Position numbers and translations under genes: made by a program. Shown here in pieces: positions 1-64,000 of a stretch of DNA of 64,000 bases (position 1 is its first letter; each line of letters opens with the position of its first letter). The notes under the pieces are model-generated. The model was not told the DNA's origin, searched no databases, and saw nothing but the letters and a program-made list of their open reading frames with translations. The DNA comes from Tricharina praecox. Taxonomy: Eukaryota. The stretch is taken from the NCBI RefSeq assembly GCF_024521635.1, contig NW_026250431.1, positions 434,001 through 498,000 of the forward strand, given 5' to 3'.

Positions 1-2434
1 TGTAGGTGCCACCATGGATAGAGGTGCGCTATGGTAGACGTGTTGGAAGTCATGATAAGCCGTCTGGCGTGAATCGGGCGGCGGTATGCCGGGAGGATCC
101 AGAGGTTAGTGCGGGATTGTTCGCATTACGGAAGTGGCGAGTGGATTCGAGCCTTGACTTGCCCTTCGTAAACAGGTGCCCAGGAGGTCGTTCGAGAGGT
201 ATTAGGCTTGAGGCAGCCTTCTATGGTGGATGTATTGGTAAACGCCTCTATGGGATGTAGGGCAGTACAGGTCTGGTTCTCTGGACTGCCGGAATGTCGT
301 GATGCGGATGGCATATATATACGGCCGAGGAGATCGCCATGTCCTTCTCTCCGTACTTGGTATCCGCGTATTAAGCTTCCACGATGGGTAAACAAAGGGC
401 AAAAGGTCATCTGGACTCTGAGATAGCCATTGAGTAGGTATACTAGAGGTTCAAGTTAGATCACAAATGACCGAGCTAGAACAGGTAAACAAAAGGATGC
501 GGATGAGAAAACGCTTCTGCCCTTGAATTGCTGCAAACAATGACCTCCACCGCCGCACACCTAGTTTCGGCAACTTCAGTCATTCACTATCACTAGATTC
601 AACAATGAAAGTACATAAAGCCACTCCCCCGCCAGACGGAACACAGGTCTCGAACAAAGAGTCTGATATGTACCGTGGTATCATGACGGACTGAAGCAAA
701 AGATTGAACAAAGATTCGGTATGGATTGGCGATGTAACGGAGTGAAACCAATCTCTCTTGTCCCCTTTGTTCACCTAAGTAGAGCGGATCCGGGACGGTT
801 TTGGTTGAGTGCACGGCCGGTGTCCGGCCAGTCAGCGGGTTAAAAGGCGAGGTTTCGAGTCGAGCATGGGTAGCGTAGAGAGTAGGCATGTTGGATTGGA
901 CGGGCGAGATGTGTGAGTCGAATCCACCGTTGGCGGATGGCGAATTTTTGGGGCTGGTAGTCGTATTGAGTAGTATGTAAGAAGACGTCAATACGACAAT
1001 AAATAAGCCATTGACAGCACCCAGGTTCTCTTCAGAGGACTATCCAAAAGGGTTGTTCTCCATGTCCGAGAACCCCGTAGCGATCTCATTGTCGGGAGAG
1101 CTCCCAATTGCGTCGTCCGGGGTCTAGCAAGGGAAGCAGGGTTGGCGGGTAGACGGGCCTAGAACCCGTTAATAATTGATGATCTGGGGGGGGGGAGACT
1201 GGGCGCTGCCGATAGGCGCTTTTTTGTTTTTGTTCATTCATTGATAAAACTGCCGATAGGCGCTGGGGGAGGGTTCGTTGTGATGCGGAGATGGCACAGT
1301 GAGAATGGGTACGGCGAGAATAGGCGCGGCGTGAATAGGTGCGGCGAGGATAGGTGGGTGCTAGTACACCAACTGAGCTTCATCGCTGCAGCACATTCCC
1401 TCAATCGCACCTCACCACCTAGCCGAGCAACAATCTCTTATCACCCAATAAGTCCCCAGTGCCCATGTCGACCTCACCACAGGAATTCATCACCACTGAT
1501 GTAGGTAGGCAGTTGCCGCACCGAATCCAAATGGCCCGCGTGACTGCGCCGCTACCGTCCCCGCGATAACGCTATGTCTTGTGGTGAAGCCGACATCGGG
1601 ACTTGTTGCTGGGAAGGGTGCGTTACTCGGTGATGGCGGTGATGGTGTTAGTCACTGGTAGAGTACATAAGTTGAAATGAGCATGCTTGTGTGTTTTCTG
1701 AGGGGATGCCAGCTGCTGAATCATCATTGGTCATGATAAGATAAGTTCACGTAGCTACGATCTGGATTCTGGATTTTGGATTGGATGGGAAAACCAGACC
1801 CAGAGTGTACTATGGATACCTCATCACCGAATGGCCAATGAGGCATCCTTTACAACCGTTGCTGTTGCTCAACTTCCTCCGACTGGTGAGAGCCCTGCTC
1901 GCTGACTTACTGCTCCCAGATATCTCTGCACCTCTTGACGTCCTCGACGGTGGCCTGCTTCTTCTCAAACTCCACTTTATGAAGGCCATTATACGCTGAG
2001 CGATGTGTTCACGATGTCTATTGTAGGTGGTCAAATGCGTAATTGTACAACTTTGCACCTCCATCACAACCCCCTCCTACGGGATCACCCAACCACGCCA
2101 CTCTCCTTCGGCCCGCGCCGAGCGCCTTCGGTGTATATCGGCAGCAAAGGAAAACACAACAGAAACTACTGTAATCGTACGTAAATGGAACGTGACGGTA
2201 AAGGGAAGGCATGAGACAGCACCAGGAACACCGCCAGTAAAGCAGTAAACGGCAAAACAAGCAGACATACAGAGACATAACGGAGATGACGAAATGAGGA
2301 TCATGAGTGCGGATCGTAGTAGGAAGGGAGGGAACAGATGAAAGTGTGTGCCCACAAGTAAGTATTGCCGTACTCCACTCCACGAAACCAACCGAACCAA
2401 TGCATAACGATCACCATCCCTCAAACTCGCCATA

Positions 2435-3240
2435 CTAACAACCGCAGCCGCTGTGTTCGTTCTCAAGGTGGATGTTGATTGGGTCCTGGAAGTCACCAGT
2501 GAACTCCTCATTCTCCTCCTGTGCCAGGGCATTTCTCGCAATCACTGTACCACGCATACGTCAGCATCACGTTCCGTACCAACATCTCCACCGCAGCAGG
2601 TGGCAGGACATACCCTCAAAGGCCTGCTCAACGTTGACGGCTTCTTTCGCACTAGTCTCAAAGTACGGGATGCCGCCTTTGCTCTGGCAAAACGCCATAG
2701 CGCGTTTTTGTGAGATAGCCCTCTTCCTCTCGTCGACATCGATCTTGTTTCCGAGCACGACGAACGGAAACGAGTCTGGATCCCGTGGCGATGCTTGGAT
2801 AAGAAACTCGTCGCGCCAGCTATCCAGGGTTTCGAACGACTTGGCGTTGTTGACGTCGTAAACGAGAACGCAGCAGTCGGCGCCACGGTAGAAGGCGACT
2901 CCGAGGGATTGGAAGCGCTCCTGGCCCGCTGTGTCCCATAGCTGCATCGTAACTAGGCGGTCGTCGACGAGTACTTCTTTTGTCAGGAAGTCGGCGCCGA
3001 TCGTGGCTTTGTAGCTGGCACTGAACTTTTTGTTGACCTGAACATGACTGTATGAGCTGCTGGAGCTGGCGGGAGGGATAACGGAGTGGGATTATGTACG
3101 TATTGGTTCATGAGAGAGGTCTTTCCGACGCCGCTGTCGCCGAGGATGATGACCTGTTCTGGTCAGCGTGACGCTCGGAAGATAACAGGTGGATCGAGCC
3201 AGAAGCGCACCTTGAGCATAACCTTCTTGCGTGCAGACAT
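2435..3240 (-). CDS. YPT7: Rab7/Ypt7 small GTPase (exons 3240-3211, 3153-3100, 3037-2614, 2544-2435)
   Basis: Spliced protein [50 protein letters not shown]...[21 protein letters not shown]...NKID...ETSAK...GCGC*; three GT-AG introns; CxC prenylation end. Confidence 0.98.
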
Positions 3241-4275
3241 CTTGCTGGTGTTGGTAGATTTGTAGACGTGTAGTGGTGGAGGTCGCGGTGCGTGGGGTGG
3301 TGGAAGAAGCGGAGGTCGCGAAGTCGACTAGACGGTAATGACGTGAGCTGCTGGAGCGAGATGCGTCAACGTCGCACGTAACAACGTCGCACGTAACAAC
3401 GAAGGTCGCGTGAGTTTAAACGGGCGGCGAGGGCTTTGGTGGAGCTGTAAAGAGGAAAGCGATAGAAGTTGAATGGTCGGAGAGTCGTTACGAAGGCGTT
3501 CAGTGTAGGCAGTTGTGTAGGTGGCTAGAGAGATGGGGGAGGTGGACCAGGAAGGTGGTGGCTGGGAAGCATCCTGGCGGCCATGAGCTTCATGAGCCGC
3601 ATTCGACCCCCTGACATGACTTTGCATCTTCTGTGCAGCTGCGTCATCCCTCCGTCGCGCGGCTGAATTTCAGTCACTTTGGTCAAGTTCTTGGCGGGAT
3701 TTACTCTAGCCGACTTCCGCCACCAGGGGTTTGACGCTTCGCCTTGTACCAAGGGCCATCTTATTAGTGCCAGAAGAAGCTCAATATTTATGTATTCTAT
3801 GTATAGTGTGCGGTATAAGTAGTCCATCCAAGGGATAGCCAGTTGCATGCACTATTGAACTACGGCGGTCTAATTTGTCGCGATGAACTCAAGTGTTTGC
3901 TTGATTCTTTTGGATGGGAATCAGCCAAGACCGATCGGTTAACATGGAAATGAGTATTAACCGATATTCACATGCCATCACTCAGATAAGGAACTCACTA
4001 CATCTTGGCATCTCGGCGCTTGATAAGTACCTGCACATGTTTCGGTAGACGTCTCTTCGCAAGGCGAGTATAAGCGGGCACGATAGCATACTGGTGATAC
4101 TGTTGCAAGCAAATCTAAACACCATTTCCCAATCTACGTCAATGGATAAGTCCAAGAAGCGCTCATTATAATCCGTCTACTATGGAAGCCAAGAATGGCT
4201 GAAACCTGGAAGAATCCACAGTGTATCCAGAAATCCTCTAGATGCAAGCAAGATCACCGAGTGATCTATACTGAC

Positions 4276-4380
4276 GCAGGCTTGGAAGATGCAAGCTTGG
4301 AAGATGCAAGCTTGGAAGATGCAAGCTTGGAAGATGTCAGCTTGGAAGATGTGAGCTTGGAAGATGTGAGCTTGGAAGAC
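4276..4380. repeat. 15-bp tandem repeat (gcaagcttggaagat)x7
   Basis: Directly visible; later units read gtcag/gtgag-cttggaagat. Confidence 0.95.
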
Positions 4381-5462
4381 CTATAGGATCAGATTTTGTG
4401 CTTTCTTTCCGTATATAAACCCCCTCTGTTGCTCGAATTTCTACAAGAGTTGATCCAAGAGCAACAATGCTATATTGTTAAGGCATCGACAATCAGTTTG
4501 CGAAACACTCCGGTCTCACATTATATTTTAAGGCTCAACTTTCTTCTGATGATTGTCGATGCCTTCTCTACGACGGAAAGTCGTCGGTCTTTATACCGCG
4601 ACGACTCGCCCCGCCTTCTGTCCAACTGCATGCGCACAGGAGGGGTAATACCTCGGCATTAAACAAGAGTATCTCGTAAGAGATAAGCACGATGGGTCTA
4701 GGCACTAAGTTTTAAGGGTACCGCTTCCTGAAGATCTTCGATTTCGGTGTCTCCGAGCTGAGCTCGTATGCACCCTCGAGATGGTCAGCGACTACAAACG
4801 ACGGAGCCGCGGCTTATTGGCTCAATGACTTCCGTCACCCGTGTACTTCCGGTGACTATTATCTTGCAGGTAGTATGCATCTCCTTATTACCCAATGGCC
4901 TATCCTAAGTGCCGCAGCAATCGCAGTAGAACTGGTGAAGTATATTCCTATGTATATGCAACTCGACGAGGTTTGATCCAAACTTCTCCAAAGTACTGGC
5001 GGATGACAGGCTTTGCCTCATATACCCACCGAGTACAAATTTTTTTAGTAAGGGAAACGGCAACTAGTGTGGTTTTATCATAGCGGTCACGGAGGATAAC
5101 ATGTGACAAGCTGCACGGCTTAGCTGTGAGGGTTCCAATGTGGTAGAACGCACTCCTGATCTCTACTGTGAATCCATAGCCACCCTCCACGGGGTTTTGA
5201 TGGCTACCTCGGAGAGATGAGGATTGATCATAAAAGATCACTCGTCATCAATCCGTAGATTAGTGTTGAAAAAGTGGTATTTTGAAGTAGTGTACAGTGT
5301 ACCATAGAGACGTAGCCGGAAGAAAGGCATATGTAGAGGGAGGCGGGAGTACCTCGGATAGAGGCCTCTCGCCACCTTCTCTGAGAACAGATACCGGAAG
5401 TCTCTAAACATAGAGAGTGATCTCGTATGACGCGGTGCACGGAAGTTCGTGATTTTATGACA

Positions 5463-5566
5463 ATTGGCTCGGTCCTTCCTGCTCGGTGGCTAGAGTTATT
5501 ACTTTAATGACTTCAACTGTGCGGGTTGATTGACTCTTGCAATGATTCCTGGGTGACTGCCAATAG
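5463..5566 (+). repeat. Dispersed ~100-bp TGACTC-rich repeat, copy 1
   Basis: Shares gggttgattgactcttgcaatg...tgactgccaatag with 8042-8146. Confidence 0.8.
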
Positions 5567-6423
5567 TCTAAGGTAAACGGTATCTGTTCCGGTACTATTG
5601 TATTCCCATGTGTAGGAGGTGTGTTACCAGCTCACTGGGTGTAACACTCTCCTAGATGGAACTATGCCTTTTTAAACACTCCCGCGAGACTTCCGAGCAC
5701 ACTTGTTCATCACAGGCTATGGTCCATGCATACAACTGATTGTCGTAGGTTATGTAGAGTATGTACTCCCTGGTAACTTCCATTGGTACTCCTCTCTTAA
5801 TCTCGACTGCTTTCCCGGTGGCTACACTTCCAACACATCAAGTAACCGTTTCGCCACAGTGGCCCTAACCACCGCTGCATTCCCGGCTCGCACCGACACC
5901 AACCACACTTCCCATTCGCTTGGGACCCATGGAATCTTGGACGTGCAAAAGTACGAACACCGCCCCTTTAGTAAAGTCTGCATGCCGGCGTCTGGGTATG
6001 ATACTGCGTCGTAGAAGGTCCATATACCACCTTCGACTCCGTCTGTTGTGTGAGAATTGCATAAACCTACAGCAAAGTAAGCGGATGCAATCGTCGCGGT
6101 GGATACAGCTGCTACAGCGGGGACTTACTGTTCTCTGTCCATCCGTCGACTCAGACGATTCTCCCTCGCCAAAACCTCAACCCTCTGATGAAAAAACTAA
6201 CAAATGGTGACGGCAACATACATGCGAACGCTCCTCGGCATCCTCCCGGTGGATAAGAATCATCTCCGCCCGGTACTGTGGTTGACGAGATGCAGCCCAC
6301 TGCTATCGGAGTAACCAACGAGATCCCATCAAAGATGCCAGTATAATATGCACGAGTGCATCATCACCACCGCAAGTAAATCCCCACCCCCAAACGCCCG
6401 CTCAAATGCTTCAATACCTATCC

Positions 6424-7605
6424 CTACGAAGAGTACGACAGCTCTACCCCCAGCACCTTAACTACGCCGCCCCTGCCCCCAAAATCCACTAACCCGCCGA
6501 CCGAGAAAAGCAGCTCCTTAAACCTACCCTCCCACAGCAGCCCGACGCTCCCGTTCCTCGTAACCTTCGCTTTCAACACCCCCTCCGCCCCCTCCTCGCC
6601 CTTCCCGCGCCACAGCTCGCAGCCGAGCACCAGGTCGCTCTCGTACGAGTACATGTTGAACTCGAACCTGGTCGCGAACGCGGTGGACTCCCCCGCAAGC
6701 AGCGCGTACGTCGCCGACAGGTGGCCCATCAGCGGATTGAGCGTCAGCGTCATCGTCAGCGGGATCCCGGGGTGCGATGGTAGCGTGGTGTATCTGAGCC
6801 CAGTGGACACTGGATCGCCTTGTCAGCGCGCCCCTCGTCCTCCCCCTCCCATCTCCGGCCCAGATCGGATCAGAAAACTTACTCCCAGCACTCTTATTCA
6901 AAACGCCATAGTACAGTTCCGCGCCGGCGCTGCACCTCCACACGGGCCTATCGCTAGCACCCTCCTCAACCGTGTCGCGGCCAAAATTATACAACCCGCG
7001 CCAGCCGAGCAGCGCCACATCCGTCGAGTACAGGTACTCGCTGCACCAGCGGCCAGTGTCGTGCTGCAGGATGCCCATGACGGAGCCGCCATGCTTCAGC
7101 TGCGAGTCGCTGACGGCGGTGACGCGGACCTGGGTGGTGGCGCCGAGGCGCCGCAGGTACAGTGCCTCGAGCGTGCCCTTGGGGAGGTACATGCGGCCGT
7201 AGAGGAGCGCGGCATTGCACGCGGCGGATGGGGGGAGCGTAGGCTGTAGCTGCCGGTAGCCGGGGGTGACGAGGCGGAGGTCGATCGCGGCGGTGGAGGC
7301 GAGGTGCAATGGCACCGTTGAGTAGATGTAGCTGAGACTACCGTCGATTACGGAGAGCGAGCCGAGGGTGTAGGACGTCGCGAAGTGCTGCGTCGCGAGC
7401 GAGGACAGGTTCATCCGCAGCCCCCGCGGGGTCGCGAAGTCGAGGAGCGCTAGTTTTCCGCGTCAGCGTGGGGAGTGCGCAGCGTGGGATGGGCGGGATG
7501 GTGCGTACCCCGTGTCGATGCATTGAGGGTCGAGTAGCTGTTGTCGGTGTTCCATCGCGTCGTGCTGTAGAACGCGTTCTGGACAAGGTCCATAAAGTTG
7601 AGCAT
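6424..7605 (-). CDS. MDM10: Mitochondrial distribution and morphology protein 10, ERMES/SAM beta-barrel (exons 7605-7509, 7449-6883, 6809-6424)
   Basis: MLNFMDLVQNAFYSTTRWNTDNSYSTLN..LLDFATPRGLRMNLSS; LLYGRMYLP; TLTLNPLMGH; RFEFNMYSYESDLVLGCELW; ends GVELSYSS; two canonical introns. Confidence 0.96.
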
Positions 7606-8041
7606 CTCTGGATTGCGGCCGGGGAGCACGCGCACTGGTGAGGGGTTGGCGGGGTCAATTGATTTACAAGGTTAACGTTGCCGCCGCGTTGGAGGCTCAA
7701 TTAGAGTAGAGTGAAGGTGCCGGATTGGCGGGATGTCGTAGCTGACAGCTCGCCAACGCAGCCATGGTAGTTACGTGTACGTCGCTACCCAACGGAGGCA
7801 AGGGAATATTGTCCGCCAGGGCAGGGGACGCTATCTCGTGCCGCTCAATGAAAGTCGGGTTTCACAGTGGTGTGGAAATGGAGGCTGTGAATGGAGTCCT
7901 CAAATCTGAGGATGGAATGGAAAAACGGAATGGGTTTCGCGAGTCAATTTGTATGGGGTGGTTTGAGGACCCGGGTGGGTTGCGAGGTTGGTTGGTTAGT
8001 TAGCAGGGGGGTGGCGGCCAAGGCGACCGGGCGTCTCGCGG

Positions 8042-8146
8042 ATTTACTCAGTCATTCCTTGCTCATTAACTAGAGCCATTCCTTCAATGACTCCACCCAT
8101 GTGGGTTGATTGACTCTTGCAATGCTTCCCGAATGACTGCCAATAG
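8042..8146 (+). repeat. Dispersed ~100-bp TGACTC-rich repeat, copy 2
   Basis: Aligns by eye with 5463-5566 and more weakly with 10470-10620. Confidence 0.8.
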
Positions 8147-8506
8147 CAACAAAGACAATCGCTTCCATAGTCTTCAGATTCCAGGAGTAATGTGTGTGTA
8201 TTCTAGCTACCTAATCGCTTGCAATCAATGATTCAACAAAAACAATGCACTCTCAATGCCAGACAATGCACTCGCTGGCAGCTGCTCCTCTGTATCGTGG
8301 TATCCCCTTTGCTGCTCGCCACTTGTGTGCAGTCGATAAGCCGACATTGCCCTTGGAAGTTCTGTAGTAGCTTTCACATTCTGTGTGAACTAAGAGTGGA
8401 TCTCGGAATCATGCAACGAACTGTGGCGGAGCGAAACGTGGGACAATTGCAGTCGACAAGTGAGTTCTTGAGCAGTGAGGGAGAATGAGGGTTAGATGTT
8501 AGCAGT

Positions 8507-8588
8507 GAATGAGAACGAGAATGAGAACAAGAATGAGAACGAGAATGAGAACGAGAACGAGAACGAGAATGAGAACGAGAATGAGAAC
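8507..8588. repeat. Hexamer microsatellite (GAGAAY)n
   Basis: gagaatgagaac array. Confidence 0.95.
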
Positions 8589-8919
8589 GGTCCGGGGCGA
8601 GGGGAGGTTTATAGTCGACGATCTCTGCAGGTCGACTGATCGGGAACGGTTTGTTGGATCCTTTGAACGGTTTGTTTACTCCAGGGACTATTCCAACGAT
8701 TTTCTGCAAGTCGACTGATTTGAGATTTGAACCGCTTCATTTGCGACTGTCTGATTGGGACCACGGAGGATCGGGATCTGTGCGACGGAACACCTCGGAA
8801 AAATGAGAATGCGAAACGCCTGTCGTCATCGCCGCGAGCAACATCGAAGAAGGGTAAACGATAGCAAAGAAGTCAGTGTGTGTCTTTTTAGTTGTCATTG
8901 AGAATCATCGAAGCCGGAG

Positions 8920-9028
8920 CTATTCGCCTACCTCGCTATTCGCCTACCTCGCAATTCATCTTCCTCGCTATTCATCCTCCTCGCTATTCATCCTCCTCGC
9001 TATTCATCCTCCTCGCCATTCATCCTCC
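8920..9028. repeat. 16-bp tandem repeat (ctattcatcctcctcg), about 7 copies
   Basis: Directly visible degenerate units. Confidence 0.9.
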
Positions 9029-10469
9029 CAACAGTCATTACTTCCCGCATGAAGACAATCTAGATTTTATTCCACTTTTCCAGATGCTCACGAGTGCCAA
9101 TCGAGGATTCCTCACTGAATTCGGTCAATTCTGCCATGCCTACCAACGTTGATGCCCACTACTAATCACGTTCTTTTCCTCTCGCCGGCAGCTCCTCCAT
9201 CACTCCGCCATAACAGTGCGTAATATGCGGCGAGTCAGGCTTAATACTGTAGGGAGGCATAGGAGGAAGATGCGTACCTGCTGCAGGAAGGAAAGGAGCT
9301 TCCGCGGCGAGGAGAGTGTGCTATCCGCGGCAGGGAGAATGTGGGAAGACCAAGGACTGACAGCCAGCACAGGACAGCAAGGACAGGTGCCTCATTCCAT
9401 TTACTCATTGAGTTTCCTCATTTTAGTGAAGCATTTCTAGCGCGCTCATTCACCTTAAAATGCCATTTTGCCTCATTACTTGTACCTAGGGAAGCTAGAT
9501 ACGGTACATACCACCCACCACCGAGCATCGATCATCTGAGCGCACCAAGGAAGGGCCGTCTACCTACTACACAATCCGATGCGCCAGTGACCCACGCCCG
9601 CCAGTCCAGAATTACCCCTCCCCTTCGACCCTCTCCCCTGTCCGACCCCGCCGCTGCTACCCTGCCTTCCTCCACATCCGTCGCTATCCTCCCGAGAAAA
9701 TCCTCAGCGTCTTCGCTGCCTTCACGTGGCATCTTATCTCTTGTCTCTACTACTGCTGCCCGGTCGTATGGGCGACCGGAGATTCCAGGTCCCGAAGACG
9801 CAACAGGACAAGGATAGGGCTCTTGCTTTCTGCACAACACTGGTGTTGGCGATGGTGTTGGCGAGCGAGGTGGTGGAGGAGGTGACGGGCCAGTAAGGCG
9901 CTGTCGTTTGGTTTCCCTTGCCTTCATTCTCTGACCTTTTCCGCTCAGCTGGGAACGTAGAGCCTAGATAGAATAGCTGATAAAATCTGTGCGCCACAGG
10001 GAGAGGGCCGCCGGGGGGATCATGCGAAAAGGGTCTGCTGCAGCTGTACAGCGTATGACCAATAGCTTTATTACTATGGCCGATGGCGGAAACCCAAACA
10101 TCACGCCCGAAAACGTGATGATTCGCATAGCCATTCACACACTCTCACTCGGCTTACTTCGAATTTTGCGGCTTGTACTTACTCTGAAAGGCGGAGGACG
10201 TGAGGAGGGAGATCTCGACGATAAAAGACGAGCCCGAGGAGGGAGGCGATGCCTGCGGGGCCGAGCAAACGTGCCCGGCAGGGTAGTGTGTAGGTATGCG
10301 GACGTCGGATCTGCTGGGTAGGAGATGAAAATGTGGGGACGTACGTTCGCTGGAGGAGAAGACTCAGAGGAAGGTTCCTGGTTCTACTTTGAGCCTGCAG
10401 CCATCCTTCTATTATGGCTACCTCGTAATGATGAGTTGCGATCACCAAATATTACTCGTTATCATTTCG

Positions 10470-10620
10470 CGGATTGACTCAGTCATTTCACGGATTAACT
10501 CAGTCATCCTAACCAATTGACTCGATCATTCCAGTCGATTGACTCTCAGACATTCCTTCCATGACTCTGGCCATGTAGGATGAAGGCCTACGGTAACGCA
10601 TTTCTGGTGACTGCCGATAA
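10470..10620 (+). repeat. Diverged third copy of the TGACTC-rich repeat
   Basis: ggattgactcagtcatt..., cattccttccatgactc, ggtgactgccgata resemble copies 1 and 2. Confidence 0.55.
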
Positions 10621-11456
10621 TCCAAGGTCAACTGCATCTATACAGATACCGAGTCCCATATGTATGAGGTAGGTATACTGACAACTCACGCAACGCAGCA
10701 CCGTATATTCACATAGCCGGCTAGTTACGTGCTCAGGCAAGAACCTGTGAATTCTAATCCCTAACGTGTAATGAATTTGCGTCATGTTTGAAGATGTGTC
10801 TGTTTGATAGATTGGAAACGAGGAGGTTCTGGTGGGGTCGGCTGTTGCCGTACAGAAATATTATATTATACTTTCCGGTGCACAGAGTTAATCGACAAGA
10901 TGCCTTTCTTGACCGCAGCCTGCGGGCACCATATCTCGAATACATTCGAAGAGGAGAGTTTCCTGCCGGCGAAACGGTGGACGCTGACTTCTACCTGCAC
11001 CGTTGCCAGGAGAGTTCTCAGTTCCTATAACCTCACTTACGTGGAGCAGAGAAGTGGGCCGGGAATTCATGGGGTTTCTGTGCATGATGGAAGAGGTGGA
11101 GCACGTGTCGGATGGCTGAGACGAACGCAGGCCATACACAGACGGAATGAACGTTACGTATGAAATACATTTGCCTTGTACTGTACTGCTATCTACTGCT
11201 GTCCAGAACAACCCAAACTGAAACCCAAAAGCAAACCAGGAACCTGGGCCGAGGACACATCGTAGTGATCGGGTAAAGTTACCACTGAGATTGCCGGTCG
11301 TTGATATACTAGAAAATCTCTACCAAACCATACTACTGGACAAGTTTATTACTGAACACGCGTAACTGCGAAAGACTAAAACTCCAGCCAGCAACCCAAG
11401 CAACCAGGGACCGAGACGAAGCCCAAAGAGCAGAAACCCAGACCAACCGAGGATGG

Positions 11457-14218
11457 CTACACCACCCTGCCATGAATGGTGGAGACCAGACAGTATCGAT
11501 TGTCACCCTGCCATTTCGTAGTGAAGTGCTGTAGCTCCTTCCCTCGGAGCCCAATCACATCGCCCGGCTGGAAGCTGAACTTCCGGCGCAACAGAGCAAC
11601 ACAGAACTCGCCACCGCTGTAGCTACCGAACGGTGTCAACCATGCGTATCCTCTGTCCAGGTCCTCGATATCGACATGGGGTTCGGTCAAGGTATTCACC
11701 AGCAGCGCTCGCAGGGTAAAGAACTCCTCCGCGACGGTTGCGACACTGTACCGATTTCCCGCGCCGGTCTGACATCCCCTGAAGAGCTCCTTGTAGCGGC
11801 GGAACATGACGGGATCGACGCCTTCGAAGCAGCAGCCAATGGTATCTGTGATGTTCCCTAGCCAGAACTGGAGATCTTTTAGCATCGACGAAGTGCGGGC
11901 GGCTTCTGCCCTAGAGTCGGCGGTGGGGATTGCGGGCAGATGGTTGTGTCCCTGCTCTTTCCACAGGCCTAGATAGACGATGCCGTTGCGCGCCGTCGCA
12001 CCGGTCGCCCATGGATACCCTTGGTTCTCGGCGATCCACTTGTCGTTGTGGCAGTGCCGCCGGCATTTGGGCTTGGTGGGCGCTTTGAACGCGATTAGCT
12101 TGTCGATGTTCTGCGCCGTGGTCGTGAGGATGTCGTCCGCCTTGGATCTCCACACCCGGTCGAAGGCGGCCGGGAAGCGGACGACCAAGGGCTTCATCGA
12201 GTTGTCGAGCGCGATGTAGATCTTGGACTCGGGAATCTCCTCGTAGGTCTCCGCGTCGGTCAGGCCCTTGTCCAGTGGTAGGATATGCTTTTCGGGCTTG
12301 AGGACGTCAAGATTGAGGTGGAAAAATACGTCGACGATTCGCGATCTGCATTCCCAGCGGTAGACCGCATCACCTGTGTTGTGCCACCACCACAAAAATC
12401 AGCCATGTCCATCCATCCAAAATACAAAATCCCAACGACGTAGATACCTCTAGCTCGAGCCACCTCGATCATGTATAACTGCGGCTTGGGTATCCCCATG
12501 ACATGCTCGAAGAATTTGGATTGCGGAAGCAGCTTCTTGCGGGACCCGACAGGCGTGCGGTAGTCCGCAAGATCGTACCGTGTGGTGTCGAGCTGGATCG
12601 GATGGCGTCGCCAGTCCGGCTTCTTGCCTTCTATTAGAAAATCGGGGATCTCGAACTTGTAGGACCGCCTCGATGTGGCGTTGCTACTAGAAGATTGCGG
12701 CAATGGGTTCTCTGCAGGTTTGGGATGCTCTGGCTGCGACTCTTCTTCTTCTTCCACTAGTCCTACCTCCAACCGGGAAAGCTCTGGCGGTAATTGTCTT
12801 GATTTTTCAGATGTGCATCTCTCTGCTGTCGGCTCCGTGTTTTTTCTCACCGGTGTCACCCTCGTTCGGAGGCGCTTCGGTGATGGTTGTTCTTGCTCCG
12901 GTACCAGTCGCTCCGATGTCGACTCCGAATCTTTCCCCACCGGCCTTAGCTCCAACAGGGGAATCTCCGGCGACGATTGTCTCGATTGCTCCTGTGTGTA
13001 TTGCCCTGCTGTCGGCTCCGCGTCTTCTTTCATCGGTGTCACGTCTAACTGGGGAAACTCCGGCGAAGATTGTCTCGATTGCTCAGATGTGTATCGCTCT
13101 GGCCGCGGCTCATCTTCTACCGGCTCCACCTCCAACCTGGGCAGCTCCGGCGACGGTTGTCTCGATTGCTCTGATGTGTATTGCACTGGTGTCGGCTCTG
13201 CGTCTCCCTCCACCGGTGTCACCTCCAGCTGTGGAAACGATTGTTTCCATTGCCCCAGGGTGCCTTGCCCTGCTGTCGGCTCCGCGTCTGCCTCCAGCGT
13301 CCCCATCGTTCCCTCCTCCAACTGAAGTAGCTCCGGCGACGATTGTTCTTGCTCCGGTAGCAGTCGCTCCGGTGTCGGTCGTGAGTTCGCCGGAGAATTG
13401 TCTTCCACCGGTCCAACCTTCAACTGAAGAAGCCCTGGCGATGGTTGTCTCGATTGCTCCGGCGACGATTGTCTCGATTGCCCCGGGGACGATTGTCTCG
13501 ATTGCCCCGGGGACGATTGTCTCGATTGCCCCGGGGACGATTGTCTCGATTGCCCCGGGGACGATTGTCTCGATTGCTCCGATGTGCATCGCCCTGCTGT
13601 CGGCTCCGCGACATTCCCCACCGGTCCCACCTCCCACTGGGGAAGCTCCGGCAACCGTTGTTCTTGCCCCGGTGTGTATTGCACTGCTGTCGGCTCCGAA
13701 TCTTCTTCCACCGGTGCCACCTCTAACCGGGGAAGCTCCGGCGACAGTGGTTCTTGCTCCGGTACTAGTCGTTCCAATGTCGGCTCCACGACTTCCTCCA
13801 CAGGTCCCACCTCCAACTGGGGAAGCTCCGGCGATGGCTGTCTCGATTGCTCCGAAGTGCAGTGCTCTGCCACCGGCTCCACGACTTTCCCCACCGGCGT
13901 CACCCCCGTCCGGCGGCGCTTCGGTGACCGTTGTTCTCGCTGCGGTACCAGTCGCTCCGCTGTCGGCCGCGAGTTCACTGGAGGATCGTCTTCCTCCGGT
14001 TCCACCTCAGGATAAAGCCGCTTCAACACGCGGTGCATCAAGCGATCCGATCTTCTTGTCGGATACGTTTCCTCCGCCCATGCAGCTTCACTGCCGCCGG
14101 CCGAGGGACGGGTTTCTGGCCGGTAGTGAGGTGGAGCACCCCATGTGGGAGGGCTGGGAGGCGGCTCGGATGGGCTCGATGGCGGGGTGCTGAGTGGGCT
14201 CGAGGAATAATCCGCCAT
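11457..14218 (-). CDS. TET/JBP-like 2OG-Fe(II) dioxygenase with long repetitive disordered N-terminus, ~895 aa (exons 14218-12448, 12373-11457)
   Basis: C-terminal domain LLVNTLTEPHVDIED (HxD)...FGSYSGGEF...FQPGDVIGLRGKELQH...NRYCLV (distal H and 2OG-binding R); a 74-nt intron (gtatct...gctgat...cag) joins ORFs 12260-14326 and 11457-12395 in frame. Confidence 0.8.
13445..13580. repeat. 24-bp coding tandem repeat (QSRQSSPG units) inside the dioxygenase gene
   Basis: ttgccccggggacgattgtctcga repeated. Confidence 0.95.
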
Positions 14219-14940
14219 GGAAGGCGAGGTGGAAGGCAAGGTGGAGGCTGAAAGCAACGGGATGGTAAGTGTCAGAGATGGGGAAATATAGTTCGGTACA
14301 CTCAGCGTTAGGAGTACAGCCTCCATATATATGCCATCGGGATGGCTGACCCGCTGGTGTACCTAGGCAGCCTGCCAAAGTTGCCGGGGGAGAAGAAAGT
14401 CTCCGCATAGAAAGTAAGATCTGAATTAAGATGTCTTGTAGTAAGGTGTCGTGGGGCAGTAGGAAGTCAATGCGAGCAGCCTCACAACCTTGTCGGCTGC
14501 ATGACCTCAACACTCCAACTTATGTAGACTGCCTTTCCTGGCCATGCCTGGTCCAGACTACTGGTCCCCTCGCCTCTTCTTCTCGTTCCCGTAGGTCATT
14601 TCACGTAATGTGACCGACAAGCAAAAGCCATTACAAATGGATTGCACCGTTTTCGCCCAGGAAGGCTGGTAGTGGCTGATGTGAGTGTGGCGTTCAGCTG
14701 GCGCCATCTCTGTTACACAGGCGAGTGACCGTCCTTACGGATAAGATCACGTCATAATCAGCCGCAACCCCTGTTCGCCGGCTGTAATATAGCGCACTTT
14801 CTCCCCGACGCGAATCCCTGCCTCGCGTCGCAATCAAGTCTTCGCATCCATCCAGCTTCCCTCGACTACGAGCGGGCTCGAACTACTCTACACCCCTTGT
14901 ACGGATAATAGTCCGTACCGTCCACCACCCCACCACAGCC

Positions 14941-16323
14941 ATGCCTCGCCAATCGCACTCGACGCGAACAAGAAGGGTCGACGCACTGGACTCCGACGAC
15001 GAGGAGCAGGACAGTCCTTCCACGCGACACCGCGACGCCGCACCCGCATCCACCGCACGCCGTCGGCAGCCTCGGGCGCAAACCAATGACGACGAGGACG
15101 ACGAGGTCAAATCCGAAGCCGAATCTGGCGGCGAAGAGGAGGCAGGCGACGCACGGGATAAGAACGATACATCGACCTTGAAGAATAAGGACAAGGACGC
15201 AGTGTACGACCCCGAGCAGAACCTCAACGAGCGGCGCCACGTGCGCCAGGGCTACCGAGTGCTGCAGAAATCGCTGGAAGGTGTGTGTGGGGGTTCGGCG
15301 CGACGCGGGTGCGCACCACACCGAGCTGCTGCTAACTGCGGGGACAGAATCCAAGGCCGAGTACCTCCAGCGCGACAATGAGAATCTGTACGAGGCCTTC
15401 GCGTCCGCCAACAGGCTGTACAAGAACGTCAAGCAAACCTCCGATGCCACGCTGGACTCGCGGTTGCTCGTCACGGCGTCGGATCTCGCGCTGAAGCGTG
15501 TGACTACCATGGTGGTCGGCTCGTCGTCGACCGGTATCGATGTGGACGAGTTCGTCGGAAAGTGCTTCTCGTTCATGAAGCGGGCTGGCCGCGAGGCGGC
15601 TCCTCGGCGCGAGGAGGAAGAGGGGGACGACGACAATGAGGATCACGGCGATGCTTCCGATTGGGCGTACCTCGGCCGTGCGGCGGCCTACAAGGGCAAT
15701 AAACGTCCCCCGACCATCGAGTTCCTTCTGGGACCTCTGAGTCTGCAGAAGAGGGTGCGGGTCGTGCGCACGCGCAAGGAGGGCATCGAACATCAACCGG
15801 GGACGCAGGCGACAAGGCCAATCGACATGAGCGCGGAGGACATCCAGCAGAGTCAGACTACCACGCTAAAACTTGTCAAGAAAGTCCACGGGTTGCTCAT
15901 AAAGTACATGGAGAGTGATCAGTACGACGGCGAGACGGACCCAGGCTTGCGGCTGTTCGATGTTGTCATCAACCCCGAGAGCTATGGCCAGACCATCGAG
16001 AACATTTTCGTCATCTCGTTCTTGGTCGGTGAGGGACGAGTAGCGATCTGGACGGACGAGGATACTGGAATCCCCATGCTCTGTGAGTCCCCCTTTGTTA
16101 CCCACCTTCGTTTATCCAGCACTAACAATCCCCAGCGGCCGCAACCGAGGCCACTCCCGCGCAGCGGGAGTCCGGCGAGGTTTCGCGCAAGCAGTCGATC
16201 TTTTCGTTGACGATGTACGAGTGGAAGCGGATCATCGAAGTGTATAGCATCACAAAATCGGTGATCATCCCGACCCGACCCAAGGAGGAAATAAACATCA
16301 CGGCCACGGGTTGGTACGCTTAG
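14941..16323 (+). CDS. NSE4: SMC5/6 complex kleisin subunit Nse4 (exons 14941-15280, 15348-16082, 16136-16323)
   Basis: YDPEQNLNERRHVRQGYR; VKQTSDATLDSRLLV; EFLLGPLS; VINPESYGQTIENIFVISFL; ends GWYA*; canonical introns. Confidence 0.93.
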
Positions 16324-16907
16324 TCTGCCTCTCATTTTCTCTTTGGCTCCCGCTTTCTCGTGCTTATCGTGCTTTCTTTGGGCGTTTTCTGGTAGACTCG
16401 GGGGTTGGGGGTTGCAGGTTTTACTTCTAGTATGTAGGTACAATGTTCATAATTTCTGGTCCATGTGGATCACGGGAGCTCTGGTTTTGTGGGCTCTGTT
16501 TAGGTTTGTTGTTTCTGTGGAGGGAGGTGGCAGAAGGTCATGTTCCTACCGGGATCCACGGTCGAATGCAAAGATGATGGAACAAAATAACATTGGGAGT
16601 CGTAAGCCGTGACTGCGCTGTTGACCGTCACGATGGGATTCATTTGGGGCCACATCTAGGTAGTGCAAACGGCCTACATTGGAGCTCGACCTCCAGGCAT
16701 GACTCGGTCACCACTTCGACCAATCAGAAAATTCTGTTTCGATTACATTGCGCACATCTCGAGAGCCAGCAAAAACCTTGCTATCCTGGATCCGGAAGAC
16801 ACGAGACAGCGAGTACACACTAAAGAAACCACGAAATGTGCAAGCAAAAAAATCAATATCCAAAAACTCCAAAACCCCCGCTCGCTCACTAAAAATGAAA
16901 CCGTCGC

Positions 16908-18248
16908 CTACGCGCGCATCTCGTCCTTGATGGCGTTCTCAAAGTCACTATGACCGCCCAGAATATCCGGCGGGATCTCCTGCATCTGCACACCCGGCGC
17001 GCCACCGAGATACCTCAGCTGCTCCATGATCCTCTGGCGCACCGTCTCGAGATACTTCCTGCTGTTCTTATTCTCGTAGCGGCCGTCGGTGCCGAGGCGG
17101 GGGTGGAGCACATATTCCGGCGCGAAGTACTCGCGGAAGGGGTGTCCGAGCTGCGTGGGGAGCTCTGTGCCCACCTCGGTGTCGGTGGCAATTGACGTCT
17201 CGTAGCACCAGAGACGGCTGACGTTGCGGGGGGTGTAGCCGCCGCCGCCGACGAGCAGCAGCGGCAGCCCGAAGGACTTGACGAACTCGACGCAGGCGCC
17301 GTGCGCGCTAATGTTCAGGTTGAAGCAGCCGAGGCGGTCGGCGCCGAGGGAGTCCGCGCCGCACTGCAGCACGATCGATGCCGGCCGGTAGGATTGCATC
17401 ACTGGCTCCACGATGGATTTGAATAGGCGCAGGTAGTTCTCGTCGTCGATGCCGTCGCGGAGCGGGACGTTGAGCGAGTAGTGCTTCCCCGCGCCCCCGC
17501 CGATGTCGTCCCAGTTTCCCGTGCCGGGGAAGAAGTTGTCCTTGTCGTACTTGTGGAAGCTCAGGGTCATGACGCGGTCGGTGCTGAAGAAGGCCTGTTC
17601 CACGCCGTCGCCGTGGTGTACGTCGATATCGATGTAGAGGACGCGGGGATGATGCCGCAGGAGCTGCAGGATCGCCAGGACGATGTCGTTGATGTAGCAG
17701 AACCCGGAGGCCTCGCTCTTCTTAGCGTGGTGCAGGCCGCCACTCCAGTTGATGGCGATGTCACTCTGGCCGTTAAGCAACTTCTTCGCCGCGTCCAGAC
17801 TGGCGCCCGAGTATAACGTACAGAAATCCCAGATGCCCGAGAAGATCGGACAGTCCTCGCCGAAGTTGAATTTTGGCAGTTGCAGCGCGAACGCGTCGGC
17901 GTTCTCCGGCGTGACGCGCCGCAGAAAGTCGAGATAGTCGTGCGTGTGGAAGTCGCCCAGCTCCTCCGGCGTGGCGGGCCGCGTCGCGTAGCAGTCCATG
18001 TGGTTCTGTAGCCCGTAGCCGAGCACGAGTTGGTTCGTGAGCGTGAGCCGCCATGGCTTCATCGGGTGGGATGAGCCGAAGTGGTGGTTCTCGGCGAGCG
18101 GGTTGTGGTGGTAGGACACCTTCTTCGTGGGCCGGCCGGCGATGCGCGTGGCGACGGGCTGCGAGGTGGCCGTTTTGGAGTCGAGCGCAATGGTCGCGCT
18201 CCCGGAGGCGCCCCAGGTATCGTAGGTCTGGACTATGGGCAGAGGCAT
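16908..18248 (-). CDS. HOS2: Class I histone deacetylase, Hos2 type, apparently intronless
   Basis: [11 protein letters not shown] (Hos2-type), [51 protein letters not shown]. Confidence 0.95.
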
Positions 18249-19022
18249 CGTGGTGTATATAAGTGGCAATGAAGTGGCGAGCGGATTGAGACGCGACGTT
18301 GGCGAGATGGACAATGCTTGGACGACGGTTGACTAGGGTCGGTGAGCATCTTCCGTGTGGCGCTAAAAGTCAATCCCCCGCACCTCACTTCTCCACATGG
18401 CCCCACCCATGCTGACTCGGTGGGTGCAGTTTATTGACATGGAAAGTGCGATTTATTGATACAGAGGAAGCAATTGTACATTCCATAGGACCACCTCCCC
18501 TCTCACCACTTCCCCTCCAAGGTATATGACGGTAGTTAATACACAAACGAGCCTACCCACAGCCACACGTGGGTAACTGTACGAAAACATGAACAACCTC
18601 AAAGGACTGCCCATATAGACAACCCAACAAGACTGGCCATAACCAAAACCGTCAAAAATAATGGCTGCTCACAAAAAAAAACCCCCTCACGACATTGACC
18701 TCCCGCGATAAAACCCCATTAAACCTCAACATCCCCATCGGTGACCAAGAGCAGAAAATTCGCAAGGCAATCAAACACAAGAAACCCATCAACTCCCGCT
18801 CCAATGCTTGTGACAAATAACTCACCCACCGAGTGATGCACTGTGTACAATCAACAAATCACATAAAAAAACAGAGTGAACCAACATAAACTTATTTTCC
18901 AAGGGAAATGCCGCTAGTAAAGCTAATGGAACAAAAAAAAAACTGTATCATCAAAGCAAACCCATCATCAAATCATACCCGTTCTGCAGTCGATCCCGCC
19001 GTCGTGGTCGTCGGTATGACCA

Positions 19023-20666
19023 TTATCCCATGTGGTAGTCGTTGTCATCCTGTAGGATGAGGTATCGTTCGGCGACGTACGCCAGTGATGCCAGTTCCAC
19101 CTCCTCGTCAGATAACTCGCGGACCACAACTCGGTGGCCTGGCGCCCTCAAGAAGCATTGACACGCCGCATAGCTGCTGTCAGCACAGGCCGGCCACTTC
19201 GCACACATCGCTCTGCGTAAGTAGGTAAGGCGACGCTGATAGGCTTCGTGCCTAATCGCAAAGCTGTTTTTGACTTTGACTTGGATGTATGTATTCTGCT
19301 GGTCCGAGCGACTATTGCGGGGGCTGGCGTAGGAACGACTGCTGGCGAGCGTAGTGAAGGTTTTGTCGCTGCCGGCTCGGCTGAGGGGACGCGAATCATG
19401 TCTTATACTGGCATCGGGTGTCGTAACACCGAGATTTCTATTGCGGATGAAGCGACGGATTTGGCTGACACGTGGAGTAGGGTATGTGTCGTCTGCCTTC
19501 GGGCTGACTTTCTGAGTAACATTGATGATTAGGCTTTGCTGTTCGATCAACACCGGCGAACCGTCAAAGCTAGGATCCCGCTTGTGTACCAACTTCGACA
19601 AACTGTTGATACGCTGGCGGATCGACCGGATAACAAAATCACTAGTTCTCACTCCCGATGAATGCCATCGCCGAATTTCTGTGGCGACGAATTTGGGCAG
19701 ACTGGAATGCTTAGCCCAGCGGGATGGCTTATCTGTATCCATGGCGGTATCCGCTTGCTGAGGATCGATTTCAATTTTCATCTCGTCTTGCCGAGGATCC
19801 GTATCCGTCTGCATTTTATCTTGCTGAGTATCGGTATCCGTCTGCATTTTATCTTGCTGGGGATCGGTTTCCATTTCATCTTGCTGAGGATCCACTTCCG
19901 CTTGCTGGGAATCGATTTCTATTCGCATATCCATCTGCTGAGGATCTATTTCAATTTGCATTTCGTCTTGCTGAGTATCGGTATCCGTCTGCATTTTATC
20001 TTGCTGGGGATCGGTTTCCATTTCATCTTGCTGAGGATCCACTTCCGCTTGCTGGGAATCGATTTCTATTCGCATATCCGTTTGCTGAGGATCTATTTCA
20101 ATTTGCATCTTGTCTTGCTCAGGCTCCGTCTCCGTCTGCATTTTATCTTGCTGAGTATCGGTATCCGTCTGCATTTCGTCTTGCTGAGCATCGGTATCGG
20201 CCTGCATTTTATCTTTCTGCGCATCGGTATCGGTCTGCATATCGTCTTGCTGAGCATCCGTATCCGTCTCCATTTTATCTTGCTGGGGATCCATTTCGTT
20301 TTGCACTTCCGCGAAACAGTCCAGCGAGACGGGTGCGGCAGTCATCTGAACGTCCGGGGTAGCAGAGCTATCAACGACATTCGTATCGTGCGGCATAGGT
20401 GCAGTCTGTGACGCTTCTGACATAGTTATCTCTGGCGAAGACGGAGCCGACGACACCGAATGGTGTGAGCTCGGATTGCGAAGAGACAGAGTCGGAGATG
20501 GAGGAGACAGGACTGGAGATGGAGGAGATAGGGTCGAAAGCGGAGGAGTTAGAGTCGGAGAAGGAAGAGATCCAGCCGAATTATTGATATTTCCGCCTGC
20601 GTTGGTGCTTGGGTAGAAGTTTTCCGAGGGCTCGGTCGGACAGTGTTTATATCGTGAGTGGAACAT
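19023..20666 (-). CDS. Hypothetical protein with Q/D/E-rich internal repeats (QQDKMQTDTD) and a basic C-terminal domain
   Basis: 547-aa uninterrupted ATG ORF; no family recognised. Confidence 0.65.
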   Translation of the reverse strand: MFHSRYKHCPTEPSENFYPSTNAGGNINNSAGSLPSPTLTPPLSTLSPPSPVLSPPSPTLSLRNPSSHHSVSSAPSSPEITMSEASQTAPMPHDTNVVDSSATPDVQMTAAPVSLDCFAEVQNEMDPQQDKMETDTDAQQDDMQTDTDAQKDKMQADTDAQQDEMQTDTDTQQDKMQTETEPEQDKMQIEIDPQQTDMRIEIDSQQAEVDPQQDEMETDPQQDKMQTDTDTQQDEMQIEIDPQQMDMRIEIDSQQAEVDPQQDEMETDPQQDKMQTDTDTQQDKMQTDTDPRQDEMKIEIDPQQADTAMDTDKPSRWAKHSSLPKFVATEIRRWHSSGVRTSDFVIRSIRQRINSLSKLVHKRDPSFDGSPVLIEQQSLIINVTQKVSPKADDTYPTPRVSQIRRFIRNRNLGVTTPDASIRHDSRPLSRAGSDKTFTTLASSRSYASPRNSRSDQQNTYIQVKVKNSFAIRHEAYQRRLTYLRRAMCAKWPACADSSYAACQCFLRAPGHRVVVRELSDEEVELASLAYVAERYLILQDDNDYHMG

Positions 20667-22103
20667 CTCGGGCTAAGAACGAATGACCGTATTCGACGAT
20701 ATGGCAAATCTTGTCTGAAAGCTTGTTTGGTTAGCCGCGGCCCTTTTAGTGCCGTTATACCGTAGGATGGTGTGCTCACTTTTCGCAAATGGCTGTCAGA
20801 TTTTTATGATGTAAGAACCGATCGAAATGCGAATCTGTCTCTTCCACGAGCTTGTTGAATTAGCTATAAGCTCTTTCAGTAACATTATACTTCAGGATAG
20901 TATGCTCACTGGAAAAGACGGTAGGGTGTCAGAGAAAAGCCTCAAGGAGGACTCAAAACTGAGGCGCTGTGTCGGCTGGAAATTGATGACCCGGTATTAC
21001 TCCTAAGAGAAGCGAAGGTGATCGTAGAGAGGGAGATAGGACTGAAGCGAAGAGTAGATGGTAGAGGTTTAGATGAAGGTTGATGACAAGCGAAGAGGAA
21101 TTGAGTTAGAGGTGCGATGCGTAGTAGAAAGATTGGAAGATGAAGGTGAAGAAAGAATGGAGGAAGATGTGGAGGAGGGACGGAAGAGGAAGGAATATAG
21201 AAGGAGCTCGAGGTAAGATAGGTTGACGTTCCAAGCTGGTGCTACCAGCTAGCACGAAGGTGGGGTGAGGGGGTGGCCGAGTGAGGATACATGTACTTGG
21301 CCGCAAATGGCACTTAACCTTGAATTAAGCTTCTTTCTCACGACAGTCGCTAGCCACAACACGTGCTCGACCATGACACGTGCTTGCTCACAACGGGTAT
21401 TGGAAACAAGGGGTGCTTGATCATAACAGATAAGTACTTGACTATAGCCGATGTTTGTTCACCTCACAATGCGTGCTTCATCACAACAGGTGCTTGACCA
21501 CGGCAGGAGCCCAATGCCCCACCAAATCATTGCCAAACAAGCTTTGTGGACGTTGCTGGATGTGCAAAAAGTCTGCCGGTGAGTCTTCCAACATAATGAG
21601 ACTGGTATATTGATCAGTAACGTATCCAAGAAAGACAGCAAGAAAAGCTCAAGCTTCCGCCCAAACGAACCTTCTCCATCATACTAAACTATAACCTGTG
21701 GCCCACTATTCTCGATGCTGCCATATCTGACACGCAACAATCGAGCCTAGACGACGACGGCTACGGCGAACCCCACAACAGTCAGTAAAGACTCGAAGCC
21801 GCCGTGCGGAATAACCGTTCTACTTGGAAGACTCACGGCTATCTCGGCGTTGTTTTAAGACCGGCGCCTTTTTCTCGGTATTATGGAGCTCAAAGTCTCG
21901 TAGGAGAAGCACTATTGGTAGTACGAACGTGGCCTATTATCCGTTAGCGATCTGTAACCTGCAATCCGCGTGTGAAGCATTGTGCTCATATCGTCCTGGA
22001 CTTTCATCGCTGATATTTCTTGAACCAGACACGATGAGGCGGAAGAGCTCACAGCGATCGTACCTCAAAAAGGCCCGCAACTACATCGGTGTCGGATGGA
22101 TGT

Positions 22104-22456
22104 CATGCACCTCAGGTCTGACCATCAGATAGTACGACAGAGAAACGCAGGGTCTGGACCACTGGCTCTTATCCATTTCTGCGGGGACGCTCGCGAGAGG
22201 ATGTAAGCGGTCCCCATATTCAGAAACGAGTCCATGCACATCAGGTCTGACCATCAGTGAACACGACAAAAGAACCGCAGGGTCTGGCCCGTTCGGTGAA
22301 ACCTCGTTCCTGGACCGGTGAAGGTCGAATTGGTGTCCTGCGAGACAAACTTTCATACAAGTCTCGAAGCGACACCATATCCGATATCGAGTCCATGCAC
22401 TTCAGGTCTGGCCATCAGTGAACATGATAAAGAACCGTAGGGTCTGGCCCACTGGT
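22104..22456 (+). repeat. Three ~62-bp direct repeats with spacers, in a probable pseudogene
   Basis: catgcacNtcaggtctgRccatcag...gggtctggNcc at 22104, 22233 and 22394. Confidence 0.85.
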
Positions 22457-24053
22457 TCTAAACTCTTTCCTGGAGCGATGTGGGCCGAAAGTGGGGAGTC
22501 GGGCTTGAGATGGTCGAGGGTGGTCAAGAGTCGGCATAGCATCACAGATCGATGGCATATAGAGAGGGGTGAATACGAGCGAGATAATCCCGAGGTCTTT
22601 GTACCTATTTATGTGAAGTATAGTAGTAGGAGTTTGGCCGATAGGGGGGTTGGCGATGATGACATGAGGGGAAATGAAAACGTCAGTGCAAAGCAACCAG
22701 GCAAGCCAGGCATTCGAACCGACGGAAAACGTATGGCATCGGTCTTCTAGGCTTGATGCTGGTCCACTATAGTGCTCGTGCTACCCTTATATCGTCGTAT
22801 AAAACCTCTGCGTTCTGGGGCACGGGTTGGGCCAGGAGGTGGCCATCAGAAGGGCACCGCTGGCGATAGCAGGTCGAGGAAAGGCTGGCTTGTGAAGCCG
22901 TGAGCGGAACTCTGTTTCGTCGGCCATTCTCACCACATCAGTCTGGACTCTTCATACTGCCGATTTTTTTGTATCAGATCAACCATCAACCTTTGTGTCT
23001 GCGACCGAAGTTCTGGGCCAAATAACTTTATCATCGGGTCTTAAAAAAGGATATCGAGACGTGGGTTACGTTTCCCCTCCCGCTCCCGCAGACCAAGAAT
23101 CACAGGGATGAGATAGAGTTCCTTGTAGCTCTAGCGTGTCTTTTGATTCGGTGCGTAAGTAACATTTTTTGCCTAACTGATGATGTGTACCTACTCCAGA
23201 TAGGGTTCTACTGGCCGACAAGGACAAACTGGCCCTGCCTACTCGCATGCCTAGATTTGTGACATTGGCACTACCGTCGTGTATGGGGACGTAAGATGAG
23301 AGTTCGTGACGATCTCTATGAGGACGACGACGACAACCCTATTCCATCTCTTTAGAACTATAGACCCGATCAGACGCAATGCAAATCGTCCCTGCTGAGC
23401 GGTCACTTCTAGCAAGAAACTTCAAGGAAATTCTAGCCGTCTCCGCTCTGCTAGCGCGAGTGATGGGCTTGATGGCACGCGTACGATACATACCGTCGGC
23501 GCAGGCAACAGCCCAGCCTAATCAAAGCCAGCCCGCAGCCCGGCGTGTGTAGCCCAGCCCGGGCCGGGCTAGTCTTGGCAGCGCAGCTTTGAGCAGCCCA
23601 CCAGCCGGGCGAGCCCGGGCTGGTGGGCCGTAGCGAGTGAGTTCCAATGATTCGTTTCACTGCTAGTATCGTTGAGGGTCATCCGGCACGGCCACCTCCT
23701 GTATGCCAACAACAACAACCGCAACAACAACCGCAACAGAATCGCCTCCCGGAATACAATCGCCTCCCACATAATCCTCGATCAGATGTCAAACGCAACT
23801 GAGAGCGCCAATCTCACACAAAGTACACGATCGCCCTCTTCTGTTTTCGCGAGGGTAGGCCTAAGAAGCATGTGAGCTAGAGTAGTCCTCCTCTCGTGCC
23901 GATCAAGCTTTTGCAAGGCCCCAAAAGTCGAGTTAGATCAGATACAATGCGGTATGCTACGAAAATTGGAGTGCCATAAATGTAGTACATTTTGAAAGTA
24001 GCAGTGCTAAAGCCTAAAATATATTGCAACAGTACACATGAATCCCATCGTCA

Positions 24054-24233
24054 GTAGTACCAGTGTAGAAAAAACAAACGTCATGAAGCTAAAGAAAAAG
24101 TAGTACTAGTGTAGACAAACAAACGTCGCGAAGCTAAAGAAAAAGTAGTACCAGTGTAGACAAAAAAAACGTCATGAAGCCAATGAAAAAGTTACCAGTG
24201 TAGACAAACAAATGTCATGAAGCCAAACGAAAA
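24054..24233. repeat. AT-rich ~45-bp tandem repeat x4
   Basis: agtgtagacaaacaaacgtcatgaagctaaagaaaaag units. Confidence 0.9.
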
Positions 24234-24516
24234 TTGTAACGCATGAAGTAAAAGAGTAAAAGCAATCAACATCGGATGAAAAAATTTCAGAAGTACTACG
24301 TCTTCCCCTCATTACTGTTGTGAACACGAATGCATGAACTATACGTGATTAGTATACTATATCTTTCACTTCTATGGCGTCGACGTCGTGTGTGTACCTA
24401 AAAATGATCCCCTATAACGTGACTGAAGATTACGCCATCGTCAGTATATCGACTCTCGGATAATCCTGTAGTAATTGCAATTCCCAACAATTAAGGGACT
24501 TACCCTCCGACTTCTA

Positions 24517-27481
24517 TCAATTAGTGGGCTTCACTATCCGCTTATTGCCTCGGGCCTTGGCACTGTCTTCTTCGGAGGATACCCTCTTCAATGTGTGTGA
24601 CGGATATCTGGGAACTAGTGTCTGGGAGGTGCCACGATCTTGGGTCTCTGTCTCAGCAACTTCCATCGCTTTGCCGTTAGGTTTGCGCTTTCGAATAACC
24701 GGTGAGTCGGTGACAGGCTGTGCAGAACTCGAATGAACCTGAATGCCTTCGTCACCCTCCGGATCTGAGCCAGTTGATTGCTTGTTCTCCAAGGTCAAGG
24801 TGATGTTGATCATTCCATTTGTATGGCGGACCTGACCCTTTGCGATAGCCTGCATGAAGAGGTCATAATCGTCAGCAGCAACCAGTACTGGGAGCCCAGT
24901 TTCGTTGTTATAGTAGAAGATGTAGATAGGATCCCCTGCAGTGCGAGCTAAATCAAAACCCTCGTCCGGTCCAAATCGCCGTATGAGTGCATCGAGAAAT
25001 CTCGAATAGGTAAAATCCTTCGGCAAAAAATTATGCTGGTTGTCATTTACTATGATCTTATAATACCCACTCATACGGATTTTGCCTGGTCCACCGGGCC
25101 GGGGAGCTGACCACTCGGACGGAGGGGGGCCAGTACTAAATGGTGTGGGAGGCGACATGGCAAGTTGATGAGTGCCGAGAGTTCTAGGAACGACGACTTT
25201 GGGTTGTACCAAGTTACTTGAGACCGTGGAGGTATTGAGAGGTTTGCGATCGGCGGAACTTGGAGCCACGTGGTCAGGGCCGGCTATACGCCGTCCGGGG
25301 ACGTGCGGCGAAGGAGGTAGGGCCCGTGGTGTCTTTTTCTTGTCAATCCTTCCTGCGGCTGGTTTCAGAACGTTATTATTAGTATCCCTCTCCTTAACAA
25401 ACGTCGGGGGAATAAGGTGCTCTTCCTCTTCATTCGTCACCATTGCTGATTTCTGGGAGAAGGCCACATATTTCGTCGCAGATTTCAGCGACAATACCCC
25501 AGCATCCCCCTCCAACCGGACATCTCCTCAGGCGATCCTCCTTAAGAAGGCATTGTAATCGATCTCATCATCAATAATAACTTCGTGACGGTATTGCGGA
25601 TTGTTCTTTCGGTAGCAGACAGCTAGGTCACCGGATGGAAGTGGAGTATTCGAAATTCTAGCGGCGTCGGCGATAGCCAGCTTGAATGTCTGAAAGTCGT
25701 AATATTTGAACAGTGCCAAAGCAGATTTTCCGTTTACAAGAGCCTTGTAACGAAGAAGGCTGTTGGAACTTGCCGTAGCCGACGGTCGATCCTTAGCACT
25801 GCGATTAGTCTTTCCAAGAGGTCGTGAGGGAAGCAGCCTCCCTGGCGCCGGACGCACATTGGATACCGTATCTGAGCGGCTGGGTAGGGAGTTGTTTACC
25901 AATATATCAGGCTCCATGATGATGGCGGAACGAATGGGAATAGTAGCCGGCTGGGAGCTGGATGGAATTAGGGGAGGCCGAGAGCTGGATGGAATGGGTG
26001 GAGGCCGAGAACCGGATAGTGCTGTAAATGGCCGAGAAGCTGAAGGGAGAAGACGAGGAGGAAGGGGAGGAGGAGGAAGGCTTGAGAATGGCGAAGCCCT
26101 TCCTGGATGGGGCCCAGATTCCCCCCGACCCTTTCTCTGGCTTGTAGCCGTGTAGGGAATCGGGCCCATTTTGGCTCCGCGCTGTTTGGCTGACCATGTT
26201 ATAGGCGAATTATCGGGAAGGGCTCTGTAATTCGGTAGAATCTTGTCGACCGAGTTGGCTTTGCGCTGTTTGGCTGATGTGGTAATAGGCGAATTATCGG
26301 GAAGGGCTCTGAAATTCGGTAGAATCTTGTCGATCGGGTCATTTTCGGGAAGGGCTCTCATATTCGCTATAAGCTTGTCCGTCGGGTCCTTGTAGATGGG
26401 GGCCCTCAAATTCGCTAAAATCTCGTCGGTCGGATCATTTACGGGAAGGTCTTTCATATTCGCTATAAGCTTGTCGTTCGGGTCATTGTAGGTGGGGGCT
26501 TTCATCGTCGGCACAAAGTCCATCGGGTCGTCGTAGGTGGCTGAGTAGTCGGTTTTTCGGCGTCCAAGTTTGATCTCCTCGCCAGCTGCGCGCCTCGCCC
26601 GATTTTCGCGCCTGTTGATGTTCTGGCAGCGTCTCTGGCAGATGCTCATCATTACATCTCTGGCAAGGCGTTTATCCCAGCTGTATTTATACATGCCAGC
26701 CACGACTCGGTTGATCATGTCAGTGGTAAGGCCTTGTGTTGAATACCATGTGTAAGGGCGATCCAACTCCTGCTTTGAGAGCGTCCGCACTTTGGTGTAT
26801 AAGGCTGTGGCCGCCCTATTTTGGTCTCTCAGCGGGATTCCACTGGGGATTCCCATCCTACGACGCAGCCAGGTCCCTTTGCCTGCTTTGGGATTCTGGG
26901 CTTCAGGATTCTCGACCGGCGACATCCGAAGGCGCTCCATGGGATCAATCTTATTCCTGCGGACGGTGGGAGGGATTACGAGTTCAGGATACGGCCTGGC
27001 GCTATCGCCTGCCGCCTTACGCACTTGAATGGCCTACCATGTGGGCCTCGAGTTAGCTATGTAAAACGCTTGGAAGAGAGGTGACGGTTACCTTCTGCAT
27101 AGGTTTAGCCCTTTCTACCTTCGCCAGCAGCTTGATGTCTCCGTCCTTCATCTTTGCAATCATAAGCTTGATTATCTCAGCGACGACAGTTGGGACAGTA
27201 ATGTCATGGGTGGCATGTGTTTCCGCTTCACTCACCGCCTCTCCCTGCGTCTCTCCCTCCAACTCCTCCTCTCCCTCCGCATCTTCTTCCGCCTCTCCCT
27301 CGGTCTCGGTCTCGGCCTCTTCATCTATAGAGTAGGTGGCCTCGTACATAAGGTCGTTATCACTGTCATCGGAGTTGTAGCCATATCTCTGCTGGCTGCT
27401 CGGTGGTTCTTGCTCTGACTCATCGATTTCGCCGTGCCCACTTGAAGGGCCGTATCCTTGAACACCTCCCAAAGCAGACAT
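24517..27481 (-). pseudogene. ~968-codon gene (exons 27481-27092, 27033-24517) with one in-frame TGA at 25528-25530; acidic N-terminus, basic helical domain, 15-aa repeats and two similar PB1/beta-grasp-like domains
   Basis: 58-nt intron gtaacc...gctaac...tag joins ORF 27053-27481 to 25528-27024; ORF 24517-25515 continues in the same frame (NAFLRRIA*GDVRLEG). Confidence 0.7.
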
Positions 27482-29139
27482 ATTGGCTTATGTCCAGGAC
27501 AGCAAACAAGTAAGAGATTGTTTTGTAGAGGGCAGCTTTCCCTCCAGATGGACGGCAGGGTTGAGAGGTAAGCACACACAGAAGAGAAGAGAAGGTAGAG
27601 CTTGATCGTTTATTGTGTAGATGGTGATGGAGAAGGGAGAAGAAGAAGAAGAAACCTCGTGGGACTCAGCTTAAGTTTGCCTCCTCTCCTCCTCCCCACT
27701 TGGTCCATCCCGCCATGCCTGCTTGGAAAGTTCAAATGTTAACGCTCGCTACTAACCACATTCAATTCCACCTGCCGACAGCTCCACCGTCACTTCTTTC
27801 TCGCCGACAGCTCCTGCTCTCACTGCTGTGGAGGCAGTGCCTGGTTCGCCTAAGAGACGCCTACCGAGTTTCCGCGTGCTGGCTCACAACTGTGAGGGTG
27901 ATAGAAGATCCTGGGAGCACACACAAATGCTTGTCGTCCTCATCGGGAGGTGCCAGTCCACAGCAGCCTCATGGGGAGACCGCAGACACCGGATACACTA
28001 TTCGGTGCTGGATGGAGCTCGCAAACTGATGCATCAGTTCCGCAGCTAACGAATTTTCAGCAAGCATTTCTGAAGTCTTCAAGAGCTTAGCTGTGTTGAC
28101 TCTTGAATATCTGTCTCGAGATCAACTGGAGAGCTCCGCGGACTGCTCGGTCCCGGAATTCTGGCACGGCTGGGCCTCTTATTTCTATCGAAACACTGGC
28201 GGCGGTAGGCCACCGTGGCTAGGTTTGACTGTGACCTCGGCACCAAGAGATTAGTTAAGCTCGTTATTACACCGTGTTCTTTTGTACACTCTCTTTTACT
28301 TCCGTATCATAAACTGTCTTTACATGGTAGTCTGTCAATACAATTCTCACTCGCATCATGGTAGGTAATGTGGGACTCAGCGGAAACGAAGCCTTGGCAA
28401 GGCCCTTTCGACCCCGGAGCTGCGGACCCAGGTGAGACAGACGGGCTAGAAATTTTGAACGTGCCGGGACCTGGTGGGACCAGCTGCGATGGTCTGTGTT
28501 TCTATGAGCGGAGAGTATTGTTTTGATTCGATTTGAGAGCGGGCAGGGTCGACGCACGAGCGGCGAACTTTAGCCGACCTGGGCATAGTCTGTCGGCCGG
28601 TCTGTCTGTTTCCTCATCATCATAGACCTTATCCCCGCTCACCATTGTCGTTATCGTTCTCATTGTCGTTTTTCATTGCTTTCGTTGTTAGGTCTCGCTA
28701 TTCAACTTGCGAGGTTCGCGAGGGACACCTGAATAACACAGGTTTCACTTTTTCTTACATTGACGTTTCTCTCTCTTCTGAAATACAATCGGTCTTTCAT
28801 CTCGTCTTTCCCAAACTAGTAGTCAAGAGGGTTGTCCACGTCTCCAGTGCTTTTAGTATGACACTGCGCCGCCCCAAACCACAAGCGAAAGCTTAAACAG
28901 ACTCAGCAGAGGGAAAAGAATTGCCCAGATTCGTACTGAAGCCTTCTAAATAGACTTCATTATCAGAACTGGGTATCTGGTCTTTGGCGTAATGGAGTTT
29001 AATTTGCTCGCGTTTCTTTGGATCGAGTGAGAGGTTGTGATATGTTCTCGATATGAAAACTTATATTGCAATTAATGCCCTGTCACGAATGATAGATTGT
29101 AGGCTTATTATCACTCAGATGTAAGAGTTTACACCAGTA

Positions 29140-29211
29140 AGCAACATGGCGCAGCGGAAGCGCGCCGGGCTCATAACCCGGAGGTCCCTCGATCGAAACG
29201 AGGTGTTGCTA
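29140..29211 (+). tRNA. Initiator tRNA-Met (CAT)
   Basis: Acceptor stem AGCAACA/TGTTGCT with A1:U72, anticodon arm CCGGG-CTCATAA-CCCGG, GATCGAAA T-loop typical of eukaryotic initiators, downstream T-tract. Confidence 0.97.
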
Positions 29212-29623
29212 AGTTTGTTTTTTGCTTTGCTTTGCAAACTTTTGTTTCGTTGTGCCTAGCGATGATGGTGGCAATAATGTGGGAAGACTAGGTAGAAAAG
29301 AGACAGCCGGTTCCTCAACGACACGTTCGGACCGAATCCGACATCTACATACCGAAACCAAACGCAAACACTGCTTCCAAAACCGCTCGCCCTACGCAAC
29401 GCACACCAACATCAACATGCTTCCCAAGGGCGCCAATCACCCCAAAGAGCCCACGAAAACCGACGAGTGGAAATTACAGCTCGAGTTCACTTCCAGCCCG
29501 GCGCGGTACTTTATTGACAACGCCTATGTACATAATATCCATACCAGCTCCACTGCCGGTAAGCCTGCACTCATCCAAGCACCACCCTTAGGCATAGGTG
29601 TGAGACGGGTACCGTGGTGGGAC

Positions 29624-29790
29624 TTGAACTCGCTCACCACTTCCAAAATATCCATGATCCCGATCTCTGGATGACGAATCCACCGTACCTATCTGCTAGG
29701 TAGATTCTTGGGTTGATGACCAGGGACCCATCGGCTCCGTCATCCAGAGAATGAAATCGTAGACATGTCGGAAGTCGTGAGAGCGTCCAG
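29624..29790. repeat. Diverged inverted repeat (29624-29681 / 29733-29790), part of a dispersed motif family
   Basis: ctcaccacttcc...ctctggatgacg on + versus ctcacgacttcc...ctctggatgacg on -. Confidence 0.7.
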
Positions 29791-32700
29791 ACAAACAACA
29801 AGACTCACTAACCCCCTCCACTTCCTTCTCGATATTTTACTTGGCAGTATCGTCGCACTCGCCCTTGGTTGGAGCTGAGTGTTCCGAGTTGGTTCTAGGA
29901 AGGGTATATATCCGAATGCACCGCCATCCACAGGGTCGGATCGTCGACAATTTAGAGGTATTCTCACTGCGCCCAGTCAACCAACAGAACCCTCAATTGC
30001 TTTCCAAAACCCGGAAGGTCCTCGGTATGTACGACGATCATGGTCGGGGATCCGTTCAGTACATCGCCCAGGATGCGGGATCACAGGTGTCCCAAAATTA
30101 TGCCTTGTTGAGTGGGCTCTCTGCTAGGTAATCGACAGAAAGAATCCGGCAGACTCCACGACTAGCTTGGCTATAATCGTAGCAGTGACTCAATAGATGA
30201 TGGAAAATTTCCGTTCGGGAGGACGCCAGCTGACTCCCTCCATTCATCTCAGAACCCCTTCCACGGGATGCAATGTTTAAGATGCTCATAATGTTCCTCG
30301 GGAGCGGTGACATGGGCAAACTGCAGTCTGGAGATCTTAGGGTCCGGCACCCTTGGAGCAGGTAACTACTAGGATCGTGAATTTGTAGACTTTGCTATGT
30401 AGGCTTTCGCGTGAAGTTGACGGTCGGTAACATAGGTACACTTCGTTAATCCTCTCTTGCGGTTATTGCCTATTGGAACATTTTCGCCGTCCCACGGACC
30501 AATATGTTTTCGTATTATCTTGGGCACCCATAGCGCGGGATTGTAGACATGTCGGAAGGCGTGAGTGCCGCGTACGTATGCTCTGGCAAACATTCACACG
30601 TAGGCGTTGGTTCTGTAGCTTTCGAGACAGTGCTGCTTTTGCGGTACCGTTCCATTGTTGAGGCGCGGCTAGTCGTCTCGGAGTGGCTGAAGAGTAGGGA
30701 AGGATGGATTTTTCTGAACCACTGATATTTAGTGGGGCGGATGGTTTATATGTGGTCGACGAGGTCGCCAGTTCTGGGAAAGTACATACAGAAACGTGCT
30801 TCAACCGCTGGTCGAAACAAAGGACTTGAATCGATCCTTCGATAAGACGAGAACAACGGACTTCAATAAAGGGGGGTTTGCATGGACCAGCTACGCCGTA
30901 GGATGAAACCAGTGGCTTAGGTTCCCTTTGTCCGCTATAGGCTGATAAGGTTTCCGGTCAATTCAGTCGTGGTATGGACGGCTGCTCCCAGCGGCTAGAG
31001 CACTCAATTACACCGTAAACGTGGCAGGTGGTCGGTGTTGTGGAATTTCGAGAAGTCAAGGACTCGAGTTTTGGGTTGTGTCGAAAGCTTGATCACTACT
31101 TCGCACTGGGATTTGTGACGTAATCCTGGAAGGAAGACGGCGAGAATGAAATATGATGGAGAAGTTGAGGTTATATTTAATTTCGAAGAGCCATCTATGG
31201 CTCCCCTCTGCCTAACATACAACGTTGGTGATACTCCATTCAGCTAGTCCGGCTGACACATCACTCGGATCCGACGGATCTGACTAATCTCTCCCTCCCT
31301 GGCAGACAACAATTTGCCCCCAACGTGGTGATTCTAGCCGAGGATGAGGCTCGCAGTCAGGTGCCTGTGATAGCTCACTGACCCCTCAACCACACAAAAC
31401 GAGCACCTCGAGCACCCGCTGTCGAACGACTGAGCAACAATGGAGTCTGCCGTACCAGCCCCCAACGGCCATCGAACCGCGATTCATCCGTCCCACCATC
31501 TCCCAGCACCTTCGTCTGCTGGTGCCTGCGCCCGTTGCCCAGTCGCGTCTCGGCATGCTTCGATCCTCATATCGTCAGGTTCCGGGAGGAAAAGTGATCG
31601 CGTCCGTCGCTGATCTCGCAACTGAAAAATGAAGGACAGTGTCAATCGCTGGTCTCGCTGATGACACCGTGCCCACAGGATAAGGAAGTTCACCAGGGTT
31701 TCAAATTCGCCAAACCGGCCGACCCATCCATCCATCGGACCCTCCTACATACGAGCGAGCATCCATGAATCTCTCGGAAACATCTTCGATGCTTCCCAAA
31801 TTCACGGTCCCCACGCCGTCGTGCTACCTACAAACGGGGAATTAGAGTGTTCCGGGTACTTGAGGAGATGGAGAGTGGGAACTTGCGGCTGAAAGCTACA
31901 GCGTTCTAGCAAATGGAGAAACGGAGACTACACGGGCACCATGGAGGAAGCGGAATAGTTGCCGGATTGCACTTGGGCAGACTCAGCCATTGACGGCGGA
32001 ATCTACGAACCGTTCTCGAGGTCGCATGCGACATGTGAACAGGAAACCACGTATCCTCGCCGTTAAAATGGAGGGGTACTCAGCGCTAGGTGTTTGGCGT
32101 CGGGTGGTAAGAGGAGGACAGGGAAGAAGATACAACTGTAATCACGTTTCCGTGGGTGAACGGTTGACAGGAAGACTACGAGGCTGATTTCTGTTGATAT
32201 TTCCTACATCACTTATGTTGTCTGAGACGGACGATGAGGGTGCTGGCACACTCAAAGATCGGATCACTATTGTCAATAGATCATGGTCGTTGAATGCGTA
32301 TACTACAAACTAAACTTTCTCGTGAACGTCTACCAGAGGATTTAGACTTTTTCGTTTCTGTGTACGTGAATCATGGACGGTTGTCGACGCATGTGAAGCA
32401 TAATCGCGGGGTCGGATGGATATTTGCGGGGTCACGAGGCAAATAATACGAGATCCACACAGATTCAAAGCGACAGACATCTGATCGGTGGCAATGATGG
32501 GTACTGGAGGTGTTGGTGGATATGGACAGCTTCATTGTGTGGGGACCCGAAGAAGTCGGTTCGTGAAGCGTGTTATTCCCTCAGAGTATGTAGAGTACGA
32601 AACACCAAGATAACGATTATCGCCATCACGTGATCCGCGTCCGCTAGGGGTCTAGTGCGGTGCTCAACATTTTCATTCCACCCTTCTACTCCGATACAGC

Positions 32701-32810
32701 AAAGGCAACGATCACAGCTTCCTCTCCTCCTCCTCCACCTCCGCCACCTCCTCCCTCCGTCAACACTGCCACCCACCACATCTCTCACGCGATCTCACGG
32801 CACTCCCAAG

Positions 32811-34190
32811 ATGTTCATGCAGTCAATCCGTGCCGCCCGTGGCAGGTTCGCCCTCGCCCCGTCGTCGCAATTCAAGTTGTTTGCCGCCAGGGCCATCACC
32901 ACCGATGCTGCTAGTGCCAGTGTCGTAAAGGGCTCCGTGCCGAGTGTGCGTTTACCCGATAGGAGCTCTCGGGGGAGGATGAATGCGGGAGAGCATCTAC
33001 TAACTACTGGTGTTCGTTGGTGGGGTATAGGAAGACGATAAACCCTTCACAGTCAAGCTCTCTGACCAGTCGTTCGAGACTTACGAGTTGGACGGTCCTA
33101 GTAATGAGTTGGAGATCACCAAGAACGACCTTCGGCAAATGTACTACGACATGACGACTATTCGGTACGTTGAATCCGGATTGGCGATGGTATCGGTGCT
33201 TGCGAGGCGGGGTTGACGTGTATGTGTAGTCGATTGGAGATGGCGGCCGACAAGTTGTACAAGGAGAAGAAGATCAGAGGTTTCTGCCACTTGTCGACCG
33301 GACAGGAGGCCATCGCCACGGGTATCGAGCATGCCATCACTAAGGAGGATGCTGTCATCACCGCGTACAGATGTCACGGATTCGCCTACCTCCGCGGATC
33401 AACAGTCAAGGCCGTCATCGCCGAGCTGCTGGGACGCAAAGACGGAATTGCCTTCGGAAAGGGTGGCTCCATGCACATGTTCTGCAAGGGCTTCTACGGT
33501 GGTAACGGAATTGTCGGAGCTCAGGTTCCCATTGGTGCCGGTATCGCTTTCGCGATGAAGTACCAGGACATGAAGAACACTTGCTTCGCCCTCTACGGTG
33601 ACGGTGCCGCCAACCAGGGTCAGGTTTTCGAGGCCTACAACATGGCCAAGCTTTGGGACATCCCCGCCGTCTTCGCATGTGAGAACAACAAGTACGGAAT
33701 GGGAACCGCTGCCAGCCGTGCCTCGGCTCTCACCGAGTACTACAAGCGTGGACAGTACATCCCGGGTATCAAGGTTAATGGTATGGACGTTCTGGCCGTC
33801 AAGAAGGCGTCCGCTTTCGCCAAGGAGTACACGGCGTCCGGCAACGGCCCGCTCGTGATGGAATTCGTCACCTACCGTTACGGAGGCCACTCCATGTCCG
33901 ACCCCGGCACGACCTACCGCACCCGTGACGAGATCCAGAACATGCGTTCCACACAGGATCCCATCCAGGGTCTCCGCAAGGTCATCCTCGAGTGGGGCGT
34001 CCTTTCCGAGGAGGAGCTCAAGCAGCTCGACAAAGAGGCTCGCGCTGCCGTCGACAAGGAGGTTGCTGAGGCCGAGGCGTCGCCCCCTCCGGATGCGGAC
34101 ATGAAGACGCTGTTCGCGGACATCTACGTGCCCGGCAGCGAACCGAAGTGGATGAGGGGGAGGACCGCCGAGGAGACCTACTACTATTAA
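32811..34190 (+). CDS. PDA1: Pyruvate dehydrogenase E1 alpha subunit (exons 32811-32945, 33031-33164, 33230-34190)
   Basis: IRGFCHLSTGQEA, GKGGSMH, YGDGAANQGQVFE, TYRYGGHSMSDPG; N-terminal mitochondrial presequence. Confidence 0.98.
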
Positions 34191-34590
34191 AATGAGTATA
34201 TGCACCCCTCGCTTTCCCCTCGTCGTCCATTGCTGATTCGTTTTGTTATAGCTAGAGTGTTAGTGTATAGTCTGTTGGGTTAAAGGGTTCTGTCCGTCGA
34301 TTGTCTGTTTCGTATTGTCTCGGTTGCTGGATTTCGTTGCTGTTGTTTTTTTTGGGTTTAATCATCTTTGCATCCGACCTCTGTAGATCATCTCAGTTAC
34401 ATGACCGTTTCCATCCCATTGTTTACAGCTGTTGGCCGCCAGCTCGATATGGGCTTCCCATTGCCCTTCACCCGGCCCCTTCCTTTTGAACACGAAATTA
34501 TGTGAAAAATGAGAAGAAGACGGGTATCCGTCCAGGCCAATTCATCCCCTTGTACCGTCGCCAGCTTATCAAGTTTCTTGTCCCTGTTGA

Positions 34591-35150
34591 TGTATGACTG
34601 GCGATTTGTGACGAGACGATAACCGAATCGATGGGATATTGGCGGTGTTTTTCCTTTGCTGTCGTTTGTCTCCTGTATGTTATTGGAGAATCTGCACGTT
34701 CATTTTTCGGTGAGGGGACGCGGAGAGCAGTGGGACCGAAGGACTCGTATCAACTGGTCCTATGCAGATGACTTTGCGTTTCCTCAATGCTTCTGTCCTC
34801 CAGCCACCGTGCTGCCCATTCCATAAGGCCGTTTCTCTGGTTAAATCTTATTTCGTCCGCATCGGCTCCGGCGAGCGGGGGTCGACTTTGCATTTCCTCG
34901 ATGTTTCTTTCCTCCAGCCACCGCTGCCCGTTCCCCAACGCCGTCTCTCTGGTTAAATTTTGTTTCGTCCGCATCGGCTCGGGCGAGCGGGGACGGATGT
35001 TGTGGTATGACTGGACTGGAGATTTGTGACGAGATGATAACCGAATCGATAGGATATTCGCGGTGGGTTTCCTTTGCTGTCGTTTCTCTGCTGTAAGTTT
35101 TTGTTGGAGCTTTGTCGTTTGCATTTTTCCGGGAGGGGGACGGGGAGAGG
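34591..35150. repeat. Nested duplication A-B-B-A (A ~34591-34727 and ~35005-35149; B ~34771-34884 and ~34885-34991)
   Basis: gatttgtgacgaga.gataaccgaatcgat twice; tctctggttaaat...tttcgtccgcatcggctc.ggcgagcgggg twice. Confidence 0.85.
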
Positions 35151-36284
35151 GATATACATGGTGTGGTTTCGGATGCGGCCAACCGAAATGAACCGGGTTC
35201 GGTGCTCCGGGCGAGCGGCGGGATCGAAGCACTCGCATTAAGTTTCGGCAGGTCCTGGGTTTCCGTCCGTCCGGCCCTCCTGTCGTTGCTCCTCGGGATA
35301 TCCCAGGACTACACCGGGCATCATGGCAGCTGCCATATTTGATTTAATAGTGCTGCCTTGTTTCCCTAGCCCCTTGGAGCGGACTCGAAAGGTGCGGCCA
35401 TCAGGCGGCGGGCGCACCGACGTTTGACAGGCGGTGTATATCTCACGTCTAGAGTATATATCCAGGTCAACGGGATCCGAGGGGTTTCGCCGTCGCCGTC
35501 GCCATCGCCGCCGTCCGTCCGCCCGTCCGTCCTAGCGGGCATTGTGCTGGCAGAAACGGTATAGTTCAACGCCTCGTCGCGATGTTCACGATCTCATCAC
35601 GATAAGCGACCTCGGAGGAAACCCGCTTTGGCTGGGGGCACTCCACTCGAGGTGGAGGCGGGGATAACAAGGTATGTAGATATTTGGTGAGGTGGGTGGA
35701 AGCGGCGGCCTGGTGGGGTTTTCGCTGGGAGACTCGGCAGGAACCACAATTGCTCTGCGAATCCGCCCACACTGCAACACAATCCGTAGCTCAAATATTC
35801 TAGGATTTTGATATGTTTGATTCCAGATGTAAAGACGTCTCATACTGGTATGTACATATCTCGGATGTGATCTTGTCGTTCAGATCTTGGCCCCGCAGAT
35901 GGGGCTTCTCGCCCACTCACCCACGTACCGAGATCGTCGGGCAATAGTTAATCCGCACGAACATTACTGGCCACAGGTATTTAGTAATCGCGACCGTCTG
36001 GTGAGCAGGCTTGCACCGAAGCGGGAATTTCCACTAGAATATCGCCTGCTGAAGCAACGATCTGCACAAAGCGGCATTGTTTTCGCGTCTCAGAGTAGAG
36101 TACCGTAGGGTTCCTACATGAATGCACCTGTATCTACACACCTAGGCGAATACGAGGCACTCGCGGTCGGTACCCGCCCCCGCACCCTTCACCGTCACCC
36201 CCCGCAAGCCCCACCTATCGCCCCATCCCTATTATCGCCCGAATCCCATACTAGTTATCGCACTACTCCTTCATCTATCACAGC

Positions 36285-38811
36285 ATGGCCGGCAGGAAGA
36301 ATTTCTTCGCCGTTCGATTCGGACGGAAGCCTGGCATCTACACTTCATGGTACCCGTCCCGGAAAGTGACCGATAGGCAGCGGGAGGGGCTAACTTGGAG
36401 TTGAAGGGCCGAAGCACAGCCGCAGGTCGAACGATTTCCCGGCGCAGCCCACAAGGGCTTTGCGACTCGCACAGAAGCGGAGAAGTGGTTGGGGTATGAC
36501 GTTTATGCGAATAGTTCTCCGCCCGAGGTTGTTGACCTCACGGATGGTGATGGTGATGGTGCCGGTGATGGCGGGGACCGTGAAACCCCTGCGGGTGCGG
36601 TGGTGCCGTCGATTGGGAGGGAGTACGCGCCCCCGGACCCCCTATCGCGGCCGCGGAAGCGAACGCGTCAGGCAAAGCTGGCGAGTGGACGCGACGATGA
36701 AGAAGGGGACAGCAGTCCTTTCTTCTCTTCGTCGCTGCCTCTGCCCAAGCGAAAGAGGGCCACTGCGAGGGTGGCTGTTGATCTTACGCAGGATTCTGAT
36801 TGTGATAGTGGTGATGATTGTGTGCTGTCGGCGCCGCCACCACGGCGGAAGCCCGAGCCCAGTGGGGATAGTCGCCTCCGCCACGCGATTGACCAATCAT
36901 CTTACGGCGAGGACGATTGGGCGGCTCCTCGTGAAACCCCGGAAGCTCCTGCGGTGCCGCGGCCGACCATCCCGCTTTCACCTGAGCAGGACCACGTGCT
37001 GCAGCTGATCCTCGACGGAAGAAACGTCTTCCTCACCGGACCTGCGGGAACGGGAAAGTCGTTGATCCTGCAACACGTCAAGTATCATTTGTCAAAAAAG
37101 AAGATCAGGCATGCCATCACCGCGCCAACAGGGGTTGCGGCGGTACAACTCGGCGGAAGCACCATCCACAGCTTCTCGGGAGTGGGACTCGGCGAAAAAG
37201 GAACGAAGGATTATATCGGCATGTCGTTGACTAAGAAGACGGCAATCGGACGCGCGAGAAACAAGTGGCTCGAAACGGACGTGCTCATCATCGACGAAAT
37301 CTCGATGCTGAATCCTGATTTGTGGGAGAAATTGAATGCCATTGCGAAAGGCATTCGACGCAACGAGCAATTCTTTGGCGGAATCCAGGTGATTGTCTGT
37401 GGAGACTTTTTCCAGCTGCCACCCGTCCCTGACAGGGTCAGAACATGCCAGTATTGCGGTAGGCTTCTTCCCCCAGTCACTCGTACTCTGTTGGCAGGTC
37501 TTAATGCATTCAGGCCATATTCTACCGAGAAAAGGTCAACGCACCTACGAGCCGACTCCCCCGAAGAACGCGTTCGCCGCAGTCGGAATCGACCCGAAAA
37601 CGTGGTCTACATGTGCCAAATGCAGTCACCCCTGGAACGATGGCCTGAAGTACGTCTTCCAGACCAGGTCATGGAAGGAAGCGCAGTTCGCCACCGTTCT
37701 CCTCAGCAAGGTGCATCGTCAACGGGAGCCAAAATTGGTTGAGATGTTGACCCAGATCAAGCTCGGCGTCCTCGATGAGGAGATGGCAAACTGTCTTTGG
37801 TCTCTACGTCGCCCGTTGGAGGTGATCGAAGGTATCAAGCCTACAAGGCTCTACACCCACCGAGCGAACGTTCAAACCGAGAACCAAGTCGAGTTCGGAA
37901 AGATCCAAAAGCCGGAGTTCGTTTTCGAGGCTATGGACACGGGGAAGATAATCATTTCCAAGAATAAAACCAGATGGATGGGGGAATCGGAACTCGAGAT
38001 TCCCTTCTTCACCAACCTGCAGTCATCCAAGACGTTGAAACTGAAGGAGGAATCGCAGGTGATGCTGTTGAAGAATATCAATCCCACCAGTGGACTGGTG
38101 AACGGCTCCCGCGGCATCATCGAAAACTTTGAGGAGTACACATTGGAGGGACTACTCGGAATCGCTGCCGACGGTGACCGCGCCATGTTTGAGAGATACC
38201 ACGCCGAAAACCACGATACGAAGACAGGAATGGTGAATCTCCCTTGCGTACGCTTCATCGGGCACGACGCGGATATACCGATGGGCGCGAGAACCGTCCT
38301 TCCCGCTTCATGGACGCATGAAAGCACGCTTCCGGACGGGTCGACACAGAAGCTGGAGCGTGTCCAGCTGCCGCTCGCGCTTGCCTGTAAGCCCACTCAT
38401 CCCACTTGCCCTTTCTCTCCCTCTCTCTCCACGCCACTAATACCATGAAAAGGGGCCGTAACAATCCACAAAGCACAGGGCCTATCACTCGATTTCGTAT
38501 CCGTCGACATCGTGAAAGCATTCGAGCCAGGCCAGGCATACGTCGGTCTCTCCCGCTGCCGTTCGCTGGACGGACTACAGGTCCTGGGCGATAGCCTGGA
38601 GGGAATGCGGCGGGCTATCAGATGTTGTCCTACGGTCGCCGCATTCCATCGCATCGTGGTGCAGACGTGGGAGCACGATTGGAACAAGCGGCGGCGCGCG
38701 GGTGAAGTGAAGGCGGATGGAGAAGAGGGGGAGGAGGAAGATAAGACCGAGGGGGAGGGTGTGCAGGAGGAGGTCAAGTCGGCTTATTTTGTCGATCTTC
38801 AGGGCTCTTAG
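36285..38811 (+). CDS. Pif1-family 5'-3' helicase with N-terminal RNase H1 hybrid-binding (Cauli_VI) domain, ~782 aa (exons 36285-36349, 36407-37458, 37514-38386, 38453-38811)
   Basis: GPAGTGKS, APTGVAA, TIHSFSG, DEISM, GDFFQLPPV, HRQ, GLVNGSRG, QLPLALAWAVTIHKAQGLSLD, GQAYVGLSR; spliced N-terminus MAGRKNFFAVRFGRKPGIYTSWAEAQPQVERFPGAAHKGFATRTEAEKWL. Confidence 0.92.
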
Positions 38812-40374
38812 TCTACGGATGTCTGCGATGGTTTCTGTGGCTCGTTTATTCGACGACCGACGCTGGAACGCAGGGCGTTTTTTGGGCGTTTTTTGGGCTT
38901 CTTTTGGGCTTCTTTCGGGCTTCTTTTGGGCGTTGTTCTTTTGGATGTTGGATTATCATCTGGGAACAGGGAATTCTTGAAGGTTGCTGGATCCGACATG
39001 GTGTCGCGGTGGATCATGGTTCGTTTATGAGTCCGTAATTGAAGGAATTTCGTACGGAAACTCATCAGATTATTGACTGTCAAAGTTGGACGTACAGAAA
39101 TGATGGTCCTGAGGATACATAGCCTTTCAAGTGGTTAAGGTGCAGATGTGATGTACATAGGGGGAAATTTGAGGTAACTGTTTCTCCACATCTATCTCAT
39201 GCAAAACACCGAACCGAAAGCCAGTGGCCACGATCCAAATCCCCACTGAACGGCCAGCACCGCCTCGACATCGTTGAGTAGAGTAAGACCTAGGTACTAT
39301 TACACTGCGCAAGCCGTGTGCCGACTTTCTTGAAGGAATGAGCAGCCAGTTGGCGGTACTTGACTGCTTCCAGGCCACTTGACTGGGCATGATGTGGACT
39401 TCAAACCTTCCTTCACCTTCACCTTCACCGGTATTTCAGAGAATGATGCCGGTGGGTCCGCTTTGTCCTTGTCTTTCTTTGTAAGTCGGGATCGATGGCA
39501 TTCCCGATCTACGGTAGCTACCTATTGGTATTCTTTTGTCGGACGTCCGGCGGGGATACCTACGGTATGTACTACGGAATGGATGGAGGTTGGATTACGA
39601 CCTCTCCCCCGCCGGCTGATGATCGTTGTCGAGTCCAGGCCGCACCCTTTGTCCGGGCCTCTTTGTTGTGGACTTTCGTAGAAGTGGATTTCTGTACATA
39701 CTGTTGACCAATGCCCGAGCCGCTTTGTTTTTTATCCATTCTTTTGATCGGGGAATCCGATGCTTCGTTTTTGGCGTTTCTTTGTTTGAAGCTGGAGCAG
39801 ACGAGTGACCGTGATGATGCAGAGCCGGAATGCTCTCAGCGTGGGGGTGGTTTTCTCATCCGGTCCTTTGTGTGCACATATTCTCGTCCCGATACTGGGC
39901 GGGTATATATACCGACACCGCAAGCGGCATCAATGATCCAGAAAACCAATACCGTTCCTCCGCCGCTCCAGCTGCGAGAGACACACAACCGGCGATACCC
40001 CAGCCCAGCAATGCAACACTACAGAAACGCCAGCATCCTCTCCAGCGGCCTCTAACACCACGCCCCCTTGGGCCCTTGTTTGTGGAAAGCCGGCAGGTCA
40101 GACATTCATTGCACTCGCGACTTCCGACATGTCCACGTCCACTCTCCCAGACTCGAGACGACGGGACGACGGGGCCCTACCTACTCTACACATCCCCGGC
40201 CAATCGAAAGCCTTAACGGCCGTGTTTTACAATACTTTGTCATTGCCGCCAGGAGGGGCAGGGGGAGATCACTGCTGCTCGACTCGACAGATAACCTCTT
40301 GCGGTTGGTTCATGGTTCCGGTGAACGAACGCTACTTATCCGACACGTCTGCGCATCCCCGCACTGCGCACTGT

Positions 40375-41660
40375 GGCTGCCGACCGACCGACCGAACGTC
40401 CGACCGGCAATCAGGAATATGGTATTATGCCGTTCTGCCGCATGGATACGTGCCAGTATCCAAAAATTTCTCTGGAACCGTTATCCGGACGTCAATGCCC
40501 ATGTGTCAGTGATAAGAAGAAATTCGGACCGGAACGTCAATGCCAATGTATCACCGATAAGAAGAAATTCGGACCGGAAGGATTCAAGAATCAGTAATAT
40601 CGAGTCGCTTTGCCAGTGGGTTCTTGACGAAACGTAATGGGCGGGAACGGTGCGGATCATGGTGGGTCACGTCGACTCGTTCTGCCAGTGATTTCAAGAC
40701 ATATCCGGGACGCGGAGGGGATTCATCGAGTCACTTCGCAATGTATGGGCCATTGACGAATTATCTGGAACGAGGCGGAAGGGTCAATCGAGTTGTTCTG
40801 CCATAGATTTCAAGAAATATTCCGGGACGAAGCCGAAGAATCACAAGTAATCCGGAACGAGGCGGGAGGGTCAATCGAGTTGTTCTGCCATGGACCATCG
40901 ACAAGTAATCCGGAACGAGGCGGAAGGGCCAATCCAGTTGTTCTGCCATCAAAATCAAGAAACATCCGGGACGAGGCGGAGCTTTTGAGGGGTTGGAGTA
41001 TCACTCCCGCCGGCCGAGCTCCCTAGCGTCAGCGTATGACAAAGTATTATCGGTTTGATTGAGAGCAAAAATCATAAATGCACAACCTCAGGACTACCAG
41101 TACTCACGTTTTCGTGCAACCACCGCAGGACGTCTCCTGTCGCTTCCAGGATGTCATCAGGGATTATAGACGGAAGGGGGCAAGCTTGCGCCTGCGGACG
41201 CGCTCCTGTTGATTGAATGAACGCACTCGCGACTTCCAACATGTCTACTGCCCCCAGACCAGCGGGTGAAGTACAGAATGGCAAGTTGATGCACTATTCC
41301 AGGCTACTGGAATGGAGATATATATGGGGAACCCTTAGGACCAGAGAGCGTGCAGCGAGCTCGCTTCTCTCGGACTCTCGAACACACTTTAGCAACCCGC
41401 AGCGAAGCCGCACGAAAAGACGTGAAGCCGACCCGCATGTACACTATATGAGAAGTTGAAGGACCACTCCAGCCTCCTGCCGGACGACTTCCAGCCAGCT
41501 GTATGCCCATCGCCGGTCGGTCGGTCGGTCGGTCCGCAGCGAAGCCGCATGAAAAGACGTGAAGCCAGCGTGAACAGTATATGAGAAGCTGAAGGACCAC
41601 TCACTCTGGACGATTTCACTTCCAGCCAGCGTCCAGCCAGCGTCCAGCCAGCGTCCAGCC
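40375..41660. repeat. Composite repeat region, possibly a non-autonomous element remnant
   Basis: 45-bp duplication at ~40487-40580; ggaacgaggcgg..ggg.caatc.agttgttctgccat x3 at ~40766-40950; duplication at ~41397-41470 / 41535-41602; inverted (CCGA)n blocks at 40375 and 41500-41540. Confidence 0.7.
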
Positions 41661-42789
41661 AGCAGCCCGCCAAGGCTCAGCCGGCCAGTCAAAGGCTCCG
41701 TCTGGCCCCAGTACCCGTACCTCGCCTGGGCCTCCGAAAAAGGTGGAGATTGTTTGCGATTCGCTCGGCGCACTCGCGGCTTTCGATATATTTGCGGTTT
41801 CACGCGGTGGAAGACGGGACGGGCCCGGCTGCGACCGGCTGCGACCGGAAATACCATTGTCCAGTGCCCACTGCGTGGGATTGCAGATATGGCGAGGGTC
41901 GTGAGCGTGTTTGAGGCGCCATACGCTGTGGGGTTTCGGAGGATGTCTGGTGGGGGGAAGGAAAGGAGGAAAGGAGCTATCAGCGGACGGCGGTGTAGTT
42001 GGGGGTTTGGGTTAGGTGTTGTTCCTGTAGGGCCGTGGACAAGGGAGGGGGTTTGGGTCAAAGTTGTGCTGCATCGGCAGGCCGGTGGTGAATTCTTAGG
42101 CTCTGGAGGGAGGCGGGAGAGTGCAGAAGAATAGGATATGCTTTGAGTGTTGAAGTTAGCGAATCCTCAAATTATGTCAACACCGAATTCTACTGAGCCG
42201 TGAAACCCATCAGTGACATCGTGTAACTTTATCTGGGCTGCTTCATTCCACTGGCATGCACCCTGTTCTGACCTCCACGAGGATAGTCTCAGCGACTCTT
42301 CGGGTGATTCTGGTGGGGAGGAGAAGCTAAGGGACTGGTACATACGTAATTATGTCACCACAGGGCGGTTTAGGCGGGCCCTTGACGGCCATTTTGTTTT
42401 GTTCCATCGGTTTTGTTCTGCGTCGGCTACCGCCTTTCCCTCTTACGTTTCCGCCGTCTTGTTGCTGTGAGGGAGAAGCAATATCAATATATTGTCGCAT
42501 ACAGCTTTACTAGACTACGGCGACTGTTTTCGTTGCTGCCATTTTTGTCGTGGTTGAATACCGTCGAGTGCCCAATCATGATCTGCAGGCAACAAAAAGA
42601 ATTCAGCGGTTTCTTTTGTTCTACTTCCCGTTCGCGCAGTCATCTAGATAAGTGCAAGTCCCCCGAACGGAGATAGAACCTCTCGAGTGAATCATTGCGG
42701 TAGTTACGGTTGTGGTTATGTAAAGTAACCGGTTGTCCCAGCCAGTCAGTAAACTCATCCTCACGGCGCAAACACTCGGAGAGCCACCC

Positions 42790-43593
42790 AAAATACCGGC
42801 TCTTGTAGGATTTGATCCTATCTACCGCTCCGGCCTTTACTCCGCCGCTCCGTTGCCCAACCGCAGCTTCCGCGCCTCCCTTCCTCCTCACAGCGCTTGC
42901 CGATTACCAGTAGGTACATAGTTACCCTCGGGAAACCCGAACGATTTAAGTCAAGCAGATACCTAGATCATCATCCTTTGAACGTTCCAGCCAATCAGTC
43001 GCCCCAGCAGGGCGGCGCCTTCCCTGCAGGCATCGTCATGATCCGCGCGATGTCCTTCTGCAGCAGCAGGCGCGTCAACACCGGCCGCCGCGAGATGTTG
43101 TCGCACATACACGTCCCTCCGTGTGCGCGGCGGACGTCCCTCAGAGAGGTTCCAGGTACGCGCTGATTCCTGAGAGGGCACTGGCACTGATGTGCGTGGA
43201 TGTGAGAGGCGGGAGATGGGGAGGGAATTAGTGAGGTTTGCTTCGGACGAGTGCGGGTGCTAGGTGGTGGTGGTGGTGGTAGTAGTGGTGGTGGTGGTGG
43301 TGGTGGTGGTTGCTTCATAGGTGAGGTTCTTTCTGGGGACAGAGGGGAGATGGATACTTACCTACCTTGTGTTCATCTACATATCGCGCAGGAAGGCGGT
43401 GATGTCGAGTCCCGGGTGTTGGAACTTGAAATATGTATACCTTCGATATCTGCGAGTGATCAACACGAGAAGAGAAGCGAAAACGCATTGTGAAAAAACG
43501 TCCTTTGCGGAGTGGAAACACAGGTCACGACCCCCGACCCGACGATGGATAGCGTGATGACCGAGGTGGAAGATGCTCAGTTGCGGGGCCATC
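42790..43593 (-). pseudogene. Frameshifted paralog of the gene at 46300-46686, including its upstream region
   Basis: RRPVLTRLLLQKDIARI versus PRPVLTRLLEKDIERI; homologous upstream non-coding sequence. Confidence 0.7.
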
Positions 43594-44188
43594 TATATAC
43601 TCCATGGTTTACCAGACTTTCATATCTACTAGAGGGATTTTGCAACGGGTTTGGGATCGAGTTGGAGATGAGACTTGGGGTGTAACGCTGCGATAGGACT
43701 GCGGTCATAAGACGTAGAACTCACCATGGCCCCTGAGACTGTGGTTACATGACTCGAATCTCGCGATGTATTGCTCCAGAACCATGCTCACTTCTCCGAT
43801 TTACACATCACATCTAAATACTCTACCAGTACGTGTATCGACAAGTAAGTCACCAACCAACCGATTCACCAAACATCGTAGCAGGGCGTCGACAAACACA
43901 ATACAAGCTCAAGCTCTCCTCTCCAGACAAAAAAAGCACAGACGGGGCCATGGGCCCAAGGCCGAAGAATGCATGAATGAATGAAAGCATGCGTACCTAC
44001 TTAAGAACAGTCAAGAAAGAAAAAACAACGCCATATAACCCCGTACGTAGAACGAAACCCAAAAACCAACCCAACCCCCGGCGGCGAAGAAAAAACACAA
44101 CAGGATTCCCCCGTCTATGCGCCGCAGCATCTACTCGTATCTATCGCCTGAAAATCCCAACCGAAACAGAAAAAACCCGCCGTCTGAC

Positions 44189-44931
44189 CTAACCGATCGA
44201 GAAGCTTTCGCCGCAGCCGCACTGTTCCTCTATCTCTCTATTAGCCACACTCCACCAGCAACCCGAGCGGGAGGGGGAAACCTACTGATATTAGGATTCT
44301 TAAACACAAACCTCGCCGACAATTTATCCTCGACCCAATCCATCTCGCTCCCAATGATACTAAACAGCGCATGGGAATCAATGAGGACCCTAACACCATC
44401 CTGCAGCACCTCCTCATCGAACTTCCCGGGCTTGTCCACGTACTCCAGGTGGTACGCCAAGCCCGAACACCCGCGGTTCTTGACCCCCACCCGGATCAGC
44501 TTCGGTGTCGGATCCGACATCAGCCCCCGCAGCTGCGCCACCGCCGGAGATGTCAATGACATCGCCGCCTTGCGTGGGCGGAAGCGCGTGCGCGTTACGG
44601 GCGCGGATGCGGGCGCGGGCTTGGAGGCTGTAGATGCGGGCAAGGGCGTGGGTGCGGGAGGGGGCGCGCCGGATAGGGAGTGTTCCCGCGACGGCAGCGT
44701 CAAAGATGACTCCACGCCGCTGCCCCGCGGCATAGGCACGTCGGTGTGCAGTGTCGGCGACGTGTGCGTGTGCGTTTGTAGCTGGCGCTTGGACGAGCCG
44801 ATGGAGGAGGAGTTTGAGTATGCTGCTCGGAGGGCGGGCGAGCTGTTGGTGGTGGCGGAAGAGGTGGCGGATGTGAAAACGGCTCGTCGCAGTGACATCA
44901 CTGGCGCGGCTAGGCGGCGGAGGGACGGCAT
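44189..44931 (-). CDS. ISA1: Mitochondrial iron-sulfur cluster assembly protein Isa1 (exons 44931-44286, 44229-44189)
   Basis: RVGVKNRGCSGLAYHLEYV, IIGSEMDW, FKNPNI/KEQCGCGESF. Confidence 0.96.
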
Positions 44932-46299
44932 GATGTGGTGTTCGGTTCGGCGGGCGGGGGTAGATATCTAGTCGTCGAGATCCTCGGACTGTATGGTATG
45001 GTATGAGTGGTGGTGATGGGGTGGTATGCGTCGGTCGGTGTATGGGGACTCGGGGGATAAGTCGTGGAGGACGAAGAATCAGAAACGGGTGGGCTGAGTT
45101 GCTTTTGGGCGGCCGGAGATTGCCGAGAGAGCCTCCCGCTTACGTGAACCTTGGTCCGGTGCGCCAATCAGCGCGCCCACATCTCTAAGCAGTGAGCACC
45201 ACCACCGTAGAAAGTATGTGTAAGCATTCGACATCGGAACATGGAAGGTTGTCCGACTGTCCGGCTGCCAGTCGCGTGCACGATGTGGCAGCCACGGCCA
45301 ATTGACGAAACACCTTCCGATTGTCCAATAATTGCGATAAAACACCTTTTACCTGTCAAATAATTTCAAAAGAAATCTCACGACATCAAGAAACATCTAA
45401 AATCTATCGTCCAAAATTCTCAGAGTTCTATAACCGCAGTGGCTCTTGCGACAGAAGAAGGTTTGCGGAGTAATAGCGTTTTCACCGGTTATCGCATCCT
45501 TCTCCACCACCATTTTGCCACGCCAGTGACGCCAGCGACGCCACCGCTTCAAACCGACCTCTTCCGGTCCAAACATGTGAACTCTAACTTGAGACTTTCA
45601 AACATAAAGCCAGCCGCTCAGACAGTATCGGAGATGTGTAATGTTCTCGTGATTGTTAGATGACTGGAAGCTAGGTTTTCTCAAGCGGTGCTTTTCGTGT
45701 GAAAGCGGCAGTGGCCGCTCGCATGTTGCGCGCGACTGCTGCGCATGGTTTGAGTTACAAAAGTCGCATAGAGTAAAAGTTAGGATAGAATGGCTTTTCT
45801 TCATCTCTACCTACGAGTACACATGTCTCACCGTACCGTAATGACTCCTTTAAGAAGTGCCATTTTGTTCGAGGGTTTTGCGCTTGTCGCATAGATGATT
45901 GCATGAACAGAAAGTAGAGCAAAAAAAAAACCGCTGCATTTTTGTTTCTTCTGTGGATCTTCGTTGAGCACTAGAGCGTGTTCGGCCACAACAAAGGTGG
46001 CAGCAGCAAAAATTCTTCGGCCCCGTCTATTTTTTTTTGTTCGGAGAGCTTGTATTGTGTTTGTGTCCTGCTCAGATGTTTGGCTCATTCATTGGTTGGT
46101 GACTTGTCGGTACACGTACCTGGAGTAGTTAGATGTGCAAATGGGAGAAGTGGGCATGGTTCTGGAGCAATACATCGCGAGATTCGAGTCATATAACTAC
46201 AGTCCCATGGGCCATGGCGAGATCTACGCCTTATCCACAGTTGCATCCCCAAAACACAAGCTCACCCCTCCGCCCGCTCCTCAGCCTGCGGGATCCTAT

Positions 46300-46686
46300 C
46301 TACCAGCTATCCCGTCTTTTCTTCTTTTCATCGTCACCCACCCCCACCCCCAGCCTCTTCGCCTCCCTCCTGACCGCGCGCCACAAGGCTTTTTGATTCT
46401 CCGTCCCCTTGTGAAACCCAAAGGCCTTCAAGCAGATCATGATGCGAACCAGCCAGTCGCCGAGCACAGCCCAGCCCTGCATCTCGATGATGCGCTCGAT
46501 ATCCTTCTCCAGCAGGCGCGTCAACACCGGCCGTGGCGAGAGGTCGTCGCATACCTCACGGTGCGCGGCGGATGTGCTCCATAGGTCTAGGTACGCACTG
46601 AGGCCGGAGAGCGCGGCGATGTGTGAGGTGGTGAGAGTGGCGAGGGTGGGCGGGAATATTGGTGTGGTTTGTGGTGGATGAGTCAT
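46300..46686 (-). CDS. Small hypothetical protein, possibly truncated; duplicated at 42790-43593
   Basis: ATG ORF with a recognisable paralog 3.5 kb away. Confidence 0.5.
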   Translation of the reverse strand: MTHPPQTTPIFPPTLATLTTSHIAALSGLSAYLDLWSTSAAHREVCDDLSPRPVLTRLLEKDIERIIEMQGWAVLGDWLVRIMICLKAFGFHKGTENQKALWRAVRREAKRLGVGVGDDEKKKRRDSW

Positions 46687-48083
46687 GAGCACTATGCGGT
46701 GGGCGGTGGTGGGTGCGGTTCTGGGGCAGGGCAGAGGGGAGGTGGAGGTTTATCTATCTGCCGAGCTGGAAGGCGGCCATCTTGAGACGAGAGTTGCGAG
46801 TGTTGACTACCTGAGATGCGCGTGGTCAACATGAGAAACGAAAGCGCATTGTGAAACGGCCTTTGCGGAGCGGAAACACTGGTGACAGGTCCCGAGTCAC
46901 GAGGATGGCGAGTGTGATGGCCGAGGTGGATGATGCTCAGTGACGGGGCAATCAGCTCCGTGGGTTATGATACCGTGCTGCCGTATCTTCATTCCACGAC
47001 TGTCTAATCTCGATGTGGCATCTCGTCTTCGCGTCTGGCATGTTGCTCGGGAATTGAGGCAGAAACACACCATGCAAAGGGAATCACCTCTCATCTCAGG
47101 GCGCTCGGCTAGAGATGTTTCGGATGGAGAACAATCGCGACAAGCTGCAAAGATGGCAGGTGTGCGGGGCCCCACGGTCCACGGCCCAAGCATCCCCGCT
47201 CTGGCAGAAGGCGGGCATCATCTTGTCGCTCGCTCGTTCGCGAATCGCCGCGATGTTTCGCTCAACCGTGGTGACGAGGGGTTTCGGCTATGTGCGAGCG
47301 CCCGGCCGTGCAAATCTCGGCGGAAGATTTCTTCCTGCAAGGAACGAGCTCTGCATCCTTGCCCGGTCAGGAACAGAAACCGCACAGGGCTAAGCGCGAT
47401 CATTTCGCGCTCCGCTATTGGCCAGCCAGTTCCAGGTTCCTGCGTCGTCTAATTTGCCGACGTGGTTCAGGGGCGGCATATGAGGAATCAACTATGGCGC
47501 TGGTGTAAGAATAGCGGACCCTATGTAAGAGGTTGAGTCTCCCCCGTCGCCCTCCGGTCTTCGCGCCCTTCAACCCACTCACTCTCTCGTGGAAAGCACT
47601 CAGTACTATCATACCCCATCCGTTTCTCTGCCGCAACCTCGCAGCGTCCAGTCTCTATCGCACCCGGTGAACTATTACTCGCACTTCCCCAACTCTTAGG
47701 TGAGTTCGTCCAGGCAGCCAGCGCAAAGACCCTCCCCCCCCCCCCACGGAGAAATCTCATCAGGTGGCGCAATCTGTGTGTCCGCTCAGACAACGCATCG
47801 AAACCCACAAAGATTGATTTTTTCGTCGCAGGGGTTTAGCCCCCGGATGGGGGTGGGATGGGATCACGGTTTCGGTTTTCTTCACTGGCTAACAACGTGT
47901 TTGACAGCGCGCCGCTTTATCTGTCTCGCACCTCTCGCTCGGTCATAAAACCCCACGGATCCTACTACTACTGGAAAAGCTCCGTTTCCTCTCCTCTTCG
48001 CACGTCCCTCCCTCGCTACCGACATATCGACCCTTTATCCACCTATCCACTCGTTCAACTCGACCTACTCTATATCGACCAAC

Positions 48084-48643
48084 ATGTTCTTCCAGAAGTT
48101 CCTCGCGCTTATCGCCCTCGTCAGCCTGCTGGCCGTCGTCCACGCCGACGCCGACGCCGAAGCCGCCAACGAGTACACCGTCACCGTCAAGACCGACGTG
48201 TTCTCGACCGAAGTCGCGTATGTGACGATGACCGGCGAGCCGCCCGTCGAGAAGCCGATTGAGACCGGTGCGCCATCGTAAGTTACTCTCCGCATCTGTC
48301 GCATCGCATCGTGCGTACATATCTTCGCATACTAACGACCCCCGCCCGCAGCTACTCCGTCTTCACCAGCGTCCTCTCCAGCGAAGTCGGCTACACCACC
48401 GGCACGCCCTCGGTATTCACCAGCCACGCCGCCAGCTACAGCACCACTGGCGTCGCCTCGGCTAGTCCCTCTGCCAGTGGCACTGTTGTCGCCTCGTCCT
48501 CCGCCTCCGGCAACAGCACCGCGCCCACCAGCTCTCCCTCCGCCGTAGCGTCTTCCGACCCCGCCAGCGGTGCTAGCACCCTCCACATGTCGGCTGCCGG
48601 CGTGGTGGCGCTCGTGTTCTCGCTGTTTGTGGCTGTTCTGTAG
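48084..48643 (+). CDS. Secreted Ser/Thr-rich, probably GPI-anchored cell-wall protein, ~161 aa (exons 48084-48277, 48352-48643)
   Basis: Signal peptide MFFQKFLALIALVSLLAVVHA; S/T/A-rich body; SGA omega-like site then hydrophobic tail; gtaagt...ctaac...cag intron. Confidence 0.88.
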
Positions 48644-49768
48644 TTACACACACGTAGAAAAAACAAGAAAACATTGTTGGCTTCTTACCACTGTTGCCGT
48701 CGCACTCTTTTAATGTCTTATGTCTTACTACCTTTACTTTACTCTTCGAGTGCTCGTTTATGAATACCCCTTGTGTGTGTCTCTTCGCTTTCGGAGTTGG
48801 TGCGTTGCTTTTCTGCGCGATAATGTTTGTAGTATGTAGTACGCATAACAGTTTGTTTGCGGGTGAATGTCTACCTTTATTGAGCAGTGTACTAAAGTCG
48901 TTCCCCTTATGTAGGCCTTAAATAGGCCTAAGAAACAAAACAGTCCACCCATAAGCCAGTTATGTATTTTCACGTTAAACTCGTGAAGCCTCCGTACATA
49001 AGGGCTAGGTATGTTAAAATAAGGCTGATGCTGAGGGTCTCATTTCCCTGAAACTGTCGTAACTCCGACATAATGCCTGTTCAGCGAAAACCACCATTGT
49101 ATAAATCGGACTTCTCACTTTGTAAGGATCATCGCTTTCGTTAGGCCTATGTAGTCATTGTTGAAATGCACAGCACGGCCGTACAATAATGACTGTAAAA
49201 CTGGTAGGTTTTAAATATTGTGAAGCATTGTGGGATGTGTCAGCCCGAGACAAAAAATCACCAGAGCGCCATACGCTCGATTTCTTCACATGTATGATAT
49301 ATGCGTTCAAAGAGCCGTATTTGAAATGCGAAAATCAGACTGCTTGACGCGGAAACTTCTCGTAGGTGGGGGAGTATTGGCTACTTGCAAAACGAATCCT
49401 AATACTCTACTATTCTTGAAGGCGACGAAGCCACAGCCGAATTTCAAATGCGGTCCCTGTCAGCCTTACGTTCTGACGGCATGTGGAAACGACAGAATCA
49501 TCGTGGTCAGGAACCGGATGATGGATCAGGCCGAAGTTCGAAATATTGTTGAGGTCACAGAATACCTACCTACCTGGTATACAAGACAGGACAGGACAGG
49601 TCTGCGTGGAGAACTCGGAGGGGGGGGGGGGGGGGGGGGTCATCAATTTTATTTCACATCTATGAGCCATTGTAGACTACAGCGAACACCAACTACACAA
49701 CCAACCCTGCTCCGTCCGCAAGACTAGCGATATGGCTCTCCCTATTGCCCTACTGGCCCGATCGGTGG

Positions 49769-50430
49769 TTACCAGTGACCACTCCTTCCCACCACCCTCC
49801 TCCACTCCTCCCACCTCCCCCCATTTTTCGGTTCATCTTCCTCCTCAGAAGTAGACTCATCTCCTCGTCCTTCCCCTTTATTCTCCCTAGCCCTTCTTCC
49901 CACATCGGTCGCCTCCAGAAAATCCAGAACTGCCGCTGTGCACCTCTCATCCACAAACAGATCTGCAATTCGGAAAAGATCTCGTCCACGCTTTGTTTCT
50001 AGTCGGACTGCTTTCCATAGTACTTTCTGTTGCTTCCGCCATGCGGTGCATACTTTAAACATATGTTCGCGTGTTTGACAGGCTCCAGGTTTAGAGTACC
50101 ACCAGCACCAGTCGTTCGATTGGCTTCCAGTTCGTTTCAGATATGGTGCAATCAGGACATGCCCAGTTTTCAGCTGGTAATAGCTGGATGCAGTAATCTT
50201 CTTCGCTTTCGATGCAACTGGGTCAGGCCGGGTTTTCCGCCACTTGCGGCACTTGACGTTGTATGTTGGGTTCGTTATGCGTGAGTACGCCCAATCATTC
50301 GCCTCCTTCCACTTCTTTTTTGCAATCTGTCTGAACAGATGGGCCAATGAGACGGGTGGCATGCGCCTTGAGCGGTTGCCAATGGTAAGCCATTCCACAC
50401 CGTGCTGGTGGGGCTCAACCGCCGGGAGGA
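49769..50430 (-). mobile_element. 5'-truncated Tad1-like non-LTR retrotransposon remnant (ORF2 C-terminal zinc-finger region)
   Basis: YYQLKTGH...CWWY...QTREHMFKVCTAW...AVLDFLEATDVGRR matches the degenerate CCHC tail of fungal LINE ORF2; no RT core in the window. Confidence 0.85.
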
Positions 50431-51104
50431 GGAGGAGGAGGAGGAGAGGGAGAAACGGCGTTTGCGGATATTGGCGGACATTCTTTTGCTGGGCTCTGTG
50501 AGTGAGTGAGTGAGGCGCAGTGGAGGTGGTGGAGGTGGGAGTGGGTGGCTGCTTACCTTTTCGGAGGTTGGTGTGTTTGAACTTGTGTGAAGGTGGGGAA
50601 GATGTGTAAGATTGGGGGTGAGCTCGCACTTTGGCATGGTGAAAAGGAGTAGGAGTTGTAGAGGGTTGAGGAATTGGGGTGCTCTGTCGTCGGTGAATAT
50701 CAACCAAGCGGTGAAGTAAAGCGTGAAAGCAAGCTAGCGACTCCAACACATACACACCTGCACAATCTATCACTCGTTAAACCCGTCTGCTTGGACATGA
50801 ATAGCGAAGAAGTCTGGAGCGAGACAAGGTCTGTCAAAATCGCCCTCATACAAGGTTGCTATAAGGTTGATGACTTTATCACATAGCTCTATAGTATGTA
50901 CTCGAGTAGTGGGCTCGACCCCAACAACCAACGAGCTTCAACCCCAACCGCTAGTGTCTTTACCCCATCGGGTACTTTTGTACCATATATGGCATCTCTT
51001 GAGCCTTGTACGACATCTCCACCAACAACCTTTACCTTTACCCGCTGCATACACATCCCACGCTCCATCCCACCCCCGGGTCGTCGCGCATAACAACCGC
51101 CATC

Positions 51105-52079
51105 ATGACTCGCCGCACCAGCCGCTTCGACCCGTTCTTCCAGCCGCTGTTCTACGTGCACGACCTGCACGACCGCATTTCGGCACTGGACACTCCGCAG
51201 TCCAAGGAGCTGTGCGAGCTCGCCGCCGACCTGCGCTGCTTCTTTGACGAGTTCGGCACTCGGGACGTCGAGTTCTCCACCAATCCTACGGGCCCTTCTC
51301 CTGCAGGTCCTGCGGACGAGGCTCCGTCCAAGATTGGGCTTTTGAACGATGCGATGAACGTGCTGAAGACTGCCGAGAACGAACAAGGTTCGCTGATAAG
51401 TCAGGTTTCGCACGATGCTGTGGCTTGTCTGGGTGATATGTACGAGTTGAGTCAGCACACGGTCTCCGCGGTCACGGCGGTGGTCCACTGCAATCACTGG
51501 GGGAGGGAGAAGGAAGACACCGACTTCCTCCAGGACCTCCTGCAGAAAGCGGAGACGAACCTTCTGCAGTACGTTCCCTTTTCTTTTGTATTGTGGGTTA
51601 GCCGAGCTAACCCCCCATCCAGCATCACGCGCGAGCAACTCGGGATCCTCTCCGTTTCCGACGCTGTTTCCCCGGCGCAGCGGTGGGTCGAGCCCGACTA
51701 CGAGGACGACGACTATTCGATGGACCCGTTCACGGGCGAGTTCACGGTGCGCTCCATGCCGCTCACCGTGTACGTGAAGTATGCACTCAAGGTCTCCGCC
51801 GAGGTCGTTAAGATGTTGCGTGAGGTGCTGGGTGCCTGCGTTTGCGATGGGAAAGCGCCGACGGCTACCGATGTACAGTATATAGCGGAAAAGACTGGGT
51901 TGCATCCGCATGTGGTTAGGGATTGGTGTGAGTACTAGGCCCTCACTCCCGTGACTGGAGAAGATAGCTGGTGTTGGGGCTAACGTGCTTGACGAGTAGT
52001 TGTAGCCCGTTGCGCGAATCCGACGGCGATAGACACGAGACGCAGGCTGGGGCCGGGATTCTCGGTGGTGTTTGTCTGA
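51105..52079 (+). CDS. Hypothetical protein with a divergent C-terminal homeodomain-like motif (exons 51105-51568, 51623-51927, 52000-52079)
   Basis: PTATDVQYIAEKTGLHPHVVRDW/FVAR after splicing gtgagt...gctaac...tag. Confidence 0.7.
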
Positions 52080-52405
52080 TGTACCTTACTCCGATATCAC
52101 TCGACGGGACTGGATAGGAGCTGTCGAGTCTGGGCGCTGGCTGGCTGGGAGGAGGGGAGGGCGGTGAGGGGAAAGAGACGGTCTGACGGCCATTTCTGTA
52201 CTGCCGAGGAAATTGATGGTGCAAAATACTCTGTCTAATATATACCTCCTTCGATCAATTTCATACTCCATCCATACCAACGTACACGAAAGACGAATAC
52301 ATATCACTACGTAAACACAAAGAGACAAGTTGCACGTGTACATATCTTGTCGAGGGCTGGTGCAAATTAAACGGCTAGAGAAGATCCTTCATACCTCCCC
52401 TAGTG

Positions 52406-52517
52406 TAGTGTTCGACATACAAGATGTGTAGTCCTCACCGTCCGCCCTGAACCCCGGACTGGACTGGACTGGACTGTATCTTGGCAGTCCGTCCGGACCG
52501 GACTATGTCGAAAATTG
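52406..52517. mobile_element. Possible hAT-type MITE remnant
   Basis: Imperfect 14-bp TIRs tagtgttcgacata / tatgtcgaaaattg; internal GGACT/AGTCC repeats; no target-site duplication seen. Confidence 0.4.
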
Positions 52518-54698
52518 ACTACCTATGTGCATCTCCAGAGCCTTGATAAACCTACAAAGCTCAGTACGTACCAACATCAATATCACACCCATCCCATTGA
52601 CACATGCCCCGTTGCACCACTGCAATCATCACACCCGGGAGTACATAGTAGATACTGAGTACATCCATTTTTCCGCCCCAGTACCAATTATCATCATGGG
52701 TACATCAGCGTTCCGTTCCGTCCTGCGCTGCCCCCTCCCCCCACCGAGTGTCAGAGTCGGGGGCACATTTCGTCCAATATTCTTCGACCACGCGCGCGCT
52801 GGAAGAACTCCTGTTGCGCGGAGGACCCTGTCGGAAACCCAACTTAACATAAGTCGCCTGGGAGGCGCACTAGACTATGCTCCCACCCCCCCTTGCGGAT
52901 GCGCTGCGTGTCTTTGTGCAGAAAACTGCAAAGACCTGACTGGACAGCGGAAACTGCTCTTACACCTCACCTCGTTGTTGATGCGGCCGTGAAATGTATT
53001 GATACTACCTATGTAAACGACAATGCACTATACAGACAGACATTGAAAAGAGATAGTGAAACTCCGATAGCGACGGTCGACCAGAACTAGGCTCTTGGTG
53101 TCGAGGCTATAAATCCTGTTATTCGTTGGTGGCGCTTCACCGCCGATCACTCTGTCGGCTACCGCCGTGGCGCTGCCGGTGCCGAAAACACTCGTTCCAT
53201 GCGGGACGCCGCATCGGACTAGCCGTCACCGGGGCTTTCACCTCGACTGGCTAGGGCGGGTAGGAAAAGGAGTTCGTTGGTTCGCCATAGTCTAGATAGG
53301 CTGCATGCGAAATAAAAAGGAAGATTTCTCTCTCACTCGTTCCATGCCACAGATATCCGCCCCAGCTCTAGGAGCTCGTAGATCGCCGGTAGCTCCTGGA
53401 CGTACTTGGTCGCGCTTTCACTCACACGCCACGAGAAGGTTCTTGTAGGACGTCTTGGGCAAATCTTGCTTGAGTGGCGATCACAGGTGACAGGTGGTGG
53501 TGGGGTAGATTGGATCTTCGGGGGTTTATTTTTATGTAGCGGACGGCCCAGGAGTCTCGAGAATCCAATCATGTCGAGTCCCTGGAGGGAGTGAACATCA
53601 TACGTGCAGTAATATTGAACAAGAGCGATGGTAAATTCACAATTCGAGTGCAAGACCAAACACATGTCCATAAAAGTACATACAGGCGTCGAAATCCAAT
53701 CAATTCTGGGTTCAGTGCTGGACACCATCACAGCCAATCCTCGCAAACTTTAAAGGTCAGCCCATCGCACCCGGCTCATCTTCGCGATCGCCATGGTTTC
53801 CTTCAGGTATCTCTACAATATGGTCTCTACTGTCGAGCATATGGGTGCGAGGTCGCATAGATTCTCCAGATTCTCCATCACATCTTGTGCGTAAACCAAG
53901 ATTTAGAATTGACTCACACTTTGGATTTACAGTTGTTATCTTCAAACCTGTTGAGGGCAACCAGTAGAATATGCCAGACTTCGACGGTTACCGCACGGAC
54001 CACCTGGAGAGAAACGCACGGACCACCTTGTAATACCAAGACATTCAGAAGTATAAAGCCATCCTCATTCCTTCCCTCTAAAGATTTTATTTCTACTTCC
54101 TTAACATTCACAACTCCCAATCATAACCACCACTAATTCATATCTTCCTCTTCTATTACATCGACTCACAAGTTTCTCCACCATACCATTTTGTGGTGTG
54201 TACTTCACTGGTTAGTACCCTCGTCCACCATAAAGTTGTATAGAGTTTCAAAGTGCTGACTTACCGCCGCGATGGTAATGATAGCTTCGATAGACGCAAA
54301 CATAGTTTGCCATCCTCATCGACAGCAGTGAATTTCCCCAGCCAACCCGGCACCCCGGTGCCTGGCCTCCCAAGCGGCACAGTCACGGAGGGGCTACTGG
54401 CCGCGCCAGCGGGCTATGCACAAAGTTTGTCTCGAGGTATGTTTGCTGCATCGTTACTCACAACATATCAATAGCTCGAAGCTGAGTGGTGAATAGAGAG
54501 GTTAGAAAACTCACTTCCTCACCCTGCATCCCCGAGTTCCAATGGGAATATCTCACTTCCAGTTACTCAAGTGATCTGTGGGAGATCAGCTAAAAACACT
54601 CCGCACAAGACTCGCCACGAATCATCCTCCGCAAAAACTCCGTACAAGAATCCCCCGACCAATCTTCGACAAGCAAGAAACATGCACCACATTAAGAT

Positions 54699-55730
54699 GC
54701 CGCCTGGGGAGCTGCACGATGGAGGCTCACCTGTTAGCAGGCAGCCGAAGTCGTGCAGCTTTCCTGGGCCACTCCACCACGGTGGAGTGGCCTATCGGCC
54801 GGCGGGCATTTGCCCGCCTAAGCCGCTTCACTTTTGTGGAGTCGGCGATTGGCCGACGGGCGGGGGGCAACTCCACCGTGGTGGAGTTGCGCTGGTATCA
54901 GGCAGCGGCAAGGAGCGTGAGCTGGAGATCACCAAATTGCCACAATCCGTATCGATTGCAGTGTGGTGGTGGGGATGGCTTGGGAAAGTAAGAATATTCC
55001 CAACCTGAAGTGGCGTACTGTTATTGTTACTGGACACTGCTGACCTGTTAGGAATGTCATCGTTCTGTGGAAAACTCGGGGACTGGGACACGGGGATTAT
55101 ATGCACGCATTTCAGCGTGTAATAATGCCGATTACAGTTGAGTTCGACCGAGGCCGGCTCTAGGGCGCCGCCTGGGGAATTGCACGGTGGCGGTGTCGTC
55201 TGCCAGCAGGCAGTCCACGTCGTCCATCGGTGTGTACACCGCCAGTTCTTACACTGGCGGTGTATGCGCTCGGCGGACCCGTGTCCCAGCAGTTAGTTGA
55301 CGAGCTCCCGGCCCGGGCCGGATGAACCAGACACACGTACCGATACCATCACAGCATATCGACAACGGATAGGCGTCTGATTTCAATGGTTGTAGTAATG
55401 TTCCCCACAAGGCAATAGCTGCTAACGTGCGAAGATGTGGTTCGACACTACCAAGCCAAAATGTTGTGGGATAGTCACGACATGTCACTCGTGACATTAT
55501 TCCGAGACTTGGAAGGCTCCGAGTGAAACCTCGGCTCCTTCGCCAATATTTGGCAATGGAGAGCCGCCTGGGGAGCTGCAAGATGGAGGCTCGCCTGCTG
55601 GTAGGTAACTGAAGTCGTGCAACTTGTCTGGGCCACTCCACCACGGTGGAGTGGCCTATCGGCCGGCGGGCGTTTGCCCTCCTAAGCCTCTCCACAATTG
55701 TGGAGTCGGCGATTGGCCGGCGGGCGGGTG
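54699..55730. repeat. Three copies of a hairpin-rich element (54699-54890, 55167-55264 partial, 55563-55730)
   Basis: Shared start gccgcctgggga; perfect stems such as ggccactccacc-ac-ggtggagtggcc. Confidence 0.85.
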
Positions 55731-57103
55731 GGTAGCTTCGATTTGCCTACCAGGTGTTAGCCACGTGAGTTTCCGCAATACTGTTAACCTTGTACACGAC
55801 TGACATTAAATTTAGTCGAGGTGGCAGAAATTGAGAAGAGGCAGACGGTGATTTTTTACATACACGACCTGTATGTCAAAAACCGATCGGGATCACCATT
55901 CCCACACCTACAGAGTTTCTGGAGGCCACCTATGTGGCACAGAATGCCGACAAAGCGCAGTGGCAGGAAGTCATTTTGGGTCTACTACGGAGGGGAGGGA
56001 TGAATCGGTGGGGATGGAAGAAGAGATTGCGGAGGTGTTATTGTTGTTGTTCGCCTTAGTCTTAACATGCTTATGTATAGACGCGAAATAAAATTGATAC
56101 CTGAGTTCTAACAAACCCGCCTGACGAATCCGGCGACGAGGAGAGACGTGTTGTGAGCCGGCGTGATAGATGTGTGTCAGACTCATGAGCCGCTGGCCGT
56201 GCTGGTGTGGTATTTAGAGCTCTTCGAAGAATAGGTACATCGCTGTGTTGTTAGAACCGCCGCATTTCAGCGCGGGCGTGTTCATAAATTAGCCCGAATA
56301 GCTCTCGCAACGAGCTATCCTCGGACGAGTGGTCAGGAACTCAGGTACGTGTGCAGCTTCTACATCTCCGGCGAACCAGCGCGGATTATCGGACGAATAA
56401 CGAGTTGAACTTCTGATCCCGCCACCAGAGTTCAAGATCTGGCGACGTTTCCGGGGATTTTAACTAATTCACATGATGGGATTCGCTCTCCCGACTTGGA
56501 ACAATACCCAGGGTAATAGATGCATTGGTTATACCGTACTTACTTTCCTCACGGCGGGTGAGACCCCTTGGGTTAAGCCAGCAGAACTCGGGGAAAACGC
56601 TTGGATTTCATTGGTGTTCTCCATACTCGACACACCAAGGTCCTCGATTATCCACTGCTTAGTATTTTACTGTAATCGCACCCAACTCCAGGCACGGTAG
56701 TCCCATTCCATTGCCCACCTCGTCGGCGCAAAGTTGAGTATCATACTAACATCCAACACATACACTAATCGCTCCATAAGCTCTCCTACTGCTCGAACAG
56801 CGAAGGCTGGATTGCGCTGCCATTCCTTGGCTTTCCATGATGACCGTCGTCGTCGCGATTGTTGGCCGTAGCCTGTCGAAGGTAGTCGGTCATATTGATC
56901 GAACCCTGTCCCCGCTGGCAACAGCGGTCGTATCTTGACTTGACTGCGGGATTCATCATGAACGCGCCCTCGAGCGGTGCATATACCTGCGGATCATTGC
57001 TCGAAGATTGATCCTCACCTCACCGGTTCTGCAACGTCGATCCTCACCATACCGCCTCGTACCATATCATCACACGACCACCACCACCGACCAACCCCTA
57101 ACA

Positions 57104-57466
57104 ATGACCAACACACCCCCACCCTCCCAGGAGTCCATTACCTTCGCCAGCGTCTCGCAATACCTCGACCACGTTGAGACCACGCACACCACGGACTCCA
57201 CGGACACAGTCCTACTTCCGTACCTGCTCTCACTACTACAAGACGAGATGGCGAGCGTGCCGTTGGACCAGAGACTGCGAGGGCTAGTACACTGGCTACT
57301 GACGCTGCGGTACCGGCTGATGGACATGGCATTCCCGAACGGCACGGCCACGCAGCGCGAGTTCTATGACTGCGTGCAGTGGCACGTTGACGATGCGTGG
57401 ACTGAGTTTCGCCAGTTGTTGCACACGGAGCGCGTGCAGCGGGAGGATGTCCTCGGAGGAGGGTAG
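57104..57466 (+). CDS. Small hypothetical helical protein, 120 aa
   Basis: ATG in acaATG context, protein-like composition; no family recognised. Confidence 0.5.
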   Translation: MTNTPPPSQESITFASVSQYLDHVETTHTTDSTDTVLLPYLLSLLQDEMASVPLDQRLRGLVHWLLTLRYRLMDMAFPNGTATQREFYDCVQWHVDDAWTEFRQLLHTERVQREDVLGGG

Positions 57467-58057
57467 GGCGGTTGTGTAGGTACTCTCCGGGGGGTGAGGG
57501 GGAGGGGGGGTGGGTGGAATACCTAGGCACTGGAGATTTCCGGCTGGGTGTGCTTCAAGTCGCTGTTTCGTGGTAGATAATCCTGAAGTACTTCGCACAC
57601 TCCCACTCGCGAATAGTAGGTGCAGCTTGTTGAAAGCGAAGTACCCAGATTGTGGGAACCGATGGGATGATGTGTTAGGTATGTAGATATGAGAAAAGAC
57701 GCAGTGGCTTGAGAGAATAGCGAGTTCGGTCTGAAACATCGTAGCATGAAAAAAGCAATGAAACTAGCTGAGCTAGAGAGCCAGTCAGCCCACTGAAAAC
57801 AAGCCATTCCCGGCCGGCACCACCGAACCACACACAGTAAACCCTGTGGGAATAACCTGGTAGGAATCACAGTAGCAACTCGCCATTGCAACCCGTGGCC
57901 CATCCCCATTGCTCGACCAACGAAGTTACCTACCTCCTCGCCCGCGCCCTCAATATACCCACGCTGTTACTCTCGCTGTTGCCCAGCCCTCAGCCACTAG
58001 CATCTCCACCATCCAACCCCATCACTGTATCCACCACCACCAGCACCGCACCAGGCC

Positions 58058-58648
58058 ATGTCATCGACCGACCATCTACATCTGCCACACGAACTGGTCC
58101 GGCAGATATTCTAATCGATCCCCACATCGCGCGACCAGCTCGCATTCCTACGGACGTGCCGAACCTACGATGACCTTCTCATCGCGGATCTATACAAGTC
58201 ATCACTCACGCGGTATCCCACCCACAGAAATCACGCGGCTCTGTACAACGTATTCTGGCACGATAATATCTACGCACTCACGCGCTTCCTCTCCGCGGGC
58301 CTGTCCGTCAACGGTTGGAACTTTCGGCGCCAGCTTCCCCTAATCTGGACAGCCTGCAACCGGCTGGCCGCCGACTTGATTCTTGTTGCCAACGGCGCGG
58401 ACGTCCACGCCACCACTTCCGGCCGCACCCTGCTGCACCAGGTGTTCGACGCGAGCGACCTGGTACTTGAGTGTGACCTCACAGAACCCTACAGAAAGGC
58501 CCTGAGAATCGTAGAGTTCCTCCTGGGAATGCACGTCGACGTACATAAGATTGACGAACGTGGCCGCACGGCCATGGATGGTGCGCTCAATGGTTGCGTA
58601 CCCTGTTTCAACGCGCTGATCAAGGCAGGCGCGGTGCCATGGCTGTAG
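58058..58648 (+). pseudogene. F-box plus ankyrin-repeat gene with in-frame TAA at codon 19 (58112-58114)
   Basis: MSSTDHLHLPHELVRQIF*SIPTSRDQLAFLRTCR (F-box); NGADVHATTSGRTLLH and VDVHKIDERGRTAMDGA (ankyrin); single frame throughout. Confidence 0.8.
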
Positions 58649-61102
58649 AGGTTTAGTGCGCGGAGGACGTGAATCGACTCATCGAGCGGATGGGTGTTGG
58701 TGGTGCGAAGGGGTGCGAAGGGTGCGAAGGGGTGCGAAGGGGAACGAAGGAGCGGCTATGTAGCTAGCAACGGCTCGGAAGGATGGTGGGAACTGCACTA
58801 CAGTAACGTGTCGACTTTCGTTTCGGTGCATTTTTATGAGGACGGGTCTTTGTTGAGTGTTTTATTACGATAAGTAGGACTTGGTGTGTTTTTGTAACTA
58901 CCTCGTGATTTAACTGGTGGTTCTTCACAGCTTTGTTGGAGAAGCTTCTTCAATACAGTTGAAAGCGATCGCTACGGCATCCTGACTCGTAAACTCTTGT
59001 CTTATCGTATCAAGTTTTAAGCCACGCGAGTGCCCGATAAGATCCCACGCCCGTCGGCCGCTGTCAAACTTTAAAAGGGCGCTACCGAGAGAACAATAGA
59101 ATGAGTATTATCTTCCGCGCACGGACCACCGCTGGAAGTACTTGTTCCCCCTCCCTTCCACCTGCTTCCTCTTCTTCTCCATCCTCATCCTCACCTCTAC
59201 CTTCCTCTTCCCTCCTCATCTCTACAAATCTTTCCTTCAAGCTAAAATCTTCCTCATCCCCTCTACTTTCTCTCGAATCAACCAACATTACACGCAACCA
59301 TTGCGATGAATACCCAGACATGGTAGAGATCCGGCGACCCCCGATGACTTCATTGGGCCGCCTTTCTCGGCCGGGTTGAGAACTGAGCATTCTCGCCTAC
59401 CTATCCTGCTCCCCCCTTACAAAACCTTCCCGCATAAACATGGGGTGCAAGTACGTATTATAATCTCCAATCATCCAGGCATCTACATTGACTGACTGTT
59501 CTGCTTTCACTCAGGGGGACTCGGTCATGACTACATCAATCGCAAGCTCAGCTTTGTGTCCGCTGCCTGTCTTTGTTTACGGATATGTGACAGCGTTCCC
59601 CTCCCTGCCCATGTGGCAGCGACATTGGCGGGCTTTTTTCGTCAACGACAATCATCGAACACGAAAAAAGCCTGCCAATGCATTACAGCAGCATACACTA
59701 CATATTTCTTTTTAGAACAATGTGAGTTTTCCCTAATGCTCCACAAGACTTTGAAGCCAGATCTAGATGTATCACGAGCAGAAGCTGAAGAATGGTCACT
59801 TTAGGGAATAAACTTCCATCCTCATCCATTAAATCCCGCTCCTTCGCCTCCTCGGAATTATTTCCATCAGCTCTAAGCAGCTCTATGCAGCTCTCGGCCG
59901 GTCTTTCCTGTGCAGCATCTCAACCTCCAAACAACTACAAACCAAGACCAAATCGGCCGAAATACAACTATTACCTACAAAAGCCAACGAAGAATCGACC
60001 GAACTACCAATATTTCCTCAGACCTACCAAGCATCCAATCAACTTCAAACACCTGAGACATAATGCACACGACGACTAAGAAGGAGAGGATCGGCGAGCG
60101 GTTTCACCTTCTCCCCATTCCCCGCGGGGGGTAGATGCTGGCTAAGAAGAACAGCCTATCACAAAGCAGAAGAGAACCGACGAGCGGTGGCTGAGAAGAA
60201 GACAAACGTTGAGCGGTCCGAAACCCTCGAAACCACAGCGGCGGATGTATGCTGGTGGACAAGAAGAGGAGGACCTAAAACCGGTATAAACTCCCCACAA
60301 CCCCGCGAGGGGATCGATGCTGGTGGACAAGAAGAAGAGAACCGACGAGCAGATTAAACATCCTGCTAAATCCCCGAGGGGATAGATGCAACCTGTTTTT
60401 GTTTTCTTTTTTTGCTTTCTTGTTTTTGCCTTTTTTTTCATTTTTTTTTCATGGTGGGTCCAGATGAGAGTGAATGGGTGCAGCGACGAAGTGGAGGTTT
60501 TGGTCACCGCTGAAACTGCACGCAACGATTTGTGTCGATTCGACATCTATCTGACAATCTTCAAAATTTGATACTCAATGAAAACTGCTCTTCTTCACCG
60601 ACCAACCAATCTATGTATCTATACTCTAATCGCAGAAACTCTGTCATAAAGCAACCCGCATTTCGTTGCCACTCGTCACGTCTATTCGAACATCTCAAAC
60701 CCGACCTTTCCTGTCAGTTCCACGGGAACAGAGAAAGCTGTATCGCCGACGGCCACTGCCTACCAAAGCAGGAGAAAGAAAACAAAACAAAAAAGAAAAC
60801 GAAACCGCGATTCCAATATTACCCTCCTCTCACGCAATCCATATTTACACTTTACACATGACCCCCACCCAATGCATCCATCTCTATAAAAACAAAACAA
60901 AACGAAATCCAGACTGACCCAAAAAAACGATGGAACAAACACAAGTCGTGCTCCCTTTGTTTGCTACGACTACCGATTATCTTCACGAAATACCGCCTTC
61001 ACAACCACATCCGCTTCTGCCAGTATTTCTCTCTGGTAAGTGTTCGATAGATGGAACGCATCAACTCCGCCATTACGAAGCAATACAGGGAGGAAGGGAC
61101 GG

Positions 61103-61363
61103 CTATGTACCCACCCTTTCCTCGTATCCAGATTCATCCACCGTGTCCTCTGATACAGACTCGTCCCCGGGATCACCATCGGACCCGTATCCCAACTCCA
61201 TGTCCTCGTATCCGGACTCGCCCCCCGGGTCCTCGCAGTCATATCCACCGTCTTCTGCAACCTCGATATGCTCGAAATCGAATTCACAGTCGACAAGGTG
61301 GAAGTATGATCCATACTCGAAACCATCGAGATCGGGATCATCGGGATCATGCTCGAACTGGAA

Positions 61364-61396
<33 letters not shown>

Positions 61397-62294
61397 GGAA
61401 GCGTCGTCGTCATCAGGGTCCGCCGACTCGATGTCGTCGTCCTCATCGTCCTCATCGTCCTCATCGTCCGGGTCCGCCGCGTCGACCATGATGCACCACC
61501 AGGCGAACGGGGTATTCCTCAGCGGGAGCTCCCAGAACCTGCGGGCGTAGGTGCGCTGGCATTTTACGAAATCGTCGTAGAGTTCTACCGCGCCGTCTTC
61601 GTCGTCATCGTCGTCGTCGACGAGACATTGGCTCAGGATGCCGAGGTTCTTGGCGAGCACCACGTGGTGCTCCGGTTGCACCTCCTGCACCCCCCAGATG
61701 TACCGCGGGATCAGCTCCCGGTCGCCGTCCACTGTGATTTCTAGCTCCTTCTCGAACAGAAGCACTCGGTAGATCGTCACCGTGAGCAGGTATGGTGTCA
61801 AAGTGTCCATGTGCCGCCAGTTGGGCTTGTAGTGCTCTAGAAAAGGCTGGCCGTATAGCGGCCGGATCAGATTCCAGATGCTTCGGGCATACCGCGCGGT
61901 ACTGTGGCCGGTGGAGAGCGTGTTCCGGTGCATCTTCATTGTGTCGGTGGTTTCTTAGCCTGCTGTCAGAAAACCGCAGTCGGGCACGGCAGCGGTGATC
62001 GGATCCATCATTCATCACCCATGCCCGAATTCTCATGAACGTACCGTGACTTAGCTTTTCCAGTCTCAGTGCATCATCCCACACGGACCAGGTGCCGTCG
62101 AGCCCATAGAATCCAGGGAAGGTGGACAGCTTGTGGGTATGAAGGAGGCGCGGAACAAGGATGCGCTAGTTCAGTTTCCACACCTCGTGCAGATGTCGGC
62201 ACGATAGCGCAAGCTCACCAGCACTATGTATGCCAAGGCACCGGAAAAACTGCAGATGCAGCTCCACCGGCATCGACATGAAACACGCTGGCAT
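61103..62294 (-). pseudogene. F-box-like gene with acidic C-terminus and in-frame TAG at codon 43 (62166-62168); exons 62294-62045, 61953-61103
   Basis: FMSMPVELHLQFFRCLGIHSAGELALSCRHLHEVWKLN*RILVPRLL; intron gtacgt...ctgac...aag restores frame with ORF 61103-61939 (acceptor choice inferred). Confidence 0.7.
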
Positions 62295-63337
62295 CGCTGA
62301 GGTAGTTACCATCCACGGGGCTGGAGTCGTAGGGGTTGCAGGTGAGGTGGATGGGTTGCGGACTCGGAAACGGTGGTGATAGGTGGTGGGAATAAAGCGG
62401 TGGGCGAGACGGGTGATGAGTGGGTACAAAGCGGCGGACGAGCAGCCCTTAAATACCGCAGAACGATACTCCACATCGTCATCTCTTCCGTGCTTCGAAA
62501 CTCCCCATCCTCGCGCACGTCGGCGGCCTCGGGGACGTCGTCTTCGCGGCGGACTCTGCTGCGGTGCCTGCGGTGCCTGCGGTGAACAACGGAGATACTT
62601 CAGCCGATCAGCTCAGCTCAGCTCGACAACGGGAAGCTTATTGTTTCGCATTGCAATGCAATAGGTTGCTGATTCCAGCCAGAATGACGTCGAGCTCAGA
62701 CGTTTCGGGGGGGATGAACTATGTTCGTGTCGAGCGGATCCGTCATCCTGCAGAGTTCGTTGCTGTACTGGAGCGCAACTCGCAGTCAACTTCCATCCGT
62801 TTCATTACACCGCTCTACATCAATACTCGATGGACGGACAGACGGACGCGCCCCGGAACTTTACTTTTCACCCTTCATTCTGAGACACTGTTCTCTCCGG
62901 CTGGTGGGATTGGCAGGCAGTGGATTCACCGGTAAAAGATACTTTTATAGTAAATCGTGGGCGGCATACGGTCACCAATCGCTTGCACCTTGAGTTTGGT
63001 CTGATGCGTGCTCTGGGTTATTTTTGCTTTCTGAAGTCGACATGTTTCTCTCGTGCCGGTAGATGGCCAGGTCGTGCATTAGCCGGCAACAGTTACCGTT
63101 ATATAGAAGACAGTGAGCAGGAAACGGTCATCAGTCGGTTGCATCTTTGTCTTTGCGTCTGGTACTTTCTCTGGGTTATTATTGCCTGCTGAAGTCTAAA
63201 TGCTTTCGTCTACTTGAAACATTTTCTACATGTCCTCCGATCATCTACTGCAGCAGCATACTTTCGGGCTGTGGAGAAAATTTACAGCAATGGTCATAAT
63301 AGTTTTGGTTTATATCGTATTTGATTGACTACCATAG

Positions 63338-64000
<663 letters not shown>

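Follow-up and report, generated by a model that had tools for sequence, protein, structure and literature searches.

In the window analyzed here, that is, the whole stretch of 64,000 nucleotides from Tricharina praecox, a five-exon gene encodes a protein with an N-terminal hybrid-binding domain (HBD) of the RNase H1 type, about 110 disordered residues, and a Pif1 helicase core with a four-cysteine insertion. From this layout and the model of a relative, we lean, by a modest measure, toward the explanation that this 720-amino-acid helicase would be directed to RNA:DNA hybrids and would remove them by unwinding and not by cleavage. The architecture itself is not rare: it is already catalogued, though functionally uncharacterized in the literature found, and the Tricharina gene is one further example of it, not the first.

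Gene structure and transcript-like contigs

The locus is best explained as an expressed nuclear gene of five exons (Table 1), on the evidence of contigs from two coded runs of two studies (X1 and X2), whose library type is unrecorded, so that they can be called only transcript-like. All four GT..AG joints, including 36349/36407, are present in one contig per run (2602 nt in X1 and 2383 nt in X2). The earlier note had proposed that a 65-nt first exon is spliced onto the helicase reading frame through a GTACCC donor, a GCTAAC element and an AAG acceptor; these signals are in the sequence as described, and the contigs of both runs join exactly there, the joint being written in both as 36348/36406 (cut +1). 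The acceptor reads AAG/G at 36406/36407, intron 1 splits a tryptophan codon as TG/G, and intron 4 interrupts the tryptophan codon of the WAVTIHKAQG motif. The start codon is the ATG at 36285, with no upstream in-frame ATG in the frame that is open from 36255 on, and the stop codon at 38809-38811 had been placed correctly before. The spliced coding sequence of 2163 nt is open throughout its five exons and gives 720 amino acids in place of the 782 implied previously, since the 186-nt in-frame intron 2 had been overlooked; the four-cysteine insertion in the helicase core had been omitted as well.

Table 1. Features of the HBD-Pif1 gene, in positions of the window
Feature	Positions	Strand	Remarks
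5' UTR part of exon 1 (minimum extent)	36154..36284	+	X1 contig starts at 36154, X2 contig at 36227
Exon 1 coding, 65 nt	36285..36349	+	Met1 to first two bases of Trp22; first half of HBD
Intron 1, 57 nt	36350..36406	+	GT..AG; GCTAAC branch-like site; in-frame TGA
Exon 2	36407..36622	+	Second half of HBD (to ~36491), then acidic Gly/Pro-rich linker
Intron 2, 186 nt	36623..36808	+	GT..AG; in frame, stop-free; joint 36622/36809 in X1 and X2
Exon 3	36809..37458	+	Remainder of linker, helicase domain 1A, first CxxC (37446-37457)
CxxC...CxxC insertion, ~76 residues	37428..37710	+	Between helicase motif III and VHRQ; contains intron 3
Intron 3, 55 nt	37459..37513	+	GT..AG; phase 1, in Gly codon after first CxxC; joint in X1 and X2
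Exon 4	37514..38386	+	Second CxxC (37612-37623), domain 2A, 2B/SH3-like domain (~38023-38130)
Intron 4, 66 nt	38387..38452	+	GT..AG; CTAAT branch-like site; joint 38386/38453 in X1 and X2
Exon 5 coding	38453..38811	+	Last helicase motifs WAVTIHKAQG and YVGLSR; KRRR cluster; acidic tail; stop TAG
3' UTR (minimum extent)	38812..39100	+	X1 contig extends beyond 39100; X2 contig to 38973

Intron 2 was also considered as a repeat-mediated assembly artefact, which was ruled out because its joint shares no letters between the two sides and its ends are GT..AG. Its retention would lengthen the linker by 62 residues, and with them would come its sole two basic clusters; more speculatively, optional retention could thus supply a segment resembling a nuclear-localization signal; the X1 and X2 contigs carry no isoform proportions, and the parts that they leave uncovered, including intron 2, are uninformative on retention. 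The same silence on isoform proportions, together with the unrecorded library type, leaves some room for a non-functional fusion, in which the joint of exon 1 would be confined to an aberrant or low-abundance transcript, or in which the gene would be decaying. We regard this as very improbable, because the joined form was assembled in both runs, the 720 codons are open with all helicase motifs intact, and the metagenome locus L001 has the same split HBD, with an intron at the same position and in the same phase as intron 1, ahead of its helicase. Three metatranscriptome runs are nearly devoid of the sequence words of the window, and two of them, X3 and X4, gave no placement on it. Within the 3' UTR, an 11-nt tandem repeat lies at 38873-38938.

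The hybrid-binding domain and the Pif1 motor

The identification of the N-terminus as an RNase H1-type HBD, made in the earlier note, is upheld by the Pfam family PF01693 (Cauli_VI; 44 profile positions, gathering cut-off 21), with which the two halves of the domain were compared separately. The exon 1 piece matches profile positions 2-22 (27.7 bits, E 3.3e-6) and the exon 2 piece positions 18-44 (28.5 bits, E 1.8e-6); thus each half passes the cut-off alone, and splicing at the tryptophan makes them contiguous in the profile. The evidence for the fold comes by proxy from P0005, a relative 38-45% identical to the Tricharina protein, whose N-terminus matches the HBD of human RNase H1 (chain 3bsu_A, E 9.4e-9) and the N-terminal domain of the yeast enzyme (1qhk_A, E 4e-6). 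AlphaFold models the P0005 HBD (residues 4-61) at a pLDDT of ~95 and in the order strand-strand-helix-strand-helix, with strands at 8-13, 18-20 and 38-42 and helices at 24-31 and 45-61. As in RNase H1 (human 3BSU, yeast 1QHK), an N-terminal HBD is tethered by a flexible linker to the enzymatic part (linker residues 64-157 of the P0005 model have a pLDDT of ~30), but the partner is a nuclease in RNase H1 and a helicase here. Another difference is that the Tricharina protein has no mitochondrial presequence before the HBD, since the domain begins at residue 6.

HBDs also bind double-stranded RNA, less strongly than hybrids. In human RNase H1 the hybrid is contacted by W43, K59 and K60, and the substitutions W43A or KK59/60AA compromise hybrid binding, according to passages of PMC10639055. 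The Tricharina HBD keeps the equivalents of W43 and K59, two of these three contacts, and differs from RNase H1 in having glycine at the position of K60 and histidine at that of F58, the latter being found also in at least seven other HBD-Pif1 representatives and in the metagenome locus L002. Across the alignment of the clade, the F58/K59 pair is Y/F/H followed by K/R and then by a small residue, so that its members generally lack a counterpart of the second of the two human contact lysines. The W43 equivalent is not conserved in the HBD-Pif1 group of mushrooms, and the domain may thus serve in another way in at least some of these fusions.

These substitutions, and the mushroom group lacking the tryptophan, are what could be expected if the protein were a generic replication or repair paralog of Pif1, its HBD serving as a non-specific anchor on double-stranded RNA or DNA or as a protein-interaction module, and R-loops being of no particular concern to it; G-quadruplexes, forks or telomeres could then be its targets, as in other Pif1 proteins. 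Such a role would also fit the description of Pif1 N-terminal regions as modular specificity modules in part of a 2018 preprint (10.1101/163188). We consider it possible but rather unlikely, as both halves of the HBD score above the Pfam cut-off with the tryptophan and one lysine kept, fusions of this kind occur in three helicase clades or more, and in other proteins the catalytic domain of RNase H is joined to Pif1, which suggests hybrids as a common theme.

The motor is a Pif1-family (SF1B) helicase, for which 5' to 3' unwinding is predicted. Its identity, also claimed before, is confirmed by matches above the gathering cut-offs to PF05970 (PIF1; 116.5 bits versus 25.9, on the exon 2/3 reading) and to PF21530 (Pif1_2B_dom; 45.1 bits versus 23.9, on the exon 4 piece), whereas exon 5 gave weak matches to UvrD_C_2 and Herpes_Helicase, both under their cut-offs. 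The helicase motifs are all intact: Walker A GPAGTGKS (from 37038), DEISM, GDFFQLPPV, VHRQ, LVNGSRG, WAVTIHKAQG and YVGLSR, and the stretch ending in FFGGIQV ahead of GDFFQLPPV resembles the Pif1 signature expected between motifs II and III and may correspond to it. The four pieces scanned gave no match, at E values up to 10, to PF00075, the catalytic domain of RNase H; the Tricharina protein is not an RNase H. The structural comparison agrees with this assignment: in the PDB, the P0005 model (pTM 0.66, core pLDDT mostly >85) is matched best by chains of Pif1 (E down to 2.3e-40), with target-normalized TM-scores of 0.82-0.90 to 7otj, 6hpq and 5fhh, and a Helitron transposase (7lcc) as a distant match at rank 39.

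Canonical Pif1 proteins (S. cerevisiae Pif1 and Rrm3, C. albicans Pif1, human PIF1) share with the Tricharina protein the families PF05970 and PF21530 and the set of motifs, at an identity of about 30%. Their N-terminus is purely disordered, whereas in the Tricharina protein a folded HBD, as modeled in P0005, is predicted to take its place, and they lack the insertion of about 76 residues with four cysteines that follows motif III. The PF05970 alignment ends at profile position 157, where the insertion starts. The four cysteines are invariant in the alignment of the clade, and a Pfam scan of the insertion returned no family match; more speculatively, the insertion could be a zinc-ribbon-like element that binds zinc and offers an additional contact with nucleic acid.

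Distribution and ancestry of the fusion

Both Cauli_VI and PIF1 were found in 21 of the 150 best representatives of clusters at 50% identity, and in only one of the 150, the Orbiliomycete, was the HBD found together with the four-cysteine insertion. Beyond the clade of the Tricharina protein, HBD-Pif1 proteins occur in mushrooms (Volvariella, Mycena), the dinoflagellate Durusdinium and the green alga Mesostigma, and the HBD of a Schizophyllum Pif1 was matched by our own HMM only, not by Pfam. Most of these other fusions have the same domain order, but they lie in other helicase clades and are without the insertion; some add G-patch, UDG, BRCT or RING domains. Altogether, the Pif1 proteins with an HBD are spread over at least three separate clades of helicases. 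A related arrangement, in which Pif1 is followed by a C-terminal RNase H catalytic domain (PF05970 plus PF00075/PF13456), was found in the metagenome proteins P0068, P0070 and P0085; these likewise tie the Pif1 motor to the biology of RNA:DNA hybrids, but with a nuclease instead of a reader, and their clade adjoins diatom Pif1.

The earlier note had also allowed that the architecture might turn out to be widespread and already described. The first part is borne out by its frequency in public proteomes, and for amoebae the passages of the 2018 preprint mention PIF1 proteins whose accessory domain is described as "RNase H1-like RNA binding" (10.1101/163188), but no description of the fungal forms was found. 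Our literature search on Pif1 with HBD or Cauli_VI returned no functional study of the fusion either: the papers joining Pif1 and the hybrid binding domain were reviews and R-loop work, none of them, judged by title, on the fusion, and Cauli_VI with helicase led to plant-virus work only.

Quick LG+G4 trees, built from rows picked by hand, place the Tricharina protein in a distinct clade (13-14 rows, SH-aLRT 99-100) that is separate from the canonical one of fungal Pif1/Rrm3 (36-37 rows, SH-aLRT 96-99), which includes the Pif1 and Rrm3 of Saccharomycotina and the Pif1 of Pezizomycotina. This placement agrees with the previous description of the gene as a non-canonical Pif1 paralog, and the statement that yeast Pif1 and Rrm3 lack the HBD holds for the listed Saccharomycotina Pif1, which have no PF01693 in the precomputed Pfam annotation. 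The named members of the clade are Orbiliomycetes and Tuber, and Tuber aestivum is the sole named Pezizomycete that our searches found in it, which suggests that the gene is dispensable, or has often been lost, or has been missed by gene models.

This patchy occurrence among named fungi, in a clade outside canonical fungal Pif1, could also be read as the capture of an HBD-Pif1 of Helitron-like or Nucleocytoviricota type, serving the replication of the element or kept as a recent passenger. An Atlas cluster named "Ribonuclease H1 N-terminal/PIF1-like helicase" has 53 members, 82% of them viral (mostly giant-virus), and a fungal screen counts both PF05970 and PF01693 as associated with transposable elements (PMC10799480), its supplement giving them singly and not as a pair. 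Nevertheless, we judge capture to be quite unlikely. Four spliceosomal introns interrupt the gene, two of them at conserved positions (intron 1 as above, and intron 3, whose position and phase are the same in L001 and L002) in relatives that are only 33-48% identical; it is flanked by housekeeping neighbors, the genes for PDH E1-alpha and for an Fe-S assembly protein; and a Pfam scan of its pieces showed neither Rep (HUH)/Helitron_like_N nor any other domain of such elements. Moreover, the presumably viral HBD-Pif1 proteins P0147 and P0207 form a clade of their own that is not sister to that of Tricharina.

Proposed action on RNA:DNA hybrids

Enzymes of the Pif1 family move 5' to 3' and can unwind hybrids of RNA and DNA, and their direct action on R-loops in cells has been argued mostly from yeast genetics and from the unwinding of RNA:DNA in vitro. 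For the Tricharina HBD-Pif1 helicase, the targeting of R-loops is a reasonable inference from its domains. By docking on an RNA:DNA duplex, such as that of an R-loop, a primer or a similar hybrid, the HBD would raise the local concentration of the motor there; the motor could then load on the adjoining single-stranded DNA, translocate 5' to 3' and strip the RNA. Hybrids would in this way be unwound and not cleaved, and the HBD anchor would lose its site as the substrate vanishes. The presence of HBD-Pif1 proteins in at least three helicase clades, taken with the Pif1-RNase H fusions, provides an argument of the Rosetta-stone type for a link with hybrids.

The best experimental precedent for this combination of a generic Pif1 motor with an accessory nucleic-acid-binding module is the Pif1 of Thermotoga elfii, in which, according to part of the 2018 preprint, a C-terminal WYL domain tunes the affinity for the substrate and couples ATPase activity to unwinding (10.1101/163188). 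The WYL domain, from a bacterium, lies at the C-terminus and has single-stranded DNA as its ligand, whereas the Tricharina HBD is a putative reader of duplex hybrids and is N-terminal and eukaryotic.

The repeated fusion of Pif1 with an HBD, in fungi, algae, a dinoflagellate, amoebae (from the printed mention) and a cluster of mostly giant-virus proteins, constitutes comparative evidence for a link between Pif1 and R-loops, and the fusions are ready-made proteins in which the reader could be deleted or mutated to test the link of Pif1 with hybrids. We also envisage, as a tentative reading that is on the doubtful side, that several of these features belong together. The Orbiliomycete/Pezizomycete clade would then be a third ancient fungal Pif1 lineage beside Pif1 and Rrm3, defined by the N-terminal hybrid reader and a zinc-ribbon insertion and kept only in early-diverging Pezizomycotina; its helicase would be dedicated to stripping hybrids and would leave the RNA uncut as it clears R-loops or RNA primers, and the exitron-like in-frame intron, with both basic clusters of the linker, could set its access to the nucleus through splicing. 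If this were true, the independent origins of HBD-Pif1, in three helicase clades or more, would be natural evidence that the direct removal of hybrids is a core job of Pif1 motors in vivo. To the Pif1 motor, the fungal clade adds the conserved four-cysteine insertion.

Gene model and transcript-like contigs

The gene at 36285..38811 (+), which encodes a Pif1 helicase with an N-terminal RNase H1-type hybrid-binding domain (HBD), is laid out as the earlier note had described from the sequence, with an ATG at 36285, a 65-nt coding part of exon 1 ending in TCATG, and a 57-nt, frame-keeping intron that contains a TGA and has a GTACCC donor, a branch-like GCTAAC and an AAG acceptor at 36404-36406. 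The predicted junction was borne out by two sequencing runs from two studies, X1 and X2, whose library type is unrecorded; each provided one long contig (2602 nt and 2383 nt) that aligns to the window as five blocks with four GT..AG joints between them (table). With four canonical introns gone and 5' and 3' untranslated ends present, both contigs look like cDNA-derived sequence, although any library type assigned to the runs is a guess. The earlier observation stands confirmed, with a refinement to the gene model: exon 1 and its junction stood, but a 186-nt intron at 36623-36808 had been missed. With all four introns removed, the CDS is open over 2163 nt (720 aa), and no in-frame ATG lies further upstream in the open frame, which therefore leaves no room for a mitochondrial presequence.

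The missed intron 2 is in frame and stop-free, and its retention would add 62 residues (782 aa). All the basic clusters in the linker, two NLS-like ones, are encoded there. On its sequence, intron 2 has the features of a putative exitron; the X1 and X2 contigs hold the spliced form only. Nearby, (GATGGT)n at 36543-36574 encodes the Asp/Gly run of the linker and is also matched by short X1 and X2 contigs. Two of these have very high depth, and the two longer contigs, of about 450-500 nt, run on into GT-rich sequence; the matches are probably low-complexity cross-matching to other transcripts. Further repeats are a tandem 11-nt unit, GGGCGTCTTTT, in 5.5 copies in the helicase 3' UTR (38873-38938), and a 112-nt unit in two tandem copies (87% matches) at 34770-34992, between the pyruvate dehydrogenase E1-alpha and helicase genes. 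The former gene shares 85% identity with Pyronema and Trichophaea, 84% with Geopyxis and 80% with Morchella and Tuber, so a Pezizomycete is the most likely origin of the window; in the 39-44 kb stretch from the helicase to the Fe-S gene, the one ORF tried had no family match.

Features of the window, of the spliced protein and of the human-equivalent HBD positions
Feature	Position	Strand or location	Detail
Pyruvate dehydrogenase E1-alpha exon	33174-34190	+	PF00676, 397.5 bits
Joint 1	36349/36407	+	X1 and X2 contigs; the predicted junction
Joint 2	36622/36809	+	X1 and X2 contigs
Joint 3	37458/37514	+	X1 and X2 contigs
Joint 4	38386/38453	+	X1 and X2 contigs
Fe-S cluster biosynthesis protein	44233-44967	-	PF01521, 50.7 bits
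HBD	residues 6-50	spliced protein	
Linker	about 51-160	spliced protein	Asp/Pro/Gly-rich
Helicase core	from about 160	spliced protein	
Walker A	residue 171	helicase core	
DEISM	residue 256	helicase core	
GDFFQLPPV	residue 292	helicase core	
76-residue insertion			CxxC at 307, CxxC at 344
VHRQ	residue 377	helicase core	
LVNGSRG	residue 505	helicase core	
WAVTIHKAQG	residue 602	helicase core	
YVGLSR	residue 631	helicase core	
KRRR cluster and acidic tail		C-terminal of YVGLSR	
Human Y29			Phe in window
Human W43			Trp in window
Human F58			His in window
Human K59			Lys in window
Human K60			Gly in window

Domains, hybrid-contact positions and a proxy structure

Both families expected from the first reading, Cauli_VI (PF01693, the HBD) and PIF1, were found above cut-off in the window protein. 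PF01693 matched the exon-1 reading at profile positions 2-22 (27.7 bits) and the exon-2 reading at 18-44 (28.5 bits); against the curated cut-off of 21, each half therefore passes alone, and the splice, at a split Trp codon, renders the two matches contiguous. Such paired matches are far more than chance would give. The Pfam scan also placed PF05970 (PIF1, 116.5 bits) and PF21530 (Pif1 2B domain, 45.1 bits) in the same gene and, over the pieces of its reading, detected neither an RNase H catalytic domain nor a Helitron Rep domain. The four-Cys insertion, which follows helicase motif III (window 37428-37710), is covered by no Pfam family.

Equivalents of human RNase H1 positions (table) were assigned from the 3bsu alignment and a family alignment. 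Y29 and F58 are also taken as contact positions of the human HBD; HBD-Pif1 proteins often have His in place of F58 as a natural variant. Hybrid binding by human RNase H1 is impaired by W43A or KK59/60AA (PMC10639055). Structure was approached by proxy, by folding the Orbilia relative P0005, not the window protein, from a 39-row alignment (mean pLDDT 73.6, pTM 0.66). The model predicts an HBD at residues 4-61 in the order strand-strand-helix-strand-helix (pLDDT about 95), a linker at 64-157 (about 30), a confidently modelled helicase core, and an insertion whose Cys-bearing ends (about 80-88) would enclose a disordered loop (338-356). Pif1 structures were the top PDB matches of the predicted fold, and the first 60 residues matched the human HBD chain 3bsu_A (E 9.4e-9).

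Placement among Pif1 proteins and shared introns

A word-indexed search among longer proteins with the exon-2/3 reading as query gave at least 11 proteins with PF01693 and PF05970 together among the 120 matches listed, and a six-protein profile gave at least 12 with both among 120 further matches listed. Group A (nine named Orbiliomycete species, Tuber aestivum and metagenome and Logan proteins) has members of 570-1071 aa that bear the Cys insertion, in which four Cys are invariant in a six-sequence alignment; group B (Volvariella, Schizophyllum, Mycena and further proteins) is about 650 aa long and without insertion. Pif1-like proteins that lack an HBD, from Pucciniomycotina (Puccinia, Sporobolomyces, Phenoliferia) and some protists, have looser insertions rich in Cys. 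The searched collection lacks the window protein itself; its closest relatives there were Tuber and P0128, at 45-46% identity.

For the trees, 81 of 229 proteins were hand-picked to represent groups A and B, other insertion-bearing forms and canonical Pif1 (fungal, animal, protist and bacterial); exclusion of six that did not match the Walker-A pattern left 75 rows and 510 columns, and a second tree added 16 rows (91 in total), both being quick LG+G4 trees with SH-aLRT support only. Group A held the window protein in both trees (13 rows with support 100 in the first, 14 with 99 in the second), and this group lay outside the canonical fungal Pif1/Rrm3 clade (37 rows with support 99, then 36 with 96), in agreement with the non-canonical paralog proposed earlier. 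The neighbours of group A are other forms that branch deeply and have Cys-rich insertions (Pucciniomycotina, Synchytrium, protists), their mutual order unsettled. In both trees group B is nested in the canonical fungal clade, adjoining Rhizoctonia, and a third HBD-bearing set, P0147 and P0207, forms a clade of its own; with HBD forms in three tree positions, the fusion of HBD and Pif1 motor has thus arisen on at least three occasions. The HBD was seen in 9 of the 14 group A rows; among those without it, P0009 begins within the last helix of the domain, and P0008, P0127 and P0128 are ORF calls on 2.6-7 kb contigs.

Three of the 80 loci in a metagenome scan (L001, L002 and L003) were group-A-like. 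In L001, which has the helicase further downstream, a short GT..AG intron containing a CTAAC site interrupts the HBD at the same Trp codon and phase as in the window gene, whereas in L002 the HBD runs without a break (PF01693, 76.2 bits) and precedes the helicase. Intron 3, in phase 1 at the Gly codon directly after the first CxxC, is common to the window, L001 and L002. The identity of these relatives to the window protein is only 33-48%, so the introns they share are old, and this speaks for vertical inheritance of a host gene.

Spread of the architecture and its possible role

When 1.84 billion cluster representatives were searched exhaustively by profile, 24 of the best 150 returned had the domain according to a custom HBD profile, once (1/24) at the C-terminus; Pfam assigned PF01693 to 21 and PF05970 to all 24 of them. 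A three-part HBD-G-patch-Pif1 architecture was present in 4/24 (P0451 and three others), and the HBD and Cys insertion coincided only in the Orbiliomycete representative, 1 of the best 150. Among the named members are a second gene of Volvariella, Mycena citricolor, the dinoflagellate Durusdinium trenchii and, from the algae, Mesostigma viride. The ESM Atlas contributes a cluster of 53 members whose name refers to both domains and which is 82% viral (Nucleocytoviricota), as well as a PIF1-UDG cluster from giant viruses; P0207 combines HBD, PIF1 and UDG. BRCT or RING additions are single cases. In Volvariella volvacea, P0016 and P0382 are distinct HBD-Pif1 genes on one contig, four locus tags apart (AX16_002573 and AX16_002577).

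The HBD-Pif1 architecture is catalogued and recurrent, yet uncharacterised. The literature search found no paper on the Pif1 and Cauli_VI pairing and no functional study of an HBD-Pif1 protein; by title, what was found for Pif1 with "hybrid binding domain" was reviews and R-loop papers. The earlier note had allowed for a widespread and already described fungal form: the architecture is recurrent, but no description of the fungal clades was found in the literature searched. The really undescribed parts are the clade-specific Cys insertion and the in-frame intron 2. In a fungal screen, both Pfam families are classed as TE-associated, though not as a pair (PMC10799480). A 2018 preprint mentions amoebal PIF1 proteins with an RNase H1-like RNA-binding accessory domain, and shows experimentally that a bacterial Pif1 is tuned by a different accessory domain, WYL (10.1101/163188). 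The best-supported explanation, towards which we lean slightly, is that the HBD would read RNA:DNA hybrids while tethered to a Pif1 motor that unwinds them. A separate arrangement was observed in the metagenome proteins P0068, P0070 and P0085, Pif1 forms of about 950 aa with an RNase H catalytic domain at the C-terminus (PF00075, 33.7 bits; PF13456, 69.5 bits), which adjoin diatom Pif1 proteins in the tree.
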